A stretch of DNA of 64,000 nt from positions 112,842,001-112,906,000 of the forward strand of contig NC_058368.1 of assembly GCF_018350175.1 (NCBI RefSeq), in the 5' to 3' direction. The notes under the pieces are model-generated. The model made no database searches, was not told where the DNA came from, and saw only the letters and a list, made by a program, of their open reading frames with translations. Source of the DNA: Felis catus (taxonomy: Eukaryota). Shown here piece by piece: positions 1 to 64,000 of the stretch; the first letter of the stretch is position 1, and every line of letters begins with the position of its first letter. The translations under genes and the position numbers were made by a program.

Positions 1-2846
1 ATCTAAAAAAACTGTAGAGCAGATCAGTGAAGCCAAGAGTTGGTTTTTTGAAAAAATAAAATTGGTAACCTTCTAGCCAGGCTTCTCAAGAAGAAAAGGG
101 ATATGACCCAAATAGATAAAATCATGAATGAAAATGGAATTATTGCAACCAATCCCTCAGAAATACAAGCAATGATCAGGGAATACTATGAAAAATTATA
201 TGCCAACAAACGGGATAACCTGGAAGAAATGGACAAATTCCTAAGCACCCACACACTTCCAAAACTCAAACAGGAAGAAATAGAAAACTTGAACAGACCC
301 ATAACAAGCGAAAAAATTGAATCAGTTATCAAACATCTCCCAACAAATAAGAGACCAGGACCAGATGGCTTCCCAGGGGAATTCTACCAGACATTTAAAG
401 CAGAGATAATACCTACTCTTCTCAAGCTGTTCCAAAAAATAGAAAGGGAAGGAAAACTTCCAGACTCATTCTATGAAGCCAACATTACTTTGATTCCTAA
501 ACCAGACAGAGACCCAGCAAAAAGAGGCCAATATCCGTGATGAATATGGATGCAAAAATTCTCGATAAGATACTAGCATATCGAATTCAACAGCATGTAA
601 GAAGAATTATTCACCATGATCAAGTGGGATTCATTCCTGGGCTGCAGGGCTGGTTCAACATTAGTAAATCAATCAATGTGATATATCACATTAACAAAAG
701 AAAAGATAAGAACCATATGATCCTGTCAATCGATGCAGAAAAAGCATTTGACAAAATTCAGCATCCTTTCTTAATAAAAACCCTGGAGAAAGTCGGGATA
801 GAAGGAACATACTTAAACATCATAAAAGCCATTTATGAAAAGCCCACAGCTAATATCATCCTCAATGGGGAAAAACTGAGAGCTTTCCCCCTGAGATCAG
901 GAACACGACAGGGATGTCCACTCTCACCGCTGTTGTTTAACATAGTGTTGGAAGTGCTAACATCAGCAATCAGACAACAAAAGGAAATCAAAGGCATCAA
1001 AATTGGCAAAGATGAAGTCAAGCTTTCACTTTTTGCAGATGACATGATATAATATATGGAAAACCCAATAGACTCCACCAAAAGTCTGCTAGAACTGATA
1101 CATGAATTCAGCAAAGTCGCAGGATACAAAATCATTGTACAGAAATCAGTTGCATTCTTATACACTAATAATGAAGCAACAGAAAGATAACGAAACTGAC
1201 CCCATTCACAATTGCACCAAGAAGCATAAAATACTTAGGAATAAACCTAACCAAAGATGTAGAAGATCTGTATTCTGAAAACTATAGAAAGCTTATGAAG
1301 GAAATTGAAGAAGATTGATACAAAGAAATGAAAAAACATTCCATGCTCATGGATTGGAAGAATAAATATTGTTAAAATGTCAATACTACCCAAAGCTATC
1401 TACACATTCAATGCAATCCCAATCAAAATTGTGCCAGCATTCTTCTTGAAGCTAGAACAAGCAATCCTAAAATTTGTATGGAACCACAAAAGACCCCGAA
1501 TAGCCAAAGTAATGAAGAAGAAGACCAAAGCGGGAGGCATCACAATCCCAGATTTTAGCCTCTGAGCTAATCATCAAGACAGCATGGTATTGGCACAAAA
1601 ACAGACACATAGACCAATGGAATAGAGTAGAAACCCCAGAACTAGACCCACAAAAGTATGGCCAACTAATCTTTGATGAAGTAGGAAAGAATATCCAATG
1701 GAAAAAAGACAGTCTCTTTAATAATGGTGCTGGGAGAACTGGACAACAACATGCAGAAGGATGAAACTACACCACTTTCTTACACAATTCAGAAAAATAA
1801 ACTCAAAATGGATAAAGGACCTGAATGTGAGACAGGAAGCCATCAAAACCCTCGAGGAGACAGCAGGAAAAAACCTCTCTGACCTCAGCCACAGCAATTT
1901 CTTACTCAACACATCTCTAAAGGCAAGGGAATTAAAAGCAAAAATGAACTATTGGGACCTCATGAAGATAAAAAGCTTCTGCACTGCAAAGGAAACAATC
2001 AACAAAACTAAAAGGCAACCAACGGAATGGGAAAAGGTATTTGCAAATGACATATCGGTCAAAGGGCTAGTATCCAAAATCTATAAAGAACTCATCAAAC
2101 TCCACACTGAAAAACAAATAATCCAGTGAAGAAATGGGCAGAAAGCATGAGTAGACACTTCTCTAAAGAAGACATCCAGATGGCCAACAGGCACATGAAA
2201 AGATGCTCAACGTCGCTCCTCATCAGGGAAATACAAATCAAAACCACACTCATATACCACATCACGCCAGTCAGAGTGGCTAAAATAAACAAATCAGGAG
2301 ACTATAGATGCTGGCGAGGATGTGGAGAAATGGGAACCCTCTTGCACTGTTGGTGGAAATGCAAATTGGTGCAGCCGCTCTGGAAAATAGTGTGGAGGTT
2401 CCTCAAAAAATTAAAAATAGACCTACCCTATGACCCAGCAATAGCACTGCTAGGAATTTACCCAAGGGATACAGGAGTGCTGATGCATAGGGGCACTTGT
2501 ACCCCAATGTTGATAGCAGCACTTTCAACAATAGCCAAATTATGGAAAGAGCCTAAATGTCCATCAACTGATGAATGGATAAAGAAATTGTGGCTTTCTT
2601 CCACTCTAACCTCTTTTTTTTTTCCTTCCCCTCCCCCATGAGTTTCTGTTAGTTTCTCAGGATCCACATAAGAGTGCATAAGAGACTCCTAAAAACTGAG
2701 AACAAACTGAGGATTGATGGGGGGTGGGAAGGGGGGAAAGTGGGTGATGGGTATTGAGGAGGGCACCTGTTGGGATGAGCACTGGGTGTTGTATGGAAAC
2801 CAATTTGACAATAAATTTCATATTAAAAAATAAATTAATTAAAAAA
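1..2846 (+). mobile_element. LINE-1 (young carnivore/felid, 3'-UTR type A); 5' part lies outside the window; inactive
   Basis: ORFs 103-540, 537-1052, 1377-1565, 1761-2129 and 2126-2641 translate to L1 ORF2p ([35 protein letters not shown] zinc knuckle). Frameshift near 530 and stop at 1050-1052. G-rich 3' UTR and A-rich tail at 2823-2846. Confidence 0.97.
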
Positions 2847-3759
2847 TATATAGACTTCAGTTCCTACTACTGCTCCTACCAATAATGATAATGGCACAAT
2901 GAAAACTGTATACTTATTATAAACCAACACAGAGCACTGAAAGTCACCACGTGTAGTCATTATTAGGGCTGTTAAATTATAGTTATACTTATGATTTTAT
3001 AATATATAAAATTATTATTTTTTTAGCTTTTGCTATAAAATCGTCTCAACTTCAGGACTTTGTTACAGCAAGCAGTTTCTGTCATTTTACAGAGGGTGGA
3101 AAAAAACAGGAAGAATTTGGGAATAAGATACCTAGGAAATTACAGAGCTTCTTGAGAATTATAGTTTTTATAAAAAGGAAAAAAAATAGAGTCAAGTCAT
3201 TGTATTTTATTCAGTACTGAACCCACAAGGTGGTTGTTACCAGAGAGAGAGAGAGAGAGCACTTATTTTTCCCTAGCTAAGTACTTTCAACATCTGGATT
3301 AAAATGGACAAAGCTTTTTAACTATATTGTAGTCAACATCTGTATGCATGTTTTTTAAAGGATGCTATACAGACAAAGACAGGTTGGGAAGACCTTTTCC
3401 GTTGTCATTTCCATTAATGTCATTCCCATCATATGTATCTATTTTAGGTGATAAGAGTACTGGCAAGACTTTCAACTACAGCCCTGTGTTATCTGCCCAC
3501 TTCTGCATTACTCCATTTAATGATTCAGTGTTTATTATTCTTCAAATAGAAGCTGGCTTAGACATGTCATTGGTAAATATGTATGTTCTTACCTTCATCA
3601 AGGCTGTCTTGCTGCCCCTTGAAAATGCCAGGCAGTCTCCTACCCCAGGGCCCTTACACCACCTATGTACCTCTCTGCACAGTGTTCTTAGCATCACGCC
3701 CTGCCTCATTAGCTTCAGACATCGTATTTTAGTTGCAGCCCTAAGCACTCCCTGTTTTT

Positions 3760-3975
3760 CTTTCCCTGATTTACTTTTATCCACAACACATACATATTCT
3801 GACAGATTTTTTATGTTACATATGCAGTCAATTTCAGCTTCCCCTCACTAACTGTAACATCCTTAAATGCGGGACTTTTGTTTGCTTTATTGACTATTCT
3901 ATCCCTAGCATTTGAAACTATGCCTGGCACATAGTAAGTGTTCAGCAAAACTTTGCTAAATAAATGTGTATTATG
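3760..3975 (+). mobile_element. L2 3'-end fragment
   Basis: gcctggcacatagtaagtgttcagcaaaactttgctaaataaatg resembles the L2 3' terminus. Confidence 0.7.
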
Positions 3976-4021
3976 AATAGAAAAAACAAGATGACATGTG
4001 CTCATTAGAATGTAATTTCTG

Positions 4022-4249
4022 GGGGCGCCTGGGTGGCGCAGTCGGTTAAGCGTCCGACTTCAGCCAGGTCACGATCTCGCGGTCCGTGAGTTCGAGCCCC
4101 GCGTCAGGCTCTGGGCTGATGGCTCAGAGCCTGGAGCCTGTTTCCGATTCTGTGTCTCCCTCTCTCTCTGCCCCTCCCCCGTTCATGCTCTGTCTCTCTC
4201 TGTTCCAAAAATAAATAAACGTTGAAAAAAAAAAATTAAAAAAAAAAAA
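4022..4249 (+). mobile_element. Young felid CanSINE
   Basis: ggggcgcctgggtggcgcagtcgg head, B box gttcgagccc, (CT)n, poly(A). TSD agaatgtaatttctg at 4007-4021 and 4250-4264. Confidence 0.97.
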
Positions 4250-5434
4250 AGAATGTAATTTCTGGAGGGCATGAACCACGTTGTTCTTCAGCATTGTCTC
4301 CAGGGCCCTAAAGAAGAGCTGATCCATAACAGAGTTTCAGTACACCTTTATGGATTGGGTGCTTTAGAGCTCACTAGTAAAATGGGCATATTACGGAGTT
4401 TTAATGGAGAGAGTAAGGCAGGGAAGGAAGAAAGAAAGAACAAAAGAGAAAATGAGTAAGGATTGGTATTTCAGAGCTCACTCCTGTTTCACATTGGTTT
4501 TACAGAGACTGTATGTAGTTTATTAGGTTAAAGCTAAAATTTCAAATAAAATTTGCAGTCCCCTAAGAACAGAAAATCAAATTGTGAATAAATATAGCAT
4601 GTTGTGCAAACTCACATTGACTCCCCGTCAGCCGCTTTTTATTTGTTTGTTTATTTATTTACTATGGTGGTATTGGTCACTCTGAAGTGAAGGAGTGCAT
4701 TTGGTGGTATATCTCATTAGTCTAATGATATTCTCCTGTCTATAGATATATTAGATTGTTACATAATCTAACAACCACTTGCTCAGCAGACAAAATAAGA
4801 AAAGATTACTCTTTCCATGTCCATTCTTTGTGGATCCAGGGACAAAAAAGACGTTTGAGCTCTACCATGAACCAAGCATCATCTACCTGGGAAGGTGAAG
4901 GGAAGGGGCAAAATATAAAATGAATTTTAATGATGAACAGAACACTGGCATTTGAAGTGTCTGTTTATTACAAAAATGGAAAAGCTTCAAAGTTATTCTC
5001 TCTGCTGGTTGGGAACCAGAGCTAAACAGAGAAAGGAAAATTGCCTTTGATTGAAGCGTGTGGCCAGCAGTCACTGGCATGCTCCACAAGCAGAAATAGA
5101 CATTATAAGATACAGAGGATCACTGTTTGACCCAGAGTTATCTTTAAATATATTAAAGCACGTTTCTTAACATGGAACAAAGTTAACAACAGTATAAAAA
5201 TTTAGAATTGAAACATAGATGCTTAGATCTTTCAATAATCAGAAGTATTTAGGTGTTAGACAAAATAAGGTAGAAAACATAATAACTGAAAAGGACAGTT
5301 GAAGAATGGGAGGAAATTATGGTGGCAAAATATTAAGTTAGCCACCAAATAATTTGTCAGGAGTGGAAATCTTGGTCAGTTCAGGAAACATGGACAACTA
5401 GATGCACTTGAGACCACAGGTAAGGCCCCTATGG

Positions 5435-5815
5435 TTCATTGTATTATTGTGAAAACAATTGAAGAACTAGCTCCCAGCCCATTTCTGAGGGAAGAGTTTG
5501 CTTCCTGACTCCTTGACAGCAAGCTTAGGCTTATGATTTTCTTCTGCCAGTGAGATACAAGTGGAAATGGGATATGATACTTCCTAGAAAAACTTTAAGG
5601 GCCATCATGACATTCTGCCATCTCTCTTTTCCCTCTGCTATGACATCACATGTACCAGATGGGCACTGTTCTCCAGGCTAGGTCCTCAGATGAAAAGGAC
5701 TTGAGGTATATTCATAGCCAGTTTGTAGGGACATAATGTGGGCCGAGTGAATTAACCTTTGCTTTTATAAGCCAGTAATGTTGGGAATGTGCTGCACGGC
5801 TTAGCCTCAGCTGAT
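5435..5815 (+). mobile_element. ERVL-MaLR solo LTR remnant (MLT1I/J-like)
   Basis: MLT1-like motifs, e.g. ttcctagaaaaactttaagggcca and the terminal ctttgcttttataagccagt...gcttagcctcagctgattga. Confidence 0.6.
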
Positions 5816-5911
5816 TGAAGTTGTCGATCTAGAAAAGGTGAGAAAATGGTCTGGTCTTTTCAGGGGACATTCAGAGAGGAGTGGTAGAGAACAGTAGAAT
5901 TCTAAAAATTC

Positions 5912-6090
5912 CAAGTTTCTCCAAGTGTGACCCCAGGTCAGAGTTGCCTGGAGGCTGGTGATACCTGAAGATTCACAGGCCTCATCCCAGAATTGGTGAA
6001 TCTGAATATCAGGAGGTAGGGCTTATGTTTCTGCATTTTCATAGACTCCTCAAATGCTCCTTATACAAACCCAAATGTGAGAACTGATGG
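5912..6090. mobile_element. hAT-Charlie fossil (MER5-like)
   Basis: tttctccaagtgtg ... aggcctcatcccagaattggtgaatctgaat ... tgtgagaactgatg; degenerate terminal inverted repeats. Confidence 0.65.
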
Positions 6091-6385
6091 CCACGATGTT
6101 CACCTAAGACTAGAGTGCAAGAGCAGGTGGCAGTGAAGAGAAAATTAGAAATCTTATCTTTGGTCTTGAGATTAGGTCCTGGTCTGCCACTCATTAGCTT
6201 TGGGATCCAGACTAGTCCCTCTCATTCCGGAAACTGAGCTGTCTCATGCTACCATGGTTTTGAGGGTAGCCATCTCTGCTACCTCCCAGAAATGTTGTGA
6301 TAAAATAACTCAGAAAATGCTTTTGTAAACTGAAAAACACTTTTCATATCAAGATATTGTAGTCTTGTCAAGATGGGGGCCGCCA

Positions 6386-6454
6386 GAGGGCTTTTCTCCC
6401 CTGACCTTGGGAACCTCTGAGGGCTTTTCTCTCGTGACCTTGGGAACCTCTGAG
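6386..6454. repeat. 33-bp tandem duplication
   Basis: Units 6386-6418 and 6419-6451 (gagggcttttctc..tgaccttgggaacctct) differ at 2 positions. Confidence 0.9.
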
Positions 6455-6784
6455 ATCATATATTGAATCAAGATGGAAATCCACAGCACAACATTGGAAA
6501 GCAGGCGCAGCCTAGTCAAAGCTAATTTTATTTTGCTCTTTTAATAACCAGTAGGAAAATGAGTTAGGGCTTATTCATGTCTAAGAGATAGCTTAATGTC
6601 TAGAGCCCATCAAATCTGAGCTATAGAACTGAGAAGGCAGACATGTTTTGCTATTTCATTTGAGAATCCCAGATACTCGGAGAAGCCAAGAAGCCAAGAA
6701 GGGAGAGCTTGCCAAGCTGTGCTTAGACATGTCGGTAAAGGATGGATAAAAAGCTCCTCCAGGCACACCCCCGTTCCTGCTAAG

Positions 6785-6985
6785 GTAGTACATTTATTGA
6801 GTGTTCATCACGTGCGAGGAGTGTTGCTCAACATTTGAACAAAGGCTTCACAGTAATCTCAAGAGGTGGGTATTTTCAGCCCACTTTTAGACATGAAGAA
6901 ATTGAAGCTTGGCCAGGTGGATTTGTTTGTCTAAGCTGACCCTCTAACAAACGACAGGAGCAGGATTTGAATCCAGACTCCAGAG
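6785..6985 (-). mobile_element. MIR
   Basis: catttattgagtg ... ttttagacatgaagaaattgaagct ... ggatttgaatccagact (MIR core). Confidence 0.75.
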
Positions 6986-9622
6986 ATTTTGCCCTCAGTT
7001 AGTATGACTACTTTCTCTCTACAAAGCAGACATAATTAATGTGGGTGAAAAGATAAAAGTGCAACAAGCATTATTGCTTTTACAACCAGAAAAAAAAAAT
7101 AAATAAAAGTGATACTTGGAGCCACTGAAACTCACCACTCAAACATCAAGGCGTTCTACCTAGTTAGAATAAACTAGAAACTATAACTTATGCCATCTTC
7201 TTACTCTACTCTAAAATATAATAAATGCAGAAATGCATGACTGTGGCACAGCTGTCTTTAGATTTGAATTGAGTAAGTGAAAAGAAATAAAAATCATTGT
7301 AGCCTACAAGGTTTTTTATGTCATAGGAATCTAGACACCGCTCTAATGATGAAGGAAAAGAAAAACCTATCTAGTGCAGCCAGCTCTTTTTCCTGCAATT
7401 ATAACCCATTTAAAATGGGCATCCTGTGTCTTCTTAAAATGCTTTCCTTGATTTGCTCATCACTATAACTCAAAATAATTCTAAGGAAGGCATGCCAAAG
7501 GAAAAAAAAAAATGCCCTTACAATCAGGAGAATAAAAATACTCACATTTAGATTTTAAAGTTGCACTGCACTGAATTATGGTTAAGTGCTTTAATGTGTG
7601 ATTGTCTGTTATGTTCCATACTTAATACTGGCCCAGGAGGAAGATGCTTCTCTGGCTGTACAAAAATGCTCACGTGTTCAAATGTTAAAACCTAATTAAT
7701 AAATATGAGTTTCCTTTATATGATCTAATACACCTCAGTGTTTGGACCATCTTCTGTCCACCAAAGCTCCCATGGCTCTAAATCATTAAAATCCATGTAA
7801 AACAAAGCTAATATGCAATACAAGCTCCTGTGTGGAAAAGCTGTTTCATCAGAACAAATGAGGTACATAAAGAGGAGTAATAAGGCCAACGAGGAGCTTT
7901 ACAGGACTTTAAAATGAATTTAAACCTATAATGAATGGTGACGCTTTGAGTTCTTGGAAATACTTAGGAATTCATTTGACCATTTTATTAGTCACTTTCC
8001 TAGGCATATTTTAAAACATGTGGAAATTGCCTTTCTTTTATGTTCCTCTTTATTCTTCCCCTTCTCACTTTCTCCTCCCTTTTTCCTTCCCTTCCCTTTC
8101 CTTCCTTTGGTTCTTCTAGTCTTTCTTTCATTTTTACCAGCAAAGGGGAACCAGCATGATCGTTTGAGGAAGTATGATGGCAAAAGTAAGATGAAGCCAT
8201 ACAAATAAACAATCCCTTGTTCAGAATAAGTGAGAAAGAAAACAATTCTGAGCTCCCACTGCTGCTTTTTTTTTTTGTTTGTTTTTTTTACAAGACCATC
8301 ACAGACTTGTTAATCCCTCGGTCATCATGTTTTGAGCACCTATTGCGTGCTAAGCTATAATCATTCTCCCTGTATATCCAAACCAGGAAGGAGGTGGAGC
8401 TTCAGAACAGGGAGGAAGTCTGTGCTGAACTCTGCCTTCAACTGTCCTGACCCAGGACCTCCGTTGCAGGGTGCAGTCAGAGGCAGACCCTCAAGTTCAA
8501 GGCAGCTAAAGGTTCTCCTTCAAATTTCATTTAATTTCACTTGTAACACTTCTGCCAAGTTGATATTCCTTGTCTGAAACATTCCTACCCTGCATACTGC
8601 TGGAAATTGGTAACCCAGCCACTTGTGTGGGTTGGCACCTGGTCAGCTAAGCACTGCTGGAAGATATCATGCCATCTGGCAAGTTGGTTCCATTGTAAAT
8701 TCATGGTTTCATCTTCAACTAGTCCTTCAGTGTGGAATTTTGGCTCATTCAATTCTTGCCTCTGCAGAAGAGGTCTAAATTTCCTTCTATGCCCTTCATC
8801 CTCTGAGCAGATGATCTGTAGAAGAGGAGGCAAAAAATATGTGAGAGGGATTCCCATCACCTTATCCGCAAGCCTCTTTGCCTTCCTCTTCTCAACTCCA
8901 CTGATACCCTGGATTCTCTCTTTTCCTCCTTCTCAGGCACCATATGCTACCAATTATTTGTGCTCCCATCTGTCTCATCATTGTGATCCATTTGATCTTC
9001 TTAAACAGGTTCTGGTTTCTCCCATATTAAAAATGACTCTCCCGGAACACTCCTTCAGCCTCCTCCTTCTTCTGATTTACTGCACTGCCAAAAAAGGGAC
9101 AGTGATTTCATTGAGATAGCTAATTCAAACTGGGCTTTGAAGAAAACGTGTGTCTTTCAGCCTTCATAACTCTTGTGAAGAAGTTATAAGACTTCATGGA
9201 CTGAGATTTACATAAGATGTTTGTTGATGTTTACTGAAACAATCCTCCTGTTCCCATAGCCAAAATGAACATGCTTAACAAATTAAATAATGAAAGGCTG
9301 CTAGCAGTTGAGCTTGGTGCGAAGTATATCTTTCTCCCTTTCTTCTCAGTGGCACTTGTTTGAATGTAAAGTATTCATTTGATCATGGGGAAAAGGTAAG
9401 AACAGAAGGGAAACAACGCATAAGAAAAGCCAGTGTCCGAGTGCACGGTTGATGGCTGGCTTGGACTCAAAAGATCTGAGGAATAGAATTTTCAAAAATC
9501 GAATTTCTAGTGGGCTAGAAAAATCATTCATTGTCCCTGTACTGTGGATTGTGTTCAAAGCCTATACCTACTTTTATGAAAATCATTCTAGTTAAGGCAA
9601 ATAAATAAATATGGAAAGAAAA

Positions 9623-9651
9623 TAACAACAACAACAACAACAACAACAACA
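9623..9651. repeat. (AAC)n microsatellite
   Basis: About 9 perfect units. Confidence 0.95.
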
Positions 9652-10619
9652 AAACTGGGCACCAAAACAAAACTACTTCTGATAGTTTGAGACAAACATT
9701 GGGCAAGTTCCGATACCCCTTTGTGCATATGTGTTCCATGGCTCCACCTGATCAGGAAGGTGTGGCTTTCAACAGCAGAAAGCCCCTGCCCTAGAATGCC
9801 ATTGCTAAAGCCCTGACCCAGCCCCGGTCTCCCTGGATCTGGGAGTGGGTGCACACGGGCAAGATGGATGTTTATAATTTGAGGCCGAGCTCCCATTCCA
9901 CATAGGAGAATCGGCTTTTTTTTCAGCTATCAATATCAAAAGCAGAATAAATGGCTTCATAACACTTTTACTATTGCTAATAGTAGTAATAAATCTGGAT
10001 TTTATACTGACCCGTGTCCCAAACCACTCCACAAGCATAAAGAGGAATACAAACTCCCCCAAAGATTGCTTTATACAGTCAAAAACCATTTCCTATGAAA
10101 TGAAAGGCACTTGCTGTTTAACAACCCACAGATACATTAGACAACAATTTAAGGCAGGATTATCCAATTGTAACCAAAGGCAGAATTGATTTAGGCAGAA
10201 TGCAATTACCGCAAATGCTGCTGATCTCCATTTTACTTCCCATGTGAACAGACATTAAGAGGAGTCCAGTTATTACACAACTCTATATTTGCTTCCACTC
10301 TGGGTCTCTTCAGGGAGAGCAGAGTTGGTGGTGGAAGTCCCTACAAGAGAAAGCTGTCCGTTTGACCCCAAGGTACAGCCTGCTTCAGTGAACCAGGGAG
10401 CAGTAGTCTCACTACTAAGAAATGTTCTTACATTTTGGTGTTGAGGCTCTGCTTGTGAATTTTTCTCTTGGTTTTTGCCTTGTTTTGCCGGTCAGCCTGT
10501 CCAGAGGCTCAGTTAATTTGACTTCCCAATTACCACCTCTCTCCTGAGGGAACTCCCTGAAACGTGGACCAGAGAAGCACGTGTTGCCCAGCACTTTTCT
10601 GCAGTCACAGTCCTGATAA

Positions 10620-10850
10620 ACAGTGATGGAAACGGTTTGGTGAAATGACTCATTGTAGTCTCCCTTTTGGAGGCTTTCCTCGTCTTCTAACAAATTAAAG
10701 GCTTTGAGAATTCCAGTCATAGATACGTGGTGGACTTTAGTTAAGTCAACATTTCCCAAATTCCATGACATTCTTTTCCCCACTTCTGTGAAACAAATAT
10801 TAACGTCTCATAAAATTTAGGCTCCAAGGAACACTCTTTGAGAAACACTG
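10620..10850 (-). mobile_element. hAT-Charlie fossil (MER103C-like)
   Basis: ttaaaggctttgagaa ... catttcccaaa ... ggaacactctttgagaaacactg matches the recalled consensus in reverse. Confidence 0.6.
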
Positions 10851-11404
10851 TTTTATGGAGTATCTCACAGATTGAGTTATAACTCCTTTCAGGTTTTCTT
10901 ATCTATGGAACAAAAACATTAAACTGGAACCTTTCTGAGACTCCTCTGCTTCTAAAACAACACGTGTATGACATTAAATATAGTGCTGGAGGACATCATT
11001 CTCAAGGTGACCCTGAGTCTATAACAGAACAAAATACTTCGCCGCTTACACTTTCTTCTAGAGTGTCTCTCAATTTTATAGGTGTCTTTTGCCCTGCTAA
11101 GAACTGGAAATCTATTGTCAGTAAAATCTAAGGTTTATTGTTGGAGGGTTTTATTAGTTGATGAACACAGGAACCAGAATTCCCCTGAGAAGAGTATATC
11201 CTTTACCTCCTCTCTCCTAGATTGTAATCTGTCAGAACTCTGGATATTAGTAATAGACTCCATGTAGTACCTAAAATTGGCTCAATGTGAATCTTGAATT
11301 AACAGTGGATCCAGAGGTAGAATTCTCATATTGATCTTTAGTGGTTACTCTAAAACAAAACTTCTGATGTGGCATATGACAAGTTAGTACATCAGAAGAG
11401 CTCA

Positions 11405-11487
11405 TACTCCTGAAATCATTGCTTCACTATATGCTAACTAATTTGGGTGTAAATTTTAAAAGATAAAAAATAAAATTAAATAAAAAA
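11405..11487 (+). mobile_element. Extremely 5'-truncated L1 (type B 3' end)
   Basis: tactcctgaaatcattg...gctaactaatttgg plus A tail. TSD agaagagctca at 11394-11404 and 11488-11498. Confidence 0.92.
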
Positions 11488-12649
11488 AGAAGAGCTCAGT
11501 GTCAGAAGGGAAGAGATATTCCAAATTTTCCTTTAGACTCTGAATTATTCCAGCCCATCCATTTAGTGGTCATTTGGGGAATCTAGACAGATCTTTCCTA
11601 GAGGATAACAGAAGAGTTGGAGCCAGGGAGGGGTCAGGTTGTAGTCACTGATGCTCACTGAAATGTAAGAACCATCATGAGGCTATGGGAAATTAAAATA
11701 AATACTTCACCTGTCTTTTCTCCTTCCTTTCTTACCTGACACTGATATTGAATTGGTTGGTGAGAAATTCAGTAAATGGTATATGAGAAAGTAAGTACCT
11801 TGGGCCATCCATCCATTAACAAGAATGCACTGGACACCCGTGGCATCTGGGTGCTTGGTTCTGGAGCTGCAGAAGTAGAAGAGTGCATAGATGGATATGG
11901 TTCCCTCTCTTTTCACCAGGGAGCCTGACTGTGATGAGGGACACAGACAGTAATCACATAACTACATTGTTCTCTCTGTGAGTTCAGACTAACATACAGT
12001 CTCTGAAGGCAAGAGGCACGTTTCTATGACAGCATATATCCAGGAGGCCTAACCTAGACAACAGGGGCATAGACCCCTCCAAATGGATATACAAGGATTT
12101 TATGGATGAGAAACAGTTCTCTGACTCAGAAAGAAGAAACAGCAAGAACCAATGTGCAGTGTAAGGAAAGATTCTCACAGTATGTGCAAGGAATAACACT
12201 TTGTTGGTATTTGGGGGTACATAGCTCTTAGATACATTTGCACATTTTGGGGGGGTACATTCCTATTTGGGAAGGAGGGAAGGGCATAGTTGGGTTGGAA
12301 ATTGAAAAGTAGAAAAGAGGTAGATGAAGAAAGTACTTAGTTCTGGGCTAGGAATGGCACAGCTGCTGGGTGTTATACTCAGTGCCCATGGCAGACGTCA
12401 CCAACCCAATGGAGTCCAGAAACCTCAATCCAGAAATCTTCTATAAATGGCATGGGATTGGTTCTCGAGCTGAAAGAAGCCTATCTGCCATTACTGATGT
12501 AGACAATGAGGGGAGATTATTATTTTTTAAGCAGTGTAGGTATGTGATTAACAATGCTTCGGAAGGATTTCAGTGATCAGAGGATTGATTATAGAGGAGA
12601 GAAGGAGTAGGAAGACCAGTTAGGAATAACCCCAAAATCATTCTGTTGT

Positions 12650-12850
12650 TTAATCGTTGAGCTAGTATGCTTGAATATTCATGTGTATTTATGTGTAATA
12701 TCTCATTTAGGCTGCCCCACAGAATCAGTGAGTTGTAGGTGTTATTACTGTCCCTATTTTATAGATCAGGAAAGGGAGCTTCATAGAGGTTAAGTGATTT
12801 GGCCCTGGTCACGTAGGGAGAAAGTGGCAGAGCTGGACTTGAATTCTGCA
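12650..12850 (-). mobile_element. MIR
   Basis: ccctattttatagatcaggaaa ... agaggttaagtgatttggcc ... gtggcagagctggacttgaa. Confidence 0.75.
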
Positions 12851-13834
12851 AAGCTGGTAATTGTCTGGTTCTGGCTCACTTCTCTGGCCTCGTTGCCTAC
12901 CACCTCCTTTGTGCCTTTCTGTGTTCTGGTTGTATTGGGCATTCTTTCAGTATACTCTCTCTTACTATAGAGCCTTCTGCAACAACGTGCATTTCTCTTG
13001 CTCCAAAATGAGCTTTATCCCTCTTTACCTCCTTAATTCCTCATCAGTTTTCTCAGGGAAATCCTCCTTGAAGAATTTTGTAGCACCCTGTTGACTTTCT
13101 TCAAGATTCTCACCTCCCTTTGTTAAAAAAAAAAAAGAAACACATTTACTTACGTAATAATTTCATTAATGTCTGTCTCTGCAGTGATCTATCTAAGTCC
13201 GTTCACAGCAGGAGCCATGACTGCTGTCACTGCCTGCTGCTTCCCTAGAGCACAAGATGTGATTCAGGGACACGATATATACTTGCATGAAACCAATCAC
13301 TCCAAGTCTCCCTCATTTTGTAGTTAACCAGTATACCTCTCACTCTGGTGACAAGGTTAAAAGGAGGACTGGGAAGTGGCCGCACAGGTAGGATTAACAG
13401 TTAGACCCTGTCACAATGTCCGCGTGCCCCTCCAGTATCTTTGACTGTGATACTCAGACCTGAAGAGTAGAAATACAAGTGTTTTCTTGTGGAGGTAGGA
13501 AATATTTTCAGATTTGAATATACAAAACTAATCTTAAAATACCTTTAAAGCAGGTTAGAAAAATTCCCCTTAGAAAATATACCTTTCTGAGGTACAATAC
13601 ATGTTTGGGAAATAGGTTTTACTCATCAGAAAGGATGCATCAAATGTGGCGTTTGTAAAAAATAAAATGTTAAATTATAAAGTCCTATAAGATCATTGTA
13701 AACATTTAAATGATACAAATGTGTACAATTGAAAAAAAATTTTCTTCCTGTGTCCCTGTGCCACTGCCAGTCTCATTGCCTGTGGAGATAACCTTAAGAA
13801 GATTATCACTGTTAAAAGTTGGCCCTGACTTAAC

Positions 13835-14330
13835 ATTTATAGTCAATTGAGTTTTGACAGGGCCATCAGGACATTTCAGTGGGGGAAGAATAGTCTGTTC
13901 AACAAATGGCTCTGGAACGCCTGAATGTCCTCATGCGAAAGAATAAAGTTGGACCTCTTTCAACACAGCATCTACAAAATAAGCTCAAAATGGATTATGG
14001 ACCTAAATGCAGAAGTGAAAATATATATGCTATATATGTATGTATATATGAGATATATATCATATATACCATATATATATCCCAAGGAATCTAAAAAAAA
14101 CTCTTAAAACTAATATGTGAATTTCTTGAGTTTATAGGATACAAGAGCAATATACAAAAATGAATTGTAAAACTATATGCCAGCAATGAATAGCTGAAGT
14201 TTTAAAAAAATACACTACTATTTACAAAAGTACCAGAAAACATGAAATATTTGTGTATATATCTAACAAAAAGTGTTAAAACTAATACAGTGTAAGGAAT
14301 CATATGTATTGCTAGCTAATGACATCACTT
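13835..14330 (+). mobile_element. Old L1 (L1M) ORF2 fragments
   Basis: gtcaattgagttttgacagg...gtctgttcaacaaatgg and cccaaggaatctaaaaaaaactc...ggatacaag, separated by an AT-rich repeat. Confidence 0.7.
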
Positions 14331-14457
14331 TTTCTGTGGTCTCCTAAATTGACATATATTAGTGAATTGATTCTTTAATTAAAGAAATTTCAGCTTCTTA
14401 ATTGTGGCATTCATTTGTATCTATCCTTGAAAATCCAAATCCTGGATACAAGGAACT

Positions 14458-14754
14458 CTCTTCTCCTTCCCTCTTGTTTTGCTTTGTTTTCTCTTTTTTC
14501 TCTTTTCTCCTTTCCTCCCTCCCCTCCCCTCCCCTCCCCACCCCTCCTCTCCCCTCCCCTCCCTTCCCTTTCCTTTCCCCTCCCCCTCCCCCTCCCCTCC
14601 CCTCCCCTCCCCTCCCCTCCCCTCCCCTCCCCTCCCCTCCCCTTCCCTTCCCTTCCCTTCCCTTCCCTTCCCAGTAAGTTCTATGCCCAATGTGAATTCA
14701 TGACCCTGAGATCAAGAGTCATATGTTTTACCAACTGAGCCAGCCAGGTGCCCC
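14458..14754 (-). mobile_element. Older CanSINE whose tail is replaced by a polypurine repeat
   Basis: Head ccaggtgcccc ends at 14754. TSD acaaggaact at 14448-14457 and 14755-14764. (CCCCT)n/(CCCTT)n tract at about 14510-14672. Confidence 0.85.
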
Positions 14755-15610
14755 ACAAGGAACTTTAAGGAAGCCAAATAGTTCTAGTAAAAATCAGTTA
14801 AAAAAAAAAAAAGGCACACTCCTGTCCATGTAGAGTCTGTTTCCTTTCTCCAGGGAGATGAAGTTTCTGGATGTCCACAATAATGAAATAAATACTGTAT
14901 GGGGCAGAGGCCCGTGTGATATGTGGCAGAGAGGAAGATTTCCAGGGAGAAGTGAGGGCAGTAGCCACCTTTCTGCCTGGTATGTTCGGTGGACTCCTGT
15001 ATATCACTGAGGCTCAAATGGACAATGGATGTACCCGAGCCTCCTGGTGAGAAGAAAGTGAGAGAAGGTTCTGCTCTTGTTTCTAGAGAATATGGGATGA
15101 CAGGGAACCAGGCCTCAATCTCAGGTAACTGACTTGGAGTTTGTGATTTAGGGCCCTAGTGCAGACAGACCACTTGACTTTCGATCTTACAAGGTGAGGA
15201 GGACTAAGGCACAATAATTGTTTTAATTTAAAGAGATTGCTGCTTACTGAGTTTCTGCGTATTCCATGATACTGTCTTGTGTGCTAACAGGATATATTAT
15301 GCAACGAACAACCTTAACTTAAGCCCTATTAAAGCAGGAGAAATTAAGCCAGCCATTCATTCATTGAAGATATTCAGACTACAAATGTATGCAGTTCCCT
15401 AAAGAAGAAAAACGCCTTTAGACAGGAGAATGTGAGAACCAAATTCATCGGCTACAGGCAGTGGCAATGGTGGACTGAAGCAATAGCATGATTGAAATTT
15501 GGTGATGGGAGGCGAGGTGTGTGCTTGGCCCTGTATCTGAAGCACCTCTGCATCCCAAGATGCTTCCTTACCTGGGCTCTTCTGACACTAATTCAAACTC
15601 TTCCAGGCAT

Positions 15611-15807
15611 TTTTCTTAAGAGAGAGAGAGAGAGAGAGTGCAAGTGGGGGAGGGCAGGGAAAGAAGGGGACAGAGGAGGACAGAGAATCTGACATGGGCT
15701 CTGAGCTGACAACAGGGAGCCTTATGTGGGACCAGAACTCCCGAGTCATAAGATCATGACCTGAGCCAAAGTCAGATGCTTAACTGACTGTGCCACCCAG
15801 GCCTCCC
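15611..15807 (-). mobile_element. CanSINE (diverged)
   Basis: (GA)n, gatcatgacctgagccaaagtc, ccacccaggc; flanking cttccaggcat duplication. Confidence 0.9.
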
Positions 15808-16804
15808 TTCCAGGCATCTTAAAGCATGTAAGGAAAGGAGAGGTGGTAGAAAAGAAAGGGAGACAGGGTGTTGCACTGCCACAAATTAAACTTTCCTTAA
15901 TTTTCAATTCCATGACCGTGTTACCTAGGATCCGTAGTTGGCTTCATGTACTTTTAAAAATCCTCTACATTTTTGGACATACTTCCAAGTATTTTCTCAC
16001 GTAATGGTTTTGGTGGTGGGTCCCTGAGTCATCTGCATTTCCTTACTCAGATTTTGGGGGGATAGAACACCCTATTAGGCAATTCTGAGTATGTGTTCAC
16101 ATACAATGTCACTTCAGACTGCCAACCTAGATTTTTGGCCCACAGTCACAGTTGGATTGTACTGCGGGTGGTGGTACAGTGTCCCTCTGTTTGCTTTTGC
16201 TTTTCCATCTGGAAATTGATCACTAAAACCTCAAAATTCATTTTTAGCCACCCACATATAGACAGCATGCTAACAGAATGTTTCACTCCTGCAGGTTATT
16301 AGAATGGAGAAGGGGAGCTACAATGCAATGCCTTCATTTGCAGAAATATTTCTGTGATGGGATGTGTTAGTTAAGCCACTGTGGAGGAATACAGACTTTT
16401 TCTAATGGGTTCCATTCTGGTTTGCTAGGTAAACAAAACACTTTTCAAAGAAATTTATGTATTTACCCGTAGACTGGAGATGAAATTGCTTTTGAAATCT
16501 ACTACTTAGACAATTGACAAAATGTAGCTCCAATTCATTTTAGATATAAAATTTATAAAAACCATTGCCACAAGATTTATGAAGGATCACCCTTTTTAAA
16601 AAAAGAGAAAGGTAACAGAGAAGATACTCAGATGGGTAAGTGTCCTATCTATGTTGGTGGTGGCAGGGATGAAAAGATGTGTACTTTGGAAAAGGAGGTG
16701 ACCACATGGATCAATTCACATTCTGCCGTTGGGATGTGACTTGTGGTTGTTTCGGATTTTCAGGATCTTGTTTCTTCCTCTGCTTCTCAGGCTCTAGCTT
16801 TTCT

Positions 16805-17039
16805 TTCTTTCTTTTTTTTTTTTTTTTAATTTTTTTTTTAACGTTTATTTATTTTTGAGACAGAGAGAGACAGAGCATGAACGGGGGAGGGTCAGAGAGA
16901 GGGAGACACAGAATCCGAAACAGGCTCCAGGCTCCGAGCAGTCAGCACAGAGCCCGACGGGGGCTCGAACTCACGGACCGCGAGATTGTGACCTGAGCGG
17001 AAGTCGGCCGCTCAACCGACTGAGCCACCCAGGCGCCCC
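16805..17039 (-). mobile_element. Young felid CanSINE
   Basis: CpG-rich body. TSD aggctctagcttttct at 16789-16804 and 17040-17055. Confidence 0.97.
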
Positions 17040-17699
17040 AGGCTCTAGCTTTTCTAAAGCACTAAGGTCTTTTTATTGCTGTTTTTTTGTGTTTGAAATA
17101 AGCAGGAGTGAGTTCGGCAGCAGTAATAGTGGACAGAAGTTTGTCAGTCAAAAATTGCCTTATAATTTTTGAATTTTGAAAAAAAAAACATGACTAATAT
17201 GACTATTTGATGGCTTCCTGGTGGTGCATAAACAATGTTTTACAAATTTTCAAATTTGGTTCCGTCATTCCTAAAATGAGCATTGTTAACTTGTAGTCCA
17301 GGCATTTTTTGAGCATCTACCACATACAGGGCATTTTGCTAGCTTTTCCCAACTGTGAAGTCATTGATCACACTCTCATTTCAGCGAGGCACCAACTGCT
17401 AGAAAGAGGTGCCTTTCCGGGGACACCTTTGGCTCACATAAATCCTTGACATGACTGAAGACTTTTTTCTAAACCTGAAGTTTGATGGATTCGGTCCCAA
17501 GGCCACGGTTTGCTGGCTGAGGTCAAAGCTGGGGATGAATGGTTTCCATTGCCTTGTTTGTTGTGTAGCGCTTGGATCCCCTCCAACCAGTGGGAGTCAC
17601 GGCAGACTGTTCATTACATATGCTTAATGGAACGGGAAATTAACACAGTGGAAAAATATGTATCGCTACCCAATCTCTGAGAGTACTTCATTTTTAACT

Positions 17700-18740
17700 A
17701 AGTACAGAGAGGTGATGCCTTGTTATTTTATAACGTGGTTTATTATGCAAGCAATATATGTTTACTGTAGAAAAACTAGAAAATACAGATAAGCAGAAAG
17801 AAGAAATTAAAAGTCATCCTCAATACCTAAAGATAACTATTGTTAACATTTTCATATATATCCTCTCACATTTGTTTCTGGGCTTAGATTAGATCATACT
17901 GTTTATGTTTTACAATCTTGCTTTTCTTTGGTTTAATAACAAATGATTAGAAACTTCTGTTGATATATTTATTTGACAACATAAGAACACCTGCATAGTT
18001 ACAGCACTTTGTATATCCCCGTTGATTTAATTTAACCCTCCTTTGGTGAACATGTGTAGTTTTCCAATTTTTAGATATTATGTGTTGCATGATAGTACCT
18101 GTTATTGAAATGACTTTTTTAAACTTGTCAATTACTTCCTGAGTAAAAATTTCTTAAAGTGTAATTGCTTTGTCAAAGCGTCTGCATTTTTGTGTATTTT
18201 TTTTTAAATTTTTTTTAATGTTTGTTTATTCTTGAGACAGAGACAGAGTGTGAACAGGGGTGGGGCAGAGAGAGAGGGAGACACAGAATCCGAAACAGGC
18301 TCCAGGCTCTGCACTGTCAGCACAGAGCCCAACGCGGGGCTCGAACCCACAAACTGTGAGATCATGACCTGAGCTGAAGTCGACACCCAGCCAACCGAGC
18401 CACCCAGGAGCCCCTGTGTACTTTTGATAAGTATTGTTGAATTGTCTTCTAGGAGAATTATGCCAGGTGACACTCACAATAACATTGTGTAAGGGTACTC
18501 ATTTTCCCTACATTCTTGGCAGTTTTAAGTATTATTCCTTTAAAAATTAATACCAATTCTGAGAGGTAAAAACTAGTATCTCATGGTCCAAGTTAAATTT
18601 CTTTGGTTACTAGTGACTTTCAGCAATGATCTTATGTTTATTGTCCATTTTCACTTTTTCTTTTGTGAATTGCTTATTCATGTTCTTTGTCTATTATTCT
18701 ATTGATGTGTTTAACTTTATCTTATTGAAGTGGTCATCAT
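17700..18740 (-). mobile_element. Ancient L1 (L1ME-like) remnant interrupted by a SINE
   Basis: agaaaatacagataagca, gtttccaatttttag, ttttgtgaattgcttattcatg are typical L1ME antisense motifs. Confidence 0.6.
18197..18414 (-). mobile_element. CanSINE
   Basis: Poly(T), acagaatccgaaacaggctccagg, cacccaggagcccc. Confidence 0.95.
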
Positions 18741-19034
18741 TTTTGGGGATCTCCATAACAAGATGGTTTTCTATGTAATATTTGTTGTAGTTGGGTTAGA
18801 GGAAAGGAGCCAACCATCCTGGACTCAGTTTATAAACACTAAAGATATTTATGTTAATACTTGGATTATAGTAACTGCCATTTATTAAGCAAAGTTTGAA
18901 AATAGTTCTCCACTGCTTACTATCTCAGAAAATATCATGCCTCTCCATCATTCTTTTAGTGGTGTACCATGGTAAATGAATGAGAACCACGGATCTTTCT
19001 TTTTCTCTCACATAGGATTTTTGCTTTAAGCCAA

Positions 19035-19490
19035 ATGGGGTGATGCTGTCATCACTTCTGCATCCCTATAGATCCCCTTACGTTTTTTACGCTCACTCGT
19101 TCCCACCACATTTCACTCCAAACACCCAGTACCTCCATCTCTTAGTGGAAGTGCTGCCCTCTTGCTGTCTTAACTCACTTTTCCTCCAGGGACCTCTGGA
19201 CATGTTGCCTAGGGACATTCCATAGCCACTGACTGTGTCTGTACAGCCCCCTTGTCCCCTGAGAGGACCAGGACCGAGATAGGACCTGTCCCATCTTTGA
19301 GCTTCCTTGTGGGACTGAGCCAAAGCCACCCTTCATGGGACTTTGCCTGATTTTCCACCCTTGCCTGACCTCTCTCCTTCCTAGGTCCCAGTTGGCCTCT
19401 GCCACTTTTCCTAGAACATTTACTATAAAATGTCTTTCACACAAATGCTTGTTGTTGAGTCTGCTTCTGGAATATGCCCCTTGGGGCATA
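19035..19490 (+). mobile_element. ERVL solo LTR remnant (LTR16-like)
   Basis: Starts gtgatgctgt..agatcccc and ends taaaatgtctttcacacaaatgcttg..gagtctgcttctgg. Confidence 0.5.
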
Positions 19491-19599
19491 TATATCAACA
19501 TTTAGAACTTAAGGAATATATCAGGGAAGGTCAGTTCCTGTTGTGAACTCTAATGGCGAATGATACCTACAGTCATTAGCTTTTTTTAGATTTGACTAT

Positions 19600-19850
19600 G
19601 AATCTAGCATTTTGATCAATGCTTTTTCACGAAATATCTCATCTGATCTCCATATTATATAGTATCTCTGTTTTTATCCAGACAGGAAATCTAAGCTTAA
19701 TTTGTTTATGTTCACATAGATTTCTCAGCAGCCAAAGTGGGATTCAAAGCCAAGTCTAGTGTTGGCTTTAGCTCAAGCGGTTACTTCGCATGTGGTTATC
19801 AAAGCCAAGTCTAGTAGAGTTCAGAGCCCATGCTCTATAACCATGCCTCA
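19600..19850 (-). mobile_element. MIR (host of the vault-RNA fragment)
   Basis: gtgggattcaaagccaagtctagt|agagttcagagcccatgctctataacca re-forms the MIR end once the insert is removed. Confidence 0.7.
19761..19800 (+). pseudogene. VTRNA: Tailless 5' fragment retrocopy of vault RNA
   Basis: gttggctttagctcaagcggttacttcgcatgt versus the recalled vault RNA 5' end GGCTGGCTTTAGCTCAGCGGTTACTTCG. Perfect direct repeat tcaaagccaagtctagt at 19744-19760 and 19799-19815. No poly(A). Confidence 0.88.
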
Positions 19851-20368
19851 GAAGAGGTTTGATGAAGGCTGTGGTAGGGTTGGACATTGTTCTCAGGACC
19901 CCTGGGTGTCCTTGGGCACACCGTCTAAGGTGCATGCACACTGACTAGCCAAGGTAGTGTGTGACTCAGTTTTCTCCTGAATTATTCTAATATCTTTACA
20001 AATTGCTTTAGGAGCTACCCTTTTTTTCTGTGTAGGACAGTGTTTTTGAAGAAAGAAAACAATGAAAAACTCTCTGGTGAGCAGAAAGATAGGGTAGAAA
20101 CATATCTGAGATAGAATCTGGGTCATCAGGGTTTTTTTGTTTTTGTTTTTGTTTTTTTCATTTAGTGGCCTAAGTCTTCCTGGGAGCTTAGCACATGAGC
20201 GTAACATGTACATGATTATAAATTATGTGTAAGTTTAGTGACAGGATGCTTTTATTTTGACGTTAGCCTGCAGACCCAGACCAAAAGCAAGAATCTGAGA
20301 TTTAAGAGACTTGTGCACATTCCAACCCTTTTCTTATTAGCTCAGTGCCTTCATTTAGAAACCCTCAG

Positions 20369-20581
20369 TAGGGTGCCCGACATGGGACACAACAGCAGCC
20401 ACAACAAGATGCCCACTAAAATTTGAATTTCAGATAAGCAATGAATGATTTTTTTAATAGAAGAATGTTCCATACCATTTCCTCCCATGTAATATTTGGA
20501 ACATACTTAGACGAAAAGACTATTTGCTGTGCATCTGAAATTCAAATATAACTGGGTGTCCTATATTTTATCTGCAACCTA
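20369..20581. mobile_element. Palindromic hAT fossil (MER53-like)
   Basis: Arms aaatttgaatttcagataagca and tgtgcatctgaaattcaaatat; end ctgggtgtcctatattttatctgcaacct. Confidence 0.8.
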
Positions 20582-20805
20582 ACTTCCTTAGACCTCACCT
20601 CCATCCCCATAGCAATATTCCTTGTGTTACTGCCTGCTTGTAGGTTCTCACTGCTATGCTCATGTGCTAAGAAGTATCCCTCTCAATGCAGATGGCTTGG
20701 TCACCATGGAGAACCTCTTACTGGTTCATCCAGATCTACAAACCAGTCTCCATCCAGGTGTCTGAATGAGTGTTCCAAAACTTAAATGACACCACTCCCT
20801 TTCTT

Positions 20806-21036
20806 TTTTTTTTTTTTTAATTTTTTTTTCAACGTTTTTTTATTTATTTTTGGGACAGAGAGAGACAGAGCATGAACGGGGGAGGGGCAGAGAGAGAGGG
20901 AGACACAGAATCAGAAACAGGCTCCAGGCTCTGAGCCATCAGCCCAGAGCCCGACGCGGGGCTTGAACTCACGGACCGCGAGATCGTGACCTGGCTGAAG
21001 TCGGACGCTTAACCGACTGCGCCACCCAGGCCCCCC
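20806..21036 (-). mobile_element. Young felid CanSINE
   Basis: TSD acaccactccctttctt at 20789-20805 and 21038-21054. Near-identical to the 4022-4249 copy. Confidence 0.97.
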
Positions 21037-23339
21037 AACACCACTCCCTTTCTTAAAACCCTTTAGTGGATTTCTGTCACATTTAGAATATAATCTAAAG
21101 GATTATCTCTGTGGTCTATGAATTTCTCTGTGATCAGACCCTCCTTCCCTCGCTGGCCTCTATCTTGTCCCTCTCACCAAACACGTGGGCAATTCTAGGT
21201 TTCCCCCCAGCTTTGCCTGATCTCCCAAGGGGGTCAAGAAGAGAGTCTTTCCCCCTTTGAGGGAGCTGAACTTTCATCCTCATACAACAGCCAGTCATTG
21301 GCTAAGGTTTACTCCAGAAACATGTTAACTCCCCGGGTTTTAGGCTCTCAGTATGTGGATGAAACAGCTCCAGGAACCAATAGGTAGTTCTCTGATGAAG
21401 GTTTTCATAAGCTATGAGCCACCAGGAGCAAACTCATGAGTCTGCAGAGCCAGTAAGGAATCTGAAGAGATTTGGGTGCATCTGTTACAGCAGGACTAGG
21501 GCAAGATTCCAGAGGCACATCAGCAGAAGAGTTTGACTGCCTTCATTGCAGAAATATCCCTGGATATCGTCAGTAGACTATGGGATAGTTAGGGCTCTTG
21601 GGCAAGTTTAAGAGTAAGAATGAGATAGTCCAGTCATACCCAAGAGTTGGGGGAAAACAAGGAGCTGGCCTGGTTCTGAAACAGAGTAAGCTGCTCTCTG
21701 GCTGGGCTTCTTTGGAGAGACAAAAGTGAGTTCTGTCCTCTTGAAGCTTAGCATTTTCAAACTGGTAGCTGACAGTATAGGGTGACGAGGCAGGCTATTA
21801 TCAGAGCTTCTGGTGAGTAAATATTTAAGCAAGAAGCAGAAATTAATGCCTTCAAGGGTCTGAAAATGATAATTGGGGAAGTTCAGATTATTTATTATTT
21901 TACAATAGAATAGCCACATGTAAAGAGTCAAAAAGAAATGTCTATGTGCTCTAGAGAAATTGTACTACAACCCTAATGTGGATATAATCTTAGAAATTGC
22001 TGGGGTATATCTATATCACCCATCAGAATGTAATAGCTGGACAAGATGAGGCCACATGAAAGAATTCTTCAAATATTCTGTTAAAAGCACACTGCTGTGT
22101 TTTGTGATCGCTGCTTTATAATTGCTATAATCCATCAATTTAACATTGTTATGAAAAATTCTAATAAATCATGACTAAGTCACAATTGATAAGACATGAC
22201 TAGCATCCTAGGCTATGCTGAGTCCCACTAATTTATTAGCCCGTTGATTTGAAATCGATTGAGATTAAAGATCTTCTCTGAATGCTAGGTAAGTGGCTTT
22301 GAGCAGAATTCTATCCAATGTTCAGATTAAGGAAATGCTTTCCAGGCTGACCTTGGGTCTGAGAGATTGTATTTGAAAACTCTTTCCTGTCCCTCCCCTC
22401 TCTGAGACGTGAGGAGACCCGGGGCACACCCAGTCATGCTTCTTGCCTCACCCGGACTGTGTACTGTGTGTCCCCAACTACACCCACGCCACTCTTAACC
22501 CACGTGACCCAATTCTGAGTAATTCAAGTGTTTTCAAGGGAAAATGGACTATGGAACGACATTTTCAGAACCAAATAGACTGATTTGTTTGATTAAAACA
22601 AATTCTCTCAATCAAAAAGGAATAAAAAGTATTGACCGCTCTCTTTTGAAATCGGGTTGATAAATTGTCTTTTTTAATCAGAAACTTTGGTTCTTTACTA
22701 TTTCAAAAGGCCGGATGTCCAGAAAAACCCACTCTTGGCTTATAACAGCCACACTACTTCATATGTTTATTACAAAATGCTTGTTTTTACATTTAGGTCC
22801 GTGCATCTGGCTCATTTAGAATGGTGTCAAATAATAAAGCATATGCTTAAAAATGGGAGTAACGTTTTAAAATTAATAAAATTCACCGGCAAACATATAA
22901 AGACACCCCAAGTCTTACCGGTCATCAGAATAAAAGTAACTAAAACAATAATGAGAGGCTTAAAAAGAGAATGTTGGGGTGTATGTGGGGGGGTCAAGGA
23001 TGCAGAGACAGAACTCAGTAATCTCCCATCCTCCTCCAGACACACCAGAATGCAAAATTACATGCCGTGAGGGCCCTTGCTTGTTCAAATGGGAGTATGA
23101 ATTTGTACAAGCAGTCTGGCATTAGCTGCTAAAATTAGGGATAAGTAAGGCCTGTAAACCAGCCATTTTGCTCCTGAGAATTTATTGTAGGGAAATTCTT
23201 GCACATATATAACAGGAAAATTAAACGAAGATCTGCTCATTACAGAATTCTTTGTTTCAGGAAAAAAAAAACTGATAATAATCCAGAAGTCCTTCAGTAA
23301 AGGTAAGGAGAAATGAACTGTTGTATATTCATAAAATGA

Positions 23340-23552
23340 GGGCTGCCTGGGTGGCTTAGTCGGTTAAGTGGCCGACTTCAGTTCAGGTCATGATCTGGCG
23401 GGTTTTGAGTTTGAGCCATCTGTCGGGCTCTGTGCTAACAGCTCAAAGCTGGGACTTGCTTCAGATTTTGTGTCTCCCTCTCTCTCTGCCCCCTCCCCCA
23501 CTTGTGCTCTGTGTCTCTCTCGGAAAAAATGAAAAATAAATGAATAAACATG
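23340..23552 (+). mobile_element. CanSINE
   Basis: gcctgggtggcttagtcggttaag head, (CT)n and A-rich tail. Confidence 0.93.
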
Positions 23553-23881
23553 AAATGAGATACGAGGATGCAATAAAAGAGATCTGTAGTAATAGATACA
23601 GTTTAAAAAAAGATCTGTGTGGTCAGTATAGGTAGATCTCAAAACAATACTGGGCTAAAAACGAGAACATTGCCAAATGCTATGTATAATATATGTATTA
23701 CATAGAAATATTATCTATTGTCAAAGCATAGTTAAAACATAGTTAAAGTATGCACTGGCTTGGATGTATGCTTAACTTATGATAGGGGTTATCTCCATGG
23801 AGAGAGAATAAGAATGTATTGTGGTGGAGAACAGAGTCATAACCTTTATTTTTAGAGTTTTCTTTAAGAAATGCAATGTCA

Positions 23882-24115
23882 AGTGGCGCCTGAACATCTC
23901 AGTCGGTTAAGCGTCCGACTTTGGCTCAGGTCATGATCTCTTAGCTCATGAGTTCAAGCCCCGTGTCGGCTCTGTGCTGATAGCTTGAGGCCTGGAGGCT
24001 GCTTCAGGTTCTGTGTCTCCCTCTCTGTCTGCTCCTCACCCCTCACGCTCACTCGCTCACTCTCACTCTTTCTCTCTCAAAAATAAATAAAAACATTAAA
24101 AAAATAATAAAAACA
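23882..24115 (+). mobile_element. CanSINE
   Basis: ctcagtcggttaagcgtccgact, aaataaataaaaacattaaaa tail; degenerate agaaatg..atgtca duplication. Confidence 0.93.
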
Positions 24116-24250
24116 GAAATGTGATGTCAGTATGATAAAAATGTTAGTGTTTGTTTCTCTGAGTGGCGTATACATAGATGTTTATTATTCCTTGCATTGT
24201 TGTGTATTTTAAAAAGTTCACAAGTGAATAATCAGTATGAATGAGAAGGA

Positions 24251-24384
24251 GGGGCACCTAAGTGGCTCGGTTGGGCATCCAACTCTTGATCTTAGCTCAG
24301 GTCTTGATCTCAGGGTTGTGAGGTCTATCTCTGCACTGGGTTCTGCACTGGGCATGAAGCCTACTTAAAAAAAAACAAAAAAAC
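24251..24384 (+). mobile_element. Older short CanSINE
   Basis: ggggcaccta..ctcaggtcttgatctcagggttgtgag..gaagcctacttaaaa; flanks atgagaagga and atgagcagga. Confidence 0.85.
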
Positions 24385-24410
24385 ATGAGCAGGAAATTCC
24401 TAAAGGTGCA

Positions 24411-24709
24411 ATCTCACATGTGGAATGTAAGAAACAAAACAGATGAACATGGGGGGGGGGGAAGAGAGGCAAACCAAGAAACAGACTCTTAACTATAGAG
24501 AACAAACTGAGATGTTGGAGGGAAGATGGGGTAAATGGGTGATGGGCATTAAAGAGGGCACTTGTTAATGTTAGCCATTCTGACAGGTGTAAGGTGGTAT
24601 CTCATTGTGGTTTTGATTTGTATTTCCCTGATGATGAGTGATGTTGAGCTTTTTTTCATGTGTTAGCCCAAATGTCCATTGATGTATGAATGGATAAAGA
24701 AGATGTGGT

Positions 24710-24741
<32 letters not shown>

Positions 24742-25321
24742 GAGTATTACTTGGCAATCAAAAAGAATGAAATCTTGCCATTTGCAACTATGTGGATGGA
24801 ACTGGAGGGTATTATGCTAAGTGAAATTAGTCCGTCAGAGAAAGACAAAGATCATATGACTTCACTCATATGAGGACTTTAAGAGACAAAACAGATGAAC
24901 GTAAGGGAAGGGAAGCAAAAACAGTATAAAAACAGGGAGGGGGACAAAACAGAAGAGATTCATAAATATGGAGAACAGAGGGCTACTGGGGGGGTTGTGG
25001 GAGGGGGGATGGGCTAAATGGGCAAGGGGCACTAAGGAATCTACTCCTGAAATCATTGTTACACTAGATGCTAACTAATTTGGATGTCAATTTTAAAAAA
25101 TAAAAAATAAAATTAAAAAAATATATCCTCATTACGAAAGATAAAAAAACAAAAAAGAGGGCACTTGTAATGAGCACCGAGTGTTAAACGTAAGTGATGG
25201 ATCACTAAATTCTACTCCTGAAAGTAATATTACACTATGTGTTCACTAACTGTAATTTAAATAAAAACTTGGAACTACATAAAAAAAAATCAGTAAGACT
25301 ATACTATATATTAAAAAAAAA
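24411..25321 (+). mobile_element. Older carnivore L1 3' end (host of the nested L1)
   Basis: ctcacatgtggaatgtaagaaacaaaacagatgaac ... gcacttgt|aatgagcaccgagtg ... taatttaaataaaaacttg; flanks share gaaattcctaa...tgca. Confidence 0.85.
24566..25153 (+). mobile_element. 5'-inverted (twin-primed) young L1, type B
   Basis: Antisense L1 at 24566-24664, sense L1 at 24665-25121. TSD aaagagggcacttgt at 24551-24565 and 25154-25168. Confidence 0.93.
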
Positions 25322-25356
25322 GAAATTCCTAATATTGCATAAAGAAATGCAGCTTA

Positions 25357-25520
25357 GAGGTGCTTGGGTGGCTCAGTCAGTTAAGTGTCCAACTTCACTC
25401 AGTTATGATCTCACAGTTTGTGGGTTTGAGTACCATGTCAGGCTCTGTGCTGACAGCTCAGAGCCTGGAGCCTGCTTCAGAGTCTGTCTCTGTCTCTCTC
25501 CCTGTCCCGTCCCTGCTCTT

Positions 25521-25560
<40 letters not shown>

Positions 25561-25624
25561 ACTCTCTCTCTCCCACACACACACACACACTGTCTCTCTC
25601 TCTCAAATATAAATAAACATTAAA
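25357..25624 (+). mobile_element. CanSINE with expanded (CT)n(CA)n
   Basis: gggtggctcagtcagttaag head; flanks aaagaaatgca. Confidence 0.93.
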
Positions 25625-25994
25625 AAAGAAATGCAAGTTAAAAGATATAAGTATTTCCCATATGAGACTGCCAAAGATTAAAAGTAAAGGAAGCTGATAC
25701 AGTATTTCTGTAATTTGGCTATATGTTAATGATAAATAGGTATGTAGATAATTTAAAATGTGCAATTATGTTGATATAACAATTTTTCTTTTAGAAATTT
25801 ATCTTATAAAATAACATTGAATATGTTCGGAAATGTATCCATGCCATTATTTATGTTTGGCAATGCAGAGGGCATGCATTGAATGACACACAAAAAAGTG
25901 GTGAATGTGCCTCTGAGAAGGGGAATGGGCAATACAAGTTTGGAGAGCTGTAGAGAATGTCCATTATATATATTTTTATATCATCTGATTTCTT

Positions 25995-27090
25995 AAAAGT
26001 TTTTATTTTAATTCCAGTTAGTTAAGTAACATCCAGTGTTATACTAGTTCAGGTGTCCAATATGATGATTCACTACTCCCATACATCGTGCGGTTCTCAT
26101 CATTACAAGTGCGCTCCTTAATCCCCATCACCCATTTCACCCATCCCCCCCACCCTCTTCTCTGGTAACCATTAGTTTCTTCTCTAATAGTTAAATTAGT
26201 AGTTAAGTAGTTACATTATTAAATTTTGTGTTTCTTAAATTCCACCTGTGAGTGAAATCCTTTGTTATTTGTCCTTCTCTGACTGACTTACTTTGCTTAG
26301 CGTTACACTCTCCAGCTCCATCCGTATTGTCGCAAAAGGCAAGATTTCATCCTTTCTTAGGTCGGAATTATACATGTATATATGTGCGTGTGTATATGTA
26401 TATATATCAGATCTTCTTTATCCCATTTGTCTATCAATGGACAGGTGCTGTTTCCATATCTTGGCTCTTGTAAATAACGCTACTTATAAACAAAAGGGAG
26501 CATGAATCCCTTTGAATTAGCATTTTTGTATTTTTTGAATAAATACCCATTAGTATGGTCACTGGATCGTAGGGTAGTTCTATTTTTAACTTTTTGAGGA
26601 ACCTTTCTGCTGTTTTCCAGAGTGGCTGCACCAGTTAGCATTTCCACCAACAGAGCAGCAGTGTTCCCTTTTTGCCACATCCTCACCAACATCTGTTTCT
26701 TGTGTTGTTGATTTTAGCCATTCTGACAGGTGTGAGGTGATAGGTCATTGTAGTTTTGATTGCATTTCCCTGATGATGAGTGATGATGAGCATCTTTTCA
26801 TGTGTCTGTTGGCTGTCTGGATGTCTTGTTTGGAGAAATGTCTGTTCATGTCTTCTGCCCATTTTTAAATTGGGTTATTTGTTTTTTGGGTGTTGAGTTG
26901 TATAAGTTCTTTGTATATTTTGGATACTAACCCTTCATTGGCTATGTCATTTGCAAATGTCTTCTCCCATTCTGTAAGTTGCCCTTTAGTTTTGTTGATT
27001 CTTTCCTTCACTGTGCCGATTATTTTGATGTAGTCCCACTAGTTTATTTTTGCTCTTTTTCCCTTGCCTCAGGAGACCTATTTAGAAAAA
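25995..27090 (-). mobile_element. Older carnivore L1, 3' about 1.1 kb
   Basis: ORF 26434-26631 ([19 protein letters not shown]) is the ORF2p C-terminus; antisense 3' UTR starts near 26000. Confidence 0.9.
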
Positions 27091-27111
27091 AAGGTACTTA
27101 TAATTTGATTT

Positions 27112-27388
27112 ATTTTTTATTTTTTTATTATGAAATTTATTGTCAAATTGGTTTCCATACAACACCCAGTGCTCATCCCAACAGGTGCCCTCCTCGATGC
27201 CCATTACACACTTTCCCCTCCCTCCCACCCCCATCAACCCTCAGTTTATTCTCAGTTTTTAAGACTCTCTTATGGTTTGACTCCCTCTCTCTTCCCCCCC
27301 CCCCTTCCTTTCCCCCATGGTCTTCTGTTAAGTTTCTCAGGATCCACATAAGAGTGAAAACATACGGTATCTGTGCAAGTAGTCCAGA
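27112..27388 (-). mobile_element. Truncated young L1, type A
   Basis: tatgaaatttattgtcaaattggtttcc... TSD tataatttgattt at 27099-27111 and 27389-27401. Confidence 0.92.
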
Positions 27389-27429
27389 TATAATTTGATT
27401 TTAAAATCAAGTTCATGTAGTAATTTTCT

Positions 27430-29530
27430 TTATAACAGCTTTGTTAAAGAAATATACTGAACACACCATAAACTCACCCTTTTAAAGTCTATAATTCAGT
27501 GGGTTTTAGTATATTCAAAGCGTTCTGGAACCATCACCATTATCTAATTTTAAATATTTGTATCCTACCAAAAGGAAACCTCATATTCTATGTCTTATAC
27601 CTTTTAAGTTTAGGTTTATAGCTTTGAACCTTCCCCTGGCTTTTGGCAGCATCTAATATACTTTCAATCTCTATTGATTTGCCTTTTCTGGACATTTCAT
27701 ATAAATGGAATCATACAGTATGTGGTCTGGATTCTTTCACTTAGCATGCTTTCAAGGTTTATCCAGGTGTAGAACATATCAGTATTTTAGTATTGCATTC
27801 CTTGTTATGCCTGCATAATATTCCATTGTGTGGACATAGCACATTTTATATACCCATTCATTAGGATGATGGACATTTAGGTTGTTTCTCCTTTTTGGAT
27901 ATAATAAATAATGCTGCTATGAACCTTTATGTATAAGTTTTCCTGTGGACCTATAATTTTATTATTTTGGATATATAACTAAGGAGTGAAATTGCTGGAT
28001 AGTAAAGAAATTGTATGTTTAATCTTTGAAGAACTTCCAGGTTATTTTCCAAAATGTCCGTACCATTTTACATTCCCATCAAAGAAGTATGAGAATTCTT
28101 CCAATCCCTCCCAACGTTTGATATTATCTGGCTTTTTGATGCAGCTGTATTAGTGGGGGTGAAGTGGTACCTCACTGTGATCTTGAATTGCATTTCCTTG
28201 GTGGCTAATGATGTTGAGCATCTTTCATGTACTTATTGATCATTTGTATATTGTCTTTGGTAAAATGTTTTAGATCTTTTGCCCATTTTTAAATTGGGTT
28301 ATTTCTTTTTTTTTTTTTACTGTTGGGCTGTACGAGTTCTTTATATACCCTGAAAACCAGCCCCTTATCAGATATTTGATTTGAAAATATTTTTTCCCAT
28401 TCTGTGTCTTATATTTTCATTTTCTGGTAGTGTCCTTTGAAGAATAAAAGTTTTTAATTTTGATGAAGTCCAGTTTATCTATTTTTTCTTTTGTTGCTTG
28501 TGATTTTGATGTCATATCTAAAAGACTTGGCTTAGATTTACTAATATATTTTCTTCTAAGATTTTTAGTTTTACACTTACGTCATCATATTTTGAGATAT
28601 TTTTTAAGTTTTTTTTTCAGTTTTATTGCTTATTTTGAGAGAGTGAAAGAGCACATGTGTGCGAGGGGGAGAGGGACAGAGGGAGAGAGAGGGAGAGAGA
28701 ATCCCAAGCAGGCCCCACACTTTCAACATAGAGCCCGATGTGGGCTCGAACTCAAAAATTGTGAGATCATGACCTGAGCCGAAATAAGAGTCAGACACTT
28801 AACTGACTGAGCCACCCAGGTGCCCCTTTCATCCTATTTGGAATTAATTTTTGTATGCAGTATGAAGAAGTGGTCGATTTTTTTTCTGTTGCATATGTAT
28901 ATCCAGTTATTCTAGTACTGGTTGTTGAAACACTTGTTGTTTCCCCTATTTAGTTATCAGGGCAACCTTGTAAAAAGCAAATAAACAACCATAACTCATA
29001 AGGGTTTATTTCTGGATTCTTAATTCTATTTCATTATGTATTTATCCTATGACAATATCACATTCTCTTGATTATTGTAAGCTAGTTTTAAAATAGGACA
29101 GTCTGAATTCTCCAACTGCAGTTTTTAAAAAATTGTAGCTATTTGGTGTCACTTGTTTTTTCCTGTGAATTTTAGGATAATGTTGTTAGTTTCAGCAAAA
29201 ATGCCAACTGAGATTTTGATAGGGATTACAATGAATCTGAAAATCAGTTTGGGGAGTATTGCCACGTTACCAATATTAAATTTTCTAGTCCATGATCATG
29301 GGATGTCTTTCCATGTATTTCTATCTTTTTAACTTATTTTATCAATGTTTTGTAGTTTTCAGTTTATACTTTCGTTAAATTTATTTCTAAAATATTTATT
29401 TTTTGATGTTGTAAATGAAATTATGTTCATAATTTCACTTTTGCAGTGTTCATTGCTTGTGTAGGGAAAGACCGTTGATTTTTGTATACTGGTATTGTAA
29501 CTTGCAACTTTGCTGAACTTATTTACTCAC
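27430..29530 (-). mobile_element. Old L1 (L1MA/MB-like), about 2 kb, interrupted by a SINE
   Basis: ggacatttcatataaatggaatcatac, gatgttgagcatctt, cttgcaactttgctgaactt run in collinear antisense ORF2/3'-UTR order. Confidence 0.85.
28600..28826 (-). mobile_element. CanSINE
   Basis: gagatcatgacctgagccgaaa..gccacccaggtgcccc. Confidence 0.93.
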
Positions 29531-29660
29531 TTGGTTCTCCTTCCTGCAGATGGCAGATTGTAGGACTTCTAGGCCTCGATAATCACGTGAATCGATTCCT
29601 GTAATAAATCTCTCCACATATGTCTATATGTTCAATTGCTATGTTTCTCTGGAGAATTCT
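29530..29660 (+). mobile_element. ERVL LTR 3' fragment (MLT2-like)
   Basis: tgcagatggcagattgtaggacttct..ataatcacgtga..taataaatctct..tgtttctctggagaa. Confidence 0.7.
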
Positions 29661-30035
29661 GGAAATTAACCAAAGACTTGGAACAATACAGCGAGGGTCT
29701 ATTTAAGCAATATGGCTGAATATTGGTAAGAACAGATCATTTTGTAGAGTTTTACCTAGCAACACTTTCCATCCCTCTCTCCTGATATCTACGGTAAGCT
29801 TGAAAACCAGCAGCCTCACAATTAGTCATGCTGGAAAAGCCAGCAACCTAACAGCCACTGGAGGGGCAAAATGATTCAGAGCTCTCCAAAAAGCCCCATC
29901 TCCTGAGATTGTCATTATTTGACTTATGTGGCAGCTCCTCGGAAAACCTCCTGTCACAGCATTCGTCTTTATTTGGTCTGACTCAGAATTTGCTCAATAG
30001 GAGTAGTCCTATCCCCAAGGTATTTATTGACATTC
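29659..30035 (+). mobile_element. Old L1M 5'-region fragment
   Basis: ctggaaattaaccaaag..tggctgaatattggtaagaacag..cagccactggaggggca..ttgtcattatttgac resembles recalled L1M 5' consensus sequences. Confidence 0.55.
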
Positions 30036-30160
30036 CAGAGGTGTTTCTCTAAATGTGTTACTTTTGCGGTAGAAAAGGTCCTTTTTAAAATGTTTGTACA
30101 GCATAATTAAGAGTTATTTATAATGGCGATCAGCAATTAAATGATTAAAAACTGTCTCAA

Positions 30161-30326
30161 GGGACACCTGGGTGGCTCAGTTGGTTAAGTGTCCGACTTT
30201 AGCTTATGTCATGACCTTGCCATTTGTGAGTTCAAGCCCCATGTTGGCCTTTGTGCTGGCATCTCGGAGCCTGGAGCCTGCTTCGGATTCTCTGTCTCCC
30301 TCTCTCTGCCCCTCTCCCACTTGCTC

Positions 30327-30361
<35 letters not shown>

Positions 30362-30388
30362 GTCAAAAATAAATAACATTAAAAAATT
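30161..30388 (+). mobile_element. CanSINE
   Basis: cctgggtggctcagttggttaag head, (CT)n, aaataaataacattaaaa. Confidence 0.95.
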
Positions 30389-33300
30389 TAAAAATTGTTT
30401 TAAAAGGAATGATATATTAGCAGCATTTAGAACAAGCATTTATTTGTGTGTGTGTATAGTGTGTGTGTATAATGTTAAATAATAATAGGTAATAACTTTA
30501 CATATGTCTATATAAGTGACAGAGAAACATATCCCAAAATTTTAATAATGGCTGTTTGGGAGAGAGGTGTAATCCATAAATGTGGAACTGTGATGTAAAC
30601 CTTAATATTTAATTAAAATACGATGAATATATCTAAGATAATTTTACTTCCCAATTCAAAGAATACAGTCTTCTCATACCAGTTAAAAAAAATAAATGTG
30701 TTATTAACTTGCCAGCTATCTGTAATCCATAAATGGATTCAGATCACTGTTTGACTGGAATTACTTTGGAAACCTGAGTCAGAGAGAAGGAAAAATAAAG
30801 ATATTGTCTCTTGACTATTAGGTAAGCATGCCACTTCCTTAGTTGTATTTAGTTGGGTTCAAGAGGCACTAATACCAATTGTCAGAATTACTTTTGCTTT
30901 TAGAATCTGCACAGATCCCTGAGAATATGTAATTTCTCCATCGCTTAGCAACTGTTCCATTATTTTCAGGAACTTGTTAAATGAATGAATGCATTTTGAT
31001 GACAAGACAGCTTTATTCATGCCATGCTCTGGGCCACCATGTAATAATAAGAGATAACAAAATGAAATATTGCAAAGATCACGTCCCTAGTCGCTTCTGC
31101 CCACAAAACCAGAAGAGCTAGGTTGAAAAGAAACTTTTTAAACAAACAGACTTCAGAAGCTAATAGAAAAAGCGTGTTGATTCTGAAATAATTATGTTGT
31201 TTACACACACTCACGTTTTCTCTTTATCATTTGTTGAAGGACGACCTTTCATGAAAAAAATACAAACAGACTTTCTATGTGGACATCAGTCTTTGACAGT
31301 TTCAAAATCTCTGAATCGGCTCTGGTTTCCCTTATACTAATGCATATTATAAACTCAGACCTATGTTGGGAGGTAACTGATAATCAAGGTTTCCGGAATG
31401 AACAGCTCAAAGTTTCTTCCCCGAAAGGTTGCACCCTGGAATGACACATCCTACAGTTCTAGTTCCTTTGTAAGAAGCAATGTGTGTGTTAATACCCTTT
31501 AAATGCAAATAACTGTTCTAAATAATTATGGCTTAATATATTTAGTTTGGTTTTAACTCTGATAGAGCTCAAGGTGAAATTTTGGTGCCTAAATTTCAAT
31601 TACACATTTACTTGTCTGGAAAATTTTTATTTTTTCCTAAGCATGTTTAAGGAAACCTATACACACGCAGATAGTGAATAACTTGGCAACAAATGTGAAA
31701 TGTCAAAAATATACTAGGTTATATAGGATTATGTCACCTAAAATATATACCAGTGAATAATGAGATTTTGAGAACTAAATATATTCTTAGGCTCAAAGTC
31801 AAGGAGCAGGGGCAGGACTCTAGGCTCTTCTCTTCAGCCCAGGGAAACTTCAGTACTTACCCAACACAGAACCAACACTGGAAGTCACCATTTCTACTAC
31901 CGATTCATGCTATTCCAACTCAATGCCTCCCTCTTCCTGCCAGAAACTTTAAGCTCACTAACCAGGGTTAAAATTAATTTTGCGGGTTTTTAAAAGTAAA
32001 ACTATGCTGTAAAAGTGTAAATAATAGAAAAGTACATGGATTAAAACTTAATATTTCTCTTTGAATCCTCATATATGAAATTTCTATGTGTATGTATAAT
32101 CCTCCTCTTGGTACTTCAGCAAATAACAAAAATAGACTTTAAGTCGGTGACTCAATTCAATGTAACCATTAAGATCTACACCTTGTGTCTGTAAGCATCA
32201 CCATTTGGGAAGAAGTTAAGGCAAGCTACAGGGGCGGGGGGCGTACAGGTATATGTGCAATCGCTTTTGTCTTCCGTGAGCTCATAGGCTGTTTTAGGAG
32301 ATGAAGCATGGATGGGATCACAATAATTTCCAGATGTGTAGTTTGAGAAGTTACATGATTCAGAGAAAAGCAAGTCTATTAATGAATGCTTCATGAAGAA
32401 AGTCGAATTTTAGGTGGATGTTGAAAGAAGGGTAGGACTTAGAGAAACAAGGGGAAGAAAGAAAAGTTGGGATTAATTTCAATTGGCACACCACATTCTT
32501 CCCAAAAGGATTGTGATGCGGCTGATAATAAGACAAACTACTCACACTTTCTGTGCCTTACTTAGTTTTCTCCTTGGTAAAATGAGATAATAGAAATAGA
32601 ACCAACTTCATGGAGTTATTGTGAAGAGCAAGTCAATTTCTATATCCACATAGCTTAGAACAAGTACCTGAAGACAGTAAAGGTTCAGTCAATGATTGCT
32701 ACCTGTGCTTCTATTACATGGGTCTCACAGCACATGGCAAAAGTTTCATTCATTCCTGTTCCTCACCTAGGATAACTATGAGACTGAATTTCGTTTGGGT
32801 AGGCATGTGAGGATGAAGGTGATTGCTAACAGAGGGAAAGAGTGAAAATTACAGTCAAGGCAGCCAACTATTTCTCAGAGCCTGAGGCAGGGATTTTTAA
32901 CTACCACTTAACTTTGTTCTGTTATGGAGCTTGGAACTCAAATAATCCTTAACGAGTCCTGATTTCTCGTAGTTTAAAAGCCATGTCTTTTAGAATTTAG
33001 AGTTTGGGGTCATTCCAATTGAATATGCTGATAAGCCTTTTTAGAGTTTTAAAGCACCTGAAGAGAAGCTGGGTTCAGACCCCCGGTGCCCCCGGGGCCT
33101 GTGACACCTGAGCTGGTCGTCTGTTGGGACTTCACCCAGTCCCTCCTCCCCCTTCATCCCCATCCCTGGCTCTGTCTCAGTGTCCTTCCTAGTATCATGG
33201 TTGCCTCGTTTCTCATTCTGACAAGCCTTTATTCGGATATGTTAATTAAGAGCATAAACTTTGCTGTTCCCATTTTCCTATCGCAGAAGCACCCTTGAGT

Positions 33301-33604
33301 CAAGGGTGACCTAAAAAGCTCACGATTACTTCTACAAGAGCGTACCAGAAAAATCAATCATCTCCTTCTAAGAGAAATGTACTTGAGTACGGTCACCTAT
33401 AATGTGAGCAAGGAAACGTTTCTTTAACCAGAAAAACACTAATGATTAAAAGCGGTGGGAGTGGGAGAACTTCTGATCAGTACAGAGGGTGGAAGTGAGT
33501 CCAGAGGTAGCAGGTTCTGTCGATAAAATCTGTCCTAAAACAGGCTGCTTACCAAGATATTGTAGCCTCAGTTTGAAAGCAAAAGTTGCATTGTTTGATG
33601 TGAA

Positions 33605-33695
33605 TTTTTCTTTCCTTTTCTTTTCTTTTCTTTTCTTTTCTTTTCTTTTCTTTTCTTTTCTTTTCTTTTTTCTTTTCTTTTTTTTTTCCTTTTTG
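33605..33695. repeat. (TTTTC)n microsatellite
   Basis: Direct reading. Confidence 0.95.
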
Positions 33696-33739
33696 CCTTT
33701 ACCTCCCTTAAGCCTGTTTTTAAGCCATTTCTACTGTAG

Positions 33740-34360
33740 GATCCATAGACATACCAAAAATTAATATAAAAGAAATTACCTGTGTCTTCTCAAGCAAATA
33801 TGCCAGAACTTTGCAGCACCCCCGAAGCCTCTTACGGCCTCCACTCATGATGGCCACTTTCCACCCCCTCTCCACTTTTCTGACTTTTATGGCAATCACT
33901 TCCTTGCTTTACTTCATAATTTTATCCCCTAAGTATGACTCTCTAAATACTATGGTTTACTTCTGTGTTTGACATTAAAATAAATTGAATTGCACAACAT
34001 GTGTTCTTTGCGTCTGGCTTCCTGACCTCCGCATTCATCCATGTTGTTGCGTGTAACTGGGTTGATTACTCATTGCTGTACGGCGTTCCATTGTGTGAAT
34101 ATATCCCAATTAGGTAGCCCTATTCCTGTTGATAGATTTTTGGATTATTTGCAGTTTAGGGCTAACACAAACAATGCTGCTGTGAGCATTCTTGTACATT
34201 TCTTCTGTGCGCACGTGCACACATCTTTTGTGGGCATATTCCTAGAGGAGAAATGCTGGATCACAGAACATGCAAACCTTCCACTTCAGTAAATAATACC
34301 AGTGGTTTTCCAAAGTGGTTGTCCTGATTTACACTTTCACCCACAGTATTGGACAGTTTT
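33740..34360 (-). mobile_element. Ancient L1 (L1ME-like)
   Basis: ttccattgtgtgaatata..aatgctgctgtgagcattcttgtacat..ttttccaaagtggttgt. Confidence 0.7.
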
Positions 34361-34499
34361 CCTCTTTGCTTTTCAGAGAGGAAAGAAGGCTTTTCGGTAT
34401 GCTAACGTATACTTCTCTACATGAAATCCATACATTTGGCCATTGCAAAAACAGAGTGAATTTCAGGGTGAGGCTAAGTTCCTACGGATAGTCTGAATG

Positions 34500-34715
34500 G
34501 TGTGCTCAATAAGTGCTCTTGCTCCGGAGTGTGACAAACGTGAGTTCAAATCTTGGCTCTGCCACGTTTTTGCAGTTATATTGGGCCAGGTAGTTAGCAT
34601 TTTAAATTGTTTTCTTATCTGCAAAAGGGATGAACATGGTATGTAATTCATAGGATTGTGTCGATTTAATGAGATAACACGTTTGAAGTGTCTGGTATAT
34701 TGTCTGGATATGACT
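34500..34715 (+). mobile_element. MIR
   Basis: gagttcaaatcttggctctgccac..ttttcttatctgcaaaaggga..taatgagataa. Confidence 0.75.
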
Positions 34716-36499
34716 GTTGTTCTTACGTTACGACTACAACTGCTACTCCTACTCTTACTATTGCTTGCATTCAGGACTTTTCTTCTAATCATAGTAGTGA
34801 GAAAGATTAGGATGCAGAAAGTTAGACTTGACCATCTGTAGATGTATATATTCCTGTAACATCCAGCACCAGGAAATAGACTCAGAAAAGGAGAATCGAG
34901 GAGATGTTTATAAGCCAGGGCTCAGTTTGCTTGAGTGGCATCAGCCGGATTTGTCGGGAGATGACCTCCCAGATTACCCTGAACATTCTACATTTTTTTG
35001 GCATCTCAGAGACAAAATAGTTGGAACTTTTAGCTCTCCAGTACCTGGCTAAGGAGCCCAAGTGCTCTGCTGCCCTCGTTCCAGGCACAGCCACCTGGCA
35101 TGCTCCTGACTTACAAGACCACAGCTGTGGGAGCAGCACGGCAGCCACATCCAGTTGGGCGTCTGTTCATTACCACTCTGGGCTGCAGCTGCCAGGAGCC
35201 GCTCCCAGAGCAAGGTGCTGGCCGGCAGCCAGCGATGCTAAGAAACAGGAGTCACTGAGTCCACGACACGGGGTGGAAATTATTGTAAAATATCCTACAG
35301 TGAGTGAGCAGGAAGGCTGCCAGTGCAATTCTTCGCTGAGGTTGACTGATCCCACAGCAGCTTCTCCCCAGCACTGGCTTCTTTGTCTGCTCTTCTATGA
35401 AGATGCCCAGGAGGCATCATGGAGATTTTGTATTCGCAGGGCTCTGACAGTCCTCTGTGTGAAAGTCTCCTTAGGGTTCCGTGATGCATGGCCTGGATTG
35501 GAGCTCCTCAGTGGAGGATGGATGTGACTCCTGTATGGGTCAGGGTCAGAGGTGGAACATGTTCTTGGTCTGAAGGGAGATGTCCAGTTGTGATCTTGAC
35601 GGGGGAAGGAGATTCGGCGTGGGTTATGGGATCTGGGGACCAATGAGGTGGATCTAGTTATTTAATGACGTCATTGACCTCCTGAGGTCAAGCTCCCACT
35701 CCTGACTTCTGTGTTTCAGAGCAGCGATGGGGCAGGAAGGACTCTAAAAGCCGGGAGATCGGGAACTTGAGTCTTGGTTAGCCCAAAATTGGAGGGAGAA
35801 TACAAATGTGTGCACCACACACGTGCACGCCCACATACATGCACACACTCAGTGACTCCAAATAAGCCAAATGGGGTCTCGTGTTAGAGAGTCTATTCTA
35901 ACAAATCTTGAAATCACTCGAGGCTACTCATTCTTTCCATGCCACATATCAGATTTTTCCGCTCTCATCACTTGCCTCTTTGAAATGTTCCCCTCCTGTA
36001 TCTCACCTTCTTCTTACTTTAAATCTTGCTACCTTTATTCCTTTCTTATTGCAAAGATTTCCCACTTCAACTAGTCCTTCATAGACCCGTCAATGTTAAC
36101 AAAACAGTTCTTTCATCATTTAAGGATGAAAGGCTCGAAAAGGTTGGCATTGACCTGTGCAAAATTCCTCAGCCTGGAATTTAAGGTCCCCTACAGTCCA
36201 CGAATTTTTGTTCTCATTTCCCACTATTTCTCAACGAGTCCTCTGTTTCAGTCAGACTAGTCGAGTCGTTGTCCCTGTAACAAGCTATACACTGTCTTTC
36301 CATGACTAACCCTCTAATGCCATTCTCTTTCTTACCCTCTTCAGTCAAGCTCAGTATTGCCCAAGTGTGCTTTGTGTATCTCCTAGTGTCAACAAAATTA
36401 GGTGGTAGCTCAAACTTTAAAAGAATTTAATATGTAAATCTTGAATAAATATGTGTTAGGGAATAAAATTATCACATCACACCCATGACTTCATGGATA

Positions 36500-37000
36500 T
36501 CATTGTCCAGGGTGGGCTAGAGCAGATAATGCCACCACAGTGTCCCCAGACTGCATATTTACAGGTAATTCACATTATCAGTATATAAACGGAGTAGTCA
36601 CACACTCTTGGCCAGACTGGTTCAGGAAGGGACACGTGGTTCCGTTCAGTCCAGTGAGAAGAGGTCTGCCAGGGACTTAAAGAAATGTCCTTTAATCTGA
36701 AGAGCCAGCCGACAGAAATGCAGCCTCCTCTCTCTCCCTCTTTCTCTCTCTTTCCCTCTCCCGACGTAGAGGCTGCACATAAAAAGACTGGAACTTCCAT
36801 AATTTCTTGGGTACCATAAGGGAAGGCACCTGAGGACAAAGTCTCCATTGAGGACAAAATTGAGAGCAGTTCAGCAAGGTCTGTATTAAACATTTAACCA
36901 ATTCCACATGGACTTACCATGAATTTCCATACCATTTAAGCCAGTTTGAGTTGGTGTCTTTGCCACTTCAGTCCACAACATCCTGACCGATTCAGTACCT
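36500..37000 (-). mobile_element. MaLR LTR remnant (MLT1J/K-like)
   Basis: ttaagccagtttgagttggtgtctttgccactt..catcctgaccgattca resembles an MLT1 terminus; orientation not certain. Confidence 0.45.
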
Positions 37001-37490
37001 ATGATACAGATTGCTAATGCATCTCCATGCTTCCTCAGATTTTGTGTCTTGCTGGTCATAGTAGAAAAATGGCAGTAATGGTAACAACTGGCATAACTAG
37101 ATAGTATGGCTCATATTCAGAGTCAGGGGCTCTGGAACCTTTGGCAGCATCAGCTCTACAGAGCTGAGGGGTCAGCCTCTTGGGAACTTGGAATCCATTT
37201 GCGGTGAGTGTAACAGTCCAGGATTTTTTGTAGATGATCCATGTCTATGGTTCCATCTTGACAGAACTACATGGAGATTTCATTTCTAGAAGCTGTCATT
37301 CATTTAGCAAGTGAAAAATGATGTCGGAGTTAGGATTTTGCTCTTTGTTTTTCTCTTGTGTTGGACCTATTAGCGGTGATTAAAAATCGAAACTTTACAG
37401 TGTCAGGGTGAGCCGGTGTTGAGCCTGTAAGTACTAGCGATGGCTGGTATTTGAATGGTTGCACTGGAAGTTAAATCTACTGATGACTGT

Positions 37491-37713
37491 GGGGCGCCTA
37501 GGTGGCTCAGTCGGTTAAGCGTCTGACTTCAGCTCAGGTCATGATCTCACAGTCAATGAGTTTGAGCCCCGCATCGGGTTCTGTGCTGGCAGCTCGGAGC
37601 CTGGAGCCTGCTTCAGATTCTGTGTCTCCCTCTCTCTGCCCCTCCCCTGCTCATGCTCTGTCTCCCTCTGTCTCAAAAATAAATAAAAACATTTAAAAAA
37701 TTCGTTAAAAAAA
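37491..37713 (+). mobile_element. CanSINE
   Basis: TSD ctactgatgactgt / ctactgacgactgt. Confidence 0.96.
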
Positions 37714-37818
37714 CTACTGACGACTGTGCTCAGGCAAGCCCTGTGGAAAGGCGGATACACACTAACACAACTTCTGTTTTGTTCTGAAGTTCCTGGACTT
37801 TCAGATAGAAAGATCTTT

Positions 37819-38034
37819 GGGGCGCCTGGGTGGCGCAGTCAGTTAAGCGTCCGACTTCAGCCAGGTCACGATCTCGCGGTCCGGGAGTTCGAGCCCCGTG
37901 TCGGGCTCTGGGCTGATGGCTCAGAGCCTGGAGCCTGTTTCTGATTCTGTGTCTCCCTCTCTCTCTCTGCCCCTCCCCCGTTCATGCTCTGTCTCTCTCT
38001 GTCCCAAAAATAAATAAACGTTGAAAAAAAAATT
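37819..38034 (+). mobile_element. Young felid CanSINE
   Basis: TSD tagaaagatctt at 37806-37817 and 38035-38046. Confidence 0.97.
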
Positions 38035-38322
38035 TAGAAAGATCTTCAACGTGCATTACAAATCAAATATCCTCACCCACAGCATGGCACTCTTTCACAG
38101 TCAATCCACCTCCATAAAATAATGAAAATATGCATGTTTTAGGCAAGCCATAAAAGTTTCATTCACATAACAGGTGCTGGTGAGAAAGAAAATGAAGAAG
38201 TGGTAAGGCACACATGAGCAAAATGTATCATCTTTTCAGCTCCACAGATAACCTGCTGGCTGGGAATTAGTTTAGCATTCCTGGGCAATAGAAAAAAGAA
38301 ACCACATTTATCACATTATTTA

Positions 38323-38542
38323 TTTTTATTATTTTTTTTAATGTTTATTTATTTTTGGGAGAAAGGTACAGAGCATGAGCAGGGGAGGGGCAGAGAGAGA
38401 GAGGGAGACAGAGTCTGATTTGGGAGCTCCAGGCTCCGAGCTATCAGTACAGAGCCCAATGCAGGGCTCAAACTCATAAACCATGAGATCATGACCTGAG
38501 CCAAAGTCAGATGCTCAATGGACTGAGCCACCCAGGCACCCC
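38323..38542 (-). mobile_element. CanSINE
   Basis: TSD tatcacattattta / tatcaaattattta. Confidence 0.95.
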
Positions 38543-38554
38543 TATCAAATTATT

Positions 38555-39365
38555 TAAAATAGCCGTGGTGTGGAAACACCTTTCATGTCCATCCACAGAC
38601 GAATGGATAAAGAAAATGCGGTATATACCTACAGTAGAATGTTTTTCAGCCTTAAAGAAGGAAATTTGGGGCATCTAGGTGGTTCAGTCAGTTGAGTGTC
38701 CAACTTTGGCTCAGTTCATGGTCTCACGGTTCGTGGGTTTGAGCCCTGTGTCAGGCTCTGTCTTGACAGCTCAGAGCCTGGAGTCTGCTTCAGATTCTGT
38801 GTCTTTCTCTCTCTATGCCCCTCCCGAGCTTGTGCGCACATTCGCTCACTCACTCGCTCTCTCTCTCTCTGTCTCAAAAATAAACAAATAAACTTAAAAG
38901 AAATAGAAGGAAATTCTGCCCTATAAGAAACTGTGGGTGAACCTCGGATTATGCTAAGTGAAATAAGGCCACCTCAGAAAGACAAAACTGCATGATAAGT
39001 TACTTACAGTGGTCACAGTCATAGAAACAGAGGATAAAGTGAGCAGGATCCAGGGGCTGGGGATGAGGGAAATGAGATGTAGTTGTTAAACTGTCACTTG
39101 TGATAGATGAATCTGCTGTACAACACTGTGTTTGTACTTAACAACACTGTATTGTGCACTTAAAAATCTGTTCAGAGGGTAGTTCTCATATTAAGTGTTT
39201 TTAATACAAAACAAAAACAGAGGCAGGAGGCAATGTTTATTACTGTGATTGTGGTGACAGTTTCATGAGAAAATTCCAATCTCTGAACTCATCAAATTGT
39301 AGACATTAAATAAGTCCAAAGAGTTTTTGTATAACAATGATACCTCAGTAAAGCTGCCTTTGAAA
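38555..39365 (+). mobile_element. Old L1 (L1MA/MB-like) 3' end interrupted by a SINE
   Basis: atgtccatccacagacgaatggataaagaaaatg..ttatgctaagtgaaataag..gagggtagttctcatattaagtg..tacctcagtaaagctg. Confidence 0.8.
38668..38904 (+). mobile_element. CanSINE
   Basis: Flanks agaaggaaatt. Confidence 0.93.
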
Positions 39366-39512
39366 AAAACTATCATTTATAATCCTGTTTACACATAAAC
39401 ATTTTAGGAGTGTGCACGATTGCTTTTTGTAAATTACAGAATTTTTACATTTAGCTTGTTGTCTATGCAGTTGACACATAGAAAGGTCTGACTAGAACTG
39501 GTCATGACTTTT

Positions 39513-42500
39513 TTTTTTAACTTTATTTTTTATTTTTTTAAATTTACATCCAAATTAGTTAGCATATAGTGAAGCAATGATTTCAGGAGTAGATTCCTTA
39601 GTGCCCCTTGCCCATTTAGCCCATCCCCCCTCCCACAACCCCTCCAGTAACCCTCTGTTTGTTCTTCATATTTATGAGTCTTTTCTGTTTTGTCCCCCTC
39701 CCTGTTTTTATACTGTTTTTGCTTCCCTTCCCTTACATTCATCTGTTTTGTCTCTTAAAGTCTTCATATGAGTGAAGTCATATGATTTTTCTCTTTCTCT
39801 GACTGACTAATTTCACTTAGCGTAATACCCTCCAGTTCCATCCACGTAGTTGCAAATGGCAAGATTTCATTCTTTTTGATTGCCGACTAATACTCCATTG
39901 TACATATATACCACATCTTCTTTATCCATTCATCCATCGATGGACATTTGGGCTCTTTCCATACTTGGGCTATTGCTGATAGTGCTGCTATAAACATGGG
40001 GGTGCGTGTGTCCCTTCGAAACAGCACACCTGTATCTCTTGGATAAATGCCTAGGAGTGCAATTGCTGGGTCGTAGGGTGGTTCTATTTTTAGTTTTTTG
40101 AGGAACCTCCATACTGTTTTCCAGAGTGGCTGCCCCAGCTTGCATTCCCACCAACATGAAAAAGAGATCCTCTTTCTCCGCATCCTCGGCAACATCTGTT
40201 GTTGCCTGAGTTGTTAATGTTAGCCATTCTGACAGGTGTCAGGTGGTATCACATTGTGGTTTTGATCCGTATTTCCCTGATGATGAGTGATGTTGAGCAT
40301 TTATTCATGTGTCGATTGGCCATCTGGATGTCTTCTCTGGAGAAGTGTCTATTCATGTCTTTTGCCCATTTCTTCTCTGGATTATTTGTTTTTATGTGTG
40401 TTGAGTTTGATAAGTTCTTTGTAGATTTTGGATACTAACCCTTTATCTGATATGTCATTTGTAAATATCTTCTCCCATTCTGTCAGTTGCCTTTTAGTTT
40501 TGCTAATTGTTTCCTTCACTGTGAAGAAGCTTTTATTTTGATGAGGTCCCAGTAGTTCATTTTTGCTTTTGTTTCCCTTGCCTCTGGAGACGTGTTGAGT
40601 AAGAAGTTGCTGTGGCCAAGATCAAAGAGGTTTTTGCCTGCTTTCTCCTCAAGGAGTTTGATGGCTTCCTGTCTTACATTGAGGTCTTTCATCCATTTTG
40701 AGTTTATTTTTGTGTCTGGTGTAAGAAAGTGGTCCAGGTTCATTCTTCTGCATGTCACTGTCCAGTTTTCCCAGCACCACTTGCTGAAGGACTGTCTTTA
40801 TTCCATTGGATGTTCTTTCCTGCTTCATCAAAGATTAGTTGGCCATACTTTTGTGGGTCCATTTCTGGGTTCTCTATTCTATTCCATTGATCTGAGTGTC
40901 TGTTCTTGTGCCAGTACCATACTGTCTTGATGATTACAGCTTTGTAGTATAGCTTGAAGTCTGGGATTGTGAGGCCTCCTGCTGTGGTTTTCTTTTTCAA
41001 GATCGCTTTGGCTATTTGGGGTCTTTTCTGGTTCCATACAAATTTTAGGATTATTTGTTCTAGCTCTGTGAACAATGCTGTGTTACTTTGATAGGAATCA
41101 CGTTGAATATGTAGATTGCTTTGGGTAGTGTCGACATTTTAACAATATTTGTTCTTCCTATCCAGGATCATGGCATCTTTTTCCATTTCTTTGTGTCTTC
41201 TTCAATTTCTTTCATAAGCTTTCTATAGTTTTCAATGTATAGATTTTTCAGCTCTTTGGTTAGATTTATTCCTAGGTATTTTATGGGTTTTTGGGCAACT
41301 GTAAATGGGATCGATTCCTTGATTTCTCTTTCTGTTGTTTCATTGTTGGTGCATAGGAATGCAACCGATTTCTGTGCATTGATTTTATATCCTGCAACCT
41401 AGCTGAATTCATGAATCAGTTCTAGCAGTTTTTTGGTGGAATCTTTTGGGTTTTCCACATAGAGTATCATGTCATCTGTGAAGAGTGAAAGTTTGACCTC
41501 CTCCTGGCTGATGTGGATGCCTTTTATTTCTTTGTGTTGTCTGATTGCAGAGGCTAAGAATTCCAATACTATGTTGAATAACAGTGGCGAGAGTGGACAT
41601 CCCTGTCTTGTTCCTGACATTAGGGGGAAAGCTGTCAGTTTTTCCCCATTGAGGATGATATTAGCATTGGGTTGTTCATATATGGCTTTTATGATCTGGA
41701 GGTATGTTCCTTCTATTCCTGCTTTCTTGAGGGTTTTTATCAAGAAAGGTTGCTGTATATTGTCAAATGCTTTCTCTGCATCTATTGAGAGGATCATATG
41801 GTTCTTGTCCTTTCTTTTATTGATGTGATGAATCACGTTAATTGTTTTGTGGATATTGAACCAGCCCTGCATCCCAGGTATAAATCCCACTTGGTCGAGG
41901 TGAATAATTTTTTTAATGTATTATTGGATCCGGTTGGCTAATGTCTTGTTGAGGATTTTTGCATCCATGTTCATCAGGAAATTGGTCTATCGTTCTCCTT
42001 TTTAGTGGGGTCTCTGTCTGGTTTTGGAATCAAGGTAATGCTGGCTTCAAAGAAAGAGTTTGGAAGTTTTCCTTCCATTTCTATTTTTTGGAACAGTTTC
42101 AAGAGAATAGGTGTTAACTCTTCCTTAAATGTTTGGTAGAATTCCCCTGGAAAGCCATCTGGCCCTGGACTCTTGTTTTTTGGCAGATTTTTGATTACTA
42201 ATTCGATTTCCTCACTGGTTATGGGTCTGTTCAAATTTTCTATTTCTTCCTGTTTCAGTTTTGGTAATATATATGTTTCTAGGAATTTGTCCATTTCTGC
42301 CAGATTGACCATTTTATTGGCATATAATTGTTCATAATCTCTTATTATTGTTTTTATTTCTGTTGTGTTGGTTGTGACCTCTCCTCTTTCATTCTTGATT
42401 TTACTTATTTGGGTCCTTTCCTTTTCCTTCTTGATCAAACTGGCTAGTGGGTTATCAATTTTGTTAATTCTTTCAAAGAACCAGCTTCTGGTTTCATTGA

Positions 42501-43844
42501 TCTGTTCTACTGTTTTTTTGGTTTCGATAGCATTAATTTCTGCTCTAATCTTTATTATTTCCTATCTTCTGCTAGTTTGGGGTTTTATTTGCTCCTCTTT
42601 TTCCAGCTCCTTACGGTGTAAGGTTAGGTTGTATATCTGAGATCTTTCTTCCTTGTTTAGGAAGGCCTGGATTGCTATTTACTTTCCTCTTATGACCGCC
42701 TTTGCTGCATCCCAGAAGTTTTGGGTTGTGGTGCTATCATTTTCATGACTTCCATATATTTTTTAATTTCCTCTTTAACTGCTTGGTTAGCCTATTCATT
42801 CTTTAGTAGGATTTTCTTCAGTCTCCAAGTATTTGTTACCTTTTGAAATTTTTTCTTGTGGTTGATTTCGAGTTTCATAGCATTGTGGTCTGAAAATATG
42901 CACAGTATGATCTCGATCTTTTTGTACTTACTTAGGGCTGATTTGTTTCCCAGTATATGGTCTATTCTGGAGAATGTTCCATGTGCACTGGAGAAGAATG
43001 TATATTCTGCTACTTTAAGATGAAATGTTCTGAATATATCTGTTAAGTCCATCTGGTCCAGTGTGTCATTCAAGGCCATTGTTTCCTTGTTGATTTTTTG
43101 ATTAGATGATCTGTCCATTGCTGTGAGTGGGGTGTTGAAGTCTCCTACTATTATGGTATTACTATCAATGAGTTTCTTTATGTTTGTGATTAATTGATTT
43201 ATATATTTGGGTGCTCCACATTTGGCACATAAATGTTTACAATTGTTAGGTCTTCTTGGTCTATAGACCCCTTGATTATGATATAATGCCCTTCTGCATC
43301 TCTTGATACAGTCTCTATTTTAAAGTCTATATTGTCTGATATAAGTATGGCTACTCCGGCTTTCTTTTGTTGACCATTAGCATGATAGATTGTTCTCTAT
43401 CCCCTTATTTTCAATCTGTAGGTGTCTTTAGGTCTAAAGTGGGTCTCTTGTAAACAGCATATAGATGGATCTTGTTTTCTTATCCATTCTGTTACCCTAT
43501 GTCTTTTGATTGGATCACTGAGACCATTGACATTTAGAGTGAGTACTGAAAGATATGAATTTATTGCCATTATGATGCTTGTAGAGTTGGAGTTTCTGGT
43601 GGTGTTCTCTGGTCCTTTCTAATGCTTTGTTGCTTTTGCTATTTATATATATATATATTTTTTTTTTCATCTTTTTTCCCCTCAGAGAGTCCCCCTTAAA
43701 ATTTCTTGCAGGGCTGATTTAGTGGTCACAAACTCTTTTAATTTTTGTTTGTCTGGGACACTTTTTATCTCTCCTTCTATTTTGAATGACAGCCTTGCTG
43801 GATAAAGAATTCTTGGCTGCATATTTTTCTGATTCAGCACACTG
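39513..43844 (-). mobile_element. L1 (type B): ORF1 C-terminus, disrupted full ORF2, 3' UTR and tail; 3' part of the U6/L1 chimera
   Basis: ORF1 end SVLNQKNMQPRILYPARLSFKIEGEIK..LRGTL* (stop at 43682-43684). ORF2 starts at 43570 (MAINSYLSVLTLNVNGL) and ends near 39764, split over many frames, with FTDD at the RT active site. Confidence 0.97.
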
Positions 43845-43953
43845 AAAAAAATATGGAACGCTTCACGAATTTGCGTGTCATCCTTGTGCAGGGGCCATGT
43901 TTATCTTCTCTGTAGCGTTCCAAGTTTAGTGTATGTGCTGCCGAAGCGAGCAC
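43845..43953 (-). pseudogene. RNU6: Full-length U6 snRNA retrocopy fused to L1
   Basis: Reverse complement reads GTGCTCGCTTCGGCAGCACATACACTAAACTTGGAACGCTACAGAGAAGATAAACATGGCCCCTGCACAAGGATGACACGCAAATTCGTGAAGCGTTCCATATTTTTTT. About 6 substitutions from canonical mammalian U6; ACAGAGA box intact. Confidence 0.98.
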
Positions 43954-44260
43954 AAACCAGTCGTGACTCTTAAGGGAAGTGAGTTTTGGTCGTTTGGGAA
44001 CCCAGGCCCCACTAGAACCCAGGTTCTAGTTCTTTACAGCCCACCAGCCAATGGAGAAAAAGAGAGAGGAACACATACTGGAAGTAAGAGCTGGATTGAA
44101 AGCAGCACACATCCCTTCCACTCACTTTCTACTGGCCAGAACTTACTCATAGGACCACATTAGCTTCCTGCTAAGCGTTTTGCCAGGGAAGTAAAGAGCT
44201 CATGGATTTTGGTGAGGACCAACTTTCTCTACACAGTTCTGGCTTTCTAAAATGCATCTC

Positions 44261-44642
44261 TGTATATACAATGGAGTATTCCTTAGCAATCAAACAGAAT
44301 GAAATCTTGACATTTGCAACTACATGGATGGAACTGGAGGGTATTATGCTAAGTGAAATTCGTCAGTCAGATAAAGACAAAAATCATATGACTTCACTCG
44401 TATGAGGACTTTAAGAGACAAAACAGATGAACATAAGGGAAGGGAAACAAAAATAATATAAAAACAGGGAGGGGGACAAAACAGAAGAGGCTCATGAATA
44501 CGGAGAACAAACTGAGGGTTACTGGAGGAGTTGTGGGAGGGGCGTGGGCTAAATGGGTAAGGGGCACTAAGGAATCTACTCCTAAAATCACTGTTGCACT
44601 ATATGCTAATTTGGATGTCAATTTTAAAAAATAAAAAAAAAA
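44261..44642 (+). mobile_element. Truncated young L1, type B
   Basis: ORF2 C-terminus (YTMEYSLAIK..HMTSLV), 3' UTR and tail. TSD taaaatgcatct at 44248-44259 and 44643-44654. Confidence 0.94.
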
Positions 44643-45835
44643 TAAAATGCATCTACACAGTTAACCAAATTAGCAAACCTTTACCTACTCTAGCAAGGCA
44701 CTGTGCCTGGGGAATCAGAGCCCATCATGTCTGTTCACCATGAGAATGCTCTGGAGACCACAGTACCCTGCTTGCAGTTCCCACCACAAAGTGACAGGAG
44801 CCACACACAGCTTCCTTTTTGGAGAATCAGGCCTCAGATGTGATACAGTCCTTGAGTCCTTTGCCTGGGTCACACTTTTCCAATAATAGGAGTTGTTGGG
44901 TATCAGGAATACGCATGAGGAGTATGGGAACCCAGTTTATTTTAGAGGAGGAAACACTGGGAAAAGGTATAATGTCTCTGGCATTTTCCTAAGACCTCCC
45001 AAGATAATAATAGACTCTGGACAGCCTGCATGTGCCCAGTTTGAAGCCTTCCTGAAGAAACTGTGTTCTGCTTTTCTTTCAAAGTACTTCTTGTCTCAAA
45101 GGTGTGTTTCCTTTTGCTGCTTGGAAATGGAAGTCTAAACAAGAAGTGAGAATGGTTTTGCAAGGAAAGGTCAAGGGAGGCAGCAATTGTTGACATGAGA
45201 TGGAAGCTGAAACAGTAAGAATGCATCTTACCATTCTTTTACTTTGCAGAGCATAATTGAGGCCCCATATGCTACTCTTTGAAAATGGACTTGGTTTTGC
45301 CCCAAGGCCACACTTCCCATGAGCAGCTATGTGCTCCTGACAGCCACCTTTGGCTCAAGAGCTCCCCAAAGGGTTTGCTGGACTTTTTCCTTTGACTTTG
45401 TGGCAGTCTCAGACACTGCTACCTGACCTTTTCTCCTCTCTCTCACCAGGGGTCTGACTTGCATCACAGTCTGATTGCTTGCCCAGCCTCTGGCTTCTTC
45501 CTTATTCCCTTTTCCTAAGAAAGTCCCCACACCCCCTTGGTGGCATCTTCTTGGGAGGACCAGACTGACACGAAAGTTCATGCTTAATATTACTTTGTTG
45601 ACTATTATTTGCAAGGAAAACACATACAAAACATGTGTATACCACAAATTTCCACAAAGGTCACTTCTAGTAAATCTTCCTTTAAAAGTCCTATGAATTA
45701 AGAAGGAAATGAATAATCAAGAACTCGTGAAGGGGAGTGTGGGATAGATCATGAGGTTTGGGGCACTATTAAATGGTATTTGGCTAGGAAACAGGAGCCT
45801 TATCTCTTGAGGTCCTTAAAAGCAGACTACATACA

Positions 45836-46054
45836 GGGGCACCTGGGTGGCTCATTTGGTTAAGCCTCTGACTTCAGCTCTGGTCGTGATTTCACAGTCT
45901 ATGAGTTTGAGCCCTGCGTCAGACTCTGTGCTGACAGTTCAGAGCCTGTAGTCTGCTTCGGATTCTGTGTCTCCCTCTCTCTGCCCCCTTCCCTGCATGT
46001 GGTCTCTCTGTGTTTCAAAAACAAATAAACATTTAAAAAATTTTTTAAAAAAAA
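45836..46054 (+). mobile_element. CanSINE
   Basis: Flanks agcagactacata / agcagagtacata. Confidence 0.95.
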
Positions 46055-46829
46055 GAGCAGAGTACATATAGGAAACAAGTAGGTAATAATGTACTACTTT
46101 AATGTTTATTATGTTTATTATTGGCTGGGCTGGCCTGTGCCAGGCTTAAGCACCCAACCTAGCCTAAGAGCCTGATAGACAGTACAAAATCTTTAGGTCA
46201 AACTTAAATTCCTGAATCTGTCCACCCTCCAGCCAGACACATGTGGCAGCAGACAAGGAAGCAAGAGTAACCAAATCCATGTGTTTGAAGAAAAGAGAAA
46301 GCAAAATGGCTGAGCCTCCTTCCCCATGAGCATAGACTCTGCCTTGCTTCACCACCTGAGCCACAGGCTTAGGAGGAACAAAAGGGCATCCTAGAAATTC
46401 ACACTGACCCTGCCAACCAGTGAACAGGCCCAGAGTCTTGGAAACCAATCCAATCTGATTACTGTTCCCTCTTCTCACGGGAAGACAGGAGGAGAATAGG
46501 GAGGGGCAAGTAATACTCTCCCTCCTCAGAGAGTATACTTAGATCCTTACTGAAATGTACATTGGTCAGCTAAGAGCTGATTGTGTGTATGCATATGTGT
46601 GTAAGGGGTTTTATGGGAGGCAGTCTCTTCCCTTAAGGAGAGAAAATTTGAATTGGGAAGCAAATACTTACAGAGCTATCAGATAACAATTCCATGCTCA
46701 TCTCTGTGGTGGTTCTGAGCAGTGGGGTGTGTGGGAATAGTGTGGGCTGGGCTCACCAGCCTGAACTTCTACGAAGAGTCAGGCCTGAGCCAGACCCCGG
46801 AAGTTACACTAGGGTCAGAGAGACGGGAG

Positions 46830-47030
46830 GAGAGGCAATGGTTAAGGGCTCAGGTTGTGGCCTCAGACCTGGTTTAAAATCCTGGTTCCACATCTTGTTA
46901 GGTTTTGACAGGTTCCTAAATCTTTCTGAGCCTTGATTTCTTTATCTATAAAATAGAAATAGTAATCTTAAATGCCAGGCTGTTGCAAAGATTGAGATGA
47001 AACATGGAAAGTGCCCAACCTAGTGGTAGA
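46830..47030 (+). mobile_element. MIR
   Basis: tggttaagggctcagg..cagacctggtttaaaatcctgg..ctgagccttgatttctttatctataaaat. Confidence 0.75.
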
Positions 47031-49285
47031 TGGCTTTTGCCATGATGGGTGGAGGGGGGACCCATCTCAACAGAGAGGAGCAGCAGTAGCAGAGGTGTAT
47101 GTGGGGGAACAGGAGGAGGCCAACTGGCCAGGGAGAAGAATGCACTTTGCAAGGTCATGGGGGGTCAGGCTGGCTGATGTGACGGGCCTAGGAAAAACAG
47201 GCACGGAAGACTGGCTGTTAGTCAAAGTTCGTGCAGAAAGAAATAAGGAGAGAGAGGTTTTCCAGTAGCGAGTGGCATGTGGGGGGTTGAGTGTTTAAGT
47301 ACTTGAACCTCTGGGAGCAGTGAAAGAGTAAAAATGTTCCCATGGTCTGTTTTGTCAGAAAGGAGGCTGCATTCTTTCTCCTCTATGGATTCCCGCATGC
47401 AGGATCTACAGCATGGAGGAGAGAAGCATGCGTTTTCTCATCTCAGACAATCCAGAATGCTATCAAGCAAACTTGCAAGAAAGCCGAGGGGAGAGATTGC
47501 CTGTTGTAGTACCAGTTGCTCGCAGAATTGTGTTAATATTCCATAGCTACAGCTGCATTTGCAAAGAAGATATGTAAGAAAATTAAATGCACGAGGACAA
47601 TGTGGAGTCTTACCGAAAAAGTTATTTCTCAAAAATGTGCAATTTACATTTTTTTAATCAATTACAACAAACCCAGATAAAAGGCACTTGGCTTCTACTT
47701 TGAATTCCACCCTAATTACAAAATGACTAATCTATTTACTGAGCTCTTTAATCTTTCCCATATTTCCATCTTCTCCCTGTCTGTTGAGTCAAATAGACAT
47801 CCAAGCCTGTTTGGTTCTTGGACCTACACAGATGTGATTTTCTATGCCATTTTCACATTAAGTTAAATACTCCTTTACAGGCTTTTTCCTCCATTCGTTT
47901 AATCTTGACCTCTTCCGAGAGTCAACATGCATGGTTATCTGTTTTTATTAAGACATTTTGTTCTGTCCTGGAAAATAAAAACTGCATGTGATGTAGCCAA
48001 TTGGGGTTTTAATCACAGCAAAAATGACAGCAGGATTAAAGACTCACAGCTTGATTTAAACAGCCTTGTGACTACCCCCCTCCCCCCGCCCCCATCCCAA
48101 TTCATTCCAGACAAGAAACACAGGCAGTACAGTTGGCCAGCCCCACATTGTTTCACTAAGCATTAGTTTCCTATTGCCTTGGTTCTATTCTACTGGAGAG
48201 AGTAAGATCTTTAGGTCTTATGACTTCTGTGTTTTCCAGTATATTCTGGCTTAGTCCAATTGTAAGTCAACTTGAAGGCCATTTTTGTGGCTAAGCTTGA
48301 GAGACAGCTTTTTTTCCTGCCTCTCCCAGGCTAATGCCCCAATAATGCTCCCTGCTCCACAACCAAGGATGCTTCTGAGCCAAGGGAATAAGGGGTGGCT
48401 CATGGATGAGCCTTTTTGTTCATGGATGCTCATGGATGGCTTAACAGAGACATCAAGATTGAGGCAGAGTATCACATGAAGAGTGTTGTTAAGGTCTATC
48501 CACATGCATCAGAATGGTTTATTCAGTATTGTTTAATAATTTGCTTTTCAATTGCTGATGAGGAAGGAAGGAGCTGTACATGCTGGAACTTTGTGATTGC
48601 TATAAGGAAAGGAGTGCAAAACTTGATCTGGTTGCTAACTGTGCCCAAGGCTTTTTGTGGCTTCTCTGAGCTATGGCACAGGCTTACGAAGGGCTTTCCG
48701 CAGCCTCAGAAGCCCTTGGCAGAGAAAATCCATGCCCAGGTACAGCTACGTGGTAGGAGAGGAAAAGAAATGCAGAGAATACAGGACATCAGAATAAGAA
48801 TAATAAGGGAGAGAAGGGAGAAAAAGATTCATGTTTTAGGGCAGGATGAGGAAGGGACATTCAGTGATGTCCACAGCTGCAGCCTTAACACGTCTCTTTT
48901 CCTAAACCAAATGGCCATGAGGACCTATGCCGTGGATTTTCCAGGAAAGTTCTGATTTCAAATCATTGCTCTAATTGTCAGACTGTGGGTCTTAAATGTA
49001 GATTCAGAAAAAAGGTCATCATAAGGAAAGTACATGAAAATAAACAAGTTACATAGACCCTGCAGGCATATTTAACGATCAACTTCTTGTCCTGCTGAAC
49101 ATATTGAGCCTATTATTGAGAGCGAGTGAGTTATATATCTTCCAATGGACAGTATTAGCTCTGGGGATTTCTTCTCTGAATTAATTACAGTGGGCAGGGA
49201 TTTCTTGGAACTAGTGCTCTATTTTGTTTTTCTTAGGGACTGTGTATGTGAGCCTCATTTAGTTGGCATTTCTATCAGTTTATAC

Positions 49286-49820
49286 TTTTTTTTTCCTTTT
49301 TTTATTTTTATTTTTTTTTATTTTTTATTTTTATTTTTTCAATATATGAAGTTTATTGTCAAATTGGTTTCCATACAACACCCAGTGCTCATCCTAAAAG
49401 GTGCCCTCCTCAATACCCATCACCCACCCTCCCCTCCCTCCCACCCCCCATCAACACTCAGTTTGTTCTCAGTTTTTAAGAGTCTCTTATGCTTTGGCTG
49501 TCTTCCACTCTAACCTCTTTTTTTTTTTTTCCTTCCCCTCCCCCATGGGTTTCTGTTAAGTTTCTCATGATCCACATAAGAGTGAAAACATATGGTATCT
49601 GTCTTTCTCAGTATGGCTTATTTCACTTAGCATCACACTCTCCAGTTCCATCCATGTTGCTACAAAGGGCCATATTTCATTCTTTCTCATTGCCACATAG
49701 TACTCCATTGTGTATATCAACCACAATTTCTTTATCCATTCATCAGTTGATGGACATTTAGGCTCTTTCCATACTTTGGCTATTGTTGAAAGTGCTGCTA
49801 TAAACATTAGCGTACAAGTG
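49286..49820 (-). mobile_element. Truncated young L1, type A
   Basis: ORF 49565-49807 is the ORF2p C-terminus. Duplication gttggcatttcta at 49262-49274 and 49822-49834. Confidence 0.95.
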
Positions 49821-50289
49821 GGTTGGCATTTCTAAAATGTGTTTCAAGTATGAGAAGTCAGACCTCTCATAGAAGGCAATGGTATTTAGTCATTAGCACT
49901 TTGGGTTCTCATTTTAATCCAGTGGATGGCATTTAAGGAATAACATTGAAACAAAATTAGAAAATGAATACATGTTTATTGTAGAACATTTTCAATATAC
50001 AGAAAAGCTAAGAGGAGAAAATCAATATTGCCAGTAGCCCACTCAGGAATAACGATTGCTCACATCTTGAACTTTTGCTTGTGGCCATCTAGCCATTTCT
50101 CCAGATTGTATGTGACAGAGGGAGCGTGTGTACATGTGTATTTCCATGTGTCTATGTGTCTGTGCATACTTCTACAGCTGTAAAAGTTGGGCTCACAACC
50201 TACATACTATTGTTTTGTGGGCCTTTTTTTTTCCCACTAAGAACTGTCATGATTTTATTTCCATATCATTAACTTGGTTTCTACAGCAT

Positions 50290-50518
50290 ATTTTTAAAAA
50301 TATTTAGTTATTTTTGAGAAAGAGAGAATGAAAGTGGGGAAAAGGCAGAGAGAGAGAGAGAGAGACAGAGAGAGAGACAGAGAGAGACAGAGAATCCACA
50401 GGATCCGTGCTGTCAGCGCAGAGCCAGATGCAGGGCTCGAACTCACAAAACTATGAGATCATGACCTGAGCTGAAATCAAGAGCTGGATGCTTAACCTAC
50501 TGAGCCACCCAGGCCCCC
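50290..50518 (-). mobile_element. CanSINE
   Basis: (GA)n, gagatcatgacctgagctgaaatc, gccacccaggcccc. Confidence 0.93.
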
Positions 50519-50652
50519 CCCCACCCCCACAGCGTAGTTTTAATAGCTGCATTTTATTTTATCATATGCCTATACTATAAGTGATTGCAGCAGTTCTCTG
50601 TTATTTGACATTAGGTAATTCCCAGATTTTTGTTTAAAAAATAATATTTTAT

Positions 50653-50890
50653 GGGGCACCTGGGTGGCTCAGTCACTTAAGCGTCCGACTTGGCCTCATG
50701 TCATGATCTCGTGGTTCTTGAGTTCAAGTCCCATATTGGGCTCTGTGCTGACAGCTCAGAGCCTAGACCCTGCTTCAGATTCTTTGTCTCCCTCTCTCTC
50801 TGCCCTTCCCTCACTCATAGTCCGTCCCTCTCTGTCTCTTAAAAATGAATAGACGTTAAAACAAATTTTTTTAAATAAAAAAATAAAAAA
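50653..50890 (+). mobile_element. CanSINE
   Basis: ggggcacctgggtggctcagtc head and A-rich tail. Confidence 0.94.
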
Positions 50891-50894
50891 TACC

Positions 50895-50985
50895 TATTTT
50901 TTATTTTTTATATTTTATTTTTAATATAATTTAATGTCACATTGGTTTCCATACAACACCCATTGCTCATCCCAACAAGTGCTTT
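50895..50985 (-). mobile_element. Short L1 3' end (type A-like)
   Basis: Poly(T) followed by attggtttccatacaacacccattgctcatccca. Confidence 0.85.
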
Positions 50986-51259
50986 TAAATATCCCAGTTC
51001 ATCAATGTGAGGTCATGATTATGATGATTTCCTTAGATAAAATGCCTCCAGTTGGACTCTCTGGGTCCTGAGCATTTTAGCGGCTTCTAATATATTGTCC
51101 AATTACCCTCCAGGAAGAGAACTGAACTTGAGTTTCAGACTCACAAGCAGTGTGAATATTTACTGACACTGCGTATTGACCATTGGTATGTTTTCGTGTC
51201 TCTATTGGAATCATATTCATTTAGCCATACCGCAGGATTATAAAATAATAACAGTCATA

Positions 51260-51448
51260 CACTGGGCCCTTCCTAAGGCCAGACCCTATACCAAGCATTT
51301 CACACATGAATAGCCCCCTTAAAATTCCCATCCACCTTTGGAGATGGTGTTATCAATATCCCTATCTTTTAAAGATAGGAAGAATTGTTAAGTAACTTGC
51401 TTAAACTCCCACAGCTAGTAAGTGACAGATTTGAAACTGGGATTGTCT
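51260..51448 (-). mobile_element. MIR interrupted by a SINE
   Basis: gttaagtaacttgc..acagctagtaagtgacagatttgaa. Confidence 0.65.
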
Positions 51449-51657
51449 GGGGGCACCTGGGTGGCTCAGTCAGTTAAACTCTGACTCTTGGCTTCGGCTC
51501 AGGTCATGACCTCACGGTTTGTGAGTTTGAGCCCTGCATCGGGTTCTGTGCTGACAGCACAGAATCTGCTTCGGATTCTCTCTCTCCCTTTCTCTGCCCC
51601 TCTGCTGTTTGTTCTCACTTTCTCAAAAATAAACAAATGAAAATTAAAAAACAAAAC
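51449..51657 (+). mobile_element. CanSINE
   Basis: Flanks aaactgggattgtct / aaactgggaatatct. Confidence 0.93.
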
Positions 51658-51764
51658 AAAACTGGGAATATCTGATTTCAAAGCTTGAGATTTTGCTGAC
51701 AAAATTATCCTGCTCCAGTAGGAGATAAATCCCAGGAGTTTCAGGTTTTAGATGCTACATAAAC

Positions 51765-52205
51765 TATCTTAGGCTGGTTTCCCAGAAAGGGACTCTGAGA
51801 CTTGGAGATTTGCATGCAGGAGGATTACTGGGGAGAGCTCTTGGGCATAGTCCCTTTGGGTGCAGGACAGAGGCACAGCAGGAAAATGGGAAGAGGGAGA
51901 GGTTAAACAGCAAAGCAGTGTGACAAAGGCCTCAGTTGATGCCGCAGTGAATTCTGGAGCCAGGGTGCTGGCAGAGGGGGTTGCTTCAGAGTGTCCTGAG
52001 CTGGGGTGAGAAGGCCAGAGCTGTGTAATCCTGTTACTCAACATAGACCTGCCCACATAGCAGCTTGACCTTAAGTGAGGTAGCTCCATTTGGCCAAAGG
52101 CGATTCTCAGGGAGACTCAGCTGTGAGATGAACAGGAGACAGGAGATACTCCTGAAAACTGGGGGAATGAGTGGGAGTCTGGGCAGCACTCTACACCTCC
52201 ACTAA
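51765..52205 (-). mobile_element. ERVL solo LTR remnant (LTR33/LTR16-like)
   Basis: tcttaggctggtttcccagaa..ctctgagac..gagatttgcatgcaggagg..ggcagcactctacacctccacta. Confidence 0.55.
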
Positions 52206-52970
52206 CTACTCAAAAACAGCTGGCTGTTCAGGGGACTGACCTGATGAATCTAGCACAGGCCCAAATTCTTGCCTGTCTCTAGTCCCTTTGGGGAAAAATA
52301 TAGTTTTCCAGGAAGTTTTGCCACTTTTTTTGGGACTAGTCTAGAAAGGTCATTGTCTCAGGTCTGTTCAGTCTGTTCAGGGAAGGGGAGAAAGAATTGA
52401 GGCTGTGGCCAAAGGGAACCCAACAGGTCATTGTGCATTAGCTGGTGATGTCATAAAAGGCCTTGTAGAAGACAATTTTGGTGCTCTGTGCCAGTACCCC
52501 TCTTTTACTTCAGGAATCACCCTACCCCTGTTCTGAGTCTATGTGGTTCCATGAGGCTAATCCTCTCCTCAGCCCTAGGAATGGGTACAGGACCAGATAC
52601 TTCCAGCTTCCAATGATTGGTGAAAGGATAGACAGGTGACTTCTCCAAGCCAATGAGATTCAGGCCTGGGATTTTGGTTAGAATTTTGGGGAAAGAGATT
52701 CTCTGTCTACCAGAGTTACTCCAGCCTGGTCTTTGCCTCTACTTGGAGAGAACTCACTTGGAGAAAAATAGAGGAAAAAAGACACGCAGAGGTAGAGAAA
52801 GACAGAAGCAAAGAGACACAGAGATGGAGGGGGACTGATTTCGGTAGCATGGTTTCAGTACTTGAATTCAAACAAGCCTGAGGTTACACCTTCCTTATCA
52901 CAATTCTTCAGACTTTTCATTTACCTGAGCAAATAATTTCCTTTCTCTCCCTCTTGAGAGTGTTTTACTT

Positions 52971-53197
52971 GGGGGCGCCAGAGTGGCTCAGTCGGTTAAG
53001 TGTCTGACTTAGGCTCAGGTCACGGTCTCATGGTTCATGAGTTTGAGCCCCACATCAGGCCTGATGCTGTTAACTCAGAGCCTGAAGCCTGCTTCAGATT
53101 GTGTTTCCCTCTCGCTCTACTCCTCACTTGTGCTCTGTCTCTCTCTCTTTCTCTGTCTCTCAAAAAATGAATAAACATTTAAAAATTTAAAAAAAAA
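52971..53197 (+). mobile_element. CanSINE inserted in a MaLR-like remnant (about 52480-53250)
   Basis: TSD tgttttacttgg on both sides. Confidence 0.94.
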
Positions 53198-55133
53198 ATG
53201 TTTTACTTGGGTTAAGGACTTTGCTCATGACAGAGTTCTTAGGACAACAAAGATAACTGAAGAGCTTAGAGCACAGCAAACAGGACCTGTTGGCCACCAG
53301 CAGCAGTTGAGAGGGGTTTAAGTATTCCTGACCAACATGGAACTCTATACTGAGGACCAGAGAGGGAACAGGGCTAACCCAGGGTCACACAGATACTGGA
53401 TAATCCAGACAGAGGACATGCCTCTCCAAATGCAGAGAAGGGGCTAAATGTATACTGGCCTTCTCAAAAAAAAAAAACATTTATCCAATAAATAACATGG
53501 GTATTGATCGCTGGTGGGGTGAGATGGACTCTGTGATGTGCTGTGAAAAATACAAAGTTGAATTAGTCATGAACTCTGGCCTCAGGGGACTGCTGTCAAA
53601 GTTTTTTCTTCAACTTGATATACTCGAGGTAGAATTGATAAAATTCAGTGATGTAAAAGAGGGAAGGAAAGGGATGACTGAATTAAGAATGACTTTAGCC
53701 CAAATGATTGATTGAGGTGAGGAAAAGAGAATCTGATGACCTAAATTTTAGCTAACTGCGGTTCAATCCTTGTGGTAGACCTATGGATTATGCACTTTTC
53801 TTTTTCCTTCCTCCTCTCCGTTTGCCCCTCACCGTTCCTCCCTCCCATCTCCTTTCCTTCTCCCCTCCCTCCCTCCCTCTTCCTTTCTTCCTTACTTCCT
53901 TTTTTCCTTCCTCCTTCCATTCATTCTTTTTCTTTGTTTCTTTGTTTCTTTTCTTCCTTTCAGACTAAAGTAAATATTCATGAAATTAGAGGGGCCAGGA
54001 TTATGAGTGCAACATGTGGCAATGGAATGACGGTGTCATAAAACCACCACTGGGTTATATCCCGGGAAGAAAATAGTATGTATGTGCCCTGATGCAAAAT
54101 TATTTATGTTTGCTTTCCCACCACTTGCTGTTCTAAGTGGGAGATATACTTAATGTGTCAAAGATTATTTTCCTTAATATATGCCTCCCTATCTGCCAGA
54201 TTCTCTTCCATTTCCTCTCCATTTTCTCTGCTGTGTCTTATTACATGCCAAAACTTGATAAGAAATTAAAATAAAATGTACAAGTTGTATCTAAATAAAC
54301 TTAAATGTTGTGTTCATTTTTTCTCATTTCCTAAATTGTCCAATTTTATCAGACAATGACCTCAATCTGGCCTAGAATAATAAAGGCAATTATCAGCTAC
54401 TCTACTGCATGAATAAGCCCTAGTTTTACTTTGCCAAGCATCCCATTTAAGTATTTGCTGGATTCTTCCATTTTCTTTCTTTATGTCAGAATCAAGCAAG
54501 CCAAGTTAGCCCCACTGCTGACTGGAAGATAAGAGTCAAACAAGGAAAACAGACTCGTAGACAATGAATTTTCCCTAAACTAGAACAACCCATTCTGATC
54601 AGAGAAGATGAGCATCACTTAACATTTGACAAACCACTTGCCACGGAATGTATCACCATGGCAACCCAGGGTTGCAGAGCACAAAACTTCTGAAGCAGCC
54701 CCATTTCGTGGTCATTGGTCACATCCTGTGCCATATGACACTTATTGAATGCCTACTGTGTGCACAGCATGTGGTGAACCTCCTCGTGACTGAGAAGAAT
54801 CTGGACAAAAACCAACCACCCTTTCCAATTCAAAATATAATTCGGGAATAAGATAGAGAAGAAATAGAGTTCCATTCCAATGTCCAGAGACTATACGGGA
54901 ATCCACCTGGAATGAAGCAACACACATCAGGCTTAATCCTAGTGCTCCTGGCGGGCCTGCTTGGGCTTACTCTGTAGGAGTGAACACGGATGCAGATACA
55001 TGTCCAGCTGATGACACAGCCGGAGACAACACCGTAGAGAAAACCAAGTGAAAAGCATCCTTCCAAGTCAGAGCTATTCACAGATAGACCTCAACTAATC
55101 TGTCATTTGACTATGGAATTGGAAAGGATCTTT

Positions 55134-55357
55134 ATTTTTTAAAAATTTTTTTCAACGTTTTTATTTATTTTTGGGACAGAGAGAGACAGAGCATGAACGG
55201 GGGAGGGGCAGAGAGAGAGGGAGACACAGAATCGGAAACAGGCTCCAGGCTCCCAGCCATCACCCCAGAGCCTGACGCGGGGCTCGAACTCACGGACTGC
55301 GAGATCGTAACCTGGCTGAAGTCGGACGCTTAACCGACTGCGCCACCCAGGCGCCCC
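55134..55357 (-). mobile_element. Young felid CanSINE
   Basis: TSD tggaaaggatcttt at 55120-55133 and 55358-55371. Confidence 0.97.
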
Positions 55358-55539
55358 TGGAAAGGATCTTTAAATTGGACTGATTTCCAGGAACCTACAA
55401 AAGCTGGAAGAGAACAGGATTTATACTTGGTAAATAATAACCCTAAATTCAGAGAAATATAGAAAACTTACTGGTCATCAGAAACCCCCAACAGGAGTTC
55501 TAGCCCTGTGAGAGCCTTGCCAAATACAGATATTCAAAG

Positions 55540-55745
55540 TTTATTGAGGATTCACTATCAGCCTGGCACTCTCCAAAAACTTTATACAAGTTATCTCAGC
55601 CCATTCAAACTCTATGATATAATTTGAAATTAATCCCATTCTACAGAAGGGAAAACTGAGGCACAGCAAGGTTAATTAACGGACCAGGGCCATAGCTATG
55701 AGATGGTAGAACCAAAGAGTTAAGACTCCAGAGTTTATTTTCCTG
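55540..55745 (-). mobile_element. MIR
   Basis: cccattctacagaagggaaaactgaggcacag core. Confidence 0.75.
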
Positions 55746-55974
55746 TCAGCTCCACTTTGCTGCTTTAATCCCCAGCTTCTTTACCTGGTTAGGAAAACTG
55801 GAAAACTTTGTTTATGGACTGTATGGCCCACACAGAAACACCTTCCCTGGGATACCCTTTAATAATGTTCCCTCTGCTTTGCCAGACTATAAATGAAAGA
55901 ACAACCTAGGTGGACCATGGCCTTGTATCATTTGTGGAAATGTGGTAAAAGGTATTTGTTCCTTGCTATTCACA

Positions 55975-56185
55975 AATGTTTAATGTTTATTTAATTTTGA
56001 GAGAAAGAGAGAGAGAGAACATGGGGGGGGGAGGGGCAGAGAGAGAGGGAGACACAGAACCGAAGCAGGCTCTAGGCTCTGAGCTGTCAGCACGGAGCCC
56101 AACGCAGGACTCAAACCCACGAACTGTGAGATTATGACCTGAGCCGAAGTCGGACACTCAACCAACTGAGCCACCCAGGCACCCC
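55975..56185 (-). mobile_element. CanSINE
   Basis: aatgtttatttaattttgagag..gccacccaggcacccc. Confidence 0.94.
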
Positions 56186-56289
56186 CATCTACTAATTAAT
56201 CTAGTATAGGGATTGAGCAGGTCTTTTCTAAATAGTTTCACAAGTTAATTTGCAGGCAGTATGCTGTTGTAGTAAAGGTCACGGTCCCA

Positions 56290-56470
56290 GGAGTCGTTCT
56301 GCCTCTGGTAAGTACCAGCTCTAGCTGTTACTGCTAATCTACCTGGCCATCCATTTTTTATCTGTAAAATAGAGATAATCAGAGTTCCCATTTCACATGT
56401 TGTGAAAAGTAAAATAAAGTACTTAGAAGTGTGCTGGGCATAGGAGAAGCCCTCAGTAATCATCAGCTTG
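56290..56470 (+). mobile_element. MIR
   Basis: ttttttatctgtaaaatagagataat..gtgctgggcatagg. Confidence 0.6.
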
Positions 56471-56504
56471 TAGGATTATTGCTCAGCTTGCTGTTTTCAG
56501 AAAG

Positions 56505-56850
56505 TAAATGCAGTTCCAAAATCTCTTACCTAGACCTCTTACAGTCAGGCGTGCTGTGGAATTCAGAATTTGGGAGATTTTAGAAAGGTGCCCGCGTATC
56601 TATACTGGGCAAGCGCTGTGATGTACTTTCTTCGTGGGTCTGGGACAGCACACCGTAATGCAATGCAGGAGTATTTCTGTAGCAAAGTGCATGTCTTTTT
56701 ATTCTTGGGGGATGGGTGGAGGTGATATGAGGCCTCATGTCAGTTTTGCGGCCATGTGAGCTTGCCTGACACTCCAAATAAGTAAGTAAACAGGCTCATT
56801 TTCAGAGCTTGTCGCATTGTAGAATTGTGGAGGAGAGCTGTAGACCTTAA
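56505..56850. mobile_element. TcMar-Tigger fossil (MER46C-like)
   Basis: gattttagaaaggt..gggtctgggacagcacaccgtaat..ttttcagagctt..gaattgtgga..tgtagacct. Confidence 0.65.
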
Positions 56851-57484
56851 TACAGGACCAGAGTTTCACCAGGCAGCCAGTCCTCTCCGGGTCTCAGCCG
56901 CCTCCCCGCTACGAGGGATCTGTCTTCAGTGCTTCCAGGGCTCTTTATCTCTGAAGGCCCGCCTGCAGAAAGGACCCCTTTCTGTCATCTCCTGTTGATT
57001 CTGTAGGCCTGACCGGTTGCCTTCTTCCCCACCAGAGTGGCACCCCATTCAGCTGCCTGGAATCTCACCTGTCAGGCAGCCAGCTGCTCTGACATGTTGC
57101 TGGGGTTTTCCACTCTCTCTGTTTCCCCAGTGTCTGCGCTGCTTGGCAGGGGCCGCCATTACGGCCCTCCTGGTTGCTCATCCCACCTTGGCCATCTCCC
57201 ATATGCTGCTGGGTCCGCCTCCCTCCAGTGCCTTTCGCATCATGCCGTTGCATTCAGCAGAGTCCTAGCTTGCCAGCCAGCACCTAAATGTCCTCTGAAC
57301 CTCCTCTCAGCTCCCCCTTTCAGCCTCACCTACCCTTGTTCTACCACACCCGAGGACCCCCTGTTTTGTCACACACCCATGCAGCTGTCTCTCTGCTTTG
57401 GTGTCCCCACTAGATTTCCCCTCTCCATCTCCATCTTTTGAAATATCACCTTCTGTGGATGAGGCCAGTTGCTGCTGCTTTCTT

Positions 57485-57663
57485 TTTTAAAAATTTTTTC
57501 CCTCCTGTTTATTTGTTTATTTATTTTGAGAGAGAGAGAGAGAACACGAGCCAGGGAAGCGTAGCAGAGCCTGACACGGGACTTGATCCCACAACGCTGG
57601 GATCATGACATGAGCGGAAATCAAGAGTCAGACACTCAACCCACTGAGCCACCCAGGCACCTC
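57485..57663 (-). mobile_element. Older CanSINE
   Basis: Flanks gctgctgctttctt. Confidence 0.9.
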
Positions 57664-57789
57664 GCTGCTGCTTTCTTGAAGACTGCTTTGATTGTTCCCA
57701 CAGAAAGTATTCCTCTCCTCACCTGCTGTCCATCCTTGGTTGCTTCCCTCATACTCCAGCTCCTCCCTTCATGGTGTCTATTTGTGAGG

Positions 57790-58020
57790 AGGTTGCATAA
57801 CATCACGGTCATGAGTGCAGACCCGCATCCAAATCCTGCCTCTCGAATTTGCAAACGCGGCTTCGTTATAAGCTTGGGGCCCTCATCTGTCAAACAGGGA
57901 ACTCAAATTCCTTCCCTCATCTGGTTGTTTTTAGCACCTCACTGGTTTGCTTTATATAAAAGAAACCATTTAGCATAGTGCCTTGGGGACAGTGAGCGCT
58001 CGACAAATGTTTGATACTAT
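57790..58020 (+). mobile_element. MIR
   Basis: caaatcctgcctct..cctcatctgtcaaacaggga..ttagcatagtgcc..gcgctcgacaaatg. Confidence 0.65.
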
Positions 58021-60131
58021 TTTCACTGTTTTCATTATCTTACGCACTATACCATGAGCTCCCCAGTGGAAGAAATGTGGGTGGCTCGTTGTTCAAATCC
58101 CCCGCACAGTGTTTTTCACACTTTCCCACACCACGGATGCAGTCAACGTTTGTCAAGTGGAATTCTTAAACCTTTGTATTCTGATATTTAAGTTTGCCAA
58201 CCGCACTTTTTGGAGTGAAGGTCTCTGAACCTCGAAAGAATGAAAAGGTATAGCCAAAGTAAGAAGATCGGGCTCACATATATAGTTGTGTTTTTTGTTT
58301 TTTGTTTTTTTTTTTTTAATACACAAGAGTCAGAAGGGAATAGATCCATTTCTTTGAATAGTTCAGCCTAAATAAAATCTGGAAAAGTCCCTCTCCATCT
58401 ACTGAGGAGATCTCCATACTACTGAGTATGATCTCCACACTACTACTGAGGAATAGTAGAATGAGAAGCCCTTGAGCCTTCTCATTCATTCAGAAGGAAT
58501 GAATGAGAAATAAATCAGTCTGAGGAATGAGAGAAGGGCCGCCCGGCAGAGGCGGTAGGAAGCTTCATTCATTAAGGTCTGCGAAGCCCCCAGGACTAGG
58601 TCAATAACGGGGTTCGCTTTGAGCCCTGTGAAACCTTGTGCACAATCGCACTGTGTAATCCCGCCGACCCTTTGGCCTTCTGACAGGTCTGCTGTCAATC
58701 CAGCCGGTGTTTCAGGTATTTCCCTTCATCCCGAAGCTGCTCCCCCAGGTTCAAGGGAGCCAAGGCAGCCGAGGAGATAAAAGCCTTCCCTTTCAGTCGA
58801 ATCGGATGCGTGACTGACCTCTGCCATAGCCCTGTAGTATCTGATCACATTACCCCCGACAGTGCCTGGGGGCGAGGCAGCTGGGGAGATGAGACAGAGG
58901 TGTAGCAGGGACCAGAACGGGAAAATGGCATTTAATCTGAGTTATCAGATTCAAAGGGAAATGCGCCCATCCCAAGTACAGGGCTTTCAGGCGTGCGGCC
59001 CGGCTGTATTGTGAACCCAGTGGTAGATGGAGCAGAGAGTGTGTGTCTTCCTTCACGTCCAGTCTTGCAGATCGGTGGACCCTGCCAGGACCCCCTCCGG
59101 CTTCTAAGCTCGCAATAGCGGGGGCCCCAAAATGCCATCCTCAGTGTGGATGGCTTTTGCCGGGTGTTCTGTCCACTCATAATCTGTTCCTGACAGCACG
59201 GCAGTTTCTTCTGGGGAATTACTGCATTCCACAGTGGGCAGTCATGATGTGGTGTTAAACCCAGGGCCCGCGTTCTCCCATTTTGCAGCTGGACGTTCCA
59301 AGCCGAGCCCTTGAGCCTTCACTCTGATATTGCAGGCCTCCCCATGGTCTTCCAGGAAATTCTCTATCAGCTGAAGTTTGCCAGAGTCGGTTTCCGCAGC
59401 CTTTAATCAAAGAAACAAGACTTTTCACCTTGGCCTTTCTACACACGCTACTTTCATTCCTTCTAGTCCTCCTTCCCCAGAAAGCTTCTAGGCCTAAGGG
59501 AGCACTCCCAGAAGCAGAAAGAAACAACCCCTCCTCCCCCCATGAGCAAGTATCCTGGGAAGCCGGCTGTGGAAGCAAGCCTGGGCCTGCCGGAGGTCTC
59601 TGAAGCAGCTCAGGCTGGCTGGCCCCTCGTGGGAATGTGCAGGCTGAGCCGGCAGGCTCACGGAAGGCTCGCCAAGCTAAGCCTCCCGCCTGAGTTTATG
59701 CTGTTAGGTTGAAAGTCTTTTCTAACATTTACTGATACGTTTTCAATTTCCGCGTCAGGCTATAATGCAGTTGTGCCCTCACCACCCACTTCTTGGCGCA
59801 CAGGGACATTTTGATTTTGTATTCATTCCTGTGCCGAGTGACTAGGTGCTTTCTAGCATTCTCCCCCTCTCCGTGTCCTCAGTTTTGCAGGGTTACCTCT
59901 CATTTCTGACCATTAAATGTGTGTCTGCACGCTAGATGCGTCTTCCAATCTTCCGCTGGCTTAGAACCCAGAAAATCAAGTCCGTTAAAACCAGTGTAAA
60001 ACAAGAGGGAGGAGGGCCTTCGCTGTGAGTAGAATGACGAGTCTCAGGGAGAAGGAGTGCCAGACTCAAAATGATGACACGGGTACATTATTTATTTACC
60101 TCCTGCATGCTTGTGCTTTCTGTATGTTTCT

Positions 60132-60268
60132 TTTTCTGTTTTTAATTTAAATTCAAGTTAGTTAACATCCAGCGTGTAGTCTTGGCTTCAGGAGTAGAAC
60201 CCAGTGATTCATCTCTTACAGATGACACCCAGTGCTCATCCCAAAAAGCGCCCTCCTGCATGCCCATC
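60132..60268 (-). mobile_element. Short older carnivore L1 3' end
   Basis: tttaaattcaagttagttaaca..caggagtagaacccagtgattca..cacccagtgctcatc; flanks ctgtatgtttc / ctgtagtgtttc. Confidence 0.85.
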
Positions 60269-60589
60269 TGTAGTGTTTCATCTTAGATGCCAAGGGATCA
60301 GAGGGCAGGGTTCTTAGGAAATCCACTACGCTTTGCCACAGAGTATTATCACTGGTGCTGCTCTTGAAGCTTTGCGTCTTTATGGTATGGAGCCCTCTTA
60401 CTCCTGGTCTCTTTGTTCATTCCCAGCTCTGTGAGAGAGCCAGGGCCGTCACCCTCATGTAGGAGAGAGGAGACGGAGAGTAGACATTAAATGGCTATTC
60501 AGAGTCATAAATCTGGTCTTGTCACAGGTGAAGCTTAAAGCCCCAGATTATGACTCCTGCCACCTATTACATTGTGGGCTTTTAAATGT

Positions 60590-61085
60590 ATATAGTAGTT
60601 TATTGATTTTTTTCTGAATATAAAATTAATGCACTTATAAGCAAAAGTCTAAATAGGAAAGTAAAAATTACGTAAGATCCCACCACCCAGAAATGACTAT
60701 TTGTCCTTCTTCCATCACTTGGCTCTATTTTCTTGGTCTTTAATATTACTGGAATTATACGTGTGTGCAGATTTTTATCCTGACTTTTGTTGTTTGTTTT
60801 TCTTAAGCTTAGATCAAAAGAGCATTTTTCCACGCTATTACAATCTTTGAAAATATAACTGTAAGGTGCTGCAGTGACCTTATGTCATATGCATATTCCA
60901 TAAATTATTTAATCAGTGCCCTATTATTTGACATATGAATGATATTTTACCGTAATAAATAACAATAGGGTAAAAACCTTTATATATAAATTGTCCCTTA
61001 CATTTAGGAGTTTTTTCTTAGGACATATTCCTATGGGGCTGCAGAGTCAAAGTCGTTACGATTGCTAAGGCACTTGACATTTCTT
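60590..61085 (-). mobile_element. Ancient L1 (L1ME-like)
   Basis: cccaccacccagaaatgactat..gagcatttttccac..ccataaattatttaatcag. Confidence 0.55.
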
Positions 61086-61479
61086 AAATATTAAATCTCC
61101 CCATTAAATTCAAGCGAAATCAGGCTGTAAGAGAACATCTCGATAGTAAGCAGCAGAGTCCGTTCCAATGGAAATTCTCTTTTAGAAGAGACAGGAACAT
61201 GTTCAATGGATAGTGACTTTGTCTCACCAATTAGACCCTCCATGGAGATTGGTAATAATTTCCTTAATGGGCTTTGCCATCTTCTGCCCTCTGTCCCTGT
61301 TCTAAGGTCACACTGTCAATTCCCAAACGTCACCATCCTGAGGGTATGAAGGGGGTGTGAGAGGACAGGCTGAGGGGTGGAAAGCCAGCGAAGAGGCTGC
61401 TGTACTTACTCAGCGCCTCCTTTCCTTTGCGTCTCCTCCGTCTGCCCAGCACACTCGGAAGAGCCTTTGTTTGGGTACT

Positions 61480-61745
61480 CCAGCTTGCCCTTCAAATATC
61501 GGTTCATTCTGGGAAGTGTGCCCTGTCCTCCCTTCCCACGCAGCCTCACTGTTATCACGGCTGCTTAGTGGTCGTATCTATCACACTTGCAACTCTATGT
61601 TGATTCGAATTGGTTAGTGTCTGCCTCACCGACTCCATTGTGAAGCCCAGTCACAGATGATTTGTGCATGTGATGCATGTTATGTCTTTAGTGCTGGCGT
61701 ATAGAGGTTGGCCAAATATTTGTTGAGTTAATAAATGAATGAAGG
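61480..61745 (+). mobile_element. L2 3'-end fragment
   Basis: tgtctgcctcacc..attgtgaag..aaatatttgttgagttaataaatgaatgaa. Confidence 0.6.
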
Positions 61746-61789
61746 GATAGATGACCGAAGACAGTGCTGTGTAAGTACTGAATGGATGA

Positions 61790-62010
61790 GGTCAGGGGTC
61801 AGGGGAAGGTAGCGGCAGGGAGGTGAGTGTGGCCATAAAAGGTCAGTATGAAGGATCCTTATGGGCATGGAAATGCTCCCTATCTTGACTGTCTCCGTGT
61901 TGCTGTCCTGGTGTGGTAAGCTGTGAGTAGAGTGGGTAAAACGTGCACAGAATCTCCCTGTGTGATTTCTTAGAACTCACGTGACTCTACAGTTACCTCA
62001 AAATGAAATT
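61790..62010 (+). mobile_element. Old L1 (L1MC/MD-like) 3' end
   Basis: gtgtggccataaaagg..ggatcctt..tatcttgactg..gatttcttagaact..acagttacctcaaaatg. Confidence 0.6.
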
Positions 62011-62700
62011 TAACAAACAGAAGTAACGTTCGTTCTGGCCAAGTTGGCTTAAAATCCTGTTTTGTTCACGGAGTTCAAAGGTGAGGCAAACTCCAAACTC
62101 TTTACTGGGGCTGCTGGTGGAATTCTCAACTACGTGATGCACACAAGAACAGTGAAATAGCTCTGCAGATCTGCGCACCCCTCCTCTAAATGCTTGACAG
62201 GAGAAAACCCAGATGTGCAGTTTCTGAGACATAGAGGTGGTATCACGTTTGGATGAAATGTTTAAGAGCCGTATTTTGTGGGGAGTGAAAGGTGGTTCTT
62301 TAGAAGATGTGATACCCTCTGTAGTCATGGTCTGGCTTTGCTGGCATTATAAGGTAGGAGTACAACATTCAGACCTATTTATGAATAACCTGGAGGAAAA
62401 TATCTTCTCATGCTTTTTTTTTTTTTCAGCAGAAACTTCTAAATTGATGATGAAAGGGACTGTTACTAGGCTCTGGTCAGAATGTTGCCTGGGACCCACA
62501 AAAGCAAGGGTATTTTCTGATGGTTTATAGAGCTGAGAGAAAAGAACTTCCAAGATGTCAGTGCAAGCTAGGCTCTGTTCCATAGGGAGGGAAGTAGTTA
62601 TTGCAAAAATCCGTTATTTAGTAAGAAAACTATGTTGAAACAGATAAAATAGGGAGCAAGACATTATCAATGTTACGGTCGTAGGTAGAGATTGTCTTTT

Positions 62701-62954
62701 TTTTAATTTATTTTTTTTTAATTTACATCCAAATTAGTTAGCATATAGTGCAACAATGATTTCTCACTCATATGAGGACTTTAAGAGAGAAAACAGATGA
62801 ACATAAAGGAAGGGAAACAAAAATAATATAAAAACAGGGAGGGGGACAAAACGTAAGAGTCTCTTAAATATGGAGAACAAACAGTGTTACTGGAGGGGTT
62901 GTTGCAGGGGGGATGGGCTAAATGGGTAAGGGGCATTAAGGAATCTACTCCTGA
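62701..62954 (-). mobile_element. Short twin-primed L1, type B
   Basis: Poly(T) plus antisense 3' end to 62763, then sense 62764-62954. Flanks gagattgtctttt / gagattttgtctttt. Confidence 0.9.
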
Positions 62955-63040
62955 GATTTTGTCTTTTGATCTTTCTTTAAAAGCATTATATATTTTTTCT
63001 ATTTATTTTTCTATTATATTTGTTTATTTATTATGATCTT

Positions 63041-63250
63041 CCTTTTTTAGTGTTTATATTTATAATTGAGAGAGAGAGAGAGAGAGAGAGCAGGGGAGGG
63101 GCAGAGAGAGAGGGAGACACAGAATCTTAAGCAGACTCCAGGCTCTGAATTGTCAGCATAGAGCCCAACATGGGGCTCGAACCCATGAAACATGAGATCA
63201 TGACCTGAGCCGAAGTCAGACGCTCAACTGACCAAGCTACCCAGGCGCCC
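63041..63250 (-). mobile_element. CanSINE
   Basis: Flanks tattatgatctt. Confidence 0.94.
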
Positions 63251-64000
63251 ATATTATGATCTTTTGTTAACACCATAATAGACTTTTCTTTCACCTTAAG
63301 TTTGTTGTATTAATTGTGAGAGAATTGCTTTAAAATTTGGTCAGTATCTGGTTAGTATACATTGCGAATGTTTTGTTTTTTTTTTTCTAGAGGACAGAGA
63401 AAATTTTGTTTTCAGTTCTTATAAACTGCATTTTAAAAGAAAAAATGGTTTGTGTGTTTCTTATAGAGTTCTTTGAGTACTTCTTTTGATTTCTCTCCCT
63501 ACTCATACCCTGCCTCTTCCCTTCTCTTATTTTCTCTGATTACTATCCTCCCATAGAATTTGCAGGACAAAATAACTCTGCAATTACATGTTGTAACTGC
63601 TCAATAATTGCAAGCACAGTGCTTGAATGCTTCACACAATGGGATGGTACAAAAACAGGACCCCTTCAGATAATCTCTGCTGGAGATATTTATTATCAGA
63701 CAGATGTGAATACAGTCATCTGGAAAGTTTATAAATTAATTCAAAGGATGTTGAGTGAGAGCGGCCTAAGTCTCATGGTCCACAAATCCGCAAGCAAATG
63801 AGAATGATAAAATACAAAACACACGGAGGCAGCATTTGATTGATGCTGACATGAAAGAAGGTTTGGGGGAAGGAGGCTGAAGGGCACCGGGTAAGGCCAA
63901 GTCTTGTTGGGCAATCCGACTACTAAGAACTAGGAGGGAGTAAACAGCCTACTCAATTAAGGGCTGGTGGAAACCAATCAGCTGCTGTCTGAGCACATTT

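Follow-up and report, generated by a model that had tools for sequence, protein, structure and literature searches.

The window, the whole 64-kb stretch of Felis catus DNA analysed here, carries a 38-nt insert bracketed by a perfect 17-nt direct repeat (Table 1), with coordinates and sequence exactly as described in the original prediction. A non-simple exact 17-mer that recurs 27-117 nt onward was found at only two places in the 64 kb, this target site duplication (TSD) and a 33-bp tandem duplication at 6386-6453, which comprises about two copies with a few differences. The first one or two bases of the 5' TSD are assignable to the target or to the RNA alike, and a 14-nt inverted repeat links the TSD with the 5' end of the insert. 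Over nt 3-40 of its parent vault RNA gene, the insert matches at 36 of 38 bases. The two differences are C5T, a CpG change, and G32A, which is common to other copies; nt 1-2 are absent or altered. The predicted vault match therefore stands, with two base differences in place of about one, and the extra A, at first read as a change in the copy, is already present in the parent gene.

In a scan of 81 bases, the insert matches the Rfam Vault model at 24.4 bits (E 0.00077), under the 34-bit cut-off, and a scan of the surrounding 1.6 kb returns no Vault match; annotation pipelines would therefore miss it. The alignment cuts the model at its 3' side, and no A run longer than 4 follows the copy, in agreement with the proposed lack of a box B and a poly(A) tail. 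The next TTTT lies 209 nt past the copy. The window copy thus lacks the full set of box A, box B, terminal stem and terminator of a functional vault RNA gene, and no function is indicated.

The surrounding sequence is a dispersed repeat which we take to be a MIR. With the home site masked, a profile was built from 61 of its copies across 280 kb of the neighbouring DNA. It aligns to the empty site unbroken (positions 38-261, 30.5 bits) and to the filled site only in two pieces (18.1 and 4.0 bits), which bears out the claim that removal of the insert restores a contiguous MIR. A single-sequence nhmmer search with the empty site gave weak matches only (best E 0.077), and a second MIR seed found no family in the nearby DNA. 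Taken together, these features support the reading of the insert as a tailless retrocopy of the 5' part of a vault RNA, placed within an older repeat and flanked by a TSD at an L1-type target. A new Pol III unit formed from the box A of the insert and the reversed box B of the host repeat found no support. No host gene was found around the insert in the 52 of 79 window frames scanned, among which only LINE fragments exceeded the cut-off; LINE reverse transcriptase and endonuclease fragments (Pfam RVT_1, Exo_endo_phos) lie at 501-1049 (+) and 41402-43319 (-). A palindromic element at 20410-20556, presumably a miniature DNA transposon, has weak similarity to mir-1302 (24 bits, below cut-off).

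Table 1. Features of the insert and its host repeat in the window
Feature	Position	Strand	Remarks
Host ancient SINE, left part	19593..19760	-	Spans profile positions 38 to about 235; strand taken from the tRNA-like end, which lies at right
5' TSD copy	19744..19760	+	17 bp; starts at a Y/AAAG L1-endonuclease-type site
Vault RNA copy, parent nt 3-40	19761..19798	+	Box A region and start of central domain; without box B or tail
3' TSD copy	19799..19815	+	17/17 identical to the 5' copy
Host ancient SINE, right part	19816..19842	-	Profile to position 261; no gap after removal of insert and one TSD

The source gene between TGFBI and SMAD5

An intact 99-nt vault RNA gene lies at C1:112478408-112478506 and scores 82.3 bits with the Vault model. 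It is one of two places that the model finds among 49 candidates, the only ones scored, and a further intact vault gene may exist beyond them. The other is a decayed gene (L012, C1:116565426-116565515; 39.6 bits) with altered boxes A and B. Fasciclin exons, which mark TGFBI, flank the intact gene (112.478 Mb) on one side at C1 112.449-112.462 Mb, and MH1 and MH2 exons, which mark SMAD5, on the other at 112.54 and 112.56 Mb. The decayed gene sits between histidyl-tRNA synthetase exons and the protocadherin cluster starting at 116.64 Mb, the position of VTRNA1. Both placements agree with the VTRNA2 and VTRNA1 positions given in PMC7058938.

Human VTRNA2-1/nc886 and the parent have in common the TGFBI-SMAD5 locus, the 5' start and an additional A within box A (PMC7058938 and the sequence printed in PMC11349216, both in part). 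From its position between TGFBI and SMAD5, its nc886-like 5' start and the extra A, the source of the insert is the VTRNA2-1/nc886-locus gene, the sole intact vault RNA gene found in the genome. A VTRNA1-type source does not hold: the TGFBI and SMAD5 exons around the intact gene, together with the decayed copy near the protocadherins, rule out the VTRNA1 locus as parent. In contrast to the human set of vault genes, no intact gene other than that at the VTRNA2 locus was found in the cat genome, where the VTRNA1 copy is decayed; VTRNA1 appears to have been lost in the lineage and VTRNA2 retained, opposite to the pattern reported for mouse (10.1101/2021.12.03.471165, in part).

Compared by eye, the parent and human nc886 are alike at both ends and differ in the central domain. 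The orthologue criterion of 10.1101/2021.12.03.471165 is at least 80% similarity to human nc886 with a PKR-binding hairpin, which according to that text only primates and three rodents reach. A CRE-like motif lies about 57 nt upstream of the cat parent; in human, such a motif is located upstream of all transcribed vault genes and is missing at the pseudogenes (PMC7058938, in part). The TSD finder used for the copies returns 9 bp with 2 mismatches when applied to the parent gene.

A family of 20 copies and their junctions

A 25-mer of the insert occurs at 10 exact places in the genome and at 21 with up to 3 mismatches, as opposed to 0 for the reversed control. These 21 places are the parent and 20 copies, namely the window copy and 19 more, so that further copies with the same 3' breakpoint, a point raised by the original prediction, do exist. 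Twenty is a lower bound, as older or gapped copies escape the 25-mer pattern with 3 mismatches. L022 and L023 are diverged and have less clear junctions, the register of L023 being off by a small indel; both are kept in all counts. Every copy starts within 2 nt of parent nt 1, and the upstream flanks show nothing in common with that of the parent (5-11 of 30 bases alike across the 20), which together point to a transcript as the template. All 20 also carry TSDs of 9-21 bp with 0-2 mismatches and stop at nt 40-43. None has an oligo(A) tail: over the 20 nt that follow nt 40, A runs do not exceed 4 in any copy. A box B 26-mer (up to 3 mismatches) and a BLAST search with the 3' 65 bases found only the parent in the genome, and hence no full-length copy.

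These copies do not form a SINE family, as they lack box B and a tail and lie in 20 unrelated flanks. Eight are unchanged over nt 1-39 apart from nt 32, which makes the family young; the age signs of the window copy are its one CpG change and its identical TSDs. A search for shorter 5' copies (19-mer, 1 mismatch) gave 24 places, 21 of them known, against 1 for the control, and the three additional places (L035-L037), where the sequence past the 19-mer departs from vault RNA, were dropped as chance matches. A search for copies lacking the extra A gave 1 match at 3 mismatches versus 1 control match and was likewise discounted. The SINE common in the copy loci resembles what we take to be the carnivore Can-SINE of cats. 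At L004, about position 1460 on the minus strand, a tRNA-derived SINE, presumably of Can-SINE type, starts right at the end of the 3' TSD as a nested later insertion.

For the junction analysis, the target of each copy was placed in the register of the parent. The copies follow the parent over nt 33-40 (14 of 17 informative cases at nt 40) and the target from nt 43 (13/15 at nt 43, 16/17 at nt 46). Targets have a pyrimidine at registers 41 and 42 in 18 and 19 of 20 cases, and A at registers 43, 44 and 45 in 13, 17 and 16; two pyrimidines followed by an A-rich stretch is the L1 endonuclease pattern. The first purine past nt 40 falls at register 43 in 16 targets, at 44 in three and at 41 in one, in agreement with A44-A45 of the RNA. 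On the 5' side, 13 copies have 1-4 extra bases, three are blunt and four overlap the TSD; T makes up 16 of the 23 extra bases, which would reflect untemplated A added to the cDNA end.

After nt 40 the modern parent reads C-T-T-A-A-C-C rather than the anticipated TATCAAA, so the five-base microhomology proposed for TCAAA is absent with today's gene. The likeness between targets and parent is concentrated at nt 42, 44 and 45 (15, 17 and 16 of 20) and drops at nt 43, 46 and 47 (5, 3 and 3 of 20). An 8-nt match between target and RNA occurs only in L018, and the C-T-T before the A run that priming on A44-A45 of today's RNA would lead one to expect is found in just two of the 20 cases (L005 and L018). 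Extended target-RNA pairing at nt 41 is not significant (Fisher p 0.14). Three copies (L002, L013, L015) have C at nt 42 where their targets also read C (3/3 vs 1/17; Fisher p 0.0035); in these cases the duplicated segment seems to begin one base ahead of the usual nick, or else an older RNA had C at nt 42. Two of these three targets resemble SINE tails.

Probable LINE-1 copying and the state of the template

The source gene, the family with its common ends and TSDs, the target motif and the missing tail are direct observations. The fact that the copies begin at nt 1, their TSDs and their targets lend strong support to an RNA intermediate and to LINE-1 as the enzyme. The account that we consider most probable, with reasonable though far from full confidence, is that the insert is a 5' copy of the TGFBI-SMAD5 vault RNA made by LINE-1 ORF2p with internal priming near nt 42-45. 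In such an event, ORF2p would nick a Y/AAAA site, reverse transcription would start within the vault RNA on a short U-A-A run around nt 42-45, and the enzyme would copy to the 5' end of the RNA, often adding one to four untemplated bases; the product would be a dead fragment that lacks a tail and retains only box A. The tailless form, TSD and L1-type target of the predicted L1-made retropseudogene are thus retained, without its TCAAA microhomology to the parent of today.

We hold with moderate confidence that ORF2p primed inside an intact RNA and not on the end of a cleaved one. Internal priming is somewhat favoured by the fixed A-run register, by the lack of added A and by the use of the A pair at nt 44-45 rather than those at nt 17 or 52, and also by two papers that, in the parts available, report the same anatomy and favour such priming in the same class (Noll et al. 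2015, PMC5322556; Doucet et al. 2015, PMC4476161). Against it, the likeness of target and RNA is no longer than the endonuclease motif itself, and the copies without C-T-T before the A run would need an older A43 allele, where only L007 and L021 give an A43 that comes from neither target nor parent. The predicted fold of the parent also leaves nt 40-43 mostly unpaired (0.66-0.98) and pairs A44-C47 (unpaired 0.04-0.19), a prediction only, with z -1.5. Finally, an RNA cut immediately ahead of the A run would produce identical junctions.

We weigh, as possible although clearly less probable than internal priming, that the template was a processed 5' fragment, cut by a nuclease at the unpaired nt 40-43, on whose end ORF2p primed with one or two paired bases. 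The break lies where the fold turns from unpaired nt 40-43 to the predicted stem at nt 44-47, no complementarity extends beyond the endonuclease motif, all 20 copies stop at this point, with no full-length one among them; small vault RNA fragments are moreover known from human cells (10.64898/2026.03.10.710617, in part). However, none of the 20 copies has an oligo(A) remnant, and the A-run register is fixed whether nt 41 is T or C, as would suit priming at one set position within the RNA. That study set limits of 16-35 nt for the human fragments that it annotates, and a 41-43-nt vault half is absent from the available parts of it and of PMC13692180, where the mapped vault RNA cut, by ELAC1, is at the 3' tail. 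Noll et al. looked in vain for truncated 5S and U2 RNAs that would match their copies (PMC5322556). Under the fragment reading, the copies would be the fossil record of a vault RNA half 41-43 nt long.

The distance between the window copy and its source gene is 383 kb (window 19761 vs C1:112478506), and the chance that one of 20 random copies lands that near, computed after the fact, is 0.006. This closeness may hint at capture near the gene, as a single case. Together with the 14-nt inverted repeat that joins the 5' end of the insert and the TSD, it could suggest a templated insertion, in which a repair polymerase captured the sequence at a DNA break, the window copy perhaps being a local event. 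We find this improbable, and largely refuted by the common target motif: TSDs of 9-21 bp occur in 20/20 copies at L1-type targets, the copies start at the first base of the transcript and no genomic flank was copied with them. The window copy itself has the same anatomy as the 19 distant copies and carries an A32 that is missing from today's parent. A local tandem duplication with a short vault-like filler, for which one might cite an insert of only 38 nt under the Rfam cut-off and the presence of short tandem duplications in the window, is refuted by the 25-mer counts (10 exact, 21 with up to 3 mismatches), the zero reversed control and the match to an intact gene (82.3 bits), and we give it practically no weight.

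Known tailless retrocopies and candidate parent alleles

Tailless retropseudogenes were reportedly treated by Schmitz et al. in 2004. The sources described for such copies are tRNA, rRNA, snRNA, snoRNA, 7SK, 7SL and mRNA, and all ncRNAs are held to be possible templates (PMC2912911, in part). The therian set of Noll et al. resembles the vault copies in being 5'-complete, 3'-truncated at a defined position and free of oligo(A), with TSDs and an extra T or A of the target at the break (PMC5322556, in part). The Group III snRNA pseudogenes of Doucet et al. are likewise truncated at a purine run after T, with TSD ambiguity at the T, and are in strong excess in cat, dog and ferret (PMC4476161, in part). 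In contrast to both, the source here is a vault RNA: by term search, vault RNA occurs 0 times in the main text and 6 of 7 supplements of PMC5322556, 'vault' 0 times in PMC4476161, whose sources are snRNAs only, and tailless vault copies are absent from 10.1101/2025.02.02.635956. Compared with the set of Noll et al., every vault copy found in this genome is tailless. In cat, 236/279 U6 copies are 3'-truncated, as are 316/415 in dog and 440/504 in ferret (PMC4476161, Table 2). If the SINE at the copy loci is Can-SINE, the pattern of the vault copies would fit this carnivore excess.

Dispersed vault pseudogenes have been reported or proposed (PMC7058938, PMC8287541, PMC11349216, 10.1101/2021.12.03.471165), among them the annotated human VTRNA2-2P and VTRNA3-1P (PMC8287541); the available parts of these four sources do not describe 5'-only tailless copies. 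The human vault RNA retrotransposon reported with retroSeeker is, like the cat copies, an L1-copied vault RNA with perfect TSDs, but it has a poly(A) region, and 'tailless' and 'truncat' occur 0 times in that paper (PMC11727581, in part). Tailless copying is thus of a known kind, and vault RNA as its source seems to be undescribed. Our literature searches found no description of tailless vault copies; work by Stadler et al. from 2009, said to cover further vault pseudogenes, or supplements outside the searches could list some. The retracted PMC5773200 was left aside.

The copies add vault RNA to the sources of tailless retrocopies, and they show that, in a lineage with a decayed VTRNA1 copy, RNA from the nc886 locus was present in the germline or the early embryo. 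With 20 events, one 99-nt template and one end, they offer a small and clean set of cases on which to weigh internal priming against cleaved templates, and can serve as presence/absence markers for the lineage. Several copies are identical to the parent over nt 1-31 and therefore complicate the mapping of 5' small vault RNA reads. The value lies in the family rather than in any single copy: one source, one end, no full-length member and hints of lost alleles.

Those hints come from bases that the copies share and the parent lacks. A32, which the window copy carries and today's parent does not, is found in 14 of 20 copies, among them six with no other change over nt 1-39; the opposite CpG change occurs in only two, and A32 was therefore probably present in the RNA template. 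At nt 41, ten copies have T and nine C. The T41 copies are more diverged (Mann-Whitney p 0.029), and eight of the ten could take their T from the target. Bases that come from neither target nor parent are T41 in L010 and L014, A43 in L007 and L021, and C40 in L006 and L008, some of which could be explained by single later changes in the 5' TSD. Judged from the copies themselves, the non-parent bases common to many of them (A32 in 14/20, T41 in 10/20) suggest older parent alleles, and we consider it moderately well supported that the loop of the parent changed over time. The original TATCAAA may accordingly be true of an older parent allele. We also envision, as a speculation that we rate as rather unlikely, that the 20 copies are a time series of a germline nc886-type vault RNA, recording extinct loop alleles, a nuclease-made 41-43-nt 5' half ending at the bulge before the central stem, and one nuclear capture beside the gene.

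In this register human vtRNA1-3 reads A-T-C-A-A-A-C-C, like the window copy (PMC12992080, in part), and human nc886 reads A-C-T-T, like the modern parent (PMC11349216, in part), both compared by eye. A four-step history of the loop from a vtRNA1-3-like A-T-C-A-A-A-C-C was considered and is only a possibility, given that the true orthologue, nc886, reads like the modern parent. L006 and L008, otherwise perfect and located on different contigs, both carry A40C, likely a further lost parent allele.
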